Positions 1 through 64,000 of a stretch of 64,000 nucleotides of DNA are shown here, piece after piece. The notes under the pieces are model-generated. The model was not told the origin of the DNA and searched no databases. It worked only from the letters and a program-made list of their open reading frames with translations. How positions within the stretch are numbered: the first letter of the stretch is position 1; every line of letters starts with the position of its first letter. This DNA comes from Anaerolineae bacterium (GTDB lineage Bacteria; Chloroflexota; Anaerolineae; Anaerolineales; UBA4823), in the NCBI GenBank assembly GCA_041481345.1, contig JBGPBQ010000001.1, positions 6,046 to 70,045 on the forward strand. Reading direction: 5' to 3'. The translations under genes and the position numbers were made by a program.

Positions 1-118
1 ATGAACTCGTTCTCCGATTTAATCATTATCACCCTGCTGGATACCTACGAATCGTTCCAGCACGGCACTCGTTGATGCCATAATTCTCAAAATCCCAACC
101 CAATTCATGGAGTGAAAA

Positions 119-838
119 ATGCATTACTTACCAATTCTGACAACGCTCATCACCTTCGTCTTCGCAGCTGCTGTGTTCAGCCGCTTTCGCGATAGGCACG
201 GCGCCCACTTATTGTTGTGGAGCATTGGTCTGGTGCTGTATGGGATCGGTGCGCTGACTGAAGTTATATTGCTGTTCACCTTCAGCCCGATCGCGCTGAA
301 ACTTTGGTACCTGTGCGGCGCCATGCTGACGGCTGCCTGGCTTGGACAAGGGACGATCAACCTGTTGGTGCGCCGCCGGGGCATCGCAACCACGCTGAAT
401 ATCATCCTCGCCGTCGTCAGCCTGCTGGCGATTGTGCTGGTGCTATTCGCACCCATTACTCCTGCGGCTGCCGGCTACAACCCGGCAGTGCCTTTATCGT
501 CTCAATATAAGGAAATCCTGACCCGATCGGGGGTCATCATCCTGCTGACCATCCTGCTCAATACGTATGGCACCTTCACCCTGGTGGGTGGGGCGATTTA
601 CTCAGCTTACATTTTCTGGCGCAAGAGAGTGCTGTTCAACCGCATGGTGGGAAACATCCTGATCGCGGCTGGGGCACTCATGCCAGCAATTGGCGGTACA
701 TTTGTCGGAATGGGTTTGCCAGATTTTCTGTTCCTGAGTGAATTCCTGGGTGCCATATTGATGTACATCGGTTTCCTGCAGGCCACAGCCACGGTGCCAG
801 TGAAAAACACTTCGACTGCCACTACAGCGCAGTTATAA
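119..838 (+). CDS. polytopic integral membrane protein, function unknown
   Basis: 239-aa ORF with about 7 hydrophobic helices (e.g. 'ILTTLITFVFAAAVF', 'LLLWSIGLVLYGIGALTEVILLF'). No catalytic motif recognised. Confidence 0.55.
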   Translation: MHYLPILTTLITFVFAAAVFSRFRDRHGAHLLLWSIGLVLYGIGALTEVILLFTFSPIALKLWYLCGAMLTAAWLGQGTINLLVRRRGIATTLNIILAVVSLLAIVLVLFAPITPAAAGYNPAVPLSSQYKEILTRSGVIILLTILLNTYGTFTLVGGAIYSAYIFWRKRVLFNRMVGNILIAAGALMPAIGGTFVGMGLPDFLFLSEFLGAILMYIGFLQATATVPVKNTSTATTAQL

Positions 839-1021
839 AGTTATAAGATGGACGCTAGATAGCTATCAGGCGATGATAATAGGAAAAATCATGTAATAAG
901 TTGGGCAGAAGTTCAATCGATGAACTTAGCCCAGCTTTTCCCAAAGTGGTGGAAATTATTATTAGTATGGGTAGCTATATTTCCGTTGTTCCGGGGACAA
1001 AAAATAATAAAGGAGCTCAAA

Positions 1022-1366
1022 ATGAATAAGGGATTTACAACCCTCATCTATCCGGTCAGGGATATAACCCAGGCTAAGAAGCTGTACAACAAGCTTTTGG
1101 GCGTCCAGCCGGTCATGGATGAAGCCTACTACGTTGGCTACCGGGTGGACAACCAGGATATCGGGCTGGACCCCAACGGTTTTAAGCAAGGGATGACCGG
1201 GGCAACGGCGTACTACCAGGTAGGTGACATCAAGCAAAGCCTGCAAACCCTGCGCGAAGCGGGTGCACAGGTCGTCCAGGAGGCGAGAGACGTGGGGGGT
1301 GGCAAGCTGGTTGCGGTTGCTAAAGATGTGGATGGCAATATGGTGGGGCTCATCCAGATGCCATAG
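1022..1366 (+). CDS. VOC (glyoxalase/bleomycin-resistance fold) family protein
   Basis: ORF 920..1366 trimmed to ATG 1022, which follows 'aaggag' at 1010-1015. The ~114-aa product ('TTLIYPVRDITQAKKLYNKLLG...GGKLVAVAKDVDGNMVGLIQ') looks like a small VOC-fold protein. Confidence 0.65.
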   Translation: MNKGFTTLIYPVRDITQAKKLYNKLLGVQPVMDEAYYVGYRVDNQDIGLDPNGFKQGMTGATAYYQVGDIKQSLQTLREAGAQVVQEARDVGGGKLVAVAKDVDGNMVGLIQMP

Positions 1367-1397
1367 ACACCATCAGAGCATTCAAAATCACATACAA

Positions 1398-1427
1398 GCC
1401 GACCTGTTATGCCAGGCCGGTTTTTTT
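1398..1427 (+). terminator. rho-independent terminator after the VOC gene
   Basis: Imperfect stem 'gccgacctg'/'ccaggccgg' followed by a T7 run at 1421-1427. Confidence 0.6.
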
Positions 1428-1598
1428 AAGTCCCGGAGCGACGGGTTCTCAGCCAAATTGAAGAGACCTTGAATTTTTGAGCTAGAGGAAGGCAGCAACC
1501 ACGGTCCATTGACCAGGCATGACTAAGAGACTGAGGATTTTTTAAGCTATAATCATTTAAAGCATGAGATGCACTCATCGCTGCAACTAGTTCATCTA

Positions 1599-2660
1599 AT
1601 GAAAAAAATCGTCCTGCCCCTGCTGGTTCTCATCTTTATTGCCGCCGCCTGCACACCCGGTGTGAGCCGGCAAACAACCATCACACCCAATATACCTGCA
1701 ACCGCCGGAAAGGATTGGTATACGGTTTATTTCACCGACCCTACCTCCCCCAACGCATCTTCTTACCGGGGTGGACCGGATAAAGACCTGGCAGCTGCCA
1801 TAGACCAGGCACGCCTGAGCGTGGATACGGCGATCTATGATCTCAACCTGTGGTCGATCAGGGATGCGCTGATCGCGGCGCACCGGCGAGGGGTAAGCGT
1901 GCGTGTGGTCACCGAGAGCGACAATATGGACGAGCAGGAAATCCAGGACCTTAAACAGGCGGGCATCCAGGCGTTGGGAGACCGGCATGAAAGCCTGATG
2001 CACAACAAGTTCTTGGTGATCGACCGCAGTGAGGTTTGGACGGGCTCGATGAACTTCACCACAGGCGGTGCATACCTGGATAACAACAACCTGATCCGCC
2101 TGCAGTCTCCCAAGTTGGGGGAGGCTTACACCCATGAATTTGAGCAAATGTTCGTGTATGATCATTTCAGCAGCGAGAAAACCCCACAAACTCCTAATCC
2201 CATCGTGAAGATAAATGGCAGCCCGGTCGAGGTCTACTTCTCCCCGGAGGATGGCGCATTAGAACACATCCTGAGCGCAGTCAATACGGCTAAGGAGAAC
2301 ATATCCTTCCTGGCATACTCCTTTACTTCAGATGAGCTGTCTGCGGCGCTAATCGAACGCGCTAACGCCGGCGTAACCGTGAAGGGTGTCTTTGACAGAG
2401 ACCAATACCACTCCAATTCAGGCACCAAATACGACACGTTGCACAATGCCGGGCTGGACGTCTGGCTGGATGGCAACCCGCGCCTGATGCACGACAAGGT
2501 GATCATCATCGACGGGCAGGTGGTGATCACAGGCTCGTACAACTTCAGCAACAATGCTGAGCGTAGTAATGACGAGAATACCCTTATCATTCATGATCCA
2601 GTAATCGCCGCCAAGTACCTGGTTGAATTTCAACAGATCTATGAGCTATCGAAAAGGTGA
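1599..2660 (+). CDS. two-HKD phospholipase D superfamily protein (PLD-like nuclease/phospholipase), predicted lipoprotein
   Basis: Two HKD motifs are present: 'HNKFLVIDRSEVWTGSMNFT' and 'HDKVIIIDGQVVITGSYNFSNNAERSNDEN'. The N-terminus 'MKKIVLPLLVLIFIAAAC' is a signal peptide with a lipobox Cys. An alternative start at ATG 1569 is possible. Confidence 0.85.
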   Translation: MKKIVLPLLVLIFIAAACTPGVSRQTTITPNIPATAGKDWYTVYFTDPTSPNASSYRGGPDKDLAAAIDQARLSVDTAIYDLNLWSIRDALIAAHRRGVSVRVVTESDNMDEQEIQDLKQAGIQALGDRHESLMHNKFLVIDRSEVWTGSMNFTTGGAYLDNNNLIRLQSPKLGEAYTHEFEQMFVYDHFSSEKTPQTPNPIVKINGSPVEVYFSPEDGALEHILSAVNTAKENISFLAYSFTSDELSAALIERANAGVTVKGVFDRDQYHSNSGTKYDTLHNAGLDVWLDGNPRLMHDKVIIIDGQVVITGSYNFSNNAERSNDENTLIIHDPVIAAKYLVEFQQIYELSKR

Positions 2661-2666
2661 ACTAAT

Positions 2667-5201
2667 ATGGAAACGAATGGAAAATTTTACCTGGGGCGAA
2701 TTTTTGACCCCAAACAGACCCAAACCACCGACCAGCCTATACTGTACGAACCAGCAGACCTGACCACGCATGCGGTGGTGGTTGGAATGACCGGCTCGGG
2801 GAAGACGGGTCTGTGCATCGATCTATTGGAGGAAGCAGCGCTGAACAATATCCCCGCCCTGATGATCGATCCCAAGGGAGATATCACCAACACCTTGCTG
2901 CACTTCCCCAACCTCCTGCCGCAGGACTTCCAGCCGTGGGTAAACCCTGACCAGGCGCGCCGGGCCGGTAAAACGCTCGATCAGGCAGCTGCGGAAGCGG
3001 CCGCGCTGTGGAAGCAGGGTCTGACGGATTGGGGCATCGACCAACCCCGGCTGACGAAGCTGGCAGATGCGGCTCAGTTCACGGTTTTCACACCCGGCTC
3101 GGATGCGGGAATCCCGGTCAACATCTTAGCGTCATTGAAAGCTCCAGCGGTAGCGTGGGACACTAATAAAGAAACCCTGCGTGAACAGATCTCCGGCACG
3201 GTGATCGCCCTGCTCGGGTTGGTGGGCATGCAGAATATCGACCCGGTACGCTCACGCGAACACATCCTGCTTTCCAATATATTCGAAAATGCCTGGAGCC
3301 AGGGAAAAGACCTCGACCTGGGTGAGCTGATCTTACAAACCCAATCACCACCGTTCCCCAAGCTGGGGGTGTTCGACGTCAACACCTTTTTCCCCGAAAA
3401 AGACCGTTTTGAGCTGGCGATGCTGTTGAATAATATCCTGGCAGCCCCGGCATTCCAGGTGTGGATCGAAGGACAACCCTTGGAGATCGCTTCCCTGTTG
3501 TATACACCGGAGGGTAAACCGCGCCACAGCGTGTTTTACATTGCCCATCTGAGTGATTCCGAGCGCATGTTTTTCATTACCCTGCTGTATTCGGCAGTGG
3601 AAACCTGGATGCGCTCACAGACCGGCACCACAACACTGCGTGCCCTGGTGTACTTTGATGAAATCTACGGCTACCTACCGCCGGTGGCTAACCCACCCTC
3701 GAAACAACCGATGCTGCGCCTGCTCAAACAGGCGCGTGCGTTCGGCGTTGGTCAGGTGCTGGTGACGCAGAACCCGGTCGATGTGGACTATAAGGCGCTT
3801 TCCAACGCCGGCACCTGGATGATCGGCAAGCTGCAGACCGACCAGGATAAACAGCGCCTGTTGGATGGCCTGGACAGTGCCATGTCTGGCAGCCTGGACC
3901 GAGGTGAGTACGATCGCCTGATCTCCAGCCTGGGAAAGCGGGTCTTCCTGCTGCACAATGTGAACGCCAAAGGTCCAATGCTATTTCAGACCCGCTGGGC
4001 GATGAACTACCTGGCCGGGCCGCTGACGCGCACCCAAATCCCAGATCTCAATAAGCTGGCGGGTGCCACCTTGCAACCAACATCGGTAACAACGGCTGCA
4101 CCACAGGCTGCTGCCACAGCCAGTCTAGCTGCTGCCCCCGTGGCAGCCCAGTCAGCCGCGGTGCAGACCCCTGGCTCACCCGGAATATCAGTCTTGGGCT
4201 ACTCAGCCACCCGACCAGCCATTCCAGGTGATATCGGTGAATATTTCCTGCCCAACAATCTGACCTTCACCCAGGCGTTCAAAGCTGCGGGACGTGAACT
4301 CGCCTCTGGAGCACTCAGCCAGGGCTTGATCTACCGACCGGTTATTCTGTGCCAGGCGAGCGCACGCCTGGTAAATTTGAAATATAAACTCGATATCGAC
4401 GTTTCCAAAACCGCCCGGGTCGCCAACCCCGACCGACGGGGGATTGTTCGATGGGATGATTACCCCAGCGGTAGGATCGATCCGTATAGTTTCGACAAGG
4501 CTCCTGACCCCCAAGCGCGTTTCGCCTCGCTTGACGCCCCATTAAATGACACCAAAATGATGAATGCACTGCAGAAGGACTTCCTCGAATGGGCTTACCA
4601 CACCTCCCAGGTGACGGTGCACGCCAATGAGAGCCTCGACCTGTATGCCGGACCTGAGACAACCCAGGGCGATTTTCACGCCCAATGCAGCCGGGCTGCT
4701 CAGCAGGCATGTGCGGCTGAGCTCAGGAAAGCTTCATCGACGTACGACACCAAACTGCGGGCATTGCAAGACAAATTGGAGCACGAACAGGCGAAGCTAA
4801 AGCAAGACCAGGCTGAGCTCTCCAGTCGTAAATTCGAAGTGCTTGGCAGTGCTGCAGAGACGGTGGCGGGTTTACTCGGCTTTGGGCGTAAACGCTCCAT
4901 CAGCTCCTCCATATCAAAGCAGCGCATGGCCTCACACGCCAAGAGTGATGTGGACGAATCGGTCAATATGATCAAGGATTGCCAGGAGCAGATTGCCGCC
5001 ATCGAGCAAGAAAAGGCAGCTGATTTGAAGGCGGTGAATGATAAATGGGCGGAGATCGCCAGCCAGGTCAGCGAGATCCCCATCTCAGCCCAAAAGAAAG
5101 ACATCCTGCTTGATTTCTTCGGGGTGGCGTGGATGCCATACCACCTGACGAAGCTTAACGACCAGTCGTTCGAGCTGCCAGGGTTTACAGCAAGCAGCTG
5201 A
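2667..5201 (+). CDS. DUF853/YjgR-like (HerA/FtsK clade) P-loop NTPase with Ala/Pro linker and coiled-coil C-terminal half
   Basis: Walker A 'GMTGSGKTG', 'LMIDPKGD' and Walker B-like 'ALVYFDEIYGY' are present, together with 'VLVTQNPVDVDYKALSNAGTWMIGKLQT'. A low-complexity linker ('TTAAPQAAATASLAAAPVAAQSAAV') follows. A heptad-like segment 'LRALQDKLEHEQAKLKQDQAELSSRK' lies in the C-terminal half. The start is 6 nt after the PLD stop. Confidence 0.8.
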   Translation: METNGKFYLGRIFDPKQTQTTDQPILYEPADLTTHAVVVGMTGSGKTGLCIDLLEEAALNNIPALMIDPKGDITNTLLHFPNLLPQDFQPWVNPDQARRAGKTLDQAAAEAAALWKQGLTDWGIDQPRLTKLADAAQFTVFTPGSDAGIPVNILASLKAPAVAWDTNKETLREQISGTVIALLGLVGMQNIDPVRSREHILLSNIFENAWSQGKDLDLGELILQTQSPPFPKLGVFDVNTFFPEKDRFELAMLLNNILAAPAFQVWIEGQPLEIASLLYTPEGKPRHSVFYIAHLSDSERMFFITLLYSAVETWMRSQTGTTTLRALVYFDEIYGYLPPVANPPSKQPMLRLLKQARAFGVGQVLVTQNPVDVDYKALSNAGTWMIGKLQTDQDKQRLLDGLDSAMSGSLDRGEYDRLISSLGKRVFLLHNVNAKGPMLFQTRWAMNYLAGPLTRTQIPDLNKLAGATLQPTSVTTAAPQAAATASLAAAPVAAQSAAVQTPGSPGISVLGYSATRPAIPGDIGEYFLPNNLTFTQAFKAAGRELASGALSQGLIYRPVILCQASARLVNLKYKLDIDVSKTARVANPDRRGIVRWDDYPSGRIDPYSFDKAPDPQARFASLDAPLNDTKMMNALQKDFLEWAYHTSQVTVHANESLDLYAGPETTQGDFHAQCSRAAQQACAAELRKASSTYDTKLRALQDKLEHEQAKLKQDQAELSSRKFEVLGSAAETVAGLLGFGRKRSISSSISKQRMASHAKSDVDESVNMIKDCQEQIAAIEQEKAADLKAVNDKWAEIASQVSEIPISAQKKDILLDFFGVAWMPYHLTKLNDQSFELPGFTASS

Positions 5202-5204
5202 TTG

Positions 5205-5777
5205 ATGGCTGAACAACGCTATCAGATCCAGAACAGTCAAGGGGAGCAGGTCACCGTCAACCTGAAGCGCGACAAACGCCTGACGAAAACCTCGCGCTGG
5301 GAACGTCTGCCGGATGGGTCGCTCTTATTGCGTGTGCCCTACCGGCTGCCCAACCGGAGAGTCGCCGCCCTGCTCGAGCAAGTTGCCACGCAGCTGGACA
5401 AATCCATCCGCCTTCACAGGCAGCGGAATGATGCCGTCCTGCGCCAACGGGCTGAAATGGTCAATAAGAAATACTTTGACGGCAAAATTCAGTGGAATGC
5501 GATCTGCTGGGTGAGTAATATGCAGTCGCGTTTAGGCAGCTGCACCCGGGGAGGACCCACGGATGGTCAAATCCGCATCAGCGACAAGATCAAGGATTGG
5601 CCGGATTGGGTGCTGGATTACGTGATCGCGCATGAACTGCTGCACCGGATACACCCCAATCATTCGGCTGCATTTTGGAATGAACTGAGAACAGCCTACC
5701 CGCTGGCTGAACAGGCGCGTGGCTTTGTCAAGGGGGTGAGCTTCGCCTCCGGACGACCCCTGGAGGATGACCTATAA
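5205..5777 (+). CDS. DUF45 (YgjP/COG1451-like) HExxH metal-dependent hydrolase
   Basis: 'SRLGSCTRGGPTDGQIRIS...WVLDYVIAHELLHRIHPNHSAAFWNEL' matches the DUF45 pattern (WGSC...HELxHxxxxNHs.FW). ATG 5205 lies 3 nt after the ATPase stop (5199-5201). Confidence 0.8.
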   Translation: MAEQRYQIQNSQGEQVTVNLKRDKRLTKTSRWERLPDGSLLLRVPYRLPNRRVAALLEQVATQLDKSIRLHRQRNDAVLRQRAEMVNKKYFDGKIQWNAICWVSNMQSRLGSCTRGGPTDGQIRISDKIKDWPDWVLDYVIAHELLHRIHPNHSAAFWNELRTAYPLAEQARGFVKGVSFASGRPLEDDL

Positions 5778-5860
5778 AATGAACCAGCCCACCTCTCTGC
5801 GACCAGCATCGATAATTGATGTTGATGCAATGGCATATAACTTGCAATATATGAAAAAAC

Positions 5861-6373
5861 ATGGACAATACTCCGACTCCCCCTGCTGATTACATGAATG
5901 CCGTGGGTTTACTCAACCGGCGTGAGATCGAAGCACGCTTGCTTGCCCCATTGATTGCGGCCCTGAGTGCGGAGTTCGGCCGCGAGAAAGTGTGGGAGAT
6001 CATAAGCAAGGTGATTCAGGAAATTGCACTCCAGCAAGGCGCCCAGCTGGCGTCTAGTCTGGAGAGCAACGATCTGCAGCATTTTACGGTGGCGCAGGAA
6101 ACTTGGAAGAAGGATAACGCCATCCAAACTGAAGTGCTCGAGCAGACGCGCAAGAAATTCTCGTTCAATGTGTATCGCTGCCGCTACGCTGAGATGTATA
6201 CCCACCTGGGCATCCCGGAGCTGGGAAAAATGCTGTCGTGTGACCGGGATTACGCTTTCATCCAGGGCTACAACCCCGACATTCAGCTAACCCGGACCCA
6301 GACGATCATGGAAGGAGCAGACATCTGTGACTTCCGCTTCGAGCTGGTCCGATCGAAAAAACCGCGTGGGTAA
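5861..6373 (+). CDS. L-2-amino-thiazoline-4-carboxylic acid hydrolase-like (ATC_hydrolase family) protein
   Basis: The C-terminal signature 'CRYAEMYTHLGIPELGKMLSCDRDYAFIQGY...TIMEGADICDFRF' resembles that family as I remember it. Confidence 0.5.
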   Translation: MDNTPTPPADYMNAVGLLNRREIEARLLAPLIAALSAEFGREKVWEIISKVIQEIALQQGAQLASSLESNDLQHFTVAQETWKKDNAIQTEVLEQTRKKFSFNVYRCRYAEMYTHLGIPELGKMLSCDRDYAFIQGYNPDIQLTRTQTIMEGADICDFRFELVRSKKPRG

Positions 6374-6378
6374 ATTGC

Positions 6379-6407
6379 TTGACGCAGGTTTCGGATTATG
6401 CTAGTAT
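6379..6407 (+). promoter_or_regulatory. candidate sigma-70 type promoter for the LysM gene
   Basis: 'ttgacg' (6379-6384), a 17-nt spacer, then 'tagtat' (6402-6407). Confidence 0.4.
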
Positions 6408-6486
6408 CTCTTACAGAGCAGGTTTTGGATCAAGTGAAAAGCATGCCCTGCAGCGCCTTTGGCTGAGTGAAGGAGACAGAAATATT

Positions 6487-7158
6487 ATGAACCGCAATTC
6501 CTCTGTACGTACCATCATCATCCTCGTGGTGATTGGAATAGTAGTGATTGGACTGACCTCCTGCAAACTTCCAGCCTCCAAAGGTCCACAGTCAACCAGT
6601 GATGGGTTCCCGGCACCGGCAGGAAGCAAGGAGACCGGCAGCGGCATTGATGTTTCCACTTTCGCCACACAAACTGCTCAGGCATTACCACCAGTCGTGA
6701 TCAATCAGACTCCCGGGGAGCCTGTATCCACCTCGACTTCACCAAACCCTGTAGCGACCAGCGTGCCCCCACCCCCTGCACCCACCGAAGCTCCCGTCGT
6801 TTACGTCCAGGCGACTCCTGGGGGGCCACCAGCAAGCTATACACTTCAATCAGGTGAATTCCCCTTCTGCATCGCCCGCCGATTCAACGTAGACATTAAT
6901 GAGCTGCTATCCATCAATGGGCTCACTATCAACTCCTCCGTCAGTGCAGGACAGGTCTTAAAAATCCCACAAACGGGCAACCCATTTGTGGGCGAGCGGG
7001 CGCTGAAGCCTCATCCGGATTACTATCAAATTCAATCTGGTGATACGCTCAATACGATTGCCTGCTCATATGGCGATGTCAGCCCCGATATGATCGCCCT
7101 ACAGAATAATCTAACCAGTGACAACTATAATCCTGGAGATGTGATCATCATCCCTTAG
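6487..7158 (+). CDS. membrane-anchored protein with two LysM domains
   Basis: Trimmed to ATG 6487, after 'gaaggagac'. It has a TM helix 'IIILVVIGIVVIGL', a P/T/S-rich linker and two LysM repeats ('YTLQSGEFPFCIARRFNVDINELLSINGL...GQVLKIP' and 'YQIQSGDTLNTIACSYGDV...PGDVIIIP'). Confidence 0.8.
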   Translation: MNRNSSVRTIIILVVIGIVVIGLTSCKLPASKGPQSTSDGFPAPAGSKETGSGIDVSTFATQTAQALPPVVINQTPGEPVSTSTSPNPVATSVPPPPAPTEAPVVYVQATPGGPPASYTLQSGEFPFCIARRFNVDINELLSINGLTINSSVSAGQVLKIPQTGNPFVGERALKPHPDYYQIQSGDTLNTIACSYGDVSPDMIALQNNLTSDNYNPGDVIIIP

Positions 7159-7229
7159 GATCAAGACTGATTTTTACGAAGGTTTAAACACGATACGTGA
7201 TTAAACCTTCGTACATTTTAAGGAGCCTA

Positions 7230-7763
7230 ATGATTGTCGAAACAATTGCTCAAGAAACCGTTTACCGGGGCCACGCCTTCAACGTGCGGCGCGATGAAGT
7301 GCGCTTCCCTAACCAACACACGACACACCTGGACATTATTGAGCATGTCGGGGCGGTCACCATCCTCCCGATCGATGCTGACGGTCGTATTCTGTTCGTG
7401 CGCCAGTACCGGCATGCGACCGGCAAAGAGCTGCTCGAGCTACCGGCGGGTACGCTGGATGCGGGTGAGACGGCTGAGAGCTGTGCCCTGCGGGAGATCC
7501 GGGAAGAGACGGGATATGCCGCGGGGAATTTAACCAAGCTGGGTGAATTCTACCTTGCCCCGGGTTACTCCACCGAATACATGGTTGTCTACCTGGCTAC
7601 CGAGCTGCACCCCGACCCCCTACCGGGTGACCAAGACGAATTCATCACCCTCGAACTGGTGCCGATTGAACAGGCGTATGGATTAGCGCTCAACGGTGGG
7701 CTGCAGGATGGCAAAAGCCTGGCGGCATTACTACTCGCACAAGCCCATATCCAACATTCCTGA
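7230..7763 (+). CDS. NUDIX hydrolase (ADP-ribose pyrophosphatase-like)
   Basis: Nudix box 'GTLDAGETAESCALREIREETGY'. ATG 7230 is preceded by 'aggag' at 7221-7225. Confidence 0.85.
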   Translation: MIVETIAQETVYRGHAFNVRRDEVRFPNQHTTHLDIIEHVGAVTILPIDADGRILFVRQYRHATGKELLELPAGTLDAGETAESCALREIREETGYAAGNLTKLGEFYLAPGYSTEYMVVYLATELHPDPLPGDQDEFITLELVPIEQAYGLALNGGLQDGKSLAALLLAQAHIQHS

Positions 7764-7902
7764 GAAAGATGATTAAAACATGACTTCTCACCCGTCCCCC
7801 TTTGCCTGTCAAGGATGGGAGGAAAATAAGATGGGGGTGTGAGTAGATACATTAAAACGGAGCATTACCCACCTGCGATATGCCGGGGGCTAGCGAATGG
7901 GA

Positions 7903-8457
7903 TTATCTTGATTCGTCGGAGACGGGAATAGTGGGGGATTTCTTATTTACAATCAGCGTTTCAAGGAAGCTGCGGTTTAATAACATCACCGGAGATTCGA
8001 GCTTAATTTCCGGGTAGCGAGGGGCGGTAAGGGTGGCATCATACACGATAATAAAATAACTCGTGCCCTCGGTGATCAATGCCGAGAATTCAAAACGCCC
8101 GGACCATTCGAGCAGTCCGGTGATATCGAACGAGCGGGTGGAAATTTGGACCGGGTATGGGATCAAACGATGATAACCACTTTTCATGACGCCTTGCAAG
8201 CCCATATAGTCGCGCTTTCGTAAGCTTACCGCCGCGATTTCCGAGCGAACCATATAGAGCTGGGCAGCATAGTTCACCACGCTGGAGGGTTTATGGATGG
8301 GAGCAATGCTGGCCTCATTGATCTCAATATAAGAGGTCGTCATATCGGTTAGCATACCCACCAGCCCGCTCTGGATGACTTTAATCTGGCCGAAAATGTA
8401 ATGGCTGCTGGTTAATATCTCGGCTGGGATGAGGCGGTTAGCGATCGGCGAGACCAT
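7903..8457 (-). CDS. hypothetical protein, no recognisable domain
   Basis: 184-aa ORF lying 21 nt downstream of the zinc-finger ORF on the same strand. The composition looks coding and I recognised no motif. Confidence 0.55.
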   Translation of the reverse strand: MVSPIANRLIPAEILTSSHYIFGQIKVIQSGLVGMLTDMTTSYIEINEASIAPIHKPSSVVNYAAQLYMVRSEIAAVSLRKRDYMGLQGVMKSGYHRLIPYPVQISTRSFDITGLLEWSGRFEFSALITEGTSYFIIVYDATLTAPRYPEIKLESPVMLLNRSFLETLIVNKKSPTIPVSDESR

Positions 8458-8478
8458 TACATTCCTCCGTTATCAGAT

Positions 8479-8793
8479 TTAACTTTGGGGTTGAGGCCGG
8501 TTCAGGTTTCGAGGTAGATTCCTGCGGCGAGGTTTATGCTTTCGACCTGTGGTGGGACTGAGCAGCATGTTCAGCCAGCTGACGGCGTGGGTATCATACT
8601 CCCGCTTGCCACATACATCACAAACCCAGGATGGGAAATTCGGTACCGTGATCAGCTCATCGTTCAACCAGGTAAAATAGGTTAGATATTCCAGCCGGAA
8701 AACCCCGGTATGGCATTCAGGGCAGATGTGAGCATATTCCAACTGCTCTTCAGCCTTGGGTTTCTCATCAGGCTTGGTCGTTTCTTCACTCAT
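8479..8793 (-). CDS. YgiT-type (MqsA N-terminal-like) zinc-finger protein with basic tail
   Basis: Paired CxxC motifs 'CPECHTG...' and '...WVCDVCGKREYD', then a basic C-terminal tail 'GRKHKPRRRNLPRNLNRP'. The gene overlaps the deoC stop by 8 nt. Confidence 0.6.
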   Translation of the reverse strand: MSEETTKPDEKPKAEEQLEYAHICPECHTGVFRLEYLTYFTWLNDELITVPNFPSWVCDVCGKREYDTHAVSWLNMLLSPTTGRKHKPRRRNLPRNLNRPQPQS

Positions 8794-9541
8794 TGATTAC
8801 AGCCTCAGCTTCTTGGAGGATCTTCACTCCGGCACTGGCACCCAGGCGGGTAGCCCCGGCTTTGATCATTGCCATTGCATCCGACAAGCTACGTATGCCT
8901 CCCGCTGCTTTGACGCCCATTTCCGAGCCAACCACGCGACGCATCAGCTCCACATCCTCAACAGTTGCACCTCCAGTGCCAAATCCGGTGGAGGTCTTGA
9001 CAAAATCAGCGCCTGCAGCCTGGCTGATCAGGCAAGCGATGATCTTTTCTAGGCGGGTGAGGAGCGAATTTTCGAGGATAACCTTGACCAAGGCGCCCTG
9101 GTTGTGGGCAGTCCCCGTCACTGCCTGGACCTCATTCATGACCAACCCATAGGCTTCAGATTTCAGAGCCCCGACATTAATGACCATATCGATCTCTGAA
9201 GCGCCAGCATTGATGCAGGACAGGGTCTCGTAGACTTTGAATTCTGGTAGCAATGCCCCGAGCGGGAAGCCCACCACCGTGCAAATGTTCTCTTTCGCAT
9301 CGCGTAATATCCCACACGCCAGGGAGATATAGACCGGATTGATGCAGACGGTAGCGAAATGATGCTCCATCGCTTCCTGGCATAATACCCGGATCTGGGC
9401 AGCCGTGGCTTCAGGCTTGAGCAGGGTATGGTCGATCCAGCCGGCTATCTGAGCGCCTATTGGGAGGCTCATTGGAGCCGAAGCCGGCGGCAGCTGGTGC
9501 TCGTAATCTTGAGCTAATGTTATTATCTGCGCTAAATCCAT
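8786..9541 (-). CDS. deoC: deoxyribose-phosphate aldolase
   Basis: 'FVKTSTGFGTGGATVEDVELMRRVVG' contains the Schiff-base Lys region, followed by 'VKAAGGIRS'. Confidence 0.9.
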   Translation of the reverse strand: MDLAQIITLAQDYEHQLPPASAPMSLPIGAQIAGWIDHTLLKPEATAAQIRVLCQEAMEHHFATVCINPVYISLACGILRDAKENICTVVGFPLGALLPEFKVYETLSCINAGASEIDMVINVGALKSEAYGLVMNEVQAVTGTAHNQGALVKVILENSLLTRLEKIIACLISQAAGADFVKTSTGFGTGGATVEDVELMRRVVGSEMGVKAAGGIRSLSDAMAMIKAGATRLGASAGVKILQEAEAVINE

Positions 9542-9556
9542 CAGAGTGGATCCCGT

Positions 9557-10147
9557 CTAATGGGCAGCATTGGCCAAGGGTACATGAGCGATCAATTTCC
9601 AGTCAGGTGGCGGCCAATATATCAGGATGGCCTTCCCCACCACAGAATCCATGGCGATCGTACCCCATTTGGATGAATCGGAAGAATTATTACGATTATC
9701 CCCTAGTACAAATAACTGACCCGCAGGGACTCTCCACATGCCAGGGTAATTCGTCTTTGTATTCAGATATGTTTCGTCCAAGGGCTGCCCATTGAGATAT
9801 ACCGTGCCATTTCTGACTTCAACTTTATCCCCTGGCAGCCCAATCACGCGCTTGATATATTCTTCCTGAGGGTCTAGTGGGGGATGAAAAACAATGATAT
9901 CTCCTCTTTGCGGAGTCCCAAGTCGGTAGCTTAACCGGTTGACGACCACATACTCGCCAGTGGCTAATGTTGGCTCCATGCTGGCGCCATCCACCCGAAT
10001 GCGTGCAGAAATTACATTAACGCCAACGAACAATATAACCGAGAGAATCAGCGTTTCGAGCACATCCTTTACAAAACGTAGAAATCCGGATTTACGTGGT
10101 TGTGGCTCAGCTAGTTCCTGATTAACCTCTACTTGATTCGTGTCCAA
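9557..10147 (-). CDS. lepB: signal peptidase I
   Basis: An N-terminal TM helix, then 'GASMEPTL' (Ser), 'YIKRVIGLPGD' (Lys) and 'GDNRNNSSDS'. Confidence 0.9.
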   Translation of the reverse strand: MDTNQVEVNQELAEPQPRKSGFLRFVKDVLETLILSVILFVGVNVISARIRVDGASMEPTLATGEYVVVNRLSYRLGTPQRGDIIVFHPPLDPQEEYIKRVIGLPGDKVEVRNGTVYLNGQPLDETYLNTKTNYPGMWRVPAGQLFVLGDNRNNSSDSSKWGTIAMDSVVGKAILIYWPPPDWKLIAHVPLANAAH

Positions 10148-10253
10148 AATTCCTCCATGTTGCAGGCATTATAAAACCGGTCACCCTTCCGGACAAGGGA
10201 AGGTGGATTAATGGATTGTGAACATGTAGCTGGAATGATAGAGAAATATCCGG

Positions 10254-11630
10254 TCATTTTCTCCGAGGTCGTAAAACAATCCGGATGGGTGTCCCTAAAA
10301 ATGGGTGCTCCTTGCGTATACAATTTTCCAAGTATCTCAAGTAGGTGAAGTGGGCTAATTGGGGGTCGTTTACGTGGAGCAAAAAGACCGGAGGGTCATT
10401 CCGCACTTGGGAGCCATAATAGAACTTGAATTCTGTACCGCCATGGGAGGGGCTGGCATGCCGGTCTTGAGCTTCGTGAAGGATGCGGTTGATTTTTGAT
10501 GTTGGCAAACGGGTGAGACGCTCCTCCTGTACCCGCAGGGCGAGCGGCAGCACCTGGTCCACACGCTGACCGGTCTTGGCAGATATAAACAGCACGGGCA
10601 CGTAATCCATAAAGTTCAATTCCTGCCTAATTCGATCGGTGAATGCAACCATTGTATAGGTATCTTTTTCCACTGCATCCCACTTGTTCACCAAAACGAC
10701 CGCGCTCTTCCATGCATCCAGGATAAAGCCGGCAATGTGAGCGTCTTGGGCAGTCAACCCGGCAGTGGCATCCAATACCAAGAGGACTACGTCTGACCTC
10801 TCAATCGCCTGAAGGGCGCGCAACACACTGTACTTTTCCACCCCTGGGATGATATGACCCCGCCGGCGGATACCGGCGGTATCAATCAATACCATGGGAA
10901 CATCGCCATAGGTCAGGTGGGTATCAATGGCATCGCGGGTGGTGCCTGCAATCGGGCTGACGATGGCACGTTCTTCTCCCAGCAGCCGGTTGAGCAGGCT
11001 GGATTTTCCGACGTTGGGTTTCCCCACGATGGCAATCTTTACCGAATCATCCTCGGCCTCTTCGCCTTCATTTTTGAATGTGTCCACCAGAGCATCCAGC
11101 ATGTCTCCCGTACCCGTCCCGTGCAGGGCGGAGATTGGATAGGGCTCCCCCAGACCAAGCTCGTAGAATTCCATGGCAGCCATCCGACGGGCTTCATTTT
11201 CACATTTGTTTACCACTAAAAGCACCGGTGGCACGTTTTGACCATCCACCGCGTGTTGATTCTTGCGCAGGATCTGGGCAACTTCAACATCTGCCGGGGT
11301 GACGCCGTTTTCAGCATCGGTGATAAACAGGACCGTGTCAGAATCCCGGATGGCTATCTCGGCTTGGAAGCGGATTTGCTCGATAAAATCAGCCGAACCA
11401 ATGGATAAAGGCTTCTGACCACGACCCAGCCCGGTTTGAGTGGGATCAATTCCCCCGGTATCGACGATGTCGAACACCCTGCCTGCCCATTCTGCTTCCA
11501 TTACCAGACGGTCGCGGGTCGTACCTGGGATTTCATCAACCACTGCCAGGCGCTCGCCCGCCAGACGGTTGAACAATGTGCTCTTCCCAACGTTGGGTCT
11601 TCCGACCAAGGCTACCACCGGTTTTGTCAT
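10254..11630 (-). CDS. der: ribosome-biogenesis GTPase Der (EngA), tandem GTPase domains
   Basis: Two G1 motifs ('GRPNVGKST' and 'GKPNVGKSS'), two DTAG/DTGG motifs, NKxD motifs, and a KH-like C-terminus. Confidence 0.95.
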   Translation of the reverse strand: MTKPVVALVGRPNVGKSTLFNRLAGERLAVVDEIPGTTRDRLVMEAEWAGRVFDIVDTGGIDPTQTGLGRGQKPLSIGSADFIEQIRFQAEIAIRDSDTVLFITDAENGVTPADVEVAQILRKNQHAVDGQNVPPVLLVVNKCENEARRMAAMEFYELGLGEPYPISALHGTGTGDMLDALVDTFKNEGEEAEDDSVKIAIVGKPNVGKSSLLNRLLGEERAIVSPIAGTTRDAIDTHLTYGDVPMVLIDTAGIRRRGHIIPGVEKYSVLRALQAIERSDVVLLVLDATAGLTAQDAHIAGFILDAWKSAVVLVNKWDAVEKDTYTMVAFTDRIRQELNFMDYVPVLFISAKTGQRVDQVLPLALRVQEERLTRLPTSKINRILHEAQDRHASPSHGGTEFKFYYGSQVRNDPPVFLLHVNDPQLAHFTYLRYLENCIRKEHPFLGTPIRIVLRPRRK

Positions 11631-11639
11631 GGAATATCC

Positions 11640-12938
11640 TTAAGGAACTCTGGTTGCTATTGGTGTCTGTGATGGAGTCGTGGTTCCATTAGGTGTGACT
11701 GTCTGTGTGGGGGTAGGCGCAACGGTGATCGTTATGGTTAATGTGGCAGGCAGTATGGAGCTCAATTGCACGCGCTCAGGCAGGATGTTAACCTGCGGAG
11801 TGAATTGATAAGTGCCTACATCATAACCAGTTAAGTCCACCACTACCCTTACATCGGTTGGTCCGAGGGTATTCAGCACCGGCACAGGCCCTGAAAGGAT
11901 GACATTCACGACTGCCGGGTTCACACTCGCTACCAAGCCAGGTGACAGCCCAATGACCTCCACGGGCAGCGAGATTGCCAGGCTGGACTCGACCGTGGCA
12001 ATGCTTACCTGGACTAAAACCTTCGAATCACCAACCACGCTAATACCTGCCGGGAGGTTCAGGTCCACCAGAATTTCAAAGTCGTCCTCTTTTCCGGTCA
12101 AATCGACGGGTTGGGTCTCGATATAACCGGGTAAATTGTTGACCAGCTCAGGGTTGGATGAGAACACCACCACCCCGATGGGGTTGACAAAAATATTGGT
12201 CACCCGGTAGCCCGTAGACACCTGCCCAATGGTAACCGCCCGGATGATCACATAGCGGTACCCTCCTAACAGGACGATGGGCTGAGTGACCGTCACCGAT
12301 TCGGGCGTTATGGTCAATCCATTAACCACCCGACCCTCCGAGTCAAGCAACGACGGTATTTCATCCCGAGTTATAGTCTGGTTGGCATTGGTGATATCCA
12401 TGGATATGCGCGCCTGCTTGACCTGGGAGACCAGCGACTCTGCTCCGGTGACCTTCACGACGGCTGGATTAAGGATCGGGGATTGCGCCTTATAGCCGAC
12501 CGGTGGATTGCCGGTGACCACCAGATCGACCGAAAATTCCTGGGAAACAATAGAGTCAAGTTTTACAGTAACCTGTTCAGGATCCTGGCTGATCAAGCGG
12601 ACGAGGTGGGGGGTGATCTGCACCCGCACCGGGACGGTATGCTCGCCAGGTCCCAGGTTGGATAAGTCAATTTTAGCGGTCACCGATTGTGGGTCATTAT
12701 TCAGCTGCGTCCAGACGGTAGTAGGCGCACGAAGGACCAGGGTTACAGTCGACGGCACACTCCCCATGAGCTGCAAATTGGAATCTTGCCCGATGATCTC
12801 AATCGGTACGGGGCGGTTGAGGACATGCTCTTCATTCGGATCGGAGGCGATTACGGCGGAGACCCACACGATAACCGCCAGGATGAAGGCAGTTAGAAGT
12901 GTCCCAAAGTTTTTTGCCAGCCAGCGCAGGATTTTCAC
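11640..12938 (-). CDS. cdaR: YbbR-domain protein (CdaR-like regulator of diadenylate cyclase)
   Basis: An N-terminal TM helix followed by repeated ~90-aa beta-rich YbbR-like modules and a PT-rich tail. It starts immediately after the cdaA stop. Confidence 0.75.
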   Translation of the reverse strand: MKILRWLAKNFGTLLTAFILAVIVWVSAVIASDPNEEHVLNRPVPIEIIGQDSNLQLMGSVPSTVTLVLRAPTTVWTQLNNDPQSVTAKIDLSNLGPGEHTVPVRVQITPHLVRLISQDPEQVTVKLDSIVSQEFSVDLVVTGNPPVGYKAQSPILNPAVVKVTGAESLVSQVKQARISMDITNANQTITRDEIPSLLDSEGRVVNGLTITPESVTVTQPIVLLGGYRYVIIRAVTIGQVSTGYRVTNIFVNPIGVVVFSSNPELVNNLPGYIETQPVDLTGKEDDFEILVDLNLPAGISVVGDSKVLVQVSIATVESSLAISLPVEVIGLSPGLVASVNPAVVNVILSGPVPVLNTLGPTDVRVVVDLTGYDVGTYQFTPQVNILPERVQLSSILPATLTITITVAPTPTQTVTPNGTTTPSQTPIATRVP

Positions 12939-13823
12939 TTAATCAGCCTCGCCTCCGGGCTTATTTCCACTCGGATAGATGCTTTTGAACCAATCCGTCA
13001 GACCCCGGCGCTGAGCATCGGGACTGAAAAATGCCTTTAATATACTTTCCAGACGTTCGCCTTCCAGGCGCCGGATCATGCGCCCATTATGGACTACCGA
13101 TATCGTCCCACTCTCTTCCGAGACGACCACAACTACGGCATCGCTGACCTCCGAGATACCCAAGGCTGCCCGGTGACGTAGACCCAGCTGCCGGTCTGGG
13201 GTGTGCGCCAAGACGCCGCTGGCTGACAGGGGCATCACACACGCTGCAGCCACCAAGCGCGCACCTTCCACAATTACCGCTCCATCATGCAACGGCGTAT
13301 TTGGATAAAAGATTTGCAGGATCAATTCAGGTGTCACCTGGGCATCCACAACAACGCCCGTGCGCACATATTCTTCCAGGTTATCCAGGCGCTGCAAGAT
13401 GATCAACGCGCCGTGCCGGCGATCAGAAAGCCTGACTGCCGCATTCACCACCGCCAAGATCGATTTTTGTGTTCCTGGTGAAGCTCTTCCACTGGAGAAG
13501 ATGAATCCCGCCCTGCCCAACCGTTCCAACGCCCGGCGGATCTCCGGCGCGAAAATAACCGGGATTGCTATTACAAGCGCCGGCAGAGTTGTACGCACCA
13601 GCCACGAAAATGCCGGCAGCACCTCCATGCTGCTTAACAGGCTTCCCAAAACCACCAGGACGAGCACGCCGCGCAGCAGCACTACCGCCTGAGTATCACG
13701 CAGCAAGATCAACAGACCGAAGAAGATCAGTGTGACGATTGCCAGGTCGATGATACTCAGCCAGCTGAGCCGGTCAATTATAAAGCTCAGGCTTTCGATC
13801 AGGTAGTTAAGAAGGTTTTCCAC
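12939..13823 (-). CDS. cdaA: membrane-bound diadenylate cyclase
   Basis: Three N-terminal TM helices, then a DAC domain with 'PLHDGAVIV', 'GLRHRAALGISE' and 'VVVVSEESGTISV'. Confidence 0.9.
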   Translation of the reverse strand: MENLLNYLIESLSFIIDRLSWLSIIDLAIVTLIFFGLLILLRDTQAVVLLRGVLVLVVLGSLLSSMEVLPAFSWLVRTTLPALVIAIPVIFAPEIRRALERLGRAGFIFSSGRASPGTQKSILAVVNAAVRLSDRRHGALIILQRLDNLEEYVRTGVVVDAQVTPELILQIFYPNTPLHDGAVIVEGARLVAAACVMPLSASGVLAHTPDRQLGLRHRAALGISEVSDAVVVVVSEESGTISVVHNGRMIRRLEGERLESILKAFFSPDAQRRGLTDWFKSIYPSGNKPGGEAD

Positions 13824-13905
13824 TAGAGCCTTGACCCATCATTTTTTGAACCATATGCTCGAATTTATTCGCCCATAAACTAAACAAATCGGCGGTGCGG
13901 GTGAG

Positions 13906-15039
13906 CTAGACCGGTCGCAGCACTCGATCCTTACGCAGCTGCTTGAAGAACATGGTTTCCCCTTTTCCCAATGTTTCTTGTGCGGCTTCCTGCCAGGCAC
14001 GTACACCCAATGATTCAACCGTGCACATTTCATACCCAAGGGAAGTCCAGATGTCTTCCTGCGTGGTGAGTTCGGGGGGCAGAAACAGCAGAGCTATCTC
14101 GCACTGCAGATCGCGGGAGGTAGACTCGATCTCGGTCAACAGCGCCTGCATCGCATTTGACAGTGGCTGGCTCGGATCTATATAGACGTCATCTGTGCGC
14201 TCAACCAGGTTCTCAACCTGCCAGCCGACAACCCCTACGGGTGTGCCATCCATCTTAAGGAATAAAAAGGCTTTTTCGCCAAAGGCTGCCATGATGTCTT
14301 CATCGGAGGGTTTAACCCTGCCGTCGCTAAGCCGGCTGACCAGCGCAGCTATCTCGGTCGCGTGGCGTGGTCTGGCTTTTTCCACCAGCAAGCCCGTCTT
14401 GGGGGCTGCAACCGGTTTATACGCCCCCGATTCATAGGTCGGGAACAGCTCTTTCCAGGCCCGGGTTACTTGCAGCCAGGTGTCTTCAAATGAGCCTTCA
14501 TTCTGGATGACGGTATTGGCGAGGTTAACCTTCTCACTCTGAGGCGGTTGGGAATTGATCCGCTGATGAGCAACCGCCACGCTCAATCCTCGCTTGCTGG
14601 TCAGGCGGGAGATCTGTGTTGACTTCGGGGCGTAGGTCACCCAGATCTTATCACAGGCCTGCCGCAGCGGTCCTTCCAGAAGCTTGATCGCTTCGACGAC
14701 GATCACTTTTTGGGAGGAACGCCGAATGAGGAGATCCACGGCCTGCCTGACCAGAGGATGGACGATGGATTCGAGCTGGGTCAGCGCGTCGGGGTCTGAA
14801 AACACAACCCGCGACAGCTTGGCCCGGTCGATCTGCCCATCTGGACCCAGGATCCACTTCCCAAAGGTATCCACCACCGTCTTATAGCCGGGTGCGTCCC
14901 TGGCAATGGCGCGATGACCCAGGGCATCGGCATCGATGCCATAGGCGCCCAGGTGTTCCAACATTTTTCGAACCACGCTTTTACCGGTGGCGATATTGCC
15001 GGTTAAACCAATAACGAATTTACCTGGCCAGGCACTCAT
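13906..15039 (-). CDS. coaE: dephospho-CoA kinase fused to a C-terminal GNAT-like domain
   Basis: The N-terminal P-loop 'GLTGNIATGKSVV' and ~200 aa are CoaE-like. An extra ~170 aa ('...AFLFLKMDGTPVGVVGWQVENLVERTDDVYI...') has an acetyltransferase-like fold pattern. Confidence 0.8.
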   Translation of the reverse strand: MSAWPGKFVIGLTGNIATGKSVVRKMLEHLGAYGIDADALGHRAIARDAPGYKTVVDTFGKWILGPDGQIDRAKLSRVVFSDPDALTQLESIVHPLVRQAVDLLIRRSSQKVIVVEAIKLLEGPLRQACDKIWVTYAPKSTQISRLTSKRGLSVAVAHQRINSQPPQSEKVNLANTVIQNEGSFEDTWLQVTRAWKELFPTYESGAYKPVAAPKTGLLVEKARPRHATEIAALVSRLSDGRVKPSDEDIMAAFGEKAFLFLKMDGTPVGVVGWQVENLVERTDDVYIDPSQPLSNAMQALLTEIESTSRDLQCEIALLFLPPELTTQEDIWTSLGYEMCTVESLGVRAWQEAAQETLGKGETMFFKQLRKDRVLRPV

Positions 15040-15323
15040 CCTGCCTCCCGCATGATGTCTTCATTTTAGTCGCGGTAAAGCAGAATGTCAAAGGTTCTTG
15101 CAAAAATAATAGGTGAGGCGGGCATTATGCCGGGAGATAGCGGCAGCGAGTTTAACCAAGAAATAAAAGTGCGGCTCCAGCAGCAATAATTTGCCAGTGT
15201 CTTTGTCTGCCACAGCTGGTTTTCCAGCGCGCATTTGCAGAATAGCCGCCTTGGTAGAGCCTTTCAAAATGTTTCTTGTAGATGCTCATTTATTGAGAGG
15301 ACGACCTCCATCACCGAAGGTGG

Positions 15324-16526
15324 CTATGCTTTCGATCCAGACTTCACCGCCAGGCTAAACAACCCCAGCAGCCCGGCATACAACACCATCAGGCACACAG
15401 GGATGATCTCCAACGAAACCTGGCGGGCAAGGATCCCAACCAAACTTGGGATGACCGCTGTTCCCAAGCCGCTCGCTGCCATTTGCATGCCAATCGTGTT
15501 TGCGGCATTGTGCGCACTCACGCGTTGGCTGGTTCCGGATATCAGCGCTGGAAAGATGGGAGCAATTGCAAAACCGATCAATGGTATAGATATTAAGTTA
15601 GCTGCATTGACTGGATTCCACCACAATAACACCGCACCCAGTAATGCCGCAATCAGGCCACCCAGCACCAGGCGATTGACTCCCACGCGTTTGGCATACA
15701 AGCCAGCCAGGATCCGCCCCACGGTGAAGGTTGCCCAGTAACTGCTCACCAGCAACCCAGCCGATTCTGGGTGAATGCCGCGCGACTCGGTGAGCAGAGT
15801 GTAAGCCCACGTTCCCAGCGTGACTTCAGACCCGACATATAGGAAAAACAGCGCCGCACTTAACCACACTCTGGGCAGGCGCAGTGTTTTACCCAGAGGC
15901 GTTTTGTAATCTGTCAGGAGCTTGGGCTTTTCGCTCCCGACCTGAGCTTCTTTTTGATTCCATAATGGTAGGGTAAGCGCAAAGCAGGCCGCCAATGCGA
16001 GCTGAAAGCCCCCCACCACCCTATAACCCAAGCGCCACGAATTCTGAGTGGTCAATGCAGTGGTCATGATAATTGGACCAAGCGTCACCCCGATCCCGTA
16101 GCAGGCGTGCAGCCACTGCATCATCCCTTCGCCAAAATTCGCGGCAACATAGGTGTTGAGACCGGCATCGATCGCACCCGCTCCCAGACCAGCCACCACT
16201 CCCAGCAGGACCATCATCCACCAGACCGGGACCAGGGTGTAGCCAATCAAACCCGCTCCGGTCATGGCGCAGCTCACCGCCAGTACACTGCCAACGCCCA
16301 TACGGGCGATCAAAGGACCGCTCAAAAAACTGGACGTCAGGTAACCTGCCACAGCTGCCGTTATCAGCAGGCCAACCGCATCCACGGGGAGTAAAAAACT
16401 TGTTCGGATCGAAGGCCAGGCTACCCCCAATAAGCCATCTGGCATACCCAACGCGATGAAAGCAATATAGGCTAAAACAACCAAACCGATTTTAGGATAG
16501 TGCTTAACCTTAATCAATAGGCTCAA
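15324..16526 (-). CDS. MFS transporter
   Basis: 400 aa with about 12 hydrophobic helices and a central loop, which is typical MFS architecture. Confidence 0.8.
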   Translation of the reverse strand: MSLLIKVKHYPKIGLVVLAYIAFIALGMPDGLLGVAWPSIRTSFLLPVDAVGLLITAAVAGYLTSSFLSGPLIARMGVGSVLAVSCAMTGAGLIGYTLVPVWWMMVLLGVVAGLGAGAIDAGLNTYVAANFGEGMMQWLHACYGIGVTLGPIIMTTALTTQNSWRLGYRVVGGFQLALAACFALTLPLWNQKEAQVGSEKPKLLTDYKTPLGKTLRLPRVWLSAALFFLYVGSEVTLGTWAYTLLTESRGIHPESAGLLVSSYWATFTVGRILAGLYAKRVGVNRLVLGGLIAALLGAVLLWWNPVNAANLISIPLIGFAIAPIFPALISGTSQRVSAHNAANTIGMQMAASGLGTAVIPSLVGILARQVSLEIIPVCLMVLYAGLLGLFSLAVKSGSKA

Positions 16527-16913
16527 GGGTTATTTTCCTCTCATTCTCGGAATCGGGCTGGACATTTCGTTATCCGGAAGAGTTCTGAAGAATCAATCAA
16601 ATCATTATATTATATCGGCTGGCCAGTTAACTTACCGAAAGCAACGCCTACCGCCAGTCCAAAATATTGAATTCACCTGCAAAAAGCACATACTGAGCCA
16701 AAGCCTGCATACTCAGGTTTTTAATCCTGCCGGATTTACCTCCTCGGAAATCTGGCGGTAAGTTTTAGAGAATTAAAAACCATAAAATGAAAAGAAAAGC
16801 ATCGCCTGGGTGTAGATATCTATTAATTTGTCGTCAAACGATAAACACTGATAGAATCGATTTGCACTTCGAATTTCATGCGAAATCAATTGAGATCGTT
16901 CATAGGAGTTACC

Positions 16914-17801
16914 ATGAAGAGGTTTTTTAATCTACTTTTGTTCATTCTTATTACTACCTCGCTCCTGCTGACAGCCTGCTCCAGCCCCAACCCTGCTCAT
17001 GCGACAGAGACCCAAACACAGGTCATCCAACCCACGCAAACGGTGGCAGCTACTGCTCCGTCAACCAACACCCCAGCTCTGACAGCCACTCCACCACCGA
17101 CCAATACCCCGCTACCGACACAAGCATTTACCCCGACCCAACCACCCGCCGCAACCGCTACTCCTACAACGGCAGCTACCCTGGCGAACACGCCCACGGC
17201 GGTGCCTGCGAGCCCGACTGCTCTCGTTAAGGAGAACACGAATTGCCGGAGTGGTCCGTCGGCGGATTATCCGTTGGTGGTTGTATTTTTAAGCGGTGAG
17301 AGTGTAAAAATCGTTTCTAAAACCACCATGGACAGCTACGTCCTGGTTGAAGACCCCAACAATCCTGGGCAGTCTTGCTGGTTGTGGATATACTACGCCA
17401 CCATCAATGGCGATTTATCCAGCCTACCGGTTGCTACTCCACCCCCACCTCTCGTAAATTTCAGCATGGACTTCACCAGGATTGATATCTGCGGCAGTTA
17501 TTCAATGGAATTCAAAGTGGTCAATACCGGCCAAAAAACTTTAGAAGCATACACCATTGTGGTCAAGGATTTGTCCACTAATTCGCAGCAAACTAACTCC
17601 AAAACGACTTTTGATTTTATGAATGGGTGCTTCATCAAAGAAGAAATCGGAAATATAGACCCGGGCAAGGTGGGTTATGCCTATGCCGACAACTTCAGTA
17701 CTGTCCCAACTGATCACTCGTTCGAGGCCACCATTACGATATGCTCTCACAATGACATGACCGGCGTTTGTGCGACCCAGGCGATCCGGTTCACCCCATA
17801 A
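16914..17801 (+). CDS. secreted lipoprotein with PT-rich linker and SH3b-like domain
   Basis: Trimmed to ATG 16914 after 'aggag'. It has the signal/lipobox 'LLLTACSS', a T/P/A linker, and 'NTNCRSGPSADYPLVVVFLSGESVKIVSK', which is SH3b-like. Confidence 0.6.
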   Translation: MKRFFNLLLFILITTSLLLTACSSPNPAHATETQTQVIQPTQTVAATAPSTNTPALTATPPPTNTPLPTQAFTPTQPPAATATPTTAATLANTPTAVPASPTALVKENTNCRSGPSADYPLVVVFLSGESVKIVSKTTMDSYVLVEDPNNPGQSCWLWIYYATINGDLSSLPVATPPPPLVNFSMDFTRIDICGSYSMEFKVVNTGQKTLEAYTIVVKDLSTNSQQTNSKTTFDFMNGCFIKEEIGNIDPGKVGYAYADNFSTVPTDHSFEATITICSHNDMTGVCATQAIRFTP

Positions 17802-17831
17802 CGGATAATACGGCTGCGGTTATAAATCCCC

Positions 17832-17860
17832 ACGGAGCAGGTGAATGCCTGCTCCGTTTC
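17832..17860 (+). terminator. hairpin terminator after the SH3b lipoprotein gene
   Basis: Perfect 10-bp stem 'acggagcagg'/'cctgctccgt' with loop 'tgaatg', then 'ttc'. The U tract is weak. Confidence 0.5.
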
Positions 17861-18158
17861 AATCTTAGTTGAACCGTCCGTTGTTCAATCGAAAAGAGAC
17901 AGAAAACTGGCCGAACCCATGGATCTCAACCCTGCATGAACCAAGGATGTGATTAGCTAGTATGTTAATAATTCACTATTAAATAATTAAGGAGATGTTC
18001 ACAAAACGGTATATAATTGTCGGGCTGTTAATATAATAGAGTTAAAGATGATTAAATAGAGAGGAGGTGTAAACTTTCAGATCTTCAACGGATAATAATT
18101 CTGTATAAAAGGATAACACTTTCAAATAATAATGGGTAATACTTTTCAAGGAGGATAT

Positions 18159-19928
18159 ATGAAGAAAAATCGCTTGTACAAAACTTTTGGCGTGCTCATC
18201 GCTGTGGTGATGATATTGACAGCGTGCGCCCCCACGGTCTCGCAGCCAATCGCAACGCCACCGACTGCGGTGCCACCTACCCAAGCAGCTGCGCCGACTG
18301 CAGTCCCACCGACCGCGGTCCCACCGACTGCGGTCCCACCGACTAAAGTCCCACCGACAGCGCCGCCAGCCAAAACTACGATCATTATCGGTGTTACCGA
18401 TAAAATCGCTAGCCTTGACCCAGCGGATGCCTACGCAACACGTGATTGGGAACTGATCAGAAATATCAGTCTCGGCTTAGTCAAGTTTAAGGCAGGCACC
18501 ACTGATATGGAGCCAGGTCTGGCAACCGACTTGGGTAAAATTTCAGCCGATGGGCTGACTTATACCTTCACACTGAAGGATGGGATCAAGTTTGGTGATG
18601 GAACTCCCCTCGATGCAACAATATATGCGGCGCAGCTCAACAGGCTACTAACCATCGGACCCACCTGCCCGAACGATGTGGCTGATACGCTTACAATACC
18701 CTATGTAAAGAGCATCGAAGCACCGGATGCCAAGACCATCGTCATCACATTGAAGAATCCTGTTGCTTACTTCATACAGATCCTGACCACTGCACCCTAT
18801 GTGGCATCTGATCCGAAGACCTTCAAAGCTGATGCATGCAATCTCTTTCCAAGCGCACCGATTTACGGCGTCGGTCCCTGGTTCATCTCACAATACACCA
18901 AAGATGAACAGATTGTGCTTGAGCCGAACCCCTATTACACGGGTGAATTAAAACCGCAGGTTAAACAGATCATCGTGAAAGACTACGCCGACCCGCAAAC
19001 CATGGCTTTGGCCGTCCAGAACGGAGAGATCGACATTGCCTGGCGTCAATTTTCACCCGAGCAGCTCACTCCTCTGAAGAGCGTGGCTGGTTTAACCGTG
19101 GGAACAGTACCCGGCGGCTCGATCCGCTATTTGGTCCTCAACCACACCATGAAACCCACAGATGACCCGAACGTGGATAAGGCGATCGCATCTGCCATCG
19201 ACCGCAATGAGATTGCAGATACAGTCTATGGTGGAAACGTATCGCCGCTGTACTCTCAGATTCCACCCGGCTGGCTCGGTGCCACAGAGGTATTTGACAC
19301 CATGTACGCCTCTCCGAACCTGGATGCAGCCAAGAAATACCTGGAAGCATCGGGGTATTCTGCCAGCAATCCACTAAAACTCGAGATGTGGTATCCACCT
19401 GAGCACTACGGCGCGTCAACCGCAGCCTGGATGGAAGTGATCAAGAAACAGCTCGAGGCTACGGGTGAAATCCAGGTGACTTTGAAGGCTCAGGAATGGA
19501 GCACCTACGTGCCTGCCCTGACTGGTGGTAAAGCTTATGCGGTGGGTGTTTTGGGTTGGTTCTTTGACTACCCTGACTCTTCCAACTACATGACTCCATG
19601 GGTCTACAACCGGGGTGAAGGCACTAATATTACGATCCCTAAAGAAGGCTCAAGTTATGGTGATCCAATCAATGATAAAGCCAAGCAATTGGTGGATCTG
19701 CTTTCAAAGGCAGATACCGAGTCAGATCAGGCTAAAAGAGCTGACCTATATAAGCAAGCCCAGGATCTGTATTCGGATCTGGTGGTGACTATCCCACTGT
19801 TCTTCAATGCGGAACATGTCGTCTACCGCGCTAACATCAAGGGCTCAAGCACTTTTGCATACCCAGAGACCCTGAACATTGGTCCTGATGTCATGTTCAA
19901 CTACGCAACGCTTTCTGTAACCCCATAA
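18159..19928 (+). CDS. ABC transporter substrate-binding lipoprotein, family 5 (peptide/nickel type)
   Basis: Trimmed to ATG 18159 after 'aaggagg'. It has the lipobox 'LTACAP', an (A)VPPT repeat linker and a family-5 SBP body ('IIIGVTDKIASLDPADAY', 'LEPNPYY'). Confidence 0.9.
   Translation: MKKNRLYKTFGVLIAVVMILTACAPTVSQPIATPPTAVPPTQAAAPTAVPPTAVPPTAVPPTKVPPTAPPAKTTIIIGVTDKIASLDPADAYATRDWELIRNISLGLVKFKAGTTDMEPGLATDLGKISADGLTYTFTLKDGIKFGDGTPLDATIYAAQLNRLLTIGPTCPNDVADTLTIPYVKSIEAPDAKTIVITLKNPVAYFIQILTTAPYVASDPKTFKADACNLFPSAPIYGVGPWFISQYTKDEQIVLEPNPYYTGELKPQVKQIIVKDYADPQTMALAVQNGEIDIAWRQFSPEQLTPLKSVAGLTVGTVPGGSIRYLVLNHTMKPTDDPNVDKAIASAIDRNEIADTVYGGNVSPLYSQIPPGWLGATEVFDTMYASPNLDAAKKYLEASGYSASNPLKLEMWYPPEHYGASTAAWMEVIKKQLEATGEIQVTLKAQEWSTYVPALTGGKAYAVGVLGWFFDYPDSSNYMTPWVYNRGEGTNITIPKEGSSYGDPINDKAKQLVDLLSKADTESDQAKRADLYKQAQDLYSDLVVTIPLFFNAEHVVYRANIKGSSTFAYPETLNIGPDVMFNYATLSVTP
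18290..18362 (+). repeat. in-frame 15-bp tandem repeat encoding an (A)VPPT linker
   Basis: About four tandem units of '(g/c)cggtcccaccgac(t/c)' give 'TAVPPTAVPPTAVPPTKVPPT'. Confidence 0.8.
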
Positions 19929-19944
19929 TATCAAACACTATGTT

Positions 19945-19975
19945 CCGGGGAGCGGGCGATTAACCCGCTCCCCGG
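19945..19975 (+). promoter_or_regulatory. intra-operon stem-loop between SBP and permease genes
   Basis: Perfect 12-bp stem 'ccggggagcggg'/'cccgctccccgg' with no U tract. It is likely an mRNA stabiliser or attenuator that uncouples SBP levels from the permeases. Confidence 0.5.
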
Positions 19976-19995
19976 ATCCCCTTTCAACTGGATTC

Positions 19996-21093
19996 ATGTC
20001 GCCCATCGGTTTCGTTGCTCTCATCATCGGCATACCCGCCCTGGTACTGCTGGGTTATGTGCTTATCACAGGCTCAACCGGTTTACGGCGCTACATACTA
20101 ACCCGCATCGTTTTAACTTTACCCATGGTACTTATCCTGGGGTCGTTGGTTTTCTTAATAATGAGAGTGGTACCAGGCGACCCGGTTTCATCAGCCCTTG
20201 GTCCTAAGGGTACCCCAGAGATGATCCAGCACATTCGCGAGCAACTTGGGCTGAATGACCCGATAATCGTGCAGTACGGCCGGTTCCTGGGGCATATGTT
20301 TACACTTAATTTTGGAAATTCACTCGTGGGTGGTCATCGCCCGATCGCTGATGAGATGAGTGAGCGTTTCCCGGCTACATTAGAGCTGATTGTTCCAGCC
20401 TCGGTGTTAGCTTTGCTGATTGGTATATTTGGCGGTGCCCATGCAGCCTCGCGCCGTAAGGGACCGGTTGATTATGCCTGGCGTATATACGCCGTGGTCA
20501 TATATTCACTGCCCATTTTCTGGTTAGGTCTGATGCTGCAGCTTCTTTTTGGAGTTAAGCTCGGCTGGCTACCGATCTCAGGTAGGATAGATCCAATTAT
20601 TGGCACTACGCTGGTTCACCGGACCAATATTTATACGATCGATTCTATTATCAGCGGTAACTGGCTGGCACTCAAATCTGTCCTTCAGCATCTCGTCTTA
20701 CCGACTATTACCTTAGGACTTATCCTATCTGGTATTTTTGTACGTCTCACCCGCATTAATGTCATCGAAACACTTTCAATGGATTACATATCGGCGGCAC
20801 GTGCACGTGGAATCCGCGAGCGCGTCCTGGTGTATGGACATGCATTAAAGAACGCCTTGATCCCCATCATCACCTTGATCGGATTGCAGGTTGCCATCCT
20901 GCTGGCGGGCGCTGTGCTGACTGAGACGGTTTTCTCCTGGCCAGGCATGGGCAGCTATCTCGTGGAGCGCATCTCCCAACGGGATTACAATGCCGTGCAA
21001 AGTGTGATTGTGGTGTTTGCCCTGCTGGTGGCAATGATCAGCCTGGCGGTCGATGTCATTTACAGTTTGGTCGACCCAAGGGTGAGGTACTAA
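19996..21093 (+). CDS. ABC transporter permease (DppB/OppB-like)
   Basis: Six TM helices and an EAA-like loop 'YISAARARGIRERVLVYGHALKNALIPIIT'. Confidence 0.9.
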   Translation: MSPIGFVALIIGIPALVLLGYVLITGSTGLRRYILTRIVLTLPMVLILGSLVFLIMRVVPGDPVSSALGPKGTPEMIQHIREQLGLNDPIIVQYGRFLGHMFTLNFGNSLVGGHRPIADEMSERFPATLELIVPASVLALLIGIFGGAHAASRRKGPVDYAWRIYAVVIYSLPIFWLGLMLQLLFGVKLGWLPISGRIDPIIGTTLVHRTNIYTIDSIISGNWLALKSVLQHLVLPTITLGLILSGIFVRLTRINVIETLSMDYISAARARGIRERVLVYGHALKNALIPIITLIGLQVAILLAGAVLTETVFSWPGMGSYLVERISQRDYNAVQSVIVVFALLVAMISLAVDVIYSLVDPRVRY

Positions 21094-21096
21094 ACC

Positions 21097-22380
21097 ATGA
21101 CCGCTCTCCAAGAACGACCCCCTGAAGACATCCCTGAGGAGATCACCTGGGAGGTCGAGCTCCAAAAGGTTGGCATCGTCCGGCGTATCCTGAATGCCCG
21201 GAAATGGTATGGGGCTGACTGGTGGTTCGTAGCGATTTCATCCGTTTTAGTTGCAATTTTCATCATCATTGCTGTATTTCCTTCATTGTTTGCCCCTTAC
21301 AAGCCAGATGCATTGGTTGGACCAAGCTTCCTGGCACCTGGGGCATATCCACCCGTTCCAGTGCTGGTACTCCCGAATATATCATCGGCCAATACATTAA
21401 AAGACCTGGCGGTTCCCGCAGGTCAGCCACGTCCTGGCATTAGCGTGGTTCAAGGGGGAAATACAGCTGGTGCTTTGAATGATGCAGCCAAAGAAATCGA
21501 TAATCAAATCAAAACTGAGCCCGAGGGTTTGCGTCTGCGACCAAATATTGATCGTTATGCCAGCGTGGAAGAAGCGTTGCAAGCTGTTGTTGATGGGAAA
21601 GACGCTGCTGCAGTAGTCGAATCGGATGAATTTGCTGCTCTCAAAGCACAATATCCAACCCTGCGTCAAGGAGAGAGCCTTACAGGTGGATCAAAAACGG
21701 CGGGAGGGTTCCTGCTAGGAACCAATGATATCGGCCAGGATGTGTGGAGCCGGCTGCTGTGGGGTACGCGGGTGGCTTTGATCATTGGGTTTAGCGCTTC
21801 AATCCTCTCGTTGATAATAGGTGTACCCCTGGGATTAATGGCTGCTTTCATCGGGGGATCTTTTGATCGCCTGTTGAGCCTTGTGATGGACAGCCTGTAT
21901 GCTTTTCCAGGCTTGATCCTGGCGATTGCCATCACAGCAGTTTTAGGCCCAAGCATTGTAAACGTCATCGTAGCCATCGCAGTGTTATATATTCCAACCT
22001 ACTACCGCATGGTGCGCGGTCAGGCCCTCTCCGTAAAAGAAGATGTGTATGTGGAAGCCGCCCGCAGCATTGGAGCGCGCAGCCGGGAAATCTTACAGCG
22101 TTACATTTTCCCTAATGTGATCCCTTCAGTGGCGATCATCTTTTCGGTGAATGTGGCCGATGCGATCCTCACCGGCGCCGGGTTGGCCTTCCTGGGATTG
22201 GGCTTGCCCCCAACAGTCCCCGATTGGGGCATCGACCTGGCACGCGGTCAACGCTTCATCCAAAACGCCTGGTGGATGATCACCTTCCCGGGACTCACGA
22301 TCCTGCTGGTTGTATTGGCCTTTACCTTGATGGGTGAAGGTTTAATGGAGATATTCAACCCCAAGCTGAGGGAGCGCTGA
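21097..22380 (+). CDS. ABC transporter permease (DppC/OppC-like) with large extracytoplasmic insertion after TM1
   Basis: The core has 'YVEAARSIGARSREILQRYIFPNVIPSV'. About 130 extra residues lie between TM1 and the 'GTNDIGQDVWSRLLWG' motif. Confidence 0.9.
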   Translation: MTALQERPPEDIPEEITWEVELQKVGIVRRILNARKWYGADWWFVAISSVLVAIFIIIAVFPSLFAPYKPDALVGPSFLAPGAYPPVPVLVLPNISSANTLKDLAVPAGQPRPGISVVQGGNTAGALNDAAKEIDNQIKTEPEGLRLRPNIDRYASVEEALQAVVDGKDAAAVVESDEFAALKAQYPTLRQGESLTGGSKTAGGFLLGTNDIGQDVWSRLLWGTRVALIIGFSASILSLIIGVPLGLMAAFIGGSFDRLLSLVMDSLYAFPGLILAIAITAVLGPSIVNVIVAIAVLYIPTYYRMVRGQALSVKEDVYVEAARSIGARSREILQRYIFPNVIPSVAIIFSVNVADAILTGAGLAFLGLGLPPTVPDWGIDLARGQRFIQNAWWMITFPGLTILLVVLAFTLMGEGLMEIFNPKLRER

Positions 22381-23381
22381 TGCCTGAAGATATTCTATAT
22401 TCCATCCGCAACCTTGTCGTCGAATACACCACCCGCGCTGGTGCAGTCAAGGCCGTGGATGACGTCTCGCTCGATATTCGACGAGGTGAAATCCTGGGAT
22501 TAGTTGGAGAATCGGGCTGTGGCAAATCCACCCTGGGTAAGGCTTTAATGCGCTTACATACAGGCCCGGCCAAGATCACCGAGGGTGAGCTGTGGTTTGA
22601 TGGACGGGATTTGATGACGCTACCCATCGAAGAAATGCCAGAGATACGCGGGGCGGAAATCGGGATGGTCTTCCAGGACCCGATGACCTCGCTTAATCCG
22701 GTGCAGCGCATCATCGAACACCTGACGGAAACCATCCAAACTCACGAACCGGAAGTCTCGGATAAGGACGCTCGTAAACGATCCGAGGAGCTCATCGAGC
22801 GCTTAGGAATTCGGAAAGAGCGGATCACAGAATATCCGCACCAAATGTCTGGCGGCATGCGGCAACGGGTGATGATCTCATTAGCACTGTCACTAAGAGC
22901 TAAGCTGGTGATTGCCGATGAACCGACTACCTCTCTGGACGTGATCGTGGAGGCGAAGTTCCTCGACCTGCTCAAGGAGCTGCAAAAAGAATTTGGCTTG
23001 ACTATCCTGTTGATCACACACAATATCGGTGTGGTAGCTGAATTAGCAGACCGCATCGCAGTAATGTATGCCGCCAAGATGATGGAAGTCGGCAATGTCG
23101 ATGACGTTTTTGCTCATCCCAAACACCCATATACCCAGGGGCTGCTGCGATCGGTGCCAAACATTCTATTAGATGGTGCCGAGCTTTACAAGATGGCAGG
23201 CGCACCTCCAGATTTGTCACACCCACCCTCCGGCTGCCGGTTCCACACACGCTGTCCGTTCGTCATGGATATTTGCCGGGAGGAAGTCCCCCCCTTGGAG
23301 GCCATCGAGGGAGCCCAATATGCAGCCTGTTGGCTTTATCCATCAGTAATGGCAAAGAGACAGGAGAAGGACCATGCTTGA
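22380..23381 (+). CDS. ABC transporter ATP-binding protein (DppD/OppD-like)
   Basis: Walker A 'GESGCGKST', signature 'MSGGMRQR', Walker B 'LVIADEPTT', and a C-terminal oligopeptide-type Cys motif. Confidence 0.9.
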   Translation: MPEDILYSIRNLVVEYTTRAGAVKAVDDVSLDIRRGEILGLVGESGCGKSTLGKALMRLHTGPAKITEGELWFDGRDLMTLPIEEMPEIRGAEIGMVFQDPMTSLNPVQRIIEHLTETIQTHEPEVSDKDARKRSEELIERLGIRKERITEYPHQMSGGMRQRVMISLALSLRAKLVIADEPTTSLDVIVEAKFLDLLKELQKEFGLTILLITHNIGVVAELADRIAVMYAAKMMEVGNVDDVFAHPKHPYTQGLLRSVPNILLDGAELYKMAGAPPDLSHPPSGCRFHTRCPFVMDICREEVPPLEAIEGAQYAACWLYPSVMAKRQEKDHA

Positions 23382-24432
23382 GTCAACCTCTATGGGCATT
23401 AACGCCATAATGGGAGACAAGTCCATAAGTTCTGGGGAGCTGGTGCAAGTTGAACATTTGCGAAAGCACTTCCCACTACAATCAGGTCTGTTCGCAACTT
23501 TACTTACGCGCGGCCAAATCCAGGCGGTAAAAGCCGTGGATGATGTAAGTTTTAACATACATAAGGGTGAGGTATTTGGGCTGGCAGGAGAAAGCGGATC
23601 GGGGAAGTCTACCGTGGGAAGACTGGTCCTACGCCTGCTGGAACCCACATCCGGGAAGGTGATCTTTGATGGCACGGACCTGGGAAGTCTGTCGGGAGAA
23701 GAGATGCGCCGCATGCGCTCCCGTATGCAGATCGTATTCCAGGATCCATTGGCTTCGCTTAACCCACGCATGACGCTCGGTATGGCGATTGATCACCCTG
23801 CACGCATCCATCTCACCGACCTGACACCTGATGGACGGCGTAAGCGTGTATTGGATATCCTGTGTGCCGTGGGCATGAATCCGGCAAAAGTTTTTTACGA
23901 TTTATACCCACACCAAATTTCTGGCGGACAGCGCCAACGCGTGGTGCTGGCGCGTGCCCTAGTGACAAACCCCTCACTCATCGTGGCCGATGAGCCCATC
24001 GCCATGGCTGACGTTTCGGTACGAGCGCTGCTGCTTGATCTGATGATGAAGCTCAAGGAAGAGTTCAACCTGACCTACCTGTTCATCACCCACGATCTGG
24101 CTACTGCCAAATACGTGTGTAACAGGATCGCAATCATGTATCTGGGCAAGCTGTGCGAGGTAGGACCTTTAGCAGACGTGTACCAGCACACCATTCACCC
24201 TTACACGCGGGCTTTGCTGGAAGCAGTTCCCGTGCCGGACCCAACCCGGCGCCGTAAAGAGCCCATGCCTCCCGGCGAGATACCGAATGCGATCAACCCG
24301 CCGCCGGGATGCCATTTTCACCCACGCTGCCCGATTGCAAGACCAAATTGCTCGGTCGAAGAACCGCTCTTGCGAGAGCTACGACCGAATCACTTTACTG
24401 CCTGTCATTACGCTGAAGACCTCCTGGGATAA
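23374..24432 (+). CDS. ABC transporter ATP-binding protein (DppF/OppF-like)
   Basis: Walker A 'GESGSGKST', signature 'ISGGQRQR', Walker B 'LIVADEPI'. It overlaps the preceding gene by 8 nt. Confidence 0.9.
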   Translation: MLESTSMGINAIMGDKSISSGELVQVEHLRKHFPLQSGLFATLLTRGQIQAVKAVDDVSFNIHKGEVFGLAGESGSGKSTVGRLVLRLLEPTSGKVIFDGTDLGSLSGEEMRRMRSRMQIVFQDPLASLNPRMTLGMAIDHPARIHLTDLTPDGRRKRVLDILCAVGMNPAKVFYDLYPHQISGGQRQRVVLARALVTNPSLIVADEPIAMADVSVRALLLDLMMKLKEEFNLTYLFITHDLATAKYVCNRIAIMYLGKLCEVGPLADVYQHTIHPYTRALLEAVPVPDPTRRRKEPMPPGEIPNAINPPPGCHFHPRCPIARPNCSVEEPLLRELRPNHFTACHYAEDLLG

Positions 24433-24577
24433 AATTACTCGTAGGAGGATAAGCATATCATCGCCCGATCTGGGATTGCATAAGGAGAATGCAGCACCAG
24501 CTTTGGCGAGGTTTTTTATTAATGGAAGTGGGTGGACATCAGCATTGCGAGAAGGTGGAATTTTATTCTAAAGGTAC

Positions 24578-25909
24578 TTGAAGCCGATGAACCGGATTAA
24601 GTCAGTAAGCATAAAACCCTCAAGCAAATCAGCTCGGCAGGTTGAGCGCCGTCTCAACCTGTGGCTCCTGCCAATCCTGGTGGGTGTGCTGGCAGTCCTC
24701 TACATACTGACTGGCTTTCGAGGCTGGCTGATCTTCACCATTGGCACGGCGGGGGCATGGCTAATGGCTGTACTATGGATCTACTCGATGGAGCGTAACC
24801 TGTCAATCGAACGCAAAATCCACCTGGCGTGGGCAACCGTCGGTGAATCGGTGCCCGAAGAAGTTAAACTGATCAACCATGGCTGGCTTCCTGCTCTATG
24901 GGTGGAAATCACAGATGAGTCAGCGTCAATCGAGACCCCTTTGCGCATCGTCTCGGATGTTGCCCAGCGCTCCTCCCGCACCCGGCATTTGAGCCATCTT
25001 TTCAAGCGCCGCGGTCTATATACCCTGGGACCAACTCGCCTGCACTGTGGCGATCCATTCGGTATTTATAGCCTGACCATGAATGATCAACATGCCAGCA
25101 CCATCTTGGTCACACCACCGGTGCTCAGCCTTTCCCAGCTCAAGATCCCAACTGGAGGGATATCTGGAGATGACCGTCACCGCGGCGGGTATATCGAGCG
25201 CAACATCAGCGATGTGGGCCTGCGCAACTATGTGGCCGGAGACAGCCTAAAGCACATCCACTGGCGCGCTTCTGCTCATTTCGATAGCCTGATCGTCAGG
25301 CAGCTCGAAACAGCGACTACCCGCGACTGGTGGATTGTGGTCGACCTGGAAAGTTCTGTCCAGGCAGGTGCCGGAGAGAATTCCACGCTGGAGCTGTGCA
25401 TCGTTCTGGCAGCCTCTTTGGCACTACGTGGGTTGAAGGAGCATAGAAAGGTCGGTCTGGCCATGGCAGGCTCACAATTCGTGTGGCTAGAGCCAGGCGC
25501 AGACCCGGCACAGGGCTGGCGCATCCTGCGCTCCCTGGCAGTGGCTCAAGCCGGCAGTCGCTCGCTGACCGATCTGCTTGTACGAGGCGGGTTTGGACAA
25601 ACTGCCACTACAATCCTTATCACCCCCTCCACCGATCCGGCATGGGTGGCAACCGCCGACCGCCATCGAAACGGAGCAGGTTTGATGTCATTGTTGGTGA
25701 ACCCGGCCGATTTTGGCAGCCCAACTGATCAGAATAAAGTCATCTCGGCGCTGACGCGCAGCCGGATCCCGTATGCACGCATGCCCGGATCCCTGCTGGC
25801 AGAAGCTTACTCCACTTCAGTCCAGGGCGCTCGCAGACGGATCTCTGCCGGCGGGATGGGGAAACGATACCTACGGCAGGGGAGGCAGAGTTGGCAGAAT
25901 ATGGATTGA
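24578..25909 (+). CDS. DUF58 (vWA-like) domain protein
   Basis: Two N-terminal TM helices, then 'LRNYVAGDSLKHIHWRASAHFDSLIVRQLE', typical of DUF58. The start could be TTG 24578 or ATG 24587. Confidence 0.8.
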   Translation: MKPMNRIKSVSIKPSSKSARQVERRLNLWLLPILVGVLAVLYILTGFRGWLIFTIGTAGAWLMAVLWIYSMERNLSIERKIHLAWATVGESVPEEVKLINHGWLPALWVEITDESASIETPLRIVSDVAQRSSRTRHLSHLFKRRGLYTLGPTRLHCGDPFGIYSLTMNDQHASTILVTPPVLSLSQLKIPTGGISGDDRHRGGYIERNISDVGLRNYVAGDSLKHIHWRASAHFDSLIVRQLETATTRDWWIVVDLESSVQAGAGENSTLELCIVLAASLALRGLKEHRKVGLAMAGSQFVWLEPGADPAQGWRILRSLAVAQAGSRSLTDLLVRGGFGQTATTILITPSTDPAWVATADRHRNGAGLMSLLVNPADFGSPTDQNKVISALTRSRIPYARMPGSLLAEAYSTSVQGARRRISAGGMGKRYLRQGRQSWQNMD

Positions 25910-26463
25910 AGCGCTCCCTGGTAGTAGCGACCAAACGAGCCGTGAGAGCAGAGAAATTCATCACCCTGCTGCTGCTGTTTATCTTATTAACTGCGGCTGC
26001 GGCTGGGGTATCGGTCGTCCTGACCGGTCCGGATTGGGCATCATTATGGCAAAGCCTACTGTTCGGGCTGCTACTCGGCTGGCTGCTGGCCATCTTTCGC
26101 TGGCCAGCCTGGCGCTCAGCGCTAGCGATGATATTGCTCGGGTTGTTGTTCAGCCTGCTCTATGCGGGGGGGTTGAACGAAAAAGTCCTGGCGGTATTCT
26201 CAGAGATTATCGGGCTGTTTGGCAGCGTCCTGTCTTCACTTAAAATCAAAGGGCTTGATCTTACCCCTCTTGGCATAGCGATACAGCAGGTGTTTATTTC
26301 CACGAGGGTGGTGCTGGGAAGGGTTGGCGCGTGGCTTGAAGATTTAACCAACGGTCAGCCCAGCTTTGACCCTGTGGCAGCCGGTTTCGTGTGGAGCTTT
26401 GTGGTCTGGCTGGTGGCAGCTTGGGCGGGCTGGGTGGTCGAAGCTATCGGGAATGCACTTTGA
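25891..26463 (+). CDS. N-terminal membrane portion of a TgpA-like transglutaminase, ending at an in-frame TGA
   Basis: Multi-TM segment in the same frame as ORF 26467..28290 and separated from it only by TGA (26461-26463) plus one codon. The start codon is uncertain (TTG 25891). Confidence 0.6.
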   Translation: MAEYGLKRSLVVATKRAVRAEKFITLLLLFILLTAAAAGVSVVLTGPDWASLWQSLLFGLLLGWLLAIFRWPAWRSALAMILLGLLFSLLYAGGLNEKVLAVFSEIIGLFGSVLSSLKIKGLDLTPLGIAIQQVFISTRVVLGRVGAWLEDLTNGQPSFDPVAAGFVWSFVVWLVAAWAGWVVEAIGNAL

Positions 26464-26466
26464 GCA

Positions 26467-28290
26467 GTGCTCCCGGCTCTGCTGTTGAACCTGGTCACCC
26501 TCTCCTACGGCCAAAATAACTCTGCCTCGATTTATCTCATCCTGGGGATAACCTTAGTGCTTATCGCGGTGGTGCAGTTCGACCAGCGTGAACAAGGCTG
26601 GAATAAAACCAGGGTTGCCTACCCTGCTCGCAAAAGCAGGGAAATTGGCAGAATATCGCTGGTCCTCGCCGTCATACTGGTAGTGCTATCGGCTTCTATT
26701 TCATCACTCTCACTCCAGCGAATTCTCACCTGGAGCACCGAGATCAGACGGTCTTCCAATCAAGGTGAAAGCGGGCTAGCCAAGTCCTTGGGGATTGTGC
26801 CGGCTGCCACCCCTACATCGGACCCATTCAGCGATCTGCGCAGTCCGGGGCTTCCCAGGGAGCTGCTGATCGGGGGCGGTCCTGAGCTATCCGGTGAGCA
26901 GGTGATGTCGGTGCAGGTTAAAGACCTTGCCACACTCATTCAAGGAGGACAGCTGCCACCGCTTTACTGGCGCAGCTTCACCTATGATCTCTACACCGGA
27001 CACGGCTGGAGCTCTAGCTCTACCGAGCAAACTGCATACCAACCTGGCCAGCCGATCCAGCCAGACCACCTGCCAGGGCATGTGTTGATCCAGGAGAAGG
27101 TGAGCGCGGTGCCCGGGGAAGGTGGGTCGATCTATGCGACGGGAGAACCTGTGACGATCGATGTATCCAGCAGCGCGGCCTGGCGCTCCACCAATGACCT
27201 GTTTGGCATCCAGACAGGGAGCAATTCTTATGAACTTCAGTCCATGATCCCGGTCATCGATGAAAACATCCTGCGTGGTTCCGACCAGGTATATCCGAGC
27301 TGGGTCACCCAGCGTTACCTTACCCTACCGCCTGAGGTTCCCGCACGGGTCAAGCAATTAGCTATTCAGCTCACTGCCACCGAGCCCACCCCTTATGATC
27401 GGGCGCACGCCATCGAACAATACCTGCGCAGCTTTCCTTATACTCTGGATGTGCCCCGCCCACCGGCAAATCAAGACCTGGTGGACTACTTCCTATTTGA
27501 TCTTCGCAAAGGATACTGCGATTATTATGCGTCCGCTATGGTGGTCCTGGCGCGGGCAGCGGGTATCCCTACCAGGCTTGCCATCGGTTACGCCAGCGGC
27601 ACCTATAACCTGAACTCCAAGCGCTTCATCGTCACCCAGGCAGAAGCACATTCCTGGGTGGAGGTATACTTTCCGGGCACCGGCTGGGTACCTTTCGAGC
27701 CGACCGCCGGACTGCCGGCGATAAATCGCTCCGGGCAGCCCGCGCAGGCAGCGACCCCTGCACCGACTTTTCCGGTTGTGCCGCCCAAAGTCACAGGCAC
27801 GGGCAATATCGATATTTCCATTTTATTCATCCTGTTGGTTGTGGTAGCTGTACCCATCTTTTTGTGGATCATCGTTGATGAGACCTACTTACAGCGCTTA
27901 AAACCCCAATTCGCTGCCAGGGAAGTTTACCGCAGGCTGAAGCGCTACGGTATACTGTTGAATGTTCCTATGGATGGGGGCGAAACCCCATACGAGTTTG
28001 CTGCCTCCCTGGCCAGGCGCATCCCCGAAATCACCGGCTCCGGACGATTGACTAACGCAGGGGTCGATGCAATCGCTGAAACCCAATCGATCATCAGCCG
28101 GATTGTGCTGGCGAGCTACAAGCCCTTGGATACGAAAGCGGAGGCTTTAGTGGGAATTGTCAGCCAATGGAGATCACTGCGCTGGCGGCTGCGCCTATTG
28201 TGGATGATGGAAATTTGGAATTCGTTACAGCAGAAATTCCGGAGATGGTTCCCCGGTCAGACTGAGGAACACGACTCCCCGGTTGGATAG
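26467..28290 (+). CDS. transglutaminase-like (TgpA family) membrane protein, main portion
   Basis: The catalytic core includes 'GYCDYYASAMVVLARAAGIPTRLAIGY' (Cys) and 'HSWVEVYFPGTGWVPFEPT' (His/Asp). The putative start is GTG 26467. Confidence 0.8.
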   Translation: MLPALLLNLVTLSYGQNNSASIYLILGITLVLIAVVQFDQREQGWNKTRVAYPARKSREIGRISLVLAVILVVLSASISSLSLQRILTWSTEIRRSSNQGESGLAKSLGIVPAATPTSDPFSDLRSPGLPRELLIGGGPELSGEQVMSVQVKDLATLIQGGQLPPLYWRSFTYDLYTGHGWSSSSTEQTAYQPGQPIQPDHLPGHVLIQEKVSAVPGEGGSIYATGEPVTIDVSSSAAWRSTNDLFGIQTGSNSYELQSMIPVIDENILRGSDQVYPSWVTQRYLTLPPEVPARVKQLAIQLTATEPTPYDRAHAIEQYLRSFPYTLDVPRPPANQDLVDYFLFDLRKGYCDYYASAMVVLARAAGIPTRLAIGYASGTYNLNSKRFIVTQAEAHSWVEVYFPGTGWVPFEPTAGLPAINRSGQPAQAATPAPTFPVVPPKVTGTGNIDISILFILLVVVAVPIFLWIIVDETYLQRLKPQFAAREVYRRLKRYGILLNVPMDGGETPYEFAASLARRIPEITGSGRLTNAGVDAIAETQSIISRIVLASYKPLDTKAEALVGIVSQWRSLRWRLRLLWMMEIWNSLQQKFRRWFPGQTEEHDSPVG

Positions 28291-28300
28291 GAGATGCATA

Positions 28301-29290
28301 ATGGCAGGAGAAAATCAAGCGAATGAATCGGTGACCAATGATATCCGCAATTTTGCCGAGGCGGTGATCAACAATGTTGAGAAGGTCATCGTTGGAAAGC
28401 GCCCAGCGATTGAGCTGGTGTTGATCGCTCTGTTATGCGAGGGGCATGTGCTCATCGAGGATGCGCCCGGCATGGGCAAGACCATGCTGGCGCGGGCAGT
28501 AGCAATCACCACCGGGCTCGAGTTCAAGAGGCTGCAGTGCACGCCCGACTTGCTGCCGAATGATGTGACCGGGGTTTCAATATTCAACCAAAAAACGCGC
28601 GAGTTTGAGTTCAGACCCGGACCCGTTTTTAGCAACCTCCTGCTGGCAGATGAGATCAACCGGGCAACACCGCGCACGCAAAGCGCACTTCTGGAGGCGA
28701 TGGGCGAGGGACAGGTCACCGTGGATGGGGTGACCTATCCATTAGCCAGACCATTCCTGTTGCTTGCGACTCAGAACCCGATCGAGTTCGAGGGCACCTT
28801 CCCCCTGCCTGAGGCTCAAATGGACCGCTTCCTGTTAAAGATCAGCCTGGGTTACCCTGACCAGACCAGCGAGGATACTATGATGCGGCTGCAGCAGTTA
28901 TCCCACCCCATTGATAGTCTCAAGCGGGCGGTGGATGGAGTGAGCCTGCAGGAGCTGCAGCGCCAGGTGAGACAGGTAAATGTGGTTGAAAGCGTCAGGC
29001 ATTATATCTTGAGCCTGGTGAACAGCACACGCGAGCACCCGGCGCTCTCGCTGGGAGCCAGCCCGCGCGGCAGCCTGGCGTTATATCACACCGCGCAGGC
29101 GCTCGCCGCCCTGCACGGGAGGGATTATGTCATCCCCGATGATGTCAAACACATGGCGGTAGCCTGCCTGGCACACCGCATGATGATGAACCCCGAGAAC
29201 GCCTTGAGTGGCGAGACCGCCGAGGAGCTGGTGGACGAGCTGCTCAAGAAGGTGGAGGTGCCACTGGTTAGCTCATCAGAACGCAGCTGA
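28301..29290 (+). CDS. MoxR-family AAA+ ATPase
   Basis: Walker A 'EDAPGMGKT', Walker B 'LLLADEINRATPRTQSALLEAM', and 'LLATQNPIEFEGTFPLPEAQMDRF'. Confidence 0.9.
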   Translation: MAGENQANESVTNDIRNFAEAVINNVEKVIVGKRPAIELVLIALLCEGHVLIEDAPGMGKTMLARAVAITTGLEFKRLQCTPDLLPNDVTGVSIFNQKTREFEFRPGPVFSNLLLADEINRATPRTQSALLEAMGEGQVTVDGVTYPLARPFLLLATQNPIEFEGTFPLPEAQMDRFLLKISLGYPDQTSEDTMMRLQQLSHPIDSLKRAVDGVSLQELQRQVRQVNVVESVRHYILSLVNSTREHPALSLGASPRGSLALYHTAQALAALHGRDYVIPDDVKHMAVACLAHRMMMNPENALSGETAEELVDELLKKVEVPLVSSSERS

Positions 29291-29408
29291 CGAATTGAGC
29301 GATGCTACGGCCTTTACGTTATGATTCCTCACGCATGAACTAAGATTAATAAACCTCTTTGCCATGCCTGGAGTTCAAGGTATACTAATTGTTGACCGGA
29401 GTTTATCT

Positions 29409-29633
29409 ATGACTGAAAAGACCTGGGAAACCCTGAAAATCCAATACTGCCAGCACGTGGATGAGAAGGTTGGCCTGCAGGCGCAGGTGGTTTACCCACC
29501 TGATATGATGCCCGACCAACCGGCGCGCATCCTGGCGCACCGCTGCAGCCATGGCTTTGCCTGCAACCTAGATGGACGCCCTAGCTGCATCTGGGCGGGC
29601 ACGAACCCAACCTTCGACCCGTTTAAAGAATAA
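29409..29633 (+). CDS. small Cys/His-containing hypothetical protein
   Basis: 74 aa from ATG 29409, after 'ggag'. Four Cys and several His residues ('YCQH', 'HRCSHGFACNLDGRPSC'). No family recognised. Confidence 0.35.
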   Translation: MTEKTWETLKIQYCQHVDEKVGLQAQVVYPPDMMPDQPARILAHRCSHGFACNLDGRPSCIWAGTNPTFDPFKE

Positions 29634-29647
29634 GAATTTCCCCTAAT

Positions 29648-29735
29648 GTAGGAACGCAGGGGAGGGATTTGAATATGGGACACTCGGGATTCCTCCTCTC
29701 CGGTCATAAATCAACCGGATAAGCTGCGCATCTAC
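29648..29735 (+). repeat. REP-like palindromic element, copy 1 (with nested hairpin)
   Basis: The element reads 'gtaggaacgcaggggagggattt...gggattcctcctct[ccggtcataaatcaaccgg]ataagctgcgcatctac'. It has a GTAG head and a CTAC tail. Confidence 0.75.
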
Positions 29736-29828
29736 TAGGAGAGGTATAAATAGTGCCGTGAAGGATTAAGCAGCTACCCCCCTCGATAGTTATCCAATGA
29801 GCCCTTACACGACAGATATCTCACTGAA

Positions 29829-30373
29829 TCACGTGTGTAATTGATCCTCGGCCCACCTATCGGGATTGGTATTAATATATTTCCAGATATTTTCATATTC
29901 CACCTGGTTGCAAATAATTTTCTCGTAATAATTACTCTGCCAAACGGGTGGATGGGTAAATCCGCGTATTGCATTGATCCTAAAGGAAACAGATGCCTTG
30001 TACGCCCGCACGATAGTGCCTAATGAATAGGAAGCAATATTCGCGTTACTGTTTGGGTGCTGGGTAGGAATTTGATCGTGGTTCATCTGGGATTCTTCCG
30101 GAGCATCCTTAACTATAAATACAATTCCATGGACATGGTTCGGCATTATAACGAAGGAAGAAAAATCTGATTGTGGAAAGCGCTTTCCCAGTTGTACCCA
30201 TTGTTCAAAAGCGATTCTACCTGATGGATTCAGGTCCATTACACCATTCTCAACGGTACCGAATAGGTGCACCCGTTGATAAGTGACTATAGTTACAAAA
30301 TAAGCACCTTCCAGGGAATAATCATAATCCTTATGCGGATGGAATGACGATTCTTATGTAACGGGTCAGACAT
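29829..30373 (-). pseudogene. REP-associated tyrosine transposase (RayT / IS200-like Y1 transposase), frameshifted
   Basis: HUH motif 'MPNHVHGIV', catalytic Tyr region 'VWQSNYYEKII', and 'YINTNPDRW'. The expected N-terminus 'MSDPLHKNRHSIRI' starts at ATG 30373 in another frame. The in-frame continuation 'DYDYSLEGAYFVTIVTYQRVHLFG' has no start codon. A 1-nt indel near 30328-30334 would restore one ORF. Confidence 0.8.
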
Positions 30374-30408
30374 AAGAGTTCATCGAATGGGTGAATAACA
30401 ATAAATTG

Positions 30409-30469
30409 GTAGGAGCGCAGGGGAGGGATTTGAAATGCAGTATATGGAATTCCTCCCCTGCGCCTCTAC
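30409..30469 (+). repeat. REP-like palindromic element, copy 2 (best preserved)
   Basis: The arms are 'gtaggagcgcaggggagggatt' (30409-30430) and 'aattcctcccctgcgcctctac' (30448-30469). They pair at 19 of 22 positions around a 17-nt loop. Confidence 0.85.
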
Positions 30470-30484
30470 GAGGAAACAACTTAT

Positions 30485-30542
30485 GTAAGCGGGGGGAGGA
30501 TTTGAGCATGTGGCAATCCAGAATCCACTCCTGCACCCCTAG
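30485..30542 (+). repeat. REP-like palindromic element, copy 3 (degenerate)
   Basis: 'gtaagcggggggaggatttgag...cagaatccactcctgcacccctag' has the same layout with several substitutions. Confidence 0.55.
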
Positions 30543-30565
30543 AAGGATTTATTTTCAATCCGCGG

Positions 30566-31750
30566 TTATTGGATTACGCCCAGCTTACGACCAACCCCGG
30601 CGAAGATCTCAAGACCCTTATCCAGGTCCTCCCGGCTGTGGGCGGCAGAGATCATCACACGAATGCGGGCTTTGCCCTTGGGGACGGTGGGGAAGCCGAT
30701 CGACATGGCAAACAGACTATTTTCGAACAGCTCGCGGCTGAACTGCTGAGCCAGGGGGGCTTCACCCAGCATGATGGGGGTGATGGGGGTGGTGCTCAAC
30801 CCTGTATCAAAGCCCAGCTTGCGCATCTCAGCCTTGAAATAGCGGGTGTTGTCCCACAGCTTATCCACCAGCTCGGTCGAGCCCTCCAGAATGTCCAGCG
30901 CTGCCAGGCAGGCTGCCACGTCCGGGACGGTCATGGCTGATGAGAATAGGAATGGGCGCCCGCGTTGACGCAGCCACTCGACCACCACCGGGTTGCCGGC
31001 GGAAACCCCACCGACCACGCCAAAGGCTTTGGAGAGCGTGCCAATCTCAACATCCACTTTACCGTGCAAGCCAAAATGGTCCACGATGCCGCGCCCGCCC
31101 TTGCCAATCACACCTTCGCCGTGCGCATCATCAACCATCAAGATGGCGTCGTAGTTCTGCACCACCTCGTAAATCTTATCCAATGGAGAAATGTCTCCAT
31201 CCATGCTGAAGACGCCATCCGTGATAACCATGGCGCGCGGATATTTGAGGCGTTCCTCGCTCAGCACCCGGTTCAAGTCCTCAGGGTTGCAATGGGCATA
31301 GCGGATGATCTTGGCGCCGCTCAGCCGGCAGCCATCGATGATGCTGGCATGGTTGAGCTCGTCTGAGAAGACGGCATCGTCTTTACCCACCAATGCCGGG
31401 ATGGTGCCCAAGTTGGCAGTGAAACCTGATTGGAAGGTGATGGCGGCTTGTACCCCCTTGAAAGCCGCCAGGCGGCGTTCCAGCTCGAGGTGCAGGTCCA
31501 TGGTACCGGCAATGGAACGCACTGCAGCCGGTCCCACCCCATATTTCCTAACTGCGTCCTGGGCAGCCTGGACGATGCGCGGGTGATTGGCAAGCCCCAG
31601 GTAATTATTGGAGCAGAAGTTGAGCACGCATTTGCCATCCACCACCAGCCATGCTCCCTGGGGGCTGCTGAGCGTGCGGATGCGGTTATATAACCCGTCA
31701 TCTTTCAGTTTTTGAAGTTCATCCTGGATCCACTGTAGTTTATCGGTCAT
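30566..31750 (-). CDS. kbl: glycine C-acetyltransferase / 2-amino-3-ketobutyrate CoA ligase-type PLP enzyme
   Basis: '[10 protein letters not shown]', '[12 protein letters not shown]' and 'DDAHGEG' are present, plus 'GTLSKAFG' carrying the PLP Lys. 8-amino-7-oxononanoate synthase cannot be excluded. Confidence 0.75.
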
Positions 31751-31780
31751 AAGGTCCCTCGCTTGGTATGAAAATTAGAT

Positions 31781-32779
31781 TTATTTTGGCGGCTTTGGCT
31801 TGCGCCCGCCACCAAATGTGAACATGCGGGTGAACATCTGTCGAGCAGTGGGCAACTCGACAATCGGGGCAGCTTCATTTACAGCCCAATTGGCAGCTGT
31901 CCGCTCCTTGAGCCATTTCTGATGCCCCAGCCTGGCACGCTCCAGGTCTTGCTGCAGTTTTTCAACTTCACCTGAAGCTAGTTGTTGGCGCAGGCCAACT
32001 AAATATTCCATCAAAGCATCCAACTGGCGCAGCAGATGCTCTTGAGTGGATATCGCCTGGCTGGAGAGGCTGCTGACCTCACCAGACTGCCCCAAGGCGC
32101 TAGTGACACCTGCATACGGACGACCGGTCAGCTTGCGGGTATCCTGCCAGCCCGGCTGATCCACGGTGGTGTTCAGCAGGGCTGCTGCGATCAGCTGGGG
32201 CAGAATATGGACAGCTGACATCATGCTGTCCAGCTCAAGCGGGTCGATGAACATATGCTCAGCACCCAGCAGGTGGCTGAAGTCGGTCGCCAGCTTGATG
32301 GCTTCGGATGGCACATCCTGGGGAGCGAGAATGGCGATCAGGCCATCCTTAATTAAATCGGCTCGCGCAGCTTCGACGCCTGAGCCAGGGGAAACCAGGT
32401 ACGCCGGATTAATCACCGGGACAAGTCCAACGTAGTAACGTTGAGGTGGGAGCAGCTCTTTAACCCACTTGAATACCTCGGCTTTCACCGGGGCGGTGTC
32501 CATAATTACGACATCTTCCTTCAGGTCCTGGGCGATCAATTGAAGGGTCTCCTGGATCTGGTCCAGGGGAAGCGCCAGGACGACAATGGCTGCATCTTCG
32601 ATGGCGCTGTATAGATTGATTTCCACCTGATCCACGGCGCCCAAGGTTTTGGCACGGTTGGCAATCTTGAGGTCTTTATCGTGCCCAATGCGCAGGAACA
32701 GGTCTTTCTGCGCCCCCAACGCCAGGCCGATGGAGGCCCCAATCTGCCCAGTACCAATGATGGTGATTTTTACGGTCAT
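31781..32779 (-). CDS. prephenate/arogenate dehydrogenase family protein
   Basis: N-terminal Rossmann motif 'ITIIGTGQIGASIGLAL' and a TyrA-like length and architecture. Confidence 0.7.
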   Translation of the reverse strand: MTVKITIIGTGQIGASIGLALGAQKDLFLRIGHDKDLKIANRAKTLGAVDQVEINLYSAIEDAAIVVLALPLDQIQETLQLIAQDLKEDVVIMDTAPVKAEVFKWVKELLPPQRYYVGLVPVINPAYLVSPGSGVEAARADLIKDGLIAILAPQDVPSEAIKLATDFSHLLGAEHMFIDPLELDSMMSAVHILPQLIAAALLNTTVDQPGWQDTRKLTGRPYAGVTSALGQSGEVSSLSSQAISTQEHLLRQLDALMEYLVGLRQQLASGEVEKLQQDLERARLGHQKWLKERTAANWAVNEAAPIVELPTARQMFTRMFTFGGGRKPKPPK

Positions 32780-32791
32780 CTGATCCCTCAG

Positions 32792-33328
32792 CTAGCTTTC
32801 GTTATCAACCAGCCACAGCTTATGCAGCAGACTGTTCTCCATGATTTCATTTTCCTCGCAAGCCGTGTCATGGTGCTGGCGGATCAGGCTTTCAGTCAGG
32901 GGGCTTGCCCCCGCCTCTTGGGCCATTTTCGCACCCCATTCGGCATGCTGCTCAGCCACGATAAATGCCTTTCTCCAGCCAGGCATACCGTCCCATGCAT
33001 TGAGCGGCAGGCTTCCCCAGCGCTGTGCCTGACCAGGCAGCACCGCCTGCGCCAAGACCACCATCGCCCGTTCCACCGGGTTCATACGGTAGCGCAGCTT
33101 GCCCACGTCGTGAAGTAAAGCTGCCACCAGCAGGTCAGACTGATTTTCACCTTGCTGGAGCAGATTAAAGTACATCGCTAAAGCATGGCTCTGCTCTCCA
33201 GGCTGGAGTCGTAGAAATAGCTGCCACTGCGCTTTAGTTAATAAAGCTTTTGCCTGCTCAAGCGCATGCGGATCAGTTTTTAAAGATATTGTGCGCCAGA
33301 ATTGGCGCACACGGTACAACATACGCAC
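32792..33328 (-). CDS. HD-domain phosphohydrolase family protein
   Basis: 'LVAALLHDVGK' (HD motif) and further His residues ('EQHAEWG', 'RQHHD'). Confidence 0.65.
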   Translation of the reverse strand: MRMLYRVRQFWRTISLKTDPHALEQAKALLTKAQWQLFLRLQPGEQSHALAMYFNLLQQGENQSDLLVAALLHDVGKLRYRMNPVERAMVVLAQAVLPGQAQRWGSLPLNAWDGMPGWRKAFIVAEQHAEWGAKMAQEAGASPLTESLIRQHHDTACEENEIMENSLLHKLWLVDNES

Positions 33329-33333
33329 GTCCT

Positions 33334-33993
33334 TTAAACCCCGATCAGGAATAAGCTGATCGATCTTAATGCTGGACCAATGATGTTCCCTAATAAGTTG
33401 AATCCGACAAGGGGTAATACGAACAGAATCACCATCAGGATTATCGGGCTGAAGGGACGAATGTTATCCAATACTTGCTGCCCGGCAGGAGGTAAAAAAA
33501 ATGCAATCACCTTCTCTCCGTCCAATGGGAATAAAGGGATCAGATTGAACAACATCAGCAATAAATTTATCTGAATGAATAAATAAAGGAACTGAGCCAT
33601 GTTAGGAAGAAACCGTGTTGTCGTAGTGGTGAGGGCAGAGATGGATACAAGACCCAAACGGAAAGGGATGGCAGCTAGAATCGCCATTAAGAAATTTGAC
33701 ATCGGCCCTGCCAAGGAGACCAGCATGGGTGCGGCGGACGAACGCCGCTGGAGCGCATACGGGTTGATCGGTACCGGCTTTGCATATCCAAAACCCACCA
33801 AGAGCATCAGAATCGTTCCAATCGGGTCCAGATGTGCAAATGGGTTGAGGGTCAGGCGGCCGTTGACGCGAGGGGTGTCATCCCCAAATCGATCCGCTAC
33901 CCAGGCATGGGCAAACTCGTGCACCGGAAAGGCAGTCAATAAAATAATGATGTATGTGATGATTACAGACGGGTTGTTTAGAAAGTTTAACAA
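33334..33993 (-). CDS. site-2 protease (M50) family membrane metalloprotease
   Basis: '[14 protein letters not shown]' (HExxH) in TM1 and '[11 protein letters not shown]' (the second metal-ligand motif). Confidence 0.85.
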
Positions 33994-34062
33994 GACCGGG
34001 TAACTCCTTCGGCAAGGATTATACCATCCAAGGGTATTTCGCCTGCGTGTTATAATGCCCTC

Positions 34063-34275
34063 ATGCTGCCCGATTTACGGCTGGACGATGTCCTACGTTT
34101 GCGCAAGCCGCACCCTTGTGGAGGCTATGAATGGAAAGTTGTCCGGCTGGGTGCGGATATCGGCATCGAATGCCTGAGCTGCGGTCACCGGGTATTACTA
34201 CCCCGCCGCCAGCTTGCCCGCAGGGTGAAGTCCAAAACACCCCATCCTGAATCGTCCGGCTCCCCCAATGGCTGA
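34063..34275 (+). CDS. DUF951 family small protein
   Basis: '[38 protein letters not shown]' matches my memory of DUF951. A 'tataat' lies about 10 nt upstream of the start. Confidence 0.7.
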
Positions 34276-35407
34276 TCTCCCTGCCAAACGGCCTCACATC
34301 CTGTTTCTATTTTCAGATACTGGCGGTGGTCACCGCAGCTCCACGGAAGCGATTATCGAAGCCCTGAAGCTTGAGTTCGACGAGCGCATTACCACCCAGA
34401 TGGTGGATATATTCCTGGATGCAGCCCCACGACCCCTGAACTATGCCCCCAGAATGTACCCGTATATGGTGCGCGTACCCGAAGTATGGGGGTTGGGCTA
34501 CCGGATCAGCAACGGCAACCGCCGGGCAAAGTTGATCGTCAAGGGCGCCTACCCCTACGTGCGGCGTAAGCTGCGCAAGGTAATCAACCAATATCCTGCT
34601 GATATGATCGTGTCTGTGCACCCACTGGCAAATGACCCGTTCCTGCATGCCCTGGGAAAGAACCGTCCACCCTTCATCACCGTGGTGACCGACCTGGTTA
34701 CTACCCATGCCATGTGGTATCACCAAGGGGTGGATTTATGCCTGGTGCCAACCGAAACCGCCTACCAGCGTGCTCTGCTGGCGGGTCTCAACCCTGAACA
34801 AGTCAAATTAGTCGGGTTGCCGGTGGCTGACCGCTTTTGCCAACCAGCCGGTGATAAAAATGCCCTGCGCCAGAAGCTGGGATGGCCGCAAGATAAACTG
34901 GTTGTGTTGCTCGTTGGCGGTGGCGAGGGTATGGGGCCGCTTGAAAAAACTGCCGGGGCGATTGCGGAAGCCAATCTGCCAATCACACTGGTGGTCGTCG
35001 CCGGGCGCAATGCAGAGCTCAAGGAACGATTAGAAACCAGGCAGTGGCCGATGAACACCTTGATCTACGGTTTCGTCCGCGAGATGCCAGACTTTATGCG
35101 TGCAGCGGATATCCTGGTCACCAAGGCCGGCCCAAGCACGATCACCGAAGCGCTAAACGCCGGGCTGCCTCTCATCTTATACAGCCGCCTGCCAGGTCAG
35201 GAGGATGGCAATGTGGATTACGTCATCTCTGAAGGAGTGGGTGTATGGGCGCCCAAGACCAGCTATATCGTCAGCGCACTGCGCGCCTGGATCACACACC
35301 CAAAGCAGCTTGAGCTGGCTGCCGAAGCCTGCCGAGAGTCTGCCCGCCCTGAGGCGGCACGTGAGATTGCCTGCCTGCTGGTAAACCGTCTGGGGGTAAG
35401 GACTTAA
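34268..35407 (+). CDS. MGDG-synthase-like glycosyltransferase (GT28, diacylglycerol glycosyltransferase)
   Basis: N-terminus '[19 protein letters not shown]' and C-terminus '[22 protein letters not shown]'. It overlaps the DUF951 stop. Confidence 0.8.
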
Positions 35408-35419
35408 GGACCAAGACTA

Positions 35420-36559
35420 GTGTCAACCGAAAAACGCGCTCCCATCCGGTTTGGACTTTTAACCGCCCTGGTGTGGTTGGCAGTAGCGGGAGGCGCTATC
35501 TTTCTTTTGTGGCAGGTGATCACGCGTATTTCTGCCAGCGATGTGCCGGCCGGCACGTCCACACCCGACCAGACACAGGTGTACCAGACTATCGCAGCCA
35601 TTGTGAATGGTAAAACCACCACCAGCACTGCAGCCGTGGCGACGCAGATAGCCAGCCCATCTGCCACCGTCATGCCGACACAGACCAGCTCAACGCCCCT
35701 GCCATCCCCGAAAATAACGCCCACCCTCGTTCAGGTGACCCAAACCAGCACACCCATGGCGCTGTGCGACCAGGCAGGTGCAGGCAACCCGCTTGATATC
35801 ACCATCCCTGACGATACCGTGATCCCTGCCGGGCAGAGTTTTGTCAAAACCTGGAAGCTGGCGAATGTCGGCACCTGCACCTGGACGACCGCTTACTCCG
35901 TCACCTTCTTCTATGGCGACCGCATGGGTGCCCCTGAATCAGTGCCTTTAAAAGGATTTGTATCTCCTTCCCAAACCGTCGAAATCTCGGTTGAGATGGT
36001 CGCCCCCCAGTCACCTGGCACGTACCAGGGCAATTGGAAGCTGGCAAACCCTGCTGGTGAGTTATTTGGTATCGGTCCGAACGGCAATAACTCATTTTGG
36101 GTGCGCATCGTGGTAGCGGAGAACCAGGCCACTGCCACGAGCACACCCACCCTATCCGTCACCACCATCCCCACCGAAACCCCCACCGCCACCGCCACCC
36201 CACCCGGACAGGTGGGCGGCGAGCTCTCACCCCTCCCGGGCGACCGGATCGACCTGGACACGCTCACCCTTAACAGCGGGGATGAAGACCTGGCGTATGT
36301 GGCCGACGAGAATGGATACCACTGGCTGTCTCCCCAGGGTGGAGCTTTGCTCGGCGTATTCGGCAATGCGGAGCCATCGCTTACCAGCTGCCAGTCTGCT
36401 GCAATGAGCACCGCCCCAATTGCGGTGGAGAGCCTGCCGGTAGGCACCTACCTGTGTTACACCACCAACCACGGGCGGTTTGGTCAGATGCGCTTCGTAG
36501 CGTTGGACCCGAATAATTACGCCCTGACTCTCCATCTACTCACCTGGGCACTGCCATGA
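35420..36559 (+). CDS. membrane-anchored protein with NBR1-FW/Ig-like domain
   Basis: GTG start, a TM helix 'LLTALVWLAVAGGAIFLLW', and 'IPAGQSFVKTWKLANVGTCTW...SPGTYQGNWKLANPAGELFG'. Confidence 0.6.
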   Translation: MSTEKRAPIRFGLLTALVWLAVAGGAIFLLWQVITRISASDVPAGTSTPDQTQVYQTIAAIVNGKTTTSTAAVATQIASPSATVMPTQTSSTPLPSPKITPTLVQVTQTSTPMALCDQAGAGNPLDITIPDDTVIPAGQSFVKTWKLANVGTCTWTTAYSVTFFYGDRMGAPESVPLKGFVSPSQTVEISVEMVAPQSPGTYQGNWKLANPAGELFGIGPNGNNSFWVRIVVAENQATATSTPTLSVTTIPTETPTATATPPGQVGGELSPLPGDRIDLDTLTLNSGDEDLAYVADENGYHWLSPQGGALLGVFGNAEPSLTSCQSAAMSTAPIAVESLPVGTYLCYTTNHGRFGQMRFVALDPNNYALTLHLLTWALP

Positions 36560-37395
36560 GCACGCTCTACCTGGTGGCGACCCCGATTGGGAACCTGGAG
36601 GACATCAGCGCACGCGGCTTGCGTACTCTGTGCGAGGTCCGGCTGATCGCGGCTGAAGACACACGCCATACGGCTAAACTGCTCCAGCGGTACGACATCC
36701 ACACCCCGTGTATGAGCTACCACGAGCACAATAAATTGGTGCGTCTGGGTCAGGTGCTGGATGCTCTGCAGGAGGGGGATGTGGCGCTGGTCTCGGATGC
36801 CGGTACCCCGGCCTTGAACGACCCGGGGTACGAGCTGGTTCGGGCGGTCATCGCCGCCGGGCATGCAGTCAGCCCAATACCAGGCGCGTGTGCGCCGATC
36901 GCCGCCCTGGTGGCTTCGGGCCTGCCCACGGATGCGTTCCTATATCTGGGCTACCTGCCACGCAAGAGCGGCGAGCGGGAGCGAGTGTTGAAACAAGTGT
37001 CGGGCTTCCCGTACACTCTGATCTTCCTCGAAGCCCCCCACCGTCTGATCCAGGCACTGGAACAGCTGCAAGCGGAGCTGGGTGACCGGCAAATCGCAGT
37101 CGGGCGCGAGCTGACCAAACTGCACGAGGAGATCTTCCGTGGCAGTCTAAGCCAGGCTTTGACGCATTTTACTGATCACCCGCCGCGCGGCGAGTTCACC
37201 CTGGTGATGGCGGGCAGTGCGAACCAGGTCGAGCGTTGGACGGAAGAAAATTTGAATGAGGAGCTGCAAGAGTTATTGGCCAGTGGTGAGCCCGCTTCAC
37301 AGATCGCTGCCCGGCTGGCGGGTCCATCCGGCTGGTCGCGCCGGGAAATCTACGCCCACCTGCTCAAAAAACAGGGTAAAATGGGTAAACTATAG
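36556..37395 (+). CDS. rsmI: 16S rRNA (cytidine1402-2'-O)-methyltransferase
   Basis: 'LYLVATPIGNLEDISARGLRTL', 'AAEDTRHT', 'LVSDAGTPALNDPG' and 'GRELTKLHEE'. Confidence 0.9.
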   Translation: MSTLYLVATPIGNLEDISARGLRTLCEVRLIAAEDTRHTAKLLQRYDIHTPCMSYHEHNKLVRLGQVLDALQEGDVALVSDAGTPALNDPGYELVRAVIAAGHAVSPIPGACAPIAALVASGLPTDAFLYLGYLPRKSGERERVLKQVSGFPYTLIFLEAPHRLIQALEQLQAELGDRQIAVGRELTKLHEEIFRGSLSQALTHFTDHPPRGEFTLVMAGSANQVERWTEENLNEELQELLASGEPASQIAARLAGPSGWSRREIYAHLLKKQGKMGKL

Positions 37396-37436
37396 CCGAA
37401 AGAGAAAGCAACAACGGGGATTTAATCGAGGCAACT

Positions 37437-38495
37437 ATGGATCTAGATAATTACACTGCATTTTATAACATCGACCAGCAAAACTATCTGGGTGAGATCG
37501 AAAACCTCCCCAGCCAGCTGGAGAACGCCTACCGGCAGGGCTTGGGCTTGAGCCTGCCTCCCTGGCAGGGAATTAAAAACGTGCTCATCGCTGGCATGGG
37601 CGGCTCAGCTATCGGGGCCGACCTACTGTGTGCGTACGCAACACCTCTCTGCCCGGTGCCGGTCATGGTGCAGCGCAGCTACAGTTTGCCGGCCTGGGCG
37701 CGGGGACCGGGGACGCTGGTGATCGCCAGCTCGCATTCGGGCAATACCGAGGAAACGCTGGCGGCATTCGAACAGGCTCGGTTAAGCGGCTGCCGCATCC
37801 TGGCGCTGTGCACGGGGGGCAAATTGGCTCAGAAGGCTGAGGCCACAAACACCCCTGTGTGGACTTTCGAGCACCCCGGGCAGCCGCGCGCCGCCGTTGG
37901 TTATTCCTTCGGGCTGCTACTGGCGCTGTTGAAGCGCCTGGGTTTGATCCCCGATCCTGAGGCTGAGCTCTCCGCGGCAACTGCGGCTATGCGCAAACAA
38001 CAGACGGACCTGCGGGTGGAAGTGCCCGTGGTGCGCAACCTCGCCAAGCGTGAGGCGGGTCAAATGATGGGGCGTTGGGTGATGGTTTTCGGAGCCGACG
38101 TGCTCGAGCCAGTCGCGCGGCGCTGGAAGACTCAGATCAACGAGCTGGCCAAGGCCTGGGCGCAGTTCGAGACGCTGCCCGAAGCCGACCACAATGCCCT
38201 GGCGGGTCTCACCCAGCCTGAGAATGCGCTCTCATCTGCCATGGCGCTCTTCCTGCGAGCCCCGTCCTATCATCCGCGCAACCTGCTGAGGTCGGAATTG
38301 ACCAAGCAGGCATACATGCTCGAGGGGCTGAACACCGATTTCATCGATGCCCAGGGGGAGACCGCTCTCGCCCAGCAGTGGACCGCTTTGCACCTGGGGG
38401 ATTACGTGGCGTATTACCTGGCGATGATCTACGAGGTCGACCCCACCCCCATCCCAGCACTGGAGGGGTTCAAGAAGCAGCTGGCGGAGAGGTGA
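37437..38495 (+). CDS. bifunctional phosphoglucose/phosphomannose isomerase (SIS domain)
   Basis: 'IAGMGGSAIGADL', 'VIASSHSGNTEETL', and a C-terminal PGI/PMI-type domain. Confidence 0.8.
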   Translation: MDLDNYTAFYNIDQQNYLGEIENLPSQLENAYRQGLGLSLPPWQGIKNVLIAGMGGSAIGADLLCAYATPLCPVPVMVQRSYSLPAWARGPGTLVIASSHSGNTEETLAAFEQARLSGCRILALCTGGKLAQKAEATNTPVWTFEHPGQPRAAVGYSFGLLLALLKRLGLIPDPEAELSAATAAMRKQQTDLRVEVPVVRNLAKREAGQMMGRWVMVFGADVLEPVARRWKTQINELAKAWAQFETLPEADHNALAGLTQPENALSSAMALFLRAPSYHPRNLLRSELTKQAYMLEGLNTDFIDAQGETALAQQWTALHLGDYVAYYLAMIYEVDPTPIPALEGFKKQLAER

Positions 38496-38633
38496 CAATT
38501 TAAATCGATTGACCGTTCCTATCCACCCGGACAGGATTTAACCCCTCTTCTGACCAGGATAAAATAGATACTTATATTTTATAATTATGGCATCAAACAA
38601 GTGCGTCCATTCCCCGCACACAAAGGAGGTCCA

Positions 38634-39383
38634 ATGAAAATCCGAACCATCTGTATTTCACTTCTCCTTATATCTATGTTATTGGTCAGCTGCAGTGTAT
38701 TGTCAAATGCGGGTGTCAAGGTGATTACCCCATCCAAGGTGAACATCAGCGAAAACCGTGATGTAAGTGGTTTTAGTGCGATCGATTTTAGCACCATCGG
38801 AAAGATAAACCTTATGCAGGGCGACAAAGAATCATTGAATATTTCAGGTCCCGATAATCTTGTCCCTGAAATCAGCTCTGTGGTAAGTAATGGGACACTC
38901 ATTATCAAGACCAAGGAAAATATCACAATTTCCCCTCTAAACAATCAAAACCCGTTGGTATTCACCATCGTAGTCAAAGACCTCACCTCTTTCAAAATCA
39001 GCGGGGCGGGTGATGTCCAGATGGAAACCCTCTCAACCCCCAGCCTGGATATTAACCTGAGTGGAGCCGGAAATGTCGTGATGAACCAACTCACCACGGG
39101 CAGCCTCAATGTAACCATCAGCGGGGTCGGAGGTTTGAATGCTTCTGGTGTTGCCCCTAAATTGACGATCGATATCTCCGGTGCAGGTAATGTGAATGCC
39201 ACGGACCTGAAGGTCCAGATTGCCAATGTCACTATATCGGGATTGGGCGGTGCAACGGTGTGGGTCACTGACCAGTTGACGGGTACCATCAGCGGCGCTG
39301 GAAGTGTGTCTTATTATGGTTCTCCCCAGACTAATACGACTTCCTCCGGATTGGGCAATTTCAAATCCCTGGGCAGCAAATAA
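38634..39383 (+). CDS. DUF2807 / head-GIN-domain (putative adhesin-like beta-helix) lipoprotein
   Basis: Trimmed to ATG 38634 after 'aaaggagg'. It has the lipobox 'LLVSCS' and repeated 'ISGAGDV / LSGAGNV / ISGVGGL / ISGAGNV / ISGLGGA / ISGAGSV' rungs. Confidence 0.75.
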   Translation: MKIRTICISLLLISMLLVSCSVLSNAGVKVITPSKVNISENRDVSGFSAIDFSTIGKINLMQGDKESLNISGPDNLVPEISSVVSNGTLIIKTKENITISPLNNQNPLVFTIVVKDLTSFKISGAGDVQMETLSTPSLDINLSGAGNVVMNQLTTGSLNVTISGVGGLNASGVAPKLTIDISGAGNVNATDLKVQIANVTISGLGGATVWVTDQLTGTISGAGSVSYYGSPQTNTTSSGLGNFKSLGSK

Positions 39384-39497
39384 CCTTGCTAGCAATTCAT
39401 CGCCAAAGTTGATACTCCCCAGTTTAGTAGGGAGTCTCAATTGGTGAAATGTAAATCGAAATAGCCAGATAATCCCATCTTCTCGGGACGTAAATAA

Positions 39498-39539
39498 AAA
39501 CTTCCGAAGAAATGTTAGCCAAATTTTCTTCGGAAGTTT
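39498..39539. terminator. bidirectional terminator between convergent genes
   Basis: Perfect 15-bp stem 'aaacttccgaagaaa'/'tttcttcggaagttt', A-rich on the left and T-rich on the right. Confidence 0.7.
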
Positions 39540-39555
39540 GGGTTTAATCGTAAAA

Positions 39556-40455
39556 TTACAGCTTATATGCCGTGATTTGGGCGCTGAAGACGGATTCGCG
39601 CACCGGCTTATCGCCCAGGTCGACTGCTTCCTTTAGCTCAACCACCTTAACCTCCACCCCATCGCTCATCACCATGCGCTGACCCCCGCCGCAGCACGAC
39701 TGTATGTCGGCTTGCTTCACATACTCGTCCACTACTTCCTGGTCGAAGTAGGTGGGGGTGAGCTCGATGTTGGTAAAGCCGGCCGCTTCGAGATTAGCGA
39801 TGTATTCCTTCACATCCAGAGCTCCCGCCACGCAGCCCGCCCAGGCGCTCAGGCTGTCCTTGACTTCCTGGGGCAGCGGACCGTCGGTGACGATGTCGCT
39901 CAGCGCCAGCCTGCCGCCGGATCTCAGGACGCGGAATGCCTCTTTGAACACCTGCGGCTTATCGGGCGAAAGGTTGACCACGCAGTTGGAGATGATCACG
40001 TCCACAGTTTTATCCGCCACAGGCAGGTGCTCGATCTCGCCCAGGCGGAACTCAACGTTCTTGAAACCCATCCTGGCCTGGTTGAGGCGCGCTTTTTCAA
40101 GCATCTCGGCGGTCATGTCCACGCCGATCACGTGCCCGGTCTCGCCGACCTTTTTGGCTGCCATGAAGCAGTCGATGCCGCCGCCCGAACCCAAATCGAG
40201 CACGGTTTGGCCGGGCTTGAGGGAGGCCAGTGTGATCGGGTCGCCGCAGCCCATGGAGAGTCCGGTGACTTCATCTGGCAGGGTGTCGAGCTCGGAGAGC
40301 GGATAAAGCTTGCTGGCATTCAACTCTTCCACCTCTTTTGAGCAGCCGCAGGCTGACTTAGCCTTCGGTTGAAAGCTGGCAGCCGCTTCACCGTAGTGCT
40401 GGCGCACGACTGCGTGAATATCAACGGGTTTTTCTTGAACGTTTGATTCTGACAT
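39556..40455 (-). CDS. arsM: arsenite S-adenosylmethionine methyltransferase
   Basis: SAM motif 'VLDLGSGGGIDCF' and conserved Cys residues ('ACGC', 'GCGDP', 'WAGCVAG'). Trimmed to ATG 40455 after 'aaaggagtaag', because the longer ORF runs into a repeat element. Confidence 0.85.
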   Translation of the reverse strand: MSESNVQEKPVDIHAVVRQHYGEAAASFQPKAKSACGCSKEVEELNASKLYPLSELDTLPDEVTGLSMGCGDPITLASLKPGQTVLDLGSGGGIDCFMAAKKVGETGHVIGVDMTAEMLEKARLNQARMGFKNVEFRLGEIEHLPVADKTVDVIISNCVVNLSPDKPQVFKEAFRVLRSGGRLALSDIVTDGPLPQEVKDSLSAWAGCVAGALDVKEYIANLEAAGFTNIELTPTYFDQEVVDEYVKQADIQSCCGGGQRMVMSDGVEVKVVELKEAVDLGDKPVRESVFSAQITAYKL

Positions 40456-40480
40456 GATTCTTACTCCTTTTGTTTGATCT

Positions 40481-40615
40481 GTCATCGCGAGCACGGCACT
40501 TTTTACCGGGCGTGGCGATCTCCAATAAGCTTGAGGGAGATTGCTTCGGCCTCGCACTGCTCGAGACAGAGGCAAGATCGCCTTCCCCGAAAATCAGCGG
40601 GGATACCGCAATGAC
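40481..40615. repeat. MITE/REP-like hairpin element with GTCATCGCG...CGCAATGAC termini
   Basis: The terminal inverted repeats are 'gtcatcgcg' and 'cgcaatgac'. Internal hairpins are 'gatctcc...ggagatt' and 'ccccgaaaatcagcgggg'. A related copy lies at 47647-47740. Confidence 0.7.
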
Positions 40616-40707
40616 TACTCTTTCTATATATTATATCCATAATTTTCGATTGGTCAAGAGGAAGAACGTCATATTAATCTAATAAACTCGATACATTAGC
40701 CATTTCC

Positions 40708-40736
40708 TTGACTTTCCATCCACTTTCTGTTATTAT
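40708..40736 (+). promoter_or_regulatory. candidate promoter of the arsR-like gene
   Basis: 'ttgact' (40708-40713), a 17-nt spacer, then 'tattat' (40731-40736). Confidence 0.45.
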
Positions 40737-40789
40737 ATTCCCTAGATAGATTGATAATTTTGGATGTGTTTTTAGGCAAGGATAAACCC

Positions 40790-41380
40790 ATGGATAATAT
40801 CACCGCCACTTTGATCACTCAGCTGCTGGATATGGCAATGGAAAATACCCAACCGGAAGAGCGGCTGGCATTTGTGGAGAAGCTTTTCGCGCAGCTACCC
40901 CCGGATGCTCAGCGGGAGTTCCTGCTGAGCCTGACGCGCCTGGTGCTCGAAACCGGCATCTCCCCAACCATGCTACAGGTTGCCAGCCAGGACGACACCT
41001 CGAAACCCAGGCTGATCCAGATGATCCCGGCCTCCCCCCAGACAGACCCTGGGGATTTCGCTCCCGGGCAGATCTGCTGCCAGGCGCTGACCGGCTTTGC
41101 CAGGGTGGATGGCATGGACGAGCAGCAAGTGGTGGATATTGCCCAGTTGTTCAACGGGCTGGCGGACGAGACGCGCGTCAAGATCGTCAAGCTGCTGGCC
41201 AAGGGTGAGTTCACCGTGGACGAGCTGGTGGAGTTCCTGGGCACTGCCCAGTCCACCACCTCGCACCACCTGCGGGTGCTGAAAGAGGCTAATTTAATCA
41301 AGGGTGAGAAGCGAGGGCGGAACACCTACTATTCGCTGGTCGTGCCGGAACAGGCAACCGCAGAAGAGCTACGAGGCTGA
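40790..41380 (+). CDS. arsR: ArsR/SmtB-family transcriptional regulator with ~110-aa N-terminal extension
   Basis: The C-terminal wHTH is 'LADETRVKIVKLLAKGEFTVDELVEFLGTAQSTTSHHLRVLKEANLIKGEKRGRNTYYSL'. A vicinal 'CC' ('GQICCQAL') sits just upstream of it. The gene is divergent from arsM. Confidence 0.8.
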   Translation: MDNITATLITQLLDMAMENTQPEERLAFVEKLFAQLPPDAQREFLLSLTRLVLETGISPTMLQVASQDDTSKPRLIQMIPASPQTDPGDFAPGQICCQALTGFARVDGMDEQQVVDIAQLFNGLADETRVKIVKLLAKGEFTVDELVEFLGTAQSTTSHHLRVLKEANLIKGEKRGRNTYYSLVVPEQATAEELRG

Positions 41381-41458
41381 TCCCACTACCTTGTATATCC
41401 ATAATTTGCGCCGGGAATACAATAATTTATTTCCTATCTTGTCTATGTATCAAACATG

Positions 41459-43636
41459 CTAATTGCGTGCGATCATAGGTAAAAATTCAGGTAGGATAAG
41501 ATTCACTATGATGAAGTCTTGCTCGGACGCATCTGGAGGCACGCTGAGACTGCGTTCAGGTGGTGTGAAGGAATAGTCGCTCAGGGTTGGGGTAAGTGTA
41601 TAGCTCCCACTCAGTACATCCGTGATGATATAGTACCCCTGATTGTCGGAAAAGACGCTGTACCCAGGACCGGCAAATACATTTACTCCGGAAAGGGGGT
41701 GTCCAACCAAATCCGTAATATGCCCGGAGATTGTGTAGACTGGATTCTCCCCAATAAAACGCAGGATGAGTAGGCCACCTTCTCCATCGGCAACATAGAT
41801 AAGGCTCCCGACCACAGACACGCTATTAGCTTTACCAAGTGAATCGTAGAAGTCGACCTCAGTGGGGGCATTCGGCAAGCTCACGTCGATGATGCGCAAT
41901 CCGTTGTAGGAGTCAGCGACGTAGGCGAAGTTCCCGGATATGGCCACGCCAACAGCAGATCCCGGGGTAGCAATGAAGCCGACTTCTGTGGGGGCACTCG
42001 GCAGGCTCACATCAATGATACGCAGTCCAACAACATCGGCGACATAAGCATAGCTTCCAGCCACGACCACGCCAACGGCAGTACCCGGTGTATCATAGAA
42101 GCCGACTTCGGTGGGAGTGCTCGGCACACTCACGTCAATGATATGGACGCCATCCACGGTGTCGGCAATGTAGGCGTAGTTCCCGTCCACAGCAACGCTA
42201 ACTGCAGCGCCTGATGTATCGTAGAAACCGACCTCGGTAGGAGCGCTCGGTACGCTTACATCGATGACACGCAAGCCTTCATAGTAGTCAGCTACATAGG
42301 CGAAGGTCCCGGATATGGTCATGGAAACAGCATATCCCGGTGTAGCATAGAAGCCAACTTCGGTAGGAGCGCTCGGCACGCTCACGTCGATGATGCGCAG
42401 TCCATTAACATCGGTGACGTATGCGTAGTTCCCGGCCACAGCCACACCCTGGGCATTTCCCGGTGTGGCGTAGAAGCCGGTCTCCATAGGAGCGCTCGGT
42501 ACGCTCGCGTCGATGATACGCAAGCCTTCGTAGTAGTCAGCGACGTAGGCGAAGGTCCCGGATATGGCCACGGAAACAGCATTTCCCGTTGTAGTATAGA
42601 AGGCGATCTCGGTAGGGGTGTTCGGCACGCTCACATCGATGATGCGTAGTCCAGTAAATCCATCAGCGATATAGGCGTAGTTCCCGGCCACGGCCGCACC
42701 CTGGGCATTTCCCGATGTAGCATAGACGCCAACCTCCCTAGGAGCGCTCGGCGTGCTTACGTCTACGATGCGCAAACCTTCATAGTAATCAGCGACGTAG
42801 GCGAAGGTCCCGACGACGGTCACACTGTTAACATATCCCTGGGTAGCATAGAAGCCAACCTCGGTGGGGGCACTCGGCACGCTCACATCGATAATGCGGA
42901 GCCCAGTAAATCCATCAGCAACGTAGGCGTAGTTCCCGGCCACGACCACACTAATGGCAGCGCCCGAAGTATCGTAGAAGCCAACCTCAGTAGGGGCGCT
43001 CGGCACACTCACGTCGATGATGCGTAAGCCTGCAGTAGCGCCGGCGACATAGACGTAGTTTCCGGCCACGGCTACGCCCTCGGCAAAGCCCGGTGTATTA
43101 TAGAAGCCGACCTCGGTGGGTGTGCCTGGCACGCTCACGTCGACGATGCGCAGGCCATCTATCCAGTCAGCGATGTAGGCATAGTTCCCAGCCACGGCTA
43201 CACCCAGAGCTTGTCCCAGTGTATCGTAGACGCCGACCTCGATGGGAGCCGTTGGCAGGCTTACATCATAGATGTACAAGCCACCATCAACATCAGCGAC
43301 ATAGGCATAGTTCCCGATCACAGTCACGCCTTTCACAAAATCGGGCAGTAAAGCGGTCTGCCCAATCCAGGTGGGGTGATCCGGAGCAGAGACATTCAAG
43401 ATGACCAGACGAGGTCCAATACCAATATATGCATAGTCACCCTGTACGGTCACTGCATAAGTGACCCCGCCAATTTGGCCCACAGTTTTGACATTCCAGG
43501 TATCCTGGATAATCTGGTCAGACTCACCAGGTGCGTATTCCACCCCGGGTTTCGCTTCTGCGGGGCTGGCGATTAATCCGAAAAACAGCAATAGGACAGC
43601 AAGAATATTGAATATCCCCTTCATTAGAGATTTCAT
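41459..43636 (-). CDS. secreted LVIVD-repeat beta-propeller protein with C-terminal CarboxypepD_reg-like domain
   Basis: A signal peptide, then about 14 repeats of '..GNYAYVAD...GLRIIDVS.PSAPTEVGFY.T.G.A..V.V..'. The C-terminus is 'ISGHITDLVGHPLSGVNVFAG...YYIITDVLSGSYTLTP'. Confidence 0.85.
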   Translation of the reverse strand: MKSLMKGIFNILAVLLLFFGLIASPAEAKPGVEYAPGESDQIIQDTWNVKTVGQIGGVTYAVTVQGDYAYIGIGPRLVILNVSAPDHPTWIGQTALLPDFVKGVTVIGNYAYVADVDGGLYIYDVSLPTAPIEVGVYDTLGQALGVAVAGNYAYIADWIDGLRIVDVSVPGTPTEVGFYNTPGFAEGVAVAGNYVYVAGATAGLRIIDVSVPSAPTEVGFYDTSGAAISVVVAGNYAYVADGFTGLRIIDVSVPSAPTEVGFYATQGYVNSVTVVGTFAYVADYYEGLRIVDVSTPSAPREVGVYATSGNAQGAAVAGNYAYIADGFTGLRIIDVSVPNTPTEIAFYTTTGNAVSVAISGTFAYVADYYEGLRIIDASVPSAPMETGFYATPGNAQGVAVAGNYAYVTDVNGLRIIDVSVPSAPTEVGFYATPGYAVSMTISGTFAYVADYYEGLRVIDVSVPSAPTEVGFYDTSGAAVSVAVDGNYAYIADTVDGVHIIDVSVPSTPTEVGFYDTPGTAVGVVVAGSYAYVADVVGLRIIDVSLPSAPTEVGFIATPGSAVGVAISGNFAYVADSYNGLRIIDVSLPNAPTEVDFYDSLGKANSVSVVGSLIYVADGEGGLLILRFIGENPVYTISGHITDLVGHPLSGVNVFAGPGYSVFSDNQGYYIITDVLSGSYTLTPTLSDYSFTPPERSLSVPPDASEQDFIIVNLILPEFLPMIARN
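41870..43330 (-). repeat. ~129-bp coding tandem repeats (LVIVD units)
   Basis: Strings such as 'gctcggcacgctcacatcgatgatgcg' recur with a period of about 43 codons. Confidence 0.8.
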
Positions 43637-44193
43637 GGTATTCTCCTTTTTCGTTACGCGATAAAGTTTCCTGGATATTTTCCTAACTTGTTTTATTCAA
43701 TATCCTTGCAGCTTCATCGCCTTTTCATCATACTATTTGGTCACCTTCACAGCGATCTTCCCAAATATAGATTCATCAGATGAATATTGGTTAGTCGAAT
43801 ACGCTGATACGCGTAGTAATTTAGCTTGGATTCACTTTTCTCCTGCTATCCGGAGAAGAGGAAGAACCTGATTCTAGCACGGCGATGGAAGGAGAAGCAG
43901 GTCCCCTGCTCTAGCGCTCACAACCTCAGGGGAAGTAGCGCACCTTATTGGCGTTTACCCAGCCAATTTGGGTAACGATAATTGGGTTTCCCATCTCTCA
44001 ATCCCTCCTATTCCAGCATAGCAAAAATCTCACCACCTGTCAATCAACTTGCTATCATGTCAATTTGATGAAATGTCAGCCTCCGTGTTCTCTGTGTTTG
44101 CTAAGGTGTTTATTCTATTCTCATCTGCACCTATCTATGATTGCTTTTTAATCCTTGTTTTCAGTATTCGTCTCAGCTTCTTTCCCCCGTCTC

Positions 44194-44221
44194 TTGACAC
44201 GTCCCTATCCTATTGTATAAT
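44194..44221 (+). promoter_or_regulatory. near-consensus promoter for the serS leader
   Basis: 'ttgaca' (44194-44199), a 16-nt spacer with TG at 44214-44215, then 'tataat' (44216-44221). Confidence 0.65.
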
Positions 44222-44227
44222 CCACCC

Positions 44228-44518
44228 TAATCTATTCCAGAATAACCAGCGCGGAGACGAGTAGCCAGGAAACCTCCCAGAGAGTCGCCGGAAGGTGCGA
44301 GGCGGCAGGCACACGGGCGAAATCCACTCCGCCGGACCAGAATACGGTCCAATTGCTCCCGCAGATTTGGCGCTTTTCCAAGCTAAGGGTGCCGGGACTG
44401 CCCGTTAGCGCAGAGATGAGGCCGGCCTGGTCTCGCATTTCACGGAAAGTGGACAGGCTGGCGAAATGCAGGTGGCACCACGGGCGCCCCCTCGTCCTGC
44501 TGACGAGAGGGCTTTTTT
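44228..44518 (+). promoter_or_regulatory. T-box riboswitch leader (Ser specifier) with terminator
   Basis: The Stem I motifs are 'agagag' (44279-44284) and 'ggtgcga' (44294-44300). The candidate specifier is 'gaaa-tcc-a', with UCC at 44323-44325. The T-box sequence is 'aaatgcaggtggcaccacgg' (44464-44483). The terminator 'cccctcgtc...gacgagaggg' plus a U6 run spans 44487-44518. Confidence 0.8.
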
Positions 44519-44560
44519 ATTCAATTTTTTTGGCAATTTTTTTGGCAATTTTTTGGGCAT
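44512..44560 (+). repeat. 12-13-nt U-rich tandem repeat between the T-box terminator and the serS RBS
   Basis: Four tandem units: 'cttttttattcaa', 'tttttttggcaa', 'tttttttggcaa' and 'ttttttgggcat'. Confidence 0.7.
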
Positions 44561-44576
44561 AATTGGAGGTGCAACT

Positions 44577-45854
44577 ATGCTAGACATCAATCTCATCCGT
44601 GAACAACCTGACGTGGTGCGAAAAGCCCTGGTTGACCGCCAGATGGAGATTGCGCCCGTCGACCAGATCCTGGAGCTCGACCGCCAGCGCCGCCACATCA
44701 TTCAAGAGGCGGAGAGCCTCAAAGCTGAGCGCAACGCGGTCTCCAAAGAGATCAGCAAAGCCAAAGACCCCGCTGACCGCCAGACGAAGATCGAAGCCAT
44801 GCGGAACGTGGGAGAACGCATCAGCCAGCTCGACGAAGGCTTGCGCAAGGTCGAGGAAGAGCTGAATGCCATCCTGGCAGGCATCCCGAACATCCCCGAT
44901 ACCCGCACGCCCTATGGCAAAGATGACAGCGAGAACGTGGTGCTGCGCGGGGTGGGAGAGATCCCGGAGTACGACTTCGAGCCCAAAGCCCACTGGGACC
45001 TGGGTCCCGCCCTTGGCATCCTGGATTTCGAACGAGGTGTCAAGATCACCGGCTCGCGCTTTTACGTGCTCAGCGGGGCGGGTGCCCGCCTGCAGCGCGC
45101 CTTGATCGCCTGGATGCTCGACCTGCACATCCGCCAGGGGTATACCGAAAAGTACACCCCTTTCATGGTCAAGGAGAATACCATGTTCAGCGCCGGGCAG
45201 CTGCCCAAGTTCAGGGATAACCTGTACCATGACGTGGAGGACGACCTGTGGATGGTGCCCACGGCAGAGGTGCCGCTCACTGGGCTGCACATCGATGACG
45301 TGCTGGACGAAGCCAGCCTACCCCGTTACTACACGGCGTACACACCCTGCTTCCGGCGCGAAAAGATGAGCGCCGGGCGGGATGTGCGCGGCATCAAGCG
45401 CGGTCACCAGTTCGACAAGGTGGAGATGTACATCTTCTGCAAGCCCGAAGAGTCGGACCGGATGCTGGAAAAAATGCGCGACGATGCTGAGCAAACCTGC
45501 CTCGAGCTGGGGCTGACTTATCGTGTCAAGCAGCTGTGCACCGGCGATCTGGGTTTCAATGCCCTGCTGACCTATGACATCGAGGTGTGGGCACCGGGCT
45601 GCAATGAGTGGCTGGAGGTATCGTCGGTCTCGAACGTGGGCGATTTTCAGGCACGCCGTGCCAATATCAAGTACCGGCCCACTGAGGGCGGTAAGCTGCG
45701 CCTGGTGCATACCTTGAATGGCTCGGGGCTGGGCATGCCGCGCACCCTGATCGCCGTGCTGGAGAACTACCAGCAGGCGGATGGCAGTGTGGTCGTCCCG
45801 CCGGTGCTGCGCCCGTGGATGGGTGGAATCGACGTTATCCGCCCGGAAGCGTAA
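44577..45854 (+). CDS. serS: seryl-tRNA synthetase
   Basis: Trimmed to ATG 44577 after 'ggaggtg'. It has an N-terminal coiled-coil arm and class II motifs ('[29 protein letters not shown]', '[20 protein letters not shown]'). Confidence 0.95.
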
Positions 45855-45876
45855 TGCTGTAGATTAAGGAGTATAC

Positions 45877-46374
45877 TTGCCCGCCTGGCTGTCTGACGCG
45901 ATTTTTGTAATCACCCTGATCCTCATGCTGGTGGGGTTGTTCGGGCTGGTCGTCCCCATCTTCCCGGGCATGATTGTCATTTGGCTGGCAGCCCTGGGTT
46001 ATGGGGTGGTCACCGGCTTCACAACCCTGGGCTGGGTGCTCATCGTGGTGCTCACCTTGCTGATGATCGCCGGAGCCACGATCGATAACGTCTTGATGGC
46101 TGCCAAGGCGCATGAGGAAGGCGCCTCCTGGTTATCGATTGTGATGGGGATGCTGGCAGGCATCCTGGGGACGATCTTCTTCCCCCCATTCGGCGGTCTC
46201 ATTGCCGCGCCATTGGTGGTGTGGCTGCTGGAATATCTGCGGCAGCGTGATGCGGGGAAAGCCCTGGCGAGCTTACGCGGCCTGGCGATCGGTTGGGGCG
46301 CATCGTTCGTGGTGCGCTTCATGCTCGGGCTGGCGATGATCGGCATCTGGCTGGTGTGGGCGATTAACCGGTGA
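45877..46374 (+). CDS. DUF456-like small membrane protein
   Basis: TTG start after 'aaggag'. It has 4-5 TM helices ('IFPGMIVIWLAALGYGVVTGF...'), as in the DUF456 family. Confidence 0.65.
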   Translation: MPAWLSDAIFVITLILMLVGLFGLVVPIFPGMIVIWLAALGYGVVTGFTTLGWVLIVVLTLLMIAGATIDNVLMAAKAHEEGASWLSIVMGMLAGILGTIFFPPFGGLIAAPLVVWLLEYLRQRDAGKALASLRGLAIGWGASFVVRFMLGLAMIGIWLVWAINR

Positions 46375-46390
46375 GGGAAAAGGAATTAGC

Positions 46391-46420
46391 CACAGATAAA
46401 CACAGATTAACACAGATAAT
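46391..46420 (+). repeat. 3 x 10-bp tandem repeat
   Basis: 'cacagataaa cacagattaa cacagataat'. Confidence 0.8.
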
Positions 46421-46435
46421 AAAAAACATATGTAA

Positions 46436-46498
46436 GGGCGAAGCATCCGTTGGTGGATAAAAATATTACCAACCTTTGAAGGACGAATGCTTCGCCCC
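46436..46498. repeat. long hairpin (GGGCGAAGCAT...ATGCTTCGCCC type)
   Basis: The arms 'gggcgaagcatccg' and 'cgaatgcttcgccc' carry one mismatch. An inner pairing 'ttggt...accaa' is also present. A partial arm copy 'gtgcttcgcccctac' lies at 46650-46664. Confidence 0.7.
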
Positions 46499-46508
46499 AA
46501 CAAGATAG

Positions 46509-46596
46509 ATAGGGGCGCAGGGGAGAAATTTGAACAAGTAATATTTGGAATCCCACCCCTCCGGTCAAATGTCTGACCGGACTGGTGCGCCTCTAC
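46509..46596 (+). repeat. REP-like palindromic element, copy 4 (with nested hairpin)
   Basis: The element reads 'ataggggcgcaggggagaaattt...ggaatcccacccct[ccggtcaaatgtctgaccgg]actggtgcgcctctac'. The architecture matches copy 1 at 29648-29735. Confidence 0.7.
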
Positions 46597-46671
46597 AACC
46601 ATTATGAAACATTCATGTCCGGGCGGCGCATGAGGGTGCTTATACCCTCGTGCTTCGCCCCTACGTATAAT

Positions 46672-47250
46672 TCATTCTGGCTTGTAAAACAGCATTCCCA
46701 CCCCCATCTTCTCCAACCCCTCGCTGGCCCAATACTCGATCAAGGCTGAGTTGTCATCCAAGGCCTCGAACAAAGCCGGGATGGCACGCTGATCGCCGAT
46801 CTTGGCCAGGGCACGCACGGCTTCAATGCGGGCGAGGTGCTCACCATGCTGCATGACATCGATAAGCTGCGGAACGACTGGGCTACCAATCGCCTCCAGC
46901 GCATCGCCTGCCAGGCGACGGGTAAGGGCATCCTCGTCTGATAGCCGTGCTATCAAGGCCGGAGCTGACTTCTCTGATGGATGAGTGCGCAGTGCCAGCC
47001 CAGCACACCAACGCACAGATTTATCTGGATCGGAAAGTGCGCTCACCAAGAGATCTGGCACGCGCTCATCATGGACTTCCGCCAGTGCCCGTACGGCCCA
47101 CCAGCGCACTTCCGCATTGGGGCTTGATAGGCGCTCCCGCAAAGGCTCGATAACCTCGGGTCCCCAGACAGCCAGGTGTGGCAAGGCTGCCTCCGCCCGC
47201 TGATCCTCCCCACAGCTCAGCTCATCCAGGATATCCGTGTAGCTTTCCAT
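46672..47250 (-). CDS. HEAT-repeat (PBS-lyase type) protein
   Basis: Repeated 'D.D..VR..A..AL' units ('NAEVRWWAVRALAEV', 'DKSVRWCAGLALR', 'DALTRRLAGDALEAIG', 'LARIEAVRALAKIGD'). Confidence 0.75.
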   Translation of the reverse strand: MESYTDILDELSCGEDQRAEAALPHLAVWGPEVIEPLRERLSSPNAEVRWWAVRALAEVHDERVPDLLVSALSDPDKSVRWCAGLALRTHPSEKSAPALIARLSDEDALTRRLAGDALEAIGSPVVPQLIDVMQHGEHLARIEAVRALAKIGDQRAIPALFEALDDNSALIEYWASEGLEKMGVGMLFYKPE

Positions 47251-47300
47251 GTTCTTACCAATAATATAGTAATTGCTTTGATCAGCGATGTGATGAATGG

Positions 47301-47519
47301 CTATTTATCGGGCGGGGGTACGGGTAAATCCTCCCGTTTGGTATTGATCCACTTGTCGCCTTCATCGATCAGCATCACCGGGATATCATCGCGGATCGGG
47401 TACTTACGGTCGCAATCGTGGCAGATCAGCCAGGATTCCTTGTAATAATCTAGCAGGCCTTCTTTTTCTCGCACGCAGTTTGGACAGCGTAAAATCTCAA
47501 GCAGCTCTTGATTGACCAT
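47301..47519 (-). CDS. Trm112-family small zinc-ribbon protein
   Basis: 'LLEILRCPNC...LICHDCDRKYPIRDDIPVMLIDE'. Confidence 0.7.
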   Translation of the reverse strand: MVNQELLEILRCPNCVREKEGLLDYYKESWLICHDCDRKYPIRDDIPVMLIDEGDKWINTKREDLPVPPPDK

Positions 47520-47646
47520 AATTCCTCCAATTCGTCCCTGTTAAACTCTGGTTCAGCCAGCTCCTGCAGATGGGTAAATGCACTGCCCGAAGCATTCACT
47601 GGGCTGAGAGATATCAATTCAAAGGAATATTCTACCTTAAAAATCA

Positions 47647-47740
47647 AAAGGCTCTCGCCGAAAATAACGGAGAGACCCAGGATACTATGACGTTGTCAAT
47701 GCGAGGCGCTTTTTGCCGAAGCGATCTCCAATTGGGAGAT
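47647..47740. repeat. second locus of the GTCAYYGCGAG hairpin-repeat family (right end followed by left end)
   Basis: The right end is 'ggctctcgccgaaaataacggagagacccaggatactatgac'. 'gtt' follows it. The left end is 'gtcaatgcgaggcgctttttgccgaagcgatctccaattgggagat'. It aligns to both ends of the 40481-40615 element. Confidence 0.65.
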
Positions 47741-47830
47741 TAATTCAATCAAAATTTGTCATGTAAATCGATAAATAATGTCCATTGGAGATTGCCACGC
47801 CAGAGCAACACTGGCTCGCAACAAAATGTT

Positions 47831-49726
47831 TTACGGGTTGGGGGTTGGCTCGGGGGTGGGCACTTCCGTCCCGGGTCCATACTGATACTTCGCCTGCCAG
47901 GGAAGGTAATGCGTCGCGAAGGTATCGTCTTGGATGATATTGCCGTCGCGGGTAACGGTGCGGGTCACGGACACATCCGCGCCAGCGACCGCCCAATCCA
48001 CCTGTTTGATCTCGTCCTTTTGCAGGTCGGGATTCTCTTCATACAGCGGAGGTGGCGGCTCTACGACGTTCTGTAATCCGCTGGTCTGCCAGTCCACAGT
48101 CCGCCCATCGGAAGTTGAATAAAACTTCCAGGTGAGTGAAGTTTTGGTCGGATAGGTCTCCATCAGCAGCCAATAGGGAGTGTCGTTGGTGAAGCGGAAG
48201 TCCACCTGGGGGGCGAATACGGTTGCATCCAGCCCGGCCAGGTTTTCATCGTGCCCACCGCTGGCGGTCTGTTCATAGTACTTAACCCGGTAGGCATGGA
48301 ACCAGCGCTGGTCAATCTGGTAGCCGCCAAAAAAGGCGGTGCGGAACAAGGTGGTGCTCACCTGGCACACCCCACCCCCCACGCCCTTGATGGTGCGGTC
48401 GCCGAAGATGATCAGGGCTTCAGCGTAGCCCGTATCCAGGCTCACGTCACCCAGTGTGTCCGCCATGGAGAAAGTCGCTCCGGGTGCGATCAGCAAGCCG
48501 TGGAAGCGGGAAGCCGCGGTGGAAATATTCTGAATGCGGGAAGCATCCGAGCCATAGAAATAGGAAGTGTATTCGCTGGTCAGCTCGGTGATCCCCAAGC
48601 TCGCGGCCGTGGCATCGTTGGTCACGGGCGGATTGGTGGTTTGCATCACCAGGTCCACATTGTGCTGACCGTTGAGCAGCTGCTGGTTGATCTGCGCCAG
48701 GCTTGAATCTATGTCCAGCGCCCGCCCGATGACCGCCGGTTGGATCACTTCCAGCTGGCGGGTATCGTCATTAAAAATAAAGCGGGCATTTTGCGGGTCA
48801 CGGCTCAAGGGTGGGGCAATATTCATCAGGAAAGTCCTGAGTGCATCCGGACTGAGACCCACCTGGTAACTCTCACCGTTGTCCGTCTTGACCCGGTTGA
48901 TGGTCAGCATCTGAACCAGCGCGGCCAGCTCGAACGACCACGGACCCGCATCCCCCGGTTCTGCATTGGGGATCCGTAGGGTAAGTGGCGCAGACAGGAT
49001 CCGACGTGCCAGATCTGCCTGGGCAGTTGCATCCAGGATCACCGGAGGCGTCTCATGCACCACCAGCGGAATAATACCATCCGTCATCGTCTTCAGCTGG
49101 GCGTCCAGGCTGGCGAGGGCACTGGGAACATCCAGGTTGCGCCCAACCTGCCCTGAATTGACCACTACCTCTACTCCACTGATCCCCAGGCTGGCTTCGA
49201 TTATCGGACGGTCAACCTTGTCAGCGATCCCCTGCAGGTATTGTTGGGCGACACGTTTATCAAAGACGAACCACGGCGCCAGCTCTGCCCCTGAGGACCA
49301 GGCGCGCCATTGGTCAGTCATACGGGCTGCCGGGCTGCCGGTCCTGCCCAGGTTGTACGCCGCCAGGGCGGTCGTCTGGGTATCCAGGGTCAAACCCAGC
49401 TCGGCAGGTTTAGCAGTCCACAGGTTAGTGCCTTCCTGGAAGACGATCTTCCCCCGTTGGGGGTAGTCCAGCTTTGTGGCAAGCAGCTCTGCGGCCTGCT
49501 CGGTGCTCATACCAGAAAGGTTTACCCCTCCCACCGCCACACCGGGGAAGATACGCCCATCGTAAATGTGGGCATAGATTCCAGGCAGCATTACAATCAG
49601 CAGCGCCAGCAGCCCGAAGCCAATGCAAAGAGCCAGGATTGCCTGGATAATTGGGCTAACTTTTAGGGGGTTCGCTTTAGCACGGACCATGCGTGGATGG
49701 GCTTGGGTGCCGGTGTTGGAAGTCAT
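47831..49726 (-). CDS. VanW-family protein with N-terminal TM anchor
   Basis: VanW core 'GGGVCQVSTTLFRTAFFGGYQIDQRWFHAYRVKYY', upstream peptidoglycan-binding-like repeats and a TM helix 'AILALCIGFGLLALLIVML'. Confidence 0.85.
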   Translation of the reverse strand: MTSNTGTQAHPRMVRAKANPLKVSPIIQAILALCIGFGLLALLIVMLPGIYAHIYDGRIFPGVAVGGVNLSGMSTEQAAELLATKLDYPQRGKIVFQEGTNLWTAKPAELGLTLDTQTTALAAYNLGRTGSPAARMTDQWRAWSSGAELAPWFVFDKRVAQQYLQGIADKVDRPIIEASLGISGVEVVVNSGQVGRNLDVPSALASLDAQLKTMTDGIIPLVVHETPPVILDATAQADLARRILSAPLTLRIPNAEPGDAGPWSFELAALVQMLTINRVKTDNGESYQVGLSPDALRTFLMNIAPPLSRDPQNARFIFNDDTRQLEVIQPAVIGRALDIDSSLAQINQQLLNGQHNVDLVMQTTNPPVTNDATAASLGITELTSEYTSYFYGSDASRIQNISTAASRFHGLLIAPGATFSMADTLGDVSLDTGYAEALIIFGDRTIKGVGGGVCQVSTTLFRTAFFGGYQIDQRWFHAYRVKYYEQTASGGHDENLAGLDATVFAPQVDFRFTNDTPYWLLMETYPTKTSLTWKFYSTSDGRTVDWQTSGLQNVVEPPPPLYEENPDLQKDEIKQVDWAVAGADVSVTRTVTRDGNIIQDDTFATHYLPWQAKYQYGPGTEVPTPEPTPNP

Positions 49727-49811
49727 AGGTCGATTTTACCAGAGAGTCTTGCATGCATAAGGGTTAATGAGACTATTTTGCTGAGAATTGGATGAGTATC
49801 TCCAGCCTTAT

Positions 49812-49839
49812 TTGGCGGGTATGCTTTTAGACGTATAAT
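49812..49839 (+). promoter_or_regulatory. candidate promoter of the PLP enzyme gene
   Basis: 'ttggcg' (49812-49817), a 16-nt spacer, then 'tataat' (49834-49839). Confidence 0.45.
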
Positions 49840-49877
49840 CACCTCATCCGGTTCCATAATCACAGGAGGAGCAATAT

Positions 49878-51110
49878 ATGTACCAATTTTCGCCCAACCA
49901 CAGCATCAGCACCCTGGTCACCCATATCGGGGAAGACGAAAACCCGCACCACGCCCATGTAACCCCGATCTACCAGACTTCCACGTTTAATTTTCCCGAC
50001 GTCGCCACTGGTGCGGGCATCGTCGCCCGCACCGCGCCGGGCTACTACTACACCCGTCTGGCCAACCCCAACCTTGACCAGCTGGCGCGCAAGATCGCCA
50101 CCCTGGAAGGGCTCGACTTGATCCGCCTCCATCCTGAAGCGGACCCTGGTGATCTGGTTGCCGGGCAGGTCTTCAGCTCGGGTATGGCCGCCATCACGGC
50201 GGTGCTGTTTTCGCTGCTCAAATCCGGTGATACCATCGTAGCCCAGGAGGCGGTTTACAGCGCAACGTTCACATTTCTGAAGGATATCGCACCCAACCTG
50301 GGTATGCAGGTCGTCTGGGTGCGTGACGTCAGCCTGGCGGGCTGGGAAGCGGCTTTTGCCGCTCATCCCAATGCAAAACTGGCTTACGCTGAGACCCCCG
50401 CCAACCCGACTCTGGCGGTAGTTGACTTGAAAGCCATGGCGGAGCTTGCCCACCAGCATGGCGCCTGGCTGGCGGTGGATAACACTTTCGCCACCCCCTA
50501 CTGCCAGCGTCCACTCAGCTTGGGAGCCGATATTGTGATGCACTCCACCACCAAGTTCTTATCGGGGCATGGTGCCCTCACCGGCGGTGTGGTCGTCAGC
50601 GCACACTCCGATTACGTTCATAAGACACTCTACACGTTCGTCAAGACATTGGGTGGCATCCCCAGCCCATTCGATAGCTGGCTGGCAAACCTGGGACTAA
50701 AAACCTTCGAGCTGCGCATGCAGCGTCACTGTGAGAACGCCTTGCAGGTCGCACAGTTCCTCGCCACCCATCCGGCAGTGGCTGAGGTGCATTACCCCGG
50801 TTTGGAGGCTGACCCCGGTCATAACATAGCCGCCCATCAAATGGCTGCTTACGGAGGCATGCTATCCTTCGAGCTCAAGGGCGGCATGCAGGCTGGGATC
50901 CGGTTAATGGAGCGGGTGCGGCTGGCAACACTGGCCGTATCCCTGGGGATGGTGGATACCTTGATAGAGCATCCCGCCAGCATGACCCATGGACCGGTGC
51001 CGCGTGAAGACCGCCTGAACCAGGGTATCACAGATGGATTGGTGCGCCTATCGGTGGGCATCGAGAACCTACCCGATATCCTGGCAGACCTGGAACAAGG
51101 GTTGATGTGA
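49878..51110 (+). CDS. Cys/Met-metabolism PLP enzyme (cystathionine gamma-synthase / methionine gamma-lyase / sulfhydrylase family)
   Basis: 'YTRLANPN', 'SSGMAAI', 'VDNTFATP' and 'HSTTKFLSGHG' (PLP Lys). Confidence 0.85.
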   Translation: MYQFSPNHSISTLVTHIGEDENPHHAHVTPIYQTSTFNFPDVATGAGIVARTAPGYYYTRLANPNLDQLARKIATLEGLDLIRLHPEADPGDLVAGQVFSSGMAAITAVLFSLLKSGDTIVAQEAVYSATFTFLKDIAPNLGMQVVWVRDVSLAGWEAAFAAHPNAKLAYAETPANPTLAVVDLKAMAELAHQHGAWLAVDNTFATPYCQRPLSLGADIVMHSTTKFLSGHGALTGGVVVSAHSDYVHKTLYTFVKTLGGIPSPFDSWLANLGLKTFELRMQRHCENALQVAQFLATHPAVAEVHYPGLEADPGHNIAAHQMAAYGGMLSFELKGGMQAGIRLMERVRLATLAVSLGMVDTLIEHPASMTHGPVPREDRLNQGITDGLVRLSVGIENLPDILADLEQGLM

Positions 51111-51203
51111 ACTAATTGCGGGTAAATAGCGTCTTAAAATGACGATGTTATAATCCAATTAGTTTTGGGAAGGTTCATCCCCTTCCGTAAAGGAGAGAAA
51201 CCT

Positions 51204-54200
51204 ATGCGCTCCTCCCATTCATCACCTGGACTGCGCCGTAAGCCATCCTTAGTCCTTAATTTAATTTCCACGCTCATCCTGGTCAGCCTGGTCTGGTCAC
51301 TGGCAGGCTGCAGCAAGGTCTCCCCAACGAATGCTGCACCCACCCCCACGAATCGAGCTGCACACCCCACCACCGCGCCCACGCAGGTGCCCCAGACCCA
51401 GCCGCCGGCGCTGGTGGAAACCGACCCTCTTCCGGGAGCTCAGATCGCCCTCAAAAACCCGATTAAATTTTATTTCAACCAGCCGATGCAGCGCCCTTCC
51501 GTTGAGGCGGCTCTTACCGGGCAGCCATCTCTTTCAGGCAGCTTCAGCTGGCAAGATGACTCAACAGTCACTTTCAACCCTGATAAAGCCCTGCTGCCCG
51601 GCACGTCCCAGGTGATCAACATCGGCACCAATGCCCAATCCGCCAAGGGGATGGCGCTTCTTCGTCCGATCAGCCTATCCTATTCCACCAGCCCAAACCT
51701 GACCCTGGTGCAAGGCCTGCCGGCGGCTGATAGCACCGATGTAGACCCCACTTCGGCAGTCGTGGCAGCTTTCAACCAGCCGGTCGTCCCGCTGGGTGCG
51801 AACCCTGCCAGCCTGCCAGCCGGGTTTACCCTGACGCCATCTGCACACGGGAAGGGTGAGTGGATCAATACCAGTACCTATATTTTCTATCCGAAACCGG
51901 CCCTGGCAGGTGGAGCTCATTACTATGTGAGAATCAACCCGGACCTAACCAGCACCAACGGTACACCGTTGGAATCCACACTCGGCTGGTCGTTCAGCAC
52001 CATCCTGCCGCGCCTGGTATCAACCCTACCAGCCGATAACACCATCAACGTGCGCCTGGATGCGAGCGTGCAGCTTAACTTCAGCTATTCCATGGATGCT
52101 AACAGCGTAGAAGCAAGTTTCTCCCTGCAAACCGGTGATGGAAATGCAGTCAGCGGGCAATCGGGTTGGAATGAAAATTTCACCACGTTTGCCTTCACGC
52201 CCACCTCTCTGTTGCAGCGAGATGCCTATTATTCCATCCTGTTGGGTAATCAGTTATACGCCCTGGGGGGCACGCCCCTGGGCGAGCAGACCGTTACGAC
52301 CTGGTATACCGTCTCCGATCTGGCGATCACCGGTAGCATACCAGCCGAAGGGGGGATCTGGAAAATTTATGATGGATTGGGGTTGTACTTAACCACCTAC
52401 ATAGACAGAGAGCGCATCGGGGATTACGTCACTTTTTCCCCCGCCGTCCCCGACATAGGCGGCTATCTGGATGAAGGACAGATGCTGTTTTTCTTCTACG
52501 GCCAGTTTGACCCGTCTACCGACTACACCCTCACTGTTTCGCCCGACCTGACCGATCTGTGGGGCAGCCGCCTGGGGAAGGCTTATACCCTCCATTTTCG
52601 CACCGCCCCGCTGGATGGTTCAGTGCAATTCCCCTACAACCCCGATTCCACTTTCCTCACCACTCAGGATAAGGGCGTGATGGCCCAGGTGACCAACCTG
52701 TCTGACATCCCGATCACATTGGGCAGCCTGACGATCGATGATCTGGTGAGAATGAACGGCACAAATGGCTTTGATTTCCGTCAAAGTTTCATCCCTGCAG
52801 ATGCCGAATCGTGGAGCTTCCACCCGGATGTGCCGCCTGACAAGTCCACCACTGTCACCATCCCAGTCTCTCCGGATGGGCAGCCGCGCTCACCCGGCTT
52901 GTATTTCATGCGCTTGAATTTACCGGATAATTCCGGCTATGTCACCTCGCTCATCCTCGCCATTAGCCGTTACCAGGCAACTCTAAAGCTCAGCCCGAGT
53001 GAAGCTTTCGTCTGGGCGGTCGACATGGACACAAACACACCGGCGGCTGGCCTGCCCGTCACAGTCTATGACCAGACGGGGAGTGTGCTGGCGACGGGGA
53101 CAACCGGTGTGGACGGAGTATTCCAGGGTTCTATCACTGCGTATCAGGATCCCAATAACGCCTCCTTTGTCATCCTGGGTAAGCCAGGTGAAAACAGCTT
53201 TGGTTTCACCATGAGTCTCTGGGATGATGGGATTAGTCCGTGGAATTTTAATATTTCCTCCCAATATTTCCCACCTAATATCCAGGGTTACCTCTACACC
53301 GACCGCCCGATCTACCGCCCCGGAGACACGGTCCATTTCCGCCTTGTCGCTCGAAAGCCATCCAATGGGCGTTATTCACTGCCTGACGCCAGCTCCTATC
53401 ACCTCGAAATTAATGGTCCCCAGGGAGAAACGATTGCCAGCTTTGATTTACCCCTCTCGGGGTTTGGCACTGGGCATGGTGAATACACCCTGCCCACCGA
53501 TAGCCTCCCCGGCGATTATTCGATCTTCGACCATGATTATTCGATTTATTTAGGATTCAAGGTGGCCGATTACCGTAAGCCGGAGATCAACCTTCAGGTG
53601 GCGTTCCAATCCACCGATGTGCTGAGTGGGACTGCCCTGACTGCCCAGGTCAGTGCGCGCTATTTCTTCGATGCCCCCGCTGGGAACCTGACAGTGCATT
53701 GGGCGCTTTACCGCCAGCCGGCTTATTTCAATATCCCCAATTACCAGGTGGGTCCGGTGGATACCAGCTGGCTGGATGTCTATTACTATAACTTTCCTGC
53801 CTATGGGCTGGGCGAACAAATATCCAGCGGGGATGTCAAGACGGATGCCAATGGTCTGGCTTCAGTGAACACACCCGCTCCGGCAAAATCTGGTCGCCAG
53901 CAGTACATCCTGGAAGTCACCATGACTGATGAAAGCGGTCAGCCGGTCAGTGGGCGCAGCTCCATCTATGTCAACCCTGCTTATTATTACATTGGGGTGC
54001 ACCCCGATGCCTGGTCTTACAAGGCAAAATCGAATGCGGGTTTCAGCGTCCAGGTGGCAGACTGGGAAGGCAACCCGGCTGGGGCGCACAACCTTTCCGC
54101 CAAGTTCCAGCGTGTGGTCTGGGTGCGCCACGACCCCACAGCCGACACGATGGGATATATGTTTCCCACGTTCGAGGCAGTCTACACCCCCATCGCCAGC

Positions 54201-57110
54201 GATACGCTTACTACCGCCGCCGATGGCACGGGTCGCCTGACATTCACCCCACCCGAGCCTGGCACCTACCAGCTGGACGTCTCAGGGGACGGCACGCTGA
54301 CTCAGGTGATCATCTGGGTCGGTGGCGCGGGTCAGGGGGTCTGGCCGTCTCTGCCCAACCAGCGCCTGCGCCTGGTGGCGGATAAGGATTCCTATTCTCC
54401 AGGCGATACTGCCCAGGTCTTCGTCCCCAATCCCTTCACCAGCCCCGCCCTCGGTCTGCTGACCGTCGAGCGCGGCACGATTATGCAACATCAAATCCTG
54501 AACCTGGAGCCTGGCGGCAGCACCATCCCACTCGCCCTCGGCATTGACGAAGCTCCCAATGTGTACGTGGCTGTTACCTTGCTGGGTGCGGACGACCAGG
54601 GCTACCCTGACTTCCGCCAGGGATACGTCAATCTGTCCGTCGACCCATCTTTTGAATACCTTAAGGTGACCCTCACCAGCACCCCTGAGCGCACCGGCCC
54701 GGGTGAGCCGGTAACCTTCAAGCTGCGCATCACGGATGCCGGCGGCTCACCGGTGCAGGGAGAATTCTCCCTCTCGGTGGTGGACCTGGCGGTGCTCAGC
54801 CTGGCTGAACCCAATGCGAAGGATATTTACTCCGCCTTTTACGGTACGCAAGCCCTCAATGTGCGCACAGGCATCAGCCTGGCCGCTTCCGGTCAGCGCT
54901 TGCGCTACATGCCCGGGGGGATGGGTGGTGGTGGTGGAGGCGAAGCCCCTGCCTCGGTCACGCGCGAGAACTTCCCCGATACAGCCTATTGGGATGCTCA
55001 AATTGTCACCGATGCTAATGGAGAAGCAACTGTCAGCATGAACCTGCCGGACAGCCTGACCACCTGGCAGGTGCTGGTGCGCGGCCTGACCAAAGATACC
55101 CTGGTGGGTGAAACCCAGCTGCAGGTGATCACCACATCGGACCTGCTGATCCGCCCGGTGACACCGCGCTTCCTGGTGGTGGATGACCATGCCTTACTGG
55201 CAGCCGTGGTGCAGAACAACACTCCCAACGCCCTGCAGGGGACTGCCACCCTTCAGGCGACTGGCTTTGTGCTGGATGACCCCAATACGATGACCCTCCC
55301 GGTTAGCGTGCCGGCTAATGGGCGCACCCGCCTGGAATGGTGGGGCACTGCCGAAGATGTGCCGAGTGCGTCCTTGCGATTCTCAGTCCAGGCTGGTGAT
55401 CTGCAGGATGCCATTCTGGTCTCCAAAGGGGCGTTACCGGTATTGCGCTACACCGCCCCCCAGACGTTTGCCACTTCAGGCACCCTGCCAGATGGCAGCC
55501 AGCGTCTCGAGCTGGTCAGTCTGCCGGTCACTTTCGATGCCAACAATGGTGCGCTCCGCGTTGAGCTTGACCCCTCCCTGGCAGCTGCCATGCTGGACAG
55601 CCTGGATTCCCTCGAAGTTTATCCATCCAGCTGCACCGAACCCATCCTCTCGAGCTTCCTGCCCAATCTGGTGACGTATTCCACCCTGCAAACCTTCGCC
55701 ATCGAATCACCCGACTTGAAAGCCCGCCTGGACCGCACCCTCAATCAAGGTCTCGCACAGCTGCTAACGCTACAGCGTGCAGACGGCGGCTGGAGCTGGT
55801 GCCAGGAAGGACAGAGTGACGCGTATATCAGCGCCGATGTGCTGATCGGGCTGGCGACCTCGCGGGAGGCAGGTATCACGGTACCGGAAGATGCAGTCAC
55901 AAATGCTGCGAGCTATATCACTTCCTCCATGATCACCCCCACCGCCACCACCCAGGCCTGGATGCTCGACCGCCTGGCTTTTGAGAACTTTGCCTTGAAG
56001 CAGGCTGGCGCCGGCAACCAGGCGAGTGCCAACCAGCTCTACCAGGTGCGCGACCAGCTCAGCCCCTGGGCAAAAGCCCTGCTGGCGCTGTCACTGGATC
56101 TGCTGTCATCGAGCAGCCCACAGGTCCCGACCCTCATTTCAGACCTACAGGCTACCGCCATCCGGTCTGCGACCGGTGTGCATTGGGAAACAGCCGACCC
56201 CGACTGGCGCAATATGACCTCCACCCTCTCCAACACCGCCATGGTCGTCTACACGCTGGCGCAGCTTGAGCCGGCCTCCACGCTGATACCCGATGCGGTG
56301 AATTACCTGATGTCCAACCGCCAACCCAATGGCTGTTGGAACTCCAGTTATGAGAACACCTGGATCCTGCTCTCGATGGATGAGGTGATGAAAGGCACGG
56401 GCGAGCTGGGCAGCAGCTATGCTTTCAGCGCCAGCTTGAATGGCACTCAAATCGCCAGTGGTCAGGCAGGAGGCGAGACCCAGCTCAACCCGGTGACGAC
56501 CAGCCTGCCGGTTAGCAGCCTGTATCCGCACGACCCCAATGCGCTGGTCATCCAGCGCGACCCCGGCACAGGGCGCTTGTACTACACCGCCGCACTGAAT
56601 GTGTCGCGGCCGGTGGAGGACGTCGCACCGCTGGATCGGGGTATTATTGTCAGCCGGTCTTATTATCCGCAGGGAGCCGACCTGAAAACGGCTGTTCCGG
56701 TTACCACCTCCAAGGTGGGCAACACACTGACCGTGCGCCTGACCATCGTCCTGCCCAATGATGCCTATCATTTCATGGTGGAAGATTACCTCCCTGCCGG
56801 AGCGGAAATCCTCAACACCCAGCTAAAGACTTCCCAGCTGGGTATAAACGGAGAGCCGGCTCCGCTGTATGACCCGCACGACCCCTACAGCCAGGGATGG
56901 GGCTGGTGGCTGTTCGACCCAGCCCGCATCTATGACGATCACATCAGCTGGACGGCTGCCTACCTGCCAGCCGGTACATACGACCTGACCTATACGATCA
57001 GCATTTTACAAGCCGGAGAATACCACCTGCTCCCCACCCGAGCGTGGATGGTTTATTTCCCTGAAGTACAAGGAAACAGCGCCGGAGTAGTGATGGAGAT
57101 TAAGCCTTGA
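51204..57110 (+). CDS. bacterial alpha-2-macroglobulin family lipoprotein with degenerate thioester site
   Basis: Trimmed to ATG 51204 after 'aaaggagag'. It has the lipobox 'SLAGCSK', N-terminal SbsA/Big-like Ig repeats, MG domains, a Gly-rich bait-like segment 'PGGMGGGGGGEAP', and a thioester-domain motif 'YPSSCTEPILSSFLP' (CTEP where CxEQ is expected). Confidence 0.9.
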   Translation: MRSSHSSPGLRRKPSLVLNLISTLILVSLVWSLAGCSKVSPTNAAPTPTNRAAHPTTAPTQVPQTQPPALVETDPLPGAQIALKNPIKFYFNQPMQRPSVEAALTGQPSLSGSFSWQDDSTVTFNPDKALLPGTSQVINIGTNAQSAKGMALLRPISLSYSTSPNLTLVQGLPAADSTDVDPTSAVVAAFNQPVVPLGANPASLPAGFTLTPSAHGKGEWINTSTYIFYPKPALAGGAHYYVRINPDLTSTNGTPLESTLGWSFSTILPRLVSTLPADNTINVRLDASVQLNFSYSMDANSVEASFSLQTGDGNAVSGQSGWNENFTTFAFTPTSLLQRDAYYSILLGNQLYALGGTPLGEQTVTTWYTVSDLAITGSIPAEGGIWKIYDGLGLYLTTYIDRERIGDYVTFSPAVPDIGGYLDEGQMLFFFYGQFDPSTDYTLTVSPDLTDLWGSRLGKAYTLHFRTAPLDGSVQFPYNPDSTFLTTQDKGVMAQVTNLSDIPITLGSLTIDDLVRMNGTNGFDFRQSFIPADAESWSFHPDVPPDKSTTVTIPVSPDGQPRSPGLYFMRLNLPDNSGYVTSLILAISRYQATLKLSPSEAFVWAVDMDTNTPAAGLPVTVYDQTGSVLATGTTGVDGVFQGSITAYQDPNNASFVILGKPGENSFGFTMSLWDDGISPWNFNISSQYFPPNIQGYLYTDRPIYRPGDTVHFRLVARKPSNGRYSLPDASSYHLEINGPQGETIASFDLPLSGFGTGHGEYTLPTDSLPGDYSIFDHDYSIYLGFKVADYRKPEINLQVAFQSTDVLSGTALTAQVSARYFFDAPAGNLTVHWALYRQPAYFNIPNYQVGPVDTSWLDVYYYNFPAYGLGEQISSGDVKTDANGLASVNTPAPAKSGRQQYILEVTMTDESGQPVSGRSSIYVNPAYYYIGVHPDAWSYKAKSNAGFSVQVADWEGNPAGAHNLSAKFQRVVWVRHDPTADTMGYMFPTFEAVYTPIASDTLTTAADGTGRLTFTPPEPGTYQLDVSGDGTLTQVIIWVGGAGQGVWPSLPNQRLRLVADKDSYSPGDTAQVFVPNPFTSPALGLLTVERGTIMQHQILNLEPGGSTIPLALGIDEAPNVYVAVTLLGADDQGYPDFRQGYVNLSVDPSFEYLKVTLTSTPERTGPGEPVTFKLRITDAGGSPVQGEFSLSVVDLAVLSLAEPNAKDIYSAFYGTQALNVRTGISLAASGQRLRYMPGGMGGGGGGEAPASVTRENFPDTAYWDAQIVTDANGEATVSMNLPDSLTTWQVLVRGLTKDTLVGETQLQVITTSDLLIRPVTPRFLVVDDHALLAAVVQNNTPNALQGTATLQATGFVLDDPNTMTLPVSVPANGRTRLEWWGTAEDVPSASLRFSVQAGDLQDAILVSKGALPVLRYTAPQTFATSGTLPDGSQRLELVSLPVTFDANNGALRVELDPSLAAAMLDSLDSLEVYPSSCTEPILSSFLPNLVTYSTLQTFAIESPDLKARLDRTLNQGLAQLLTLQRADGGWSWCQEGQSDAYISADVLIGLATSREAGITVPEDAVTNAASYITSSMITPTATTQAWMLDRLAFENFALKQAGAGNQASANQLYQVRDQLSPWAKALLALSLDLLSSSSPQVPTLISDLQATAIRSATGVHWETADPDWRNMTSTLSNTAMVVYTLAQLEPASTLIPDAVNYLMSNRQPNGCWNSSYENTWILLSMDEVMKGTGELGSSYAFSASLNGTQIASGQAGGETQLNPVTTSLPVSSLYPHDPNALVIQRDPGTGRLYYTAALNVSRPVEDVAPLDRGIIVSRSYYPQGADLKTAVPVTTSKVGNTLTVRLTIVLPNDAYHFMVEDYLPAGAEILNTQLKTSQLGINGEPAPLYDPHDPYSQGWGWWLFDPARIYDDHISWTAAYLPAGTYDLTYTISILQAGEYHLLPTRAWMVYFPEVQGNSAGVVMEIKP

Positions 57111-58297
57111 ATTCCAATTTCGCCCAGCGCGCTCTCTCCCACGCCCAAACGCTCGCTCGGACCCCGCGCGGCTCTGCCACTCTGGCGGAGAAACAGGCGG
57201 CTGAATATGTGCAAGCCCAGCTGAAATCCTTGGGGGTTCAGGATGTACACCTGCAGCCTTTTTCAGGTGAGCGCTCCATGTGGCTGTTCTTCGCCCTCGT
57301 GTTCGGCATGGCGCTGGTCGGGCACGCGGCCTTTTGGCTGCTGCGCAAGCCTATCGGAGACCTGCCCGCTACCATCATTGCCGTGATTGCCTTCAGCTTC
57401 AGCGGTTACCTGGCCTGGAGCAGGTTCACCCTGCGAGGATATCCCCTCAGCCGAACGCTGCCGCATGCTCCCAGCCAGAACGTGATTGCCAGGCTCCCCT
57501 CGGTCGGTGAAGCTCAGCGACGCCTGGTGTTGATGGCACACCTGGACAGCCATCGGGCGGTTTTCTGGTTCGCCACCGATTTCATCGTGCGCATCTTCGT
57601 CCCCATCTCCATTACTGCCACATTCGGAATTTACCTGGCTATTCCCATCTACATTCTCACAGCGCTCACCCATTGGTCAGTCTTGGGATGGCTTGGATTA
57701 TTCCTGGCATTCTTTCACTTCCTGGGATGGTTCACTGGCGTCACCGCTGACCTGGGCCGCTATTCCCCCGGTGCCAACGACAATGCTGCCTCTGTGGGCA
57801 CAGTGCTGGGTTTGGCCGAACGTCTCGCCGGGCAACCCATGCAGAACATCGAAGTCTGGCTGGCTTTCACAGGGTGTGAAGAAACCAACGCGGGTGGGAC
57901 TCTGGCTCTGATGGAGGAGCACGGGAGCGAGCTCAAAGACGCCTTGTTCGTCGATTTTGAAATGGTGGGGATAGGCGACCGGATAAGTTACATCCGCGAG
58001 GAGGGGAATATCAGCCGACTCACCATCCCGCAGGAAGTCGAAAGGCTGGTCATGCAGGTCGGGCAGGCGTATGGGCTGCAGCCGGTCCAGACGCCCCTGG
58101 TTGGGGCGTCCACCGAATGCAGCATCCTGTTGAAGCATGGCTTCAAGGCGGTCTGTTTTATTGCTCACATCCAGGGGTCCACCGTCATGCCTGAATGGCA
58201 CCGCCTGACCGACACCCCAGCCCACCTGCAGGAGGCGAGCCTGGAGCGCGTCCACGCCCTTGCCTGGGACCTGCTACAAAGGTTCGACCAGGGATAG
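57107..58297 (+). CDS. membrane-embedded M28-family metallopeptidase
   Basis: The M28 ligand motifs are 'LVLMAHLDSH', 'GANDNAASVGTVLGLAE', 'FTGCEETNAGG' and 'DFEMVG'. Four to five TM helices are inserted in the fold. The TTG start overlaps the A2M stop (57108-57110). Confidence 0.75.
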   Translation: MNSNFAQRALSHAQTLARTPRGSATLAEKQAAEYVQAQLKSLGVQDVHLQPFSGERSMWLFFALVFGMALVGHAAFWLLRKPIGDLPATIIAVIAFSFSGYLAWSRFTLRGYPLSRTLPHAPSQNVIARLPSVGEAQRRLVLMAHLDSHRAVFWFATDFIVRIFVPISITATFGIYLAIPIYILTALTHWSVLGWLGLFLAFFHFLGWFTGVTADLGRYSPGANDNAASVGTVLGLAERLAGQPMQNIEVWLAFTGCEETNAGGTLALMEEHGSELKDALFVDFEMVGIGDRISYIREEGNISRLTIPQEVERLVMQVGQAYGLQPVQTPLVGASTECSILLKHGFKAVCFIAHIQGSTVMPEWHRLTDTPAHLQEASLERVHALAWDLLQRFDQG

Positions 58298-59173
58298 GTT
58301 CGCTTTTTGCCTGCGGTTGAAGCGCACGCTTTCGATTGAATATAACAGCAGGGCCAGCCAAATCATGCAGAACCCCACCAGCCTGGACATCGGGAAGGGC
58401 TCGTTATAGACGAACACCCCCAGCAGGAACTGCAGGGTGGGGGCGATATATTGGATAAACCCGAGCATAGAAAGGGGGATACTGCGGGCGGCAAATCCGA
58501 ACATCAGCAGTGGGATCGAAGTCACTGGGCCTGCCAGGATCAGCAGCAGGGTGATCACAGTTCCGTTTTGCATGAAAGCTCCCATACCGGTGGCTCCGCG
58601 GTAGAGTAAAAATCCAAGGGCGGGCAGGAACAGTGCCATGGTTTCCAGGCTGAACCCGTGCTTCGACTCCAATGGCGCCATCTTCTTGATCAACCCGTAC
58701 AGCCCAAAAGTGAACGCCAGCACCAGGGAGATCCACGGCAGCGAACCATAAGCAACTGTCAGGTAGACCACCCCCAGCACCGCCAGAACCACCGCCGCCA
58801 CCTGACCACCGCGCAGCTTTTCTTTGAAGAAGATCACCCCCAGCAGGAAGTTTACCAACGGGTTGATGAAATATCCCAGCGATGCTTCCACCACGTATCC
58901 GGCATTGACCGCCCAGATGTAGGTGAACCAGTTGATCGAGAGTAGGATTGCCGCAAGGGTGTAGACCACCAACATCCGCCGGTTGTGGAGAGCTCCTGTT
59001 ATCCATTGCCAATCCCTTTGGAGGATTAATATTGAAACAACGAACACAAGCGACCAGACGATGCGGTGGGCCAGGATTTCGATGGCCGGTACCTGCTCAA
59101 GCAGCCTCCAGTAGATGGGGAACAATCCCCACAGGGTATACGCGCCGATTCCAGCCAGGATGCCCTTATTCAT
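58274..59173 (-). CDS. rarD: EamA/DMT-family transporter, RarD-like
   Basis: 'GILAGIGAYTLWGLFPIYWRLL' and 10 TM helices. It overlaps the upstream gene by 4 nt. Confidence 0.7.
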   Translation of the reverse strand: MNKGILAGIGAYTLWGLFPIYWRLLEQVPAIEILAHRIVWSLVFVVSILILQRDWQWITGALHNRRMLVVYTLAAILLSINWFTYIWAVNAGYVVEASLGYFINPLVNFLLGVIFFKEKLRGGQVAAVVLAVLGVVYLTVAYGSLPWISLVLAFTFGLYGLIKKMAPLESKHGFSLETMALFLPALGFLLYRGATGMGAFMQNGTVITLLLILAGPVTSIPLLMFGFAARSIPLSMLGFIQYIAPTLQFLLGVFVYNEPFPMSRLVGFCMIWLALLLYSIESVRFNRRQKANLSLVEPL

Positions 59174-59604
59174 CCGGCCTCGGGTTCGGTAATATTTTCC
59201 AGGTAGGTCGTGAGCAGCTGGACCGCTTGATCAGGGTCCTCATAGGTACGGATGGTCAATTGGGGATGAGGGTTACCCAGGATCATCTTGGATACTTTGC
59301 GACCCTTGCGGTACAGGCACAGCACCCTCTTCCCCAGTGCAAGGGCATAACCAATCTCATACCCCACCCCATGTGAAGGTGTGCTGACTTCCGCTAATAG
59401 GAAGTCACACTCGGTGATCCAGCGCACATCGCGGGAATAGACGTCCTCTGCCGGCACCACCCCTTCCAGTGGCATCACGTCCGGGCTTGCCAGCAAGGCG
59501 GTGGGCACGTAGTGCCCATTCGATTGCAAAGCGGCCACCAATTTCTGGTAGACCAGCTCATCCTGGCGGCCTCCGGTGATCGAGCAGGCAAAATAGATAT
59601 TCAT
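59170..59604 (-). CDS. nucleoside 2-deoxyribosyltransferase / DNPH1(Rcl)-like N-glycosidase family protein
   Basis: 'MNIYFACSITGGRQDE' resembles the DNPH1 'YFCGSIRGGR' N-terminus. The family Glu/Gly region is 'LLAEVSTPSHGVGYEIGYA'. Confidence 0.65.
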   Translation of the reverse strand: MNIYFACSITGGRQDELVYQKLVAALQSNGHYVPTALLASPDVMPLEGVVPAEDVYSRDVRWITECDFLLAEVSTPSHGVGYEIGYALALGKRVLCLYRKGRKVSKMILGNPHPQLTIRTYEDPDQAVQLLTTYLENITEPEAG

Positions 59605-61571
59605 GCCAGCTCCCGCTCGCGGCCGAATTGGGTCTCATACAGCTGGGCGTACAGACCTGCCTGGACCAGCAGCTCACGGTGGGTACCGCGCTCCACGATC
59701 ATGCCCCGGTCCATCACCAGGATCACATCCGCCGCCAGGATCGTACTCAAGCGGTGGGCAATCACGATACTGGTGCGCCCGGCCATGACGCGTTTGAGGG
59801 CGTCTTGGATCAGCAACTCCGATTCGCTGTCCAGGTTGCTGGTAGCTTCATCCAACACCAGGATGCGCGGGTTTTTGAGGATCACGCGCGCCAGGGCCAC
59901 CCGCTGCTTCTCGCCGCCGCTCAGGCGGTAGCCGCGTTCACCCACGATGGTGTCGTAACCGTTTGGCAGGCTGACCACAAAATCGTGGATATTGGCTGCC
60001 CGCGCGGCTGCCTCCAGCTCAGGTTGGGTAGCGTCCAGCTTGGCATACAGCAGGTTCGTGCGGATGGTGTCGTGGAAGAGGTGGGTTTCCTGGGTTACCA
60101 TACCGATTTGGGATGAAAGCGAATCGAGACTCACGTCACGCAGATCATAACCGTCCAGCAGGATACGCCCGTCGGTTGGGTCATACAGACGTGGGATCAG
60201 GTAGGTCAGCGTGGTCTTACCCGCCCCACTGGGTCCGACCAGGGCCACCAGCTGACCGGGCTGGGCAGTAAAGCTGACTTCCTCCAGTGCGTTCAAACGC
60301 GCCTGGTTGCGCCCGATCTCTTCTTCATCGCCACCGGCGAGGCCTGGAACTGGCTTGGCATCTTTGGCTTTCAACACCTCCGGACCACCCGAGAGCACAG
60401 CATCCACGTTATCCATCCGGCCGTAGCGCTTCACGTCACTCAGCAGAGCTTTCCCGTTTACGTCGTACCGGAAGGTGACGTGCTCGAAGGTCAGCTCACC
60501 TCTCACTTCTTTTAGCTCAGTCGCTTCAGGCTTTTCCTCGATATCATGCGGCAGGTCGATCACCTCGAACACACGCTCGAAGCTGACCACCGAGGTGGCG
60601 AAATCCACCGGCGCGTTGGTCAGGCTCTGCAGGGCGCTGTACAGGCTGGACATATATGCCCCAAAGGCGACGATGGTGCCGATGGTGAATGCCTTCTGCA
60701 TCACCAGGTAGCCGCCTATGCCATATACCAGGGCGGTCCCGACCGCGCTTACCAGTCCGATTATGATGAAGAAGATGGCGCCCAGGAAGGCACGCCCGAT
60801 ACCGAGATCGCGCACTAACGAGGCCCGGCTTTCAAAGCGTTTTATTTCGGTGGTAACCCGACCAAATAACTTGACCAGCAGCGCTCCCCCGATGTTGAGG
60901 GTTTCATTCATCGTGGCATTCATCTGGGCATTGGCTTCCAGCTGCCGGCGCGAGATATCGCGCAGCTTTTCGCCCATGTTGCGCGCAGTCAGGATGAACA
61001 GCGGCAGGATGATGATGCTGATCAATGTCAGGCGCCACTCCAGGGTCAGCATGACCACCAGCACCGCAGTTGCCTGGATGATGTTGGTGATGAGGCTCAC
61101 GATGGTATTGCTGATGGCGTTCTGCGCCCCTACCACGTCGTTGTTCAGACGGCTCATCAGCTCGCCGAGCTTGGTGTTGGTGAAGAAATGCAGTGACATG
61201 CGTTGTAATCGACCGTATAACGCCACCCGCAGGTCGTAGATCACCCCTTCACCGACCACGGCATTCAAACGCCGCTGGATCACTCCCAGTAAGCCACCCA
61301 CTGCCGGGATGAGCAGCAGCGCGAATGCCAGCAGCACCAGGCGCTGCACATTCCCTGAGGGGATGGTCTTGTCAATCAGATCGCGCAGGATCAATGGGGT
61401 CAGCAGGGTGAGCCCGGTTGAGATCAAGATCAAGAGCAGCATGGTTATCAGCTGCCACCGGTATGGTTTGGAATATCCTAATACCCGCCGTAGCAAACCC
61501 AGCGTAACCTTGGGTTTTTCTCCAGTCGAGCTTAAGTATGAAAACCAACCACCACCATGAAATCCCATCAA
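59601..61571 (-). CDS. ABC exporter, fused TMD-NBD half-transporter (MsbA/multidrug type) with an insertion in the NBD
   Basis: Six TM helices, Walker A 'GPSGAGKTT', signature 'LSGGEKQR', Walker B 'ILVLDEATS'. About 50 extra residues lie between 'FRYD' and 'ALEEVSFTAQPGQ'. Confidence 0.9.
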   Translation of the reverse strand: MMGFHGGGWFSYLSSTGEKPKVTLGLLRRVLGYSKPYRWQLITMLLLILISTGLTLLTPLILRDLIDKTIPSGNVQRLVLLAFALLLIPAVGGLLGVIQRRLNAVVGEGVIYDLRVALYGRLQRMSLHFFTNTKLGELMSRLNNDVVGAQNAISNTIVSLITNIIQATAVLVVMLTLEWRLTLISIIILPLFILTARNMGEKLRDISRRQLEANAQMNATMNETLNIGGALLVKLFGRVTTEIKRFESRASLVRDLGIGRAFLGAIFFIIIGLVSAVGTALVYGIGGYLVMQKAFTIGTIVAFGAYMSSLYSALQSLTNAPVDFATSVVSFERVFEVIDLPHDIEEKPEATELKEVRGELTFEHVTFRYDVNGKALLSDVKRYGRMDNVDAVLSGGPEVLKAKDAKPVPGLAGGDEEEIGRNQARLNALEEVSFTAQPGQLVALVGPSGAGKTTLTYLIPRLYDPTDGRILLDGYDLRDVSLDSLSSQIGMVTQETHLFHDTIRTNLLYAKLDATQPELEAAARAANIHDFVVSLPNGYDTIVGERGYRLSGGEKQRVALARVILKNPRILVLDEATSNLDSESELLIQDALKRVMAGRTSIVIAHRLSTILAADVILVMDRGMIVERGTHRELLVQAGLYAQLYETQFGRERELA

Positions 61572-61790
61572 TGCCTCACTTTCAGGAACGAATCGGAATT
61601 ATAACCCATCCATTATCCATTGACGCCCGCCATGATTTGTGTGATACTGTATTTATCATTCGGTGGTCATACCACCTTTCAAAGCTATCCCACCATATAG
61701 GAGGTGATGTCAGCCATGTCAAGTGATAGTATAAGACTTAGCGCTGCGGCATCCCTCCTCCTAATCGGATAAGGAAGCTGCAGCGCGCCG

Positions 61791-61815
61791 GAGAGCCGCC
61801 TAAAACGCGGCTCTC
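61791..61815. terminator. hairpin immediately downstream of the HAD gene
   Basis: 9-bp stem 'gagagccgc'/'gcggctctc' lying 5 nt past the minus-strand stop. The only U-rich tract ('tgtgttt') is on the plus strand. Confidence 0.35.
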
Positions 61816-61820
61816 TGTGT

Positions 61821-62483
61821 TTAATCAGCATCAATCAGGTCGAGCAGCTGGTTGAGTGGCATGTCTGCCAGGGAACTAAGCTGAATATCGGACTCAGCAA
61901 GGCTCAATTGGCTGGTCAGCGGGTTGGGTACGGCAACGCAATATAGTCCGGCTTGCTTGGCAGACCGGATGCCATTGGGGGAATCTTCGAAGGCAATCGC
62001 TTCGTCTGCGCGCACCTCCAGCGCTTGTAGGACCGCCAGATACAGCTCCGGGTCTGGCTTGACGGTATGCACGTCATCCTCCGCCCGGATGCAGTCGAAA
62101 TAATCCCGCAGACCCAGCCGGGTCAGGTGCCCGGTCACCCACTGGCAGGAGCTGCTGGATGCCAGGCCAATTTTCAGCCCCAGCCTGCGTGCGGTGCGCA
62201 GATAAGCAATGACGCCAGGTAGCACCTCCTGGGCCTCGACTAACGCATCCTCGTTTTTCTGCCGCTGCTGTTCAACCCCCTCCCAGTCCACTGCCTCACT
62301 TACCCGCTTCTGCAGCTCCAGGCGCGGGTCAAAGTCTCCCTGCGTCGTACCGATGATCGCAGACCAGGTTGAAAGCGGGAGGGATTGCCCAAAACTACGG
62401 TAAACTTCCACCCACGATTGGTAGCTCGGTCCCTCGGTCTCGAGCACCAGCCCGTCAAAATCAAAAATCAGCGCACGGATCAT
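61821..62483 (-). CDS. HAD-superfamily hydrolase (beta-phosphoglucomutase-like subfamily IA)
   Basis: Motif I 'LIFDFDGLVLETE', motif II 'LASSS', motif III/IV 'K...AFEDSPNGIRSAKQAG'. Confidence 0.85.
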   Translation of the reverse strand: MIRALIFDFDGLVLETEGPSYQSWVEVYRSFGQSLPLSTWSAIIGTTQGDFDPRLELQKRVSEAVDWEGVEQQRQKNEDALVEAQEVLPGVIAYLRTARRLGLKIGLASSSSCQWVTGHLTRLGLRDYFDCIRAEDDVHTVKPDPELYLAVLQALEVRADEAIAFEDSPNGIRSAKQAGLYCVAVPNPLTSQLSLAESDIQLSSLADMPLNQLLDLIDAD

Positions 62484-62553
62484 TCATCATCCTTCTGGAA
62501 AATACCAGGAAGCTATTATAATGGGATTAAATATTACCGAGAGTGATTTAATT

Positions 62554-63042
62554 ATGAAGACCCTCCTTCTTCTGCGACACGCTAAATCCAGCTGGGACCA
62601 GCCGGAGCTGAATGACCACGACCGGCCCTTAAATAAACGCGGCAAAAAGGAAGCCCCCCTCGTGGGCAGGTACCTGAAAGCCAACAATCTAATCCCTGAC
62701 CTGATCCTCAGCTCCACCGCCCACCGGGCGCATGATACTGCCCAGGCTGTAGCCGAAGAGAGCGGTTTTGATAAGCCAATCGAGCTGTACCAGGACCTGT
62801 ACATGAGCGAACCGGCGTGCTACCTGGACATCCTCCAGCGCCTGCCAGACAGCGTCAATCTGGTGCTGATGGTGGGGCACAACCCCGACCTGGATGCGTT
62901 GTTGACCCTGCTGACCGATGTTACCCAGCACATGACCACTGCGGCCCTGGCACAGATCGATCTGCCCATCTCGAGCTGGACCGAGCTGAGTGAAGCTACC
63001 GATGGTAGGTTGCAAAACCTTTGGTCGCCGCACGAAAAATAA
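62554..63042 (+). CDS. sixA: histidine phosphatase family protein, SixA-like
   Basis: Trimmed to ATG 62554. Motifs: 'LLLLRHAKSSW', 'RPLNKRG' and 'LMVGHNPDL'. Confidence 0.75.
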   Translation: MKTLLLLRHAKSSWDQPELNDHDRPLNKRGKKEAPLVGRYLKANNLIPDLILSSTAHRAHDTAQAVAEESGFDKPIELYQDLYMSEPACYLDILQRLPDSVNLVLMVGHNPDLDALLTLLTDVTQHMTTAALAQIDLPISSWTELSEATDGRLQNLWSPHEK

Positions 63043-63050
63043 TCCGCGAG

Positions 63051-64000
63051 CTACTTGCTTCCGCGCTTGATCACTCCCCCCACTACCATTAATATTACCC
63101 CACCCGCCGCCATCACGACAATGGCGATCACCAGGATGCTCCCCAGCCGGTCTACTCCAGCTGATGAGGCGTCCGTCTGGATCGGGTCAGCCGTCAGGGT
63201 TGCCGTTGTGGTGACTACAGCGGTAACGGTGGGCGTGGGTGTACGCGTGGGTTTACGGGTGGGCGTAGCCGCCCGGGTGGGAGTCATGGTACCGGTGGCC
63301 GTTCCTGTTGGACCGGGGGTATTGGGGAGCTGGATGATCAGGTTGTCTCCCACGTAAAGCGCATCGCTGGTCATCTTGTTGAGCTTCTTTAGCTCAGCTA
63401 CAGTCAGCCCATATGCTTTGGCAATCAAGGTCAAATTCTGACCCGACATGACCGTATGTACGATCGAGCCGTCCGCATTGGGGGTGGTGGTCTGGACGGC
63501 GTAATAGGGGATGGCGGTCGGACCGCCGGGTTTTGCAGTAGCGGGTGGACTGTAATTCCCTCCCGCAACATATGCCGCATCGATGGTGTAGTACACAAAA
63601 CCACCCGCTTCCGCCACTCCCGCGCCAATTTCCTGATAATTGGGGCTCAGCATAGTCTGGATATGCGGGTCATCTCCGAGCCACATGGAGATTGCCCCAT
63701 CGACGGATAGATCAGTCCCTCCGGCAATATTCTCAGAGATGAAAAACGTCGCCCCTCCCCCATAACCCGCTGCCGCCGCCCTGTCCCTGGGGCGCGTTCC
63801 GCCCGCGCCGATATGCGTGACCTGACCGATGGATGCCTGGTAGTTGCTGTGCGACTGGGCAATCGACATCAAGGTGTTGTTAATCGCGTAGGGGGGCAGA
63901 CCATTGCCGATCCGAAGGTTATTCACCGCATCGATTAGGGCATACGGGTCGCCCGCCTGGGCAGTGCTGCGCCTGGTTCCTCCTAGCAGCACTAGCAGCA
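63051..64000 (-). CDS. CAP (SCP/PR1-like) domain plus LysM protein with C-terminal TM anchor; 5' end beyond window
   Basis: The CAP region is 'ALIDAVNNLRIGNGLPPY...AQSHSNYQASIGQVTHIGAGG'. The LysM domain is 'HTVMSGQNLTLIAKAYGLTVAELKKLNKM...GDNLIIQLP'. A PT linker and the TM helix 'ILVIAIVVMAAGGVILMVVGGVI' follow. The frame stays open to position 64000. Confidence 0.75.
   Translation of the reverse strand, partial: LLVLLGGTRRSTAQAGDPYALIDAVNNLRIGNGLPPYAINNTLMSIAQSHSNYQASIGQVTHIGAGGTRPRDRAAAAGYGGGATFFISENIAGGTDLSVDGAISMWLGDDPHIQTMLSPNYQEIGAGVAEAGGFVYYTIDAAYVAGGNYSPPATAKPGGPTAIPYYAVQTTTPNADGSIVHTVMSGQNLTLIAKAYGLTVAELKKLNKMTSDALYVGDNLIIQLPNTPGPTGTATGTMTPTRAATPTRKPTRTPTPTVTAVVTTTATLTADPIQTDASSAGVDRLGSILVIAIVVMAAGGVILMVVGGVIKRGSK

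Follow-up and report, generated by a model that had tools for sequence, protein, structure and literature searches.

Do three closely packed genes of an Anaerolineales chromosome form one system? In the 64,000-nucleotide stretch of DNA that was analysed (the window), genes for a PLD-superfamily protein, a HerA-like ATPase and a DUF45 metallohydrolase follow one another in the same direction (Table 1), and an initial annotation had read them as a conflict or DNA-processing module. The 6-nt and 3-nt spacers and the motifs described there (both HKD motifs, LIFIAAAC, Walker A, LMIDPKGD, ALVYFDE and the DUF45 motif) were all found where it had placed them, and its domain calls for the three proteins are correct, with Pfam matches to PLDc_2, DUF87/HerA_C and YgjP-like respectively. 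On balance we favor the view that the three genes are probably co-transcribed, that their products do not make up one machine, and that their associations are of three different ages.

Table 1. Features of the three-gene locus; positions are those of the window
Feature	Position	Strand	Residues	Description
PLD gene (gene 1)	1569/1599-2660	+	353 aa from ATG at 1599	Predicted extracytoplasmic tandem (two-HKD) Nuc-type PLD-superfamily phosphodiesterase
Signal peptide	1599-1652	+	LIFIAAAC = aa 11-18	Lipobox-like ...IAAAC (Cys18)
First HKD motif	2001-2054	+	aa 135-142 (HNKFLVID)	HNKFLVID 2001-2024; GSMN 2043-2054
Second HKD motif	2490-2543	+	aa 298-305 (HDKVIIID)	HDKVIIID 2490-2513; GSYN 2532-2543
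Shine-Dalgarno-like hexamer	2655-2660	+		AGGTGA; overlaps PLD stop, 6 nt ahead of ATPase ATG
ATPase gene (gene 2)	2667-5201	+	844 aa	Member of large uncharacterised HerA/YjgR-like ATPase family
P-loop ATPase domain	2667-4061	+	aa 1-465	N-terminal, HerA/FtsK-type, without HAS-barrel
Walker A	2784-2810	+	aa 40-48	GMTGSGKTG
DPKGD motif	2859-2882	+	aa 65-72	LMIDPKGD
Walker B	3642-3662	+	aa 326-332	ALVYFDE
ATPase-domain motif	3726-3746	+		KQARAFG
ATPase-domain motif	3765-3776	+		TQNP
Linker	4080-4184	+	aa 472-506	Disordered, Ala/Pro/Thr-rich; pLDDT below 50
C-terminal module	4194-5198	+	aa 510-844	Family-specific; beta-domain and long antiparallel coiled-coil hairpin
Coiled-coil hairpin	4665-5063	+	aa 667-799	
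Hairpin tip	4839-4898	+		VLGSAAETVAGLLGFGRKRS; hydrophobic Gly-rich, then basic Ser-rich stretch
DUF45 gene (gene 3)	5202/5205-5777	+	190 aa from ATG at 5205	YgjP-like (DUF45) zinc hydrolase
HELLH	5631-5645	+		Within DUF45 gene
DUF45 motif			aa 142-158	AHELLHRIHPNHSAAFW

Gene packing and the PLD protein

The three products have identical lengths in public gene calls, and the PLD gene has an alternative upstream ATG (Table 1). Its TGA stop codon (2658-2660) is followed after 6 nt by the ATG of the ATPase gene, whose own stop (5199-5201) is separated by TTG from the ATG of the DUF45 gene. There are no promoter-like or terminator-like sites inside either junction, and the genes are probably co-transcribed in this chromosome. 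The AGGTGA hexamer suggests that translation of the PLD and ATPase genes is coupled in this genome. Tight spacing of the pair is not a conserved trait; across 39 orthologous loci the gap runs from −115 to 540 nt (median close to 85 nt), and is mostly wide enough for an independent promoter.

The PLD protein matches Pfam PLDc_2 twice (E = 1.7e-50). Both HKD motifs are trailed by GSxN, and among 18 PLD orthologues H135, K137, D142, G149, S150 and N152 of the first motif, and H298, K300, D305, G312, S313 and N315 of the second, are invariant. A hydrophobic N-terminal segment is present in all 18 aligned orthologues, with cysteine directly behind it in around half of them. This agrees with the extracytoplasmic location that had been read from the signal peptide, and export is predicted for the whole aligned set.

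The best solved relatives of the PLD family profile are the Nuc endonuclease (1e-33), MitoPLD/Zucchini (4e-28) and NucT (5e-17), and nearly all of its solved relatives are nucleases. The NCBIfam cardiolipin synthase models reach 41.6 bits against a cut-off of 290, and nuclease models score higher, the NucT equivalog giving 83.8 bits (cut-off 297). Judged by sequence the protein groups with the Nuc/NucT/Zucchini-type nucleases. The initial annotation had allowed that it might cluster with cardiolipin or phosphatidylserine synthases; that identity was rejected on the nuclease grouping and on synthase scores far under the cut-off. The protein probably has metal-independent nuclease activity outside the cytoplasmic membrane.

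The ATPase and its C-terminal module

Pfam recognizes DUF87 (30.2 bits) and HerA_C/DUF853 (23.0 bits) in the ATPase, both confined to the first ~75 residues. A Foldseek search of the PDB with the ATPase domain returns HerA-NurA, SIR2-HerA, Sulfolobus HerA and DndH-C, with E from 4e-12 to 1e-10. Residues G40-K46, D331, E332, K354, R357, Q368 and N369 are invariant in 33 diverse members of the family, and by its motifs the P-loop domain is catalytically intact. The AlphaFold2 (AF2) model of the whole protein has a mean pLDDT of 88.6, with only two short strands ahead of the P-loop.

The same model confirms the Ala/Pro linker and the coiled-coil-rich C-terminal half that had been described earlier. 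The gene is split near the linker at three loci (L045, L167 and L168). Modeled alone, the C-terminal module has a pLDDT of 92.0 and a pTM of 0.76, and its hairpin is built of two helices of about 55-70 residues each. The module has no Pfam match, nothing with E below 0.03 among PDB sequences and nothing at E ≤ 0.001 by Foldseek against the PDB and BFVD. It is thus without a known structural relative in searches of these three collections, and the match to a housekeeping domain that had been considered for this half was not found there. Weak Foldseek matches include the membrane-inserting coiled-coil hairpins AhlC, MakA, SmhB and IpaB, all with E > 0.03 and not significant. The module is seen exclusively behind this ATPase. 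The hairpin tip is the sole low-confidence part of the module models, and its pattern of a hydrophobic followed by a basic stretch is kept across the 33 diverse members; it may bind a membrane or a partner. The excess of ~350 residues over YjgR-type DUF853 proteins that had been noted is close to that found (~340, YjgR having 503 aa), but it is not an extension of DUF853, because about 800-860 aa is normal for the ATPase's own family.

This family is large, with more than 8,000 matches and 1,671 clusters (representatives at 50% identity, E ≤ 1e-30), mostly of 780-860 aa. Numerous phyla of bacteria and archaea have it, next to unrelated neighbors, and it usually stands alone; seven distant relatives each have different neighbors. 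No match was found in a phage collection, and only two, distant and partial matches to the ATPase domain, among 72,556 plasmids. Between the window and the related locus L002 the ATPase is 66.6% identical, compared with 70.6% for DeoC, 61.7% for YbbR, 79.7% for Der and 53.2% for SPase, a divergence rate that looks housekeeping-like. The window is ordinary core chromosome, and in Anaerolineae the ATPase gene behaves like part of the vertically inherited core.

Conservation of the gene neighborhood

Gene order was compared, using crude ORF calls, at 80 species-level genome loci that were the best-scoring for the ATPase, so that Chloroflexota are over-represented among them. A PLD gene lies upstream at 19 of the 80, all Chloroflexota, and is the immediate upstream gene at 13 of 73; it is by far the commonest neighbor family of the ATPase. 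There is none within 7 kb at the other 61, which include every one of the 15 loci recorded under a named non-Chloroflexota taxon, and none in the gene contexts of the seven distant relatives. In the reverse test the ATPase is present at 28 of 59 PLD-orthologue loci (20 adjacent and 8 nearby) and was not seen at 31. The PLD gene and the ATPase gene are adjacent and co-directional, in that order, at 39 loci despite variable flanks (22 clusters among 36 genes upstream, 19 among 28 downstream). Since the two genes stay together as the genes on either side of them change, the pairing is real; it is also class-restricted and dispensable. It is kept in a deep clade (L063, L072 and L075) with an ATPase of about 41% identity. 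Such retention across deep divergence exceeds usual neutral synteny, and hints at a functional link. In one sub-clade an ECF-sigma/DUF5667 cassette sits between the two genes. Downstream of the ATPase the commonest neighbors are PEMT-like membrane methyltransferases, at 7 of 73 loci.

The DUF45 gene has a different distribution. Its product matches Pfam YgjP-like with 70.6 bits (cut-off 26; E = 2.4e-19) and belongs to a narrow subfamily of 441 matches. It stands beside the ATPase only in the window and in L001, L002 and L083, which are syntenic throughout a block of ~18 kb, with no remnants at other loci; a YgjP-like protein is the immediate downstream neighbor at none of 73 species-level loci. 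At L080 and L045 an ATC_hydrolase gene lies directly behind the ATPase gene, and by this comparison the DUF45 gene appears to be a recent, lineage-restricted insertion between the two. The DUF45-ATPase spacing of 3-8 nt is kept throughout the sub-clade and may denote a lineage-specific functional link. No type I restriction genes are found near it.

As a set the three genes are not conserved. Their joint retention in related genomes, on which the reading as a single module had been made to depend, largely fails (DUF45 at 0 of 73 loci, PLD at 19 of 80). What stands of that module is the PLD-ATPase pair, which recurs in Anaerolineae; the third member is found at this position only in the closest relatives.

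Possible roles and relation to known systems

Most likely the ATPase translocates nucleic acid in the cytoplasm, and the PLD protein acts independently of it as a nuclease at the cell surface. Within the HerA/FtsK superfamily the ATPase would belong to an ancient, uncharacterised branch of many members, with HerA and YjgR/DUF853 as its closest kin. Judged by all of its solved relatives it should form a ring, probably a hexamer, that would use ATP to pump or move along nucleic acid, most likely double-stranded DNA, with the C-terminal arms perhaps tethering the ring to the membrane or a partner. This substrate and role are inferred from superfamily membership only, because the protein has no characterised close homologue. 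The PLD protein would be a surface-anchored tandem Nuc-type phosphodiesterase, presumably exported and active as a nuclease, and an old, frequent and dispensable upstream neighbor of the ATPase in Anaerolineae only, and the DUF45 zinc hydrolase a recent lineage-specific addition. A PLD-ATPase complex is not expected, because the proteins are predicted to sit in different compartments.

The persistence of the pair amid variable flanks and in the deep clade, and the rank of PLD as commonest neighbor, would also fit a two-gene trans-envelope DNA-handling pathway in Anaerolineae. The surface-anchored nuclease would cut extracellular DNA and a membrane-tethered cytoplasmic ring would pull or process it, for uptake, scavenging or exchange, with DUF45 a late add-on; NucT with ComB, EndA/NucA with competence motors and Nuc on a conjugative plasmid are loosely comparable. 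The Nuc/NucT likeness and predicted export of the PLD protein agree with this, the hairpin tip appears suitable for touching a membrane, and the top NCBIfam matches of the ATPase, weak as they are, are the DNA-import ATPases CedD and CedB. Yet those scores fall far under the cut-offs (35.8 against 600 bits), nothing resembling ComEC or CedA, or any other channel or competence protein, is conserved among the neighbors, each gene often occurs without the other, and the inserted cassette and wide gaps also argue against it. We consider such a pathway rather unlikely. An outer-leaflet lipid enzyme, phospholipase D or a cardiolipin-type transphosphatidylase, with the ATPase, its hairpin tip dipping into the membrane, engaged in envelope or membrane remodeling instead of handling nucleic acid, would explain the source annotation ('phosphatidylserine/phosphatidylglycerophosphate/cardiolipin synthase-like enzyme'), the presence of the cardiolipin hydrolyser MitoPLD as second-best solved relative, the PEMT-like neighbors and the resemblance of the C-terminal module to membrane-inserting hairpins. 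It seems improbable, however, given the low synthase scores, the nuclease character of nearly all solved relatives and the insignificance of the hairpin matches; moreover, lipid remodeling is not known for any ATPase of the HerA/FtsK clade.

HerA-type ATPases pair with effectors in the Sir2-HerA and DUF4297-HerA systems, and these systems are among the Foldseek matches. Together with tight gene packing and partial PADLOC matches of the PLD protein to DrmC, DpdK and MkoB/C, this could be taken to indicate a novel anti-phage or anti-plasmid defense in which the HerA-like motor detects or moves foreign DNA and activates a PLD nuclease effector and DUF45 serves as protease or regulator. An effector predicted to be exported or anchored outside the cytoplasm could neither respond to a motor inside the cell nor get at phage DNA there. 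The three genes are not conserved together, there are no defense genes or mobile elements nearby, and the ATPase is absent from the phages and nearly so from the plasmids searched, diverges like housekeeping genes and is passed on as part of a syntenic core block. PADLOC gave no full-length match, and PADLOC and NCBIfam defense models are matched in part only and far under cut-off (DrmC 61 against 133 bits, HerA_antiphage 21.6 against 800). The defense reading is not supported and we regard it as highly improbable; nothing points to the conflict system proposed at the outset.

Our preferred reading, an ATPase beside an independent nuclease, can be compared with known systems. Gene 3 shares HExxH with YgjP-like/DUF45 (COG1451) proteins and weakly resembles SprT, but its match covers just the last, C-terminal third of that Pfam profile and, unlike DUF45 genes beside type I restriction systems, it lacks such neighbors; the examined members of its subfamily adjoin this ATPase. 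Both halves of the PLD protein have their closest solved relatives in Nuc (pKM101), NucT (Helicobacter pylori) and Zucchini/MitoPLD, and its HKD and GSxN catalytic motifs are intact. Nuc is exported into the periplasm and NucT associates with the membrane, similar to the extracytoplasmic location predicted here. The PLD protein differs in fusing two HKD domains in one chain as a pseudo-dimer, where Nuc-type enzymes are homodimers of ~155-aa subunits, and in scoring under the NucT equivalog cut-off.

The ATPase shares with HerA the RecA-like P-loop core, HerA-type Walker A and B, the K..R..G and sensor motifs, and HerA structures are its best fold matches. It is distinguished by the missing N-terminal HAS-barrel, by the extra ~340-aa C-terminal module, by sequence similarity in parts of the core only, and by having no NurA, Sir2 or DUF4297 partner at any compared locus. 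YjgR/DUF853 (Pfam HerA_C, PDB 11kk) likewise has its P-loop near the N-terminus and no barrel, with a DxKGD motif behind Walker A and a collinear core, and both mostly occur as lone, uncharacterised genes; YjgR is without the linker and coiled-coil module, and the similarity is limited (57 of 502 HerA_C profile positions; E = 2.8e-7 over about 45 residues for the ATPase profile against YjgR). FtsK/SpoIIIE and the type IV coupling proteins TrwB, VirD4 and DotL belong to the same superfamily. They give weak matches in the P-loop region, under Pfam cut-offs, and the ATPase lacks their transmembrane, gamma and all-alpha domains and secretion-system neighbors; if the hairpin tip binds the membrane, DNA pumping in association with it would be a plausible analogy.

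Organization and products of the three genes

The three genes reported in the initial annotation were recovered with their spacers and quoted motifs in our ORF calls, and the public gene calls give the same three products. In the window the PLD and ATPase genes are separated by 6 nt, and the ATPase and DUF45 genes by 3 nt. A Shine-Dalgarno-like hexamer AGGTGA overlaps the PLD stop codon. There are no promoter-like or terminator-like sites at the junctions of the trio, and over the trio as a whole the counts of such sites are at the level of shuffled sequence. It is likely that the three genes are co-transcribed in this genome. The assignments as PLD, HerA-like and DUF45 proteins were borne out by profile HMM searches with Pfam, which place two PLDc_2 domains in the PLD protein (E = 1.7e-50) and a YgjP-like domain in the gene 3 product (E = 2.4e-19). 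The latter matches PF01863 with 70.6 versus 26 bits and has the sequence HELLH at aa 143-147; it is a bona fide YgjP-like protein.

Coordinates of the features discussed (positions in the window or in the named locus; aa, residues of the ATPase)
Feature	Position	Strand	Description
PLD gene	1599-2660	+	353 aa; first ATG of the ORF at 1569
ATPase gene	2667-5201	+	844 aa
DUF45 gene	5205-5777	+	190 aa
ATC_hydrolase-family gene	5861-6373	+	PF14196
LVIVD-repeat protein gene	41459-43636	-	725 aa; 12 LVIVD repeats (beta-propeller) and a CarboxypepD_reg-like domain
Alpha-2-macroglobulin gene	51165-58297	+	1,981 aa, bacterial; Big_5, MG2, bait region, TED, bMG10
RecA-like ATPase with large helical insertion	aa 1-465		AF2 model
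Disordered Ala/Pro linker	aa 472-506		AF2 model
Beta-domain and antiparallel helical hairpin (C-module)	aa 510-844		AF2 model
Hairpin helices	aa 667-736 and aa 745-799		AF2 model; about 55-70 residues each
Split ATPase genes	L045:6983-9524; L167:3509-6041; L168:3476-5969		ATPase-only ORF of 474-503 aa and C-module ORF of 322-375 aa
ECF sigma/DUF5667 cassette (example)	L167:1853-3362
ATPase family member beside an exonuclease gene	L163:4442-9046		38% identical

The two HKD motifs show no variation among 18 PLD orthologues, nor do the GSxN motifs. Each of the 18 has a signal, lipobox or anchor segment at its N-terminus, which upholds the earlier caveat that this protein is predicted to be extracytoplasmic. 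The predicted location is a strong argument against a role as a cytoplasmic effector. Compared with solved structures the PLD family profile matches Nuc best (1byr, 1e-33), followed by MitoPLD/Zucchini (4e-28) and NucT (5e-17), and then by the PLD3 exonuclease and the poxvirus nicking-joining enzyme. With the NCBIfam NucT models the protein scores 83.8 bits against a cut-off of 297. Its scores with cardiolipin models are lower than this and far under their cut-offs (bac_cardiolipin, 41.6 versus 290; ClsB, 34.2 versus 281; PRK12452, 29.2 versus 787), and we rejected an identity as a cardiolipin or phosphatidylserine synthase. Clustering with such synthases had been named as an outcome that would tell against the original proposal; the protein groups nearest to Nuc. 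It is best read from its motifs and profile matches as a surface-anchored tandem Nuc-type phosphodiesterase.

The ATPase family and its C-terminal module

Pfam finds just short N-terminal matches in the ATPase, to DUF87 (30.2 bits) and to HerA_C/DUF853 (PF05872; 23.0 bits, cut-off 22), the latter covering profile positions 6-62, i.e. 57 of 502. A word-indexed search gave more than 8,000 relatives, of which the best 120 are full-length, 67-100% identical and mostly from Anaerolineales. When the representatives of clusters at 50% identity were searched exhaustively with HMMER, 6,505 clusters had E ≤ 0.001, and 1,671 of them reached E ≤ 1e-30. Among the best 150 clusters the majority are 780-860 aa in length and align end to end. 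A length of 844 aa is therefore the norm of the family, and the initial view of an approximately 500-aa YjgR-type DUF853 protein extended by some 350 aa fails.

The ATPase contains GMTGSGKTG, ALVYFDE, KQARAFG and TQNP. Walker A, Walker B (D331, E332), K354/R357 and Q368/N369 do not vary in an alignment of 33 diverse members, which are 35-57% identical to the query, and since the catalytic residues are conserved throughout, the ATPase should be active. The features that define the HerA/FtsK superfamily, Walker A and B on a RecA-like core together with Arg/Lys and sensor motifs, are all present. Homology suggests a hexameric ring that would translocate nucleic acid; our model is of the monomer. 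Sequence profiles place the family roughly equidistant from HerA (1.2e-8) and YjgR (2.8e-7). Among HerA/FtsK motors it forms a very large branch of broad phylogenetic range, completely uncharacterised so far, with relatives in Oceanithermus and Chlorobiaceae among others. Our literature search found no paper on the ATPase family or on the PLD/HerA/DUF45 trio; the cyanobacterial 'FtsK' candidates are YjgR-family proteins according to a review (PMC7766704).

The AF2 model of the whole ATPase has a mean pLDDT of 88.6. There are just two short strands (aa 7-27) before the P-loop at aa 40, so the HAS-barrel is missing. Foldseek comparison with the PDB gave matches to the N-terminal half alone, with E between 4e-12 and 1e-8, to HerA-NurA, Sir2-HerA, Sulfolobus HerA, DndH-C, TdpA and DUF4297-HerA; the HerA structures have E of about 1e-11. 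The family-specific C-terminal part, here termed the C-module, was modelled alone with pLDDT 92.0 and pTM 0.76. It has no match in Pfam at E up to 10, none below E = 0.03 in a sequence profile search of the PDB, and none at E ≤ 0.001 with Foldseek against the PDB and BFVD, where generic coiled coils alone appeared. A match of the C-terminal half to a known housekeeping domain, the other outcome held to count against the original proposal, was thus not seen in these searches. As modelled, the C-module is a confidently predicted, structurally novel region with no known structural relative.

The tip of the hairpin has a hydrophobic, Gly-rich stretch of about 14 residues followed by an Arg/Lys/Ser-rich one, conserved across the family. 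Such a composition would suit peripheral binding to a membrane or binding to a partner. A profile search with the C-module returned fragments, or ORFs lying directly 3' of an ATPase-only ORF, and nothing else. We take the module to be confined to this ATPase, and its fusion to other proteins was rejected. In three independent contigs (L045, L167 and L168) the ATPase gene is split into two ORFs. The break lies within the Ala/Pro linker, and the C-module ORF is in a different frame; a long-read frameshift error or a natural two-polypeptide form could account for it.

Gene neighbourhoods and genomic setting

We surveyed 80 species-representative loci, the best-scoring with the ATPase family profile, so that Chloroflexota are over-represented; ORFs were called mechanically. 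Two close relatives of the window, L001 and L002 (ATPase 77% and 67% identical), keep the order PLD-ATPase-DUF45. Both also have ATC_hydrolase, LysM and NUDIX genes, and L002 further has DeoC, signal peptidase, Der and YbbR. Since the flanking genes are conserved there too, this synteny is uninformative about the triad. Across the survey DUF45 lies next to the ATPase in 0 of 80 loci. Outside the window tblastn finds it solely in L001, L002 and L083, in the last of these where the contig ends. Relatives that lack the gene show no remnants of it, and we rejected the idea of a degraded DUF45 in them. The ATPase of L080 and L045 is followed immediately by the ATC_hydrolase gene, from which we conclude that DUF45 is a lineage-specific insertion at that junction. 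The DUF45 subfamily is itself narrow, with 441 matches; for many of its members the longest contig on record is equal in length to one recorded for an ATPase of the close clade.

A PLD orthologue is found within 7 kb of the ATPase in 19 of the 80 loci, all of them Chloroflexota. It is missing from each of the 15 loci recorded as other taxa (Thermaceae, Chlorobiaceae, Saprospiraceae, Gemmatimonadota, Phycisphaerales, WOR-3, Anaerovoracaceae, Bathyarchaeia and Methanofastidiosum). The co-conserved three-gene unit of the initial annotation is consequently not borne out. A Pfam census of immediate neighbours at 73 of the 80 loci gave PLDc_2 (13) and DUF5666/5667 (5) upstream, and PEMT-like methyltransferases (7), RecR (4), DUF364 (3) and ATC_hydrolase (3) downstream, where no YgjP-like protein occurred. 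Seven contexts of distant ATPase relatives have seven different sets of neighbours and no shared partner. NurA, Sir2 and DUF4297 are absent from the most frequent neighbour families at the 73 loci on either side and from the seven distant contexts.

The pairing was also examined from the other side, using 80 metagenome loci collected with the PLD-orthologue profile, for which taxonomy is lacking; 59 of them extend 600 nt or more past the 3' end of the PLD gene. The ATPase lies directly downstream in 20 of these and elsewhere within 6 kb in 8, and is not seen in 31. In some of the 31 the PLD gene adjoins a gene for an ECF sigma factor or a DUF5666 protein. At other loci the same cassette is inserted between PLD and ATPase, so the pair can be interrupted and the true linkage is probably somewhat above this count. 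PLD genes that lack the ATPase nearby have heterogeneous neighbours, with no conserved substitute. In the 39 loci with an adjacent pair the genes are co-directional with PLD first, and the gap is -115 to 540 nt (median about 85 nt). Their outer flanks vary, with 22 clusters among 36 upstream and 19 among 28 downstream neighbours, and a deep ATPase clade of about 41% identity (L063, L072, L075) has the pair as well. Taken together, the reverse test, the changing flanks and the deep-clade occurrence indicate that PLD-then-ATPase is a real and old pair within Anaerolineae, where it is dispensable; elsewhere it is absent.

Several other genes lie near members of the family. The ATC_hydrolase-family gene is kept downstream of the ATPase more widely than DUF45 (L001, L002, L009, L027, L045, L080, L084). 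In four Anaerolineaceae-type loci (L032, L035, L038, L039) a convergent recR gene (Toprim_4, RecR_HhH, RecR_C) directly follows the ATPase; no other DNA-repair gene is found repeatedly beside family members. The cassette of ECF sigma and anti-sigma-like DUF5667/DUF5666 genes lies between PLD and ATPase or immediately upstream of the ATPase in one Anaerolineae sub-clade (L020-L022, L008, L167). The family member in L163 has a gene for an RNase_T-type exonuclease 2 nt past its stop codon and one for an N6/N4 DNA methyltransferase upstream, a different possible nuclease partnership seen in a single case.

The window itself is ordinary chromosomal core of even GC content, with genes for Der, signal peptidase, DeoC, YbbR, CoaE, SerRS, transporters and alpha-2-macroglobulin, among others. 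Over positions 1-64000 there are no tRNA genes and no Rfam families at the gathering threshold. The stop codon of the alpha-2-macroglobulin gene overlaps the start of a gene for an M28 peptidase, and the LVIVD-repeat protein probably sits at the cell surface. In a comparison of the window with L002 the ATPase shows 66.6% identity, a value inside the span of its housekeeping neighbours (Der, 79.7%; DeoC, 70.6%; YbbR, 61.7%; signal peptidase, 53.2%), so its divergence is housekeeping-like. Searching 50,697 phage records gave no match to the ATPase family, and among 72,556 plasmids there were just two, both distant and to the ATPase domain; a mobile-element origin was rejected.

Interpretation and comparison with known systems

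The trio comprises an ATPase with an intact HerA/YjgR-like core and a novel conserved C-module, a Nuc-type enzyme whose export is predicted, and a zincin-type hydrolase. Their linkage is of three ages: there is none family-wide, that of PLD is class-wide, and that of DUF45 is confined to a sub-clade. We consider it probable that the three are co-located and do not form one system. The ATPase would be a cytoplasmic ring translocase acting on nucleic acid, and its C-terminal arms may tether it to the membrane or to a partner. The PLD enzyme would cut nucleic acid outside the membrane, and presumably forms no complex with the ATPase, and DUF45 would be an independent or lineage-specific accessory. 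Of the gene association proposed initially, the pairing of PLD and ATPase within Anaerolineae is borne out and the three-gene conflict module is not.

That pairing, with its changing flanks, speaks for a genuine trans-envelope DNA pathway of PLD and ATPase in Anaerolineae; set against the PLD loci in which no ATPase was seen, we regard this as unlikely. A bolder form is improbable: the family would be a new membrane-tethered DNA pump, a HerA/YjgR-like ring on six coiled-coil arms with hydrophobic and basic tips in place of the FtsK transmembrane domain, which in Anaerolineae would work with the surface-anchored tandem Nuc as a minimal route of DNA uptake or exchange across the envelope. A lipid or envelope role is quite improbable, given the affinity of the PLD protein to Nuc over the cardiolipin models. 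A defence system, finally, has in its favour the structural matches of the motor to Sir2-HerA and DUF4297-HerA. The search of PADLOC-DB 2.0 proposed earlier gave partial matches, none full-length (HerA, 1e-13 over about 100 aa; generic PLD matches to DrmC/DpdK), and nothing for DUF45. NCBIfam defence models are under their cut-offs (DrmC, 61 versus 133; HerA_antiphage, 21.6 versus 800). The 64-kb window showed no further defence genes, and as the matches to PADLOC, NCBIfam and PHROGs are partial and below cut-off the assignment was rejected. With these results, the core setting, the housekeeping-like divergence, the absence from the phage records and the near-absence from plasmids, a mobile conflict system is a poor fit and defence very improbable; the conflict-module interpretation is not sustained.

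The failure of the defence candidacy saves the effort of a phage challenge that would be unlikely to succeed. What remains of interest is a very large uncharacterised motor family, its novel C-module and the Anaerolineae pairing with a Nuc-type enzyme. Roles in chromosome segregation, conjugation, viral packaging, DNA repair and immunity are already found within the HerA/FtsK superfamily. The substrate of this motor, once known, would add a functional class to it, and the motor's function would label thousands of proteins annotated as 'DUF87 domain-containing'.

The PLD protein shares the HxK(x)4D motif with Nuc and NucT, Nuc being closest, but those are single-HKD subunits of homodimers, whereas here two HKD motifs are fused in one chain that scores below the equivalog cut-offs. 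The initial annotation had noted that DUF45 genes often adjoin type I restriction systems; here the genes around gene 3 encode ATC_hydrolase, LysM, NUDIX, DeoC, signal peptidase and Der, with no hsdR/M/S, so that the restriction context is missing. Compared with HerA proper the ATPase lacks the HAS-barrel and, among its most frequent neighbour families and in the seven distant contexts, a NurA or effector partner. Compared with YjgR/DUF853 it lacks a full-length HerA_C match, and has 844 aa against 503 for YjgR. The motor resembles HerA/FtsK, yet lies outside both HerA proper and YjgR/DUF853.

Follow-up and report, generated by a model that had tools for sequence, protein, structure and literature searches.

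The stretch of DNA analysed here (the window) comprises 64,000 nucleotides and belongs to an uncultured member of the Anaerolineae (Chloroflexota). Its minus strand carries a gene of the RayT (TnpA-REP) type. One GTAG...CTAC palindrome is present in three copies around this gene and in a fourth copy at 46509-46596, 16 kb away; this arrangement had been described in an earlier note on the same DNA. The RayT gene is situated between an aminotransferase gene and an 89-aa ORF. Copy 1 of the palindrome was found 94 nt downstream of the gene and copies 2 and 3 were found 36 and 112 nt upstream of it, and the ±1 kb flanks of the gene contain palindromes with a 5' GT[AG]G foot. No second Y1 gene was detected within the 64-kb window, and neither a tnpB gene nor distinct LE/RE ends were detected at the locus. 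The features are the following (positions are those of the window).

29648..29735, plus strand: REP copy 1, 88-nt long form (nhmmer E = 4e-10)
29829..30373, minus strand: RayT/TnpA-REP (subclass 2.4) pseudogene, from ATG 30373 to TGA 29829-29831
29862..29879, minus strand: predicted catalytic Tyr motif YINTNP (Y166 = E. coli Y115; N170 = E. coli N119)
29937..29942, minus strand: W145-Q146, aligned to W94-Q95 of E. coli TnpA-REP
30051..30113, minus strand: decayed REP copy within the RayT ORF (nhmmer E = 0.047; alignment to in-ORF hairpins of relatives)
30129..30137, minus strand: HUH motif H80-V81-H82 in MPNHVHG (homologue alignment and 4ER8 alignment)
30329..30334, minus strand: frameshift site, sense ATAAGG versus (A/C)TAAAGG in the ortholog and the family, one A lost
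30409..30469, no strand assigned: REP copy 2, 61-nt double-foot hairpin, best preserved (nhmmer E = 3e-18)
30485..30542, plus strand: REP copy 3, degenerate (nhmmer E = 2e-4)
46509..46596, plus strand: REP copy 4, 88-nt long form, 16 kb from the gene (nhmmer E = 5e-11)

The best preserved repeat, copy 2, has the layout GTAG-GA-GCGCAGGGGAGGGATT / AATTCCTCCCCTGCGC-CT-CTAC. Its 22-nt arms are paired at 19 of 22 positions, as noted before, and as single-stranded DNA it folds with -18.2 kcal/mol (z = -5.8). Copy 3 has lost the ability to form a hairpin and folds no better than shuffled sequences (z = 0.1). Copies 1 and 4 represent a long form, in which a nested second hairpin of ~25 nt (CCGGTCA...TGACCGG) has been put into the 3' arm. 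In copy 1, which is located close to the 3' end of the RayT gene and directly behind the stop of the 89-aa ORF that converges on it, the outer stem is GTAGG..GCGCA / TGCGC..CTAC, the inner stem is GGGGAGGGATT / GGATTCCTCC, and the nested hairpin within the 3' arm is CCGGTCATAAATCAACCGG. The intergenic site in a related MAG (L043) that is orthologous to that of copy 4 carries the short form. Copies 1 and 2 have a double foot (5' GTAG, 3' CTAC), as do the hairpins of relatives. The earlier note had ascribed GTAG-like starts and CTAC-like ends to every copy, which applies to copies 1 and 2, whereas the first bases of copy 4 are ATAG and the last bases of copy 3 are CTAG.

The head motif TAGRNNCGCAGGGGAGRRAT(T) occurs four times in 64 kb compared with an expectation of 0.12, and four or more occurrences were obtained in 0 of 100 shuffles. 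A profile derived from the hairpins of relatives recovers all four copies together with a relic inside the RayT ORF; only one repeat copy lies away from the RayT gene within the 64-kb window. In relatives a 245-nt TIR-MITE contains the hairpin, but the window has no such element, so its copies are not explained in this way. An Rfam scan of the whole window at the gathering threshold gave no match. No terminator overlapping any of the repeats was predicted, a T-tract is absent, and the numbers of promoters and terminators predicted over the locus are at the level of shuffled sequences. The GC content across the locus (0.41-0.43) is lower than that of the flanks (0.55-0.62), in agreement with the earlier impression by eye. 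Low GC is a family-wide trait, with 41 of 48 loci being AT-richer than their own flanks, and the orthologs have the same low GC and the same position; its interpretation as a sign of recent horizontal transfer was therefore rejected.

The ATG at 30373 starts MSDPLHKNRHSIRI, while the remainder of the protein is encoded in a different frame. The reading frame consists of 14 codons followed by a 1-nt deletion and 167 intact codons, and the addition of one A in 'cgcatAAgg' (30329-30334) yields a protein of 181 aa, bearing out the earlier description of a transposase split by a 1-nt indel. The repaired protein can be aligned over 99-100% of its length with homologues of ~181 aa reading ...SIRLKDYDYS..., and the intact syntenic ortholog L002 has 'cgcctaaaggat' at the indel site. 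More than 300 homologues, many of them named RayT by JGI, align with the full length of the repaired protein. P78, N79, H80, H82, W145, Q146, Y166, N170 and P171 are invariant in this alignment. In a PDB profile search the only match was E. coli TnpA-REP (4ER8; E = 1.5e-6), with W94/Q95/Y115/N119 pairing with W145/Q146/Y166/N170, and no IS200-type sequence was matched at E <= 1. The AlphaFold model (pLDDT 75.8) likewise has its best fold match in 4ER8, followed by the IS608, ISDra2 and IS200 TnpA proteins.

The Pfam Y1_Tnp model scored 16.8 bits, below its cut-off of 23, and the only NCBIfam match was REP_Tyr_transpos (NF047646), whose 48.1 bits are below the cut-off of 80; this model appears to be tuned to proteobacterial groups. 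By its motifs together with features unique to the subclass, the predicted protein fits subclass 2.4 of TnpA-REP (Quentin 2018), which corresponds to RAYT Group 4 (Bertels 2017). NHVH and WQ agree exactly with Table 1 of PMC6006769, and the length of 181 aa with no C-terminal tail domain fits it too, while YINTNP retains Y, I, N and P of the YIxNNP motif but has T169 instead of N at the fourth position. The sequence WQSNYYEKII had earlier been taken for the Tyr region. This assignment has to be revised, as it aligns with the W94-Q95 region of the E. coli enzyme, which contacts GTAG (PMC6006769); the putative catalytic Tyr (Y166) and the putative metal ligand N170 are both located in WKYINTNP.

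The RayT ORF itself contains a fifth, decayed REP copy (30051-30113), which was missing from the earlier note; 30059-30099 was also detected as a copy. This segment encodes residues ~88-108, which lie in the linker that connects the HUH strand to the following helix, and pLDDT is below 50 at residues 91-113 of the structure model. The clade members L045, L058, L084 and L085 have the same hairpin intact within the ORF, whereas it is decayed in the sub-clade of the window, L002/L061 and L055; the minimum free energy of the relic in the window is -8.9 kcal/mol compared with -38.7 kcal/mol for its intact counterparts in L045, L058 and L084. A GT[AG]G...C[TC]AC palindrome within the ORF was found at 43 of 84 homologue loci, with a median distance of 267 nt from the first aligned codon, and where in-ORF and flanking palindromes occur together (13 loci), they share a common core in 12 cases. 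The spacing from H82 to Y166 is 84 aa compared with a median of 88 in subclass 2.4. An in-frame REP insertion in the variable beta3-alphaC linker is a published hallmark of subclass 2.4 (PMC6006769), and the in-ORF copy was accordingly rejected as something new.

In related Anaerolineae/Chloroflexota MAGs the 61-nt hairpin is dispersed over many distinct loci. A scan of genome contigs gave at least 12 of them in a single MAG and at least 8 in a second one, and the hairpin also occurs alone, with the gene absent, at many loci. Of the 80 matches listed, about 50 are complete hairpins, located in MAGs of several Chloroflexota species, while the listed matches outside the Chloroflexota do not form the hairpin; the closest relatives among the matches listed are ~76-85% identical. 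Hairpins are clustered around the orthologous genes in L002/L061, L055 and L086. The slot comprising the aminotransferase, RayT, the 89-aa ORF and MoxR is kept in L002/L061, L083 and L055, and its aminotransferase side is kept even in L135 and L156, where RayT identity is 41%. The dS values of RayT (0.71) and of a neighbouring gene (0.81) are similar. The occurrence of the gene in the same chromosomal slot in several species indicates a domesticated gene rather than an IS: like a housekeeping gene, it is single-copy, fixed in position and vertically inherited, and it is not accompanied by tnpB. Judging from the sequences, the enzyme and the repeats are probably cognate.

Taken together, we consider the locus to be a REPtron, i.e., a single-copy, chromosomally fixed Y1 HUH TnpA-REP/RAYT gene with its cognate double-foot REP hairpins, with a probability of about 0.85. 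The interpretation as a RayT/REP pair put forward in the earlier note is supported and withstands both of the refuting conditions named there: the repeat occurs away from the gene both at copy 4 and in related MAGs, and the protein does not belong with the classical IS200/IS605 TnpA proteins.

It could be argued that the missing A reflects a sequencing or assembly error and that the organism has an intact, active gene, given that the 167-codon remainder contains neither a stop nor a further frameshift, that dN/dS relative to the ortholog is 0.22, and that the indel site is a short A run. However, two other assemblies carry the exact deletion with no gaps, a Logan contig (SRR29605729; 1281 of 1282 positions match) and a JGI contig (3300053059; 1610 of 1611 positions match). 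Each of them differs from the window at one position elsewhere and hence represents a separately built consensus, while the three assemblies that share the frameshift may come from the same or related samples. Moreover, AA versus AAA is not an error-prone homopolymer, and three gene callers gave truncated ORFs of 85, 105 and 136 aa. We thus regard an error as improbable. Since the deletion is common to the two other assemblies, a real and recent mutation is favoured, so that of the two options raised previously, a decaying enzyme or a sequencing error, the former is preferred. The low dN/dS and the lack of other lesions in the RayT gene indicate that the inactivation is recent. A programmed frameshift was rejected, as a -1 shift would be needed at CGC-ATA-AGG, where no X-XXY-YYZ slippery heptamer is present; it is further disfavoured by the A run of 2 nt and by the orthologs, which are in frame. 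The sole downstream start in the long frame, GTG 30272 (147 aa), is unlikely to rescue function because beta-strand 1 (residues 23-30 of the structure model) would be lost. We regard the locus as a real, recently inactivated REPtron, with an enzyme that is most likely inactive in this genome.

The gene and its hairpins might alternatively represent an insertion sequence of the IS200/IS605 type, in which TnpA moves as a unit with its own subterminal LE/RE hairpins. The fold common to the IS608, ISDra2 and IS200 TnpA proteins, the hairpins on both sides of the gene and the GC content below that of the flanks are in line with such an element, whereas the motifs NHVH and YINTNP in place of DH[VI]H and Y[IV]ENQ, the Y1_Tnp score below threshold, the lack of IS200-type PDB matches at E <= 1 and the lack of a tnpB gene are not. 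The conserved slot in several species with diverged sequence, the many loci where the hairpin stands alone and the family-wide low GC argue against it as well, which makes an IS extremely unlikely. Hairpins may also serve the host as terminators, mRNA stabilisers or protein-binding sites, in which case their proximity to the Y1 gene would be incidental. The position of copy 1 right after the stop of a convergent ORF and that of copy 4 between genes are typical of 3' stabilisers, and secondary functions of this kind are known for REPs (PMC8266576). Yet no copy has a T-tract or a match in the terminator scan, no Rfam family was matched, and the family-specific palindrome tracks RayT over dozens of unrelated loci and even occurs inside the ORF, a pattern for which an incidental proximity does not account. 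A purely regulatory origin is thus very unlikely, while a regulatory side-function of the hairpins is compatible with a REPtron.

The catalytic mechanism can be outlined by analogy to the E. coli enzyme. In its intact form, RayT would bind single-stranded DNA at the folded REP hairpin, its W-Q region would read the 5' GTAG foot, and Y166 would cleave nearby with the help of a metal ion held by H80, H82 and N170. Strand rejoining could then spread or maintain REP copies around the chromosome. Loss of the A in codon 15 would leave a 14-residue in-frame N-terminal peptide or a product devoid of the first beta-strand, and as a consequence of this frameshift the REPs in the window would most likely now be unattended relics. 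The biochemistry of REP cleavage has been established for the E. coli, S. maltophilia and Marinomonas enzymes, with none available for subclass 2.4 (PMC8266576), so that cleavage of the hairpin in the window is an extrapolation from these three; the earlier statement that such biochemistry stems mainly from Proteobacteria is correct.

In the window, L002 and L055, the nested hairpin of ~25 nt invariably interrupts the 3' arm at one and the same point, where it reads CCGGTCA...(C/G)T between ...CC(T/C)CT and GCGC..., and in relatives the loop and inner stem are inverted between otherwise identical hairpin copies. A rather speculative and, in our view, unlikely explanation is that both variants are footprints of RayT strand transfer inside the stem. 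If so, the cleavage site of subclass 2.4 would be CT within the double-foot hairpin, and the strain would provide a natural RayT knockout for measuring REP decay.

The locus leaves the current understanding of REPtrons unchanged. It adds a well-documented example from the Anaerolineae, a poorly studied and mostly uncultured class, and a further member of subclass 2.4 / Group 4. The gene slot has remained constant while the sequence and, in distant relatives, the REP type have diverged, which supports vertical inheritance and domestication of RayT/REP pairs outside the Proteobacteria. In addition, the frameshifted allele and an intact ortholog, carried by a related species of the same JGI metagenome sample, offer a natural comparison of the fate of REPs with and without the enzyme.

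Among known systems, the IS200/IS605 TnpA proteins (IS608, ISDra2) share the Y1 HUH fold and the recognition of hairpins in single-stranded DNA. They differ in their motifs (DH[VI]H, W[TS] and Y[IV]ENQ versus NHVH, WQ and YINTNP), and their unit mobility, multiple copies, distinct LE/RE ends and frequent tnpB partner have no counterpart at the locus. In annotation, the gene should accordingly be labelled a RayT/TnpA-REP pseudogene and not an IS200 transposase. The REPtron of E. coli K-12 (TnpA-REP/YafM, 4ER8; subclass 2.2 / Group 2) likewise consists of a Y1 HUH gene that is present in single copy and surrounded by GTAG-footed REPs, and its enzyme is the best PDB match by sequence and fold, yet the identity is only ~16% and its HuH motif is DHLH instead of NHVH. 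In contrast to the E. coli REPs, which are single-foot, ~35 nt, bulged and often paired as BIMEs, the hairpins of the window are 61 nt long, nearly symmetric and double-footed, with a 2-nt mismatch beside the foot, and the E. coli gene has no in-ORF REP.

The closest correspondence is with subclass 2.4 / Group 4, which has been reported from Cyanobacteria, Bacteroidetes, Chlorobia, Caldilineae and other phyla (PMC6006769, PMC5581495); GTAG REPs and Group 4 RAYTs in Chloroflexi have also been reported before (PMC3733652, PMC5581495). Group 4 RAYTs are reported to be associated with only modestly repeated 16-mers (~14 per replicon; PMC5581495), and the evidence for REP amplification is therefore weaker than in Groups 2 and 3. 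Differences from the described members are the uncultured Anaerolineae host, the frameshifted gene, the decay of the in-ORF REP in the sub-clade of the window, the T at the fourth position of YINTNP and the long-form REP with its 25-nt nested hairpin, which is not described there. Shared with subclass 2.4 / Group 4 (PMC6006769, PMC5581495) are the HuH motif NH[IFV]H, the W motif WQ and a YIxNNP-type Y motif, a size of ~190 aa with no C-terminal tail domain, the variable beta3-alphaC insertion derived from an in-frame REP, REPs of the double-foot type (5' GT[AG]G, 3' C[TC]AC), and a low gene copy number, so that the REPtron presented here is a clear example of a type of system already described.

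The RayT locus of the window was confirmed in the form proposed by the earlier note, with a split Y1/HUH gene, three bracketing palindromes and a distal fourth copy. E-values of the REP copies come from a search with a REP profile compiled from the hairpins of relatives, and L-numbers denote comparison loci from related MAGs and metagenomes.

29829-30373, minus strand: Y1/HUH RayT gene, ATG at 30373, then a frame break
30051-30113: decayed REP inside the RayT gene, which can still be aligned with the hairpins found intact within the ORFs of L045, L058 and L084
29648-29735: REP copy 1, downstream of the RayT gene, 88-nt long form (E = 4e-10)
30409-30469: REP copy 2, upstream of the RayT gene, 22-nt arms with 19/22 positions paired (E = 3e-18)
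30485-30542: REP copy 3, upstream of the RayT gene, degenerate (E = 2e-4)
46509-46596: REP copy 4, 16 kb from the RayT gene, 88-nt long form (E = 5e-11)

The frame opened by the ATG at 30373 reads MSDPLHKNRHSIRI, and the homologous reading switches frame past codon 14. As had been predicted, a 1-nt indel accounts for the split: adding one A in cgcatAAgg (window 30329-30334) yields a single 181-aa protein. The repaired protein aligned over 99-100% of its length with homologues of ∼181 aa, which read ...SIRLKDYDYSLEGAYFVT... over the junction, while the syntenic ortholog in L002 reads cgcctaaaggattatgac at the frameshift point. The frameshifted sequence was also present, gap-free, in a Logan contig (SRR29605729; 1281/1282 identical to the window) and a JGI contig (metagenome 3300053059; 1610/1611 identical), the single mismatch of each lying elsewhere than the frameshift. 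Gene callers in three sources returned truncated ORFs of 85, 105, and 136 aa.

Metagenome 3300053059 also contains an intact 177-aa RayT ortholog of a sister species (L002) in identical gene order, on a contig with 81% nucleotide identity to the window. This contig and the GTDB MAG “Anaerolineae bacterium OBJ_0618_130150_61” (L061) probably belong to one species, since both show equal identities to the window and share the same RayT protein cluster. Comparison of the repaired RayT with the L002 ortholog gave a dN/dS of 0.22 (dS 0.71), and that of the neighboring aminotransferase 0.03 (dS 0.81). These comparisons indicate that the RayT gene was under purifying selection through most of the divergence, was co-inherited with its neighbor and was inactivated recently. 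Of the two possibilities raised earlier, decay or a sequencing error, the two further assemblies with this deletion favor a real mutation over an error. Programmed frameshifting was rejected because a slippery heptamer is absent at the site. The sole in-frame downstream start is a GTG at 30272, whose use would delete the first beta-strand of the fold in the AlphaFold model, and the frameshift most likely abolishes RayT activity in the window strain.

The repaired protein scored 16.8 bits with Pfam Y1_Tnp, below the 23-bit threshold, and its sole NCBIfam match was REP_Tyr_transpos (48 bits; cut-off 80 bits). When a family profile was searched against all PDB sequences, E. coli TnpA-REP (4ER8) was the sole match (E = 1.5e-6). 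In the AlphaFold model (pLDDT 75.8) the protein adopts a beta-alpha-beta Y1 fold, as expected, and Foldseek ranked 4ER8 best, followed by the IS608, ISDra2, and IS200 transposases. By these matches, the protein falls outside classical IS200/IS605 TnpA. In the profile alignment, W94-Q95, Y115, and N119 of 4ER8 pair with W145-Q146, Y166, and N170 of the window protein. The segment WQSNYYEKII, previously taken for the tyrosine region, is therefore the W-Q motif, which contacts GTAG in E. coli TnpA-REP (PMC6006769); the catalytic tyrosine sits in WKYINTNP (29862-29879). The NHVH, WQ, and YINTNP motifs, the length, the 84-aa HuH-to-Tyr spacing and the lack of a C-terminal tail domain of the predicted protein match subclass 2.4 of Quentin et al. 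2018, which is equivalent to RAYT Group 4 of Bertels et al. 2017.

The order aminotransferase, RayT, 89-aa ORF, and MoxR ATPase is shared by the window and L002/L061 (RayT 75% identical). The slot is kept on the side of the 89-aa ORF and MoxR in L083 (67%) and on the aminotransferase side in L055 (59%). In L135 (2761-4504) and L156 (2683-4504), the aminotransferase gene is again followed directly by a RayT, here only 41% identical (compare window 29829-31750); the aminotransferase product is 77-79% identical to that of the window, and the L156 RayT ORF contains a different palindrome. Either the slot retained a rapidly evolving RayT while the lineages diverged deeply, or it is a site of repeated landing. 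No tnpB was found beside the RayT gene and no second Y1 gene within the 64-kb window. Because of this absence and the conserved slot, the gene is best read, on genomic context, as fixed and vertically inherited rather than as an insertion sequence.

The lower GC content of the locus, first noted by eye, was borne out (0.41-0.43 vs. 0.55-0.62 in the surroundings). It was rejected as a sign of recent transfer, as the orthologs are equally low (0.40-0.42 vs. 0.55-0.57). Of 48 family loci with flanks of 3 kb or more (e.g., L061, L055, L058, L098, L033), 41 had a RayT gene richer in AT than its surroundings, with a median difference of -4.7 GC points and differences of -13 to -16 points in the window's clade. 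This AT-richness holds even for syntenic, vertically inherited RayT genes. The small ORF of the slot (window 29364-29633, plus strand), 89 aa as listed and probably 74 aa from an internal Met, contains several Cys residues and is kept beside RayT in L002/L061 and L083 at 91-94% identity. This ORF runs convergently to RayT, and its stop codon is directly followed by REP copy 1.

The REP head motif TAGRNNCGCAGGGGAGRRATT occurs four times in the window vs. 0.12 expected, a count matched by none of 100 shuffles, and outside the RayT gene the profile search of the window gave no match beyond copies 1-4. Copy 2, which showed the previously described 22-nt arms, is a clean 61-nt hairpin (ssDNA dG -18.2 kcal/mol, z -5.8), while copy 3 has lost its folding. 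Copies 1 and 4 carry a second hairpin of ∼25 nt (CCGGTCA...TGACCGG) at the same insertion point of the 3' arm. This nested hairpin occupies one fixed point, after CC(T/C)CT and before (T)GCGC, and long-form REPs adjoin the RayT gene in three species (window 29648-29735, L002 2300-2498, L055 ∼7230-7330). The intergenic site of copy 4 also carries a hairpin in the related MAG locus L043, in the short form there and in the long form in the window.

Two exact repeat-head matches from the public-genome scan fell within RayT genes (L045, L058). A hairpin scan of 84 loci, comprising 80 RayT-homologue loci from metagenomes and four other non-redundant loci, found a GT[AG]G...C[TC]AC palindrome inside the ORF in 43. 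The palindrome keeps a constant distance from the first aligned codon (median 267 nt), lies between the HUH strand and the following helix, and is translated in frame. Where in-ORF and flanking palindromes occurred together, they shared the same family-specific core in 12 of 13 loci. The in-ORF REP was dropped as a novelty, as both in-gene and double-foot REPs are published for subclass 2.4 (PMC6006769). The window's in-ORF copy was detected only marginally (E = 0.047), folds at -8.9 kcal/mol where the intact copy of L045 reaches -38.7 kcal/mol, and coincides with residues 91-113, a linker that was modeled with low confidence. The degenerate copy 3 and the decayed in-ORF copy would fit elements whose maintenance has ceased; however, the in-ORF copy is decayed in intact orthologs too, so that its decay is older than the frameshift. 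In L060 (2639-3481; Anaerolineaceae MAG), the RayT homologue matches in two pieces ∼380 nt apart where ∼17 residues are expected, suggesting that the linker is greatly enlarged, possibly by several REP insertions, or that the gene is disrupted.

When 185,579 species genomes were scanned with TAGRNNCGCAGGGGAGRRAT, at least 80 stretches matched. The repeat is thus dispersed in related MAGs and the protein lies outside classical IS200/IS605 TnpA, so that neither of the two observations named in the earlier note as refuting was made. About 50 of the 80 stretches listed contained the 61-nt hairpin in full (GTAG-NN-GCGCAGGGGAGGRAT-loop-ATCCCTCCCCTGCGC-NN-CTAC). Among the matches listed, all complete hairpins were in Chloroflexota MAGs of several species labeled Anaerolineae or “Chloroflexia”, with at least 12 loci in one MAG and at least eight in another; listed matches from other phyla were lone and without the hairpin. 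RayTs from the clade of the window's gene (54-75% identity) are encoded in several of the hairpin-bearing MAGs; the hairpins adjoin the RayT gene in L002/L061 and L055 and lie inside it in L045 and L058. The single distal copy in 64 kb suggests that the REP family of the source genome is modest in size, which agrees with the reported scarcity of repeated 16-mers in RAYT Group 4 (PMC5581495).

Many hairpins in relatives sit within a non-coding MITE of ∼245 nt with 13-bp terminal inverted repeats (GTAATTACTCACC / GGTGAGTAATTAC), as in L040 (6521-6748), L049 (4496-4718), and L072 (137-359) from related Anaerolineae MAGs and in L028, L051, L021, L023, L066, L012, L014, and L038; this TIR-bounded element is absent from the window. 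Copies that are otherwise near-identical (e.g., L040 and L049) differ by an inversion of the hairpin's inner stem and loop, with the outer mismatched bases in the same orientation. In two different MAGs, the left arm of the hairpin is broken directly past GGGAGGRAT by the same sequence (GTTGTGGACCCATAATTCTGGACACTTTTTTGG...; L017 ∼173-240, L048 ∼520-587, also L036 ∼4300-4410), probably one end of an insertion sequence that uses the REP loop as its target. In Proteobacteria, IS1397 and ISPpu9-type elements target REPs. At L004, L017, and L022 of MAG CAWELB, an identical hairpin is followed by at least 50 nt of identical sequence (…CTACAATATATTTATTGTTTGGTCAATTTTGGACCGTTATATATAG…) and belongs to a larger repeated element.

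A second, unrelated double-foot palindrome (GTAAGGGCGAAGCATCCGT...ACGAATGCTTCGCCCCAAC; ssDNA z = -5.7) lies beside REP copy 4 at 46431-46502, with a remnant (GTGCTTCGCCCCTAC) at 46644-46665 that L043 shares at its orthologous site. Palindromes of the GGGCGAAGCAT type are the cognate REPs of other RayTs in subclass 2.4 (L095, L096, L112). As no matching RayT was found in the window, a second REPtron probably exists, or formerly existed, in the source genome. Strong inverted repeats unrelated to the REP family lie at 16716-16781 (28-nt arms), 39491-39546 (terminator-like hairpin with 22-nt arms, AAAAACTTCCGAAGAAA/TTTCTTCGGAAGTTT), 7175-7213 (near-perfect 18-nt hairpin), and 18296-18335 (40-nt palindrome).

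By analogy with E. coli TnpA-REP (PMC8266576), from which we infer every step for the subclass 2.4 enzyme, intact RayT would bind the folded hairpin on single-stranded DNA, recognize the GTAG foot and cleave nearby via a 5'-phosphotyrosine intermediate at Y166, with a metal ion held by H80, H82, and N170; strand rejoining would then copy or maintain the REPs. Because the double foot is near-symmetric, either strand could present a GTAG-footed hairpin.

For three minor points we found no description in the literature: a nested hairpin set at one fixed position of a long-form REP, a chromosomal slot retained even where RayT identity falls to 41%, and, in relatives, a 245-nt TIR-bounded MITE that encloses the hairpin, with loops flipped between copies. 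GTAG REPs in Chloroflexi have already been reported (PMC3733652), and Group 4 RAYTs are common in Cyanobacteria, Chlorobia, and Caldilineae (PMC5581495). The window locus fits these published descriptions in all essentials and carries a recent inactivating mutation.
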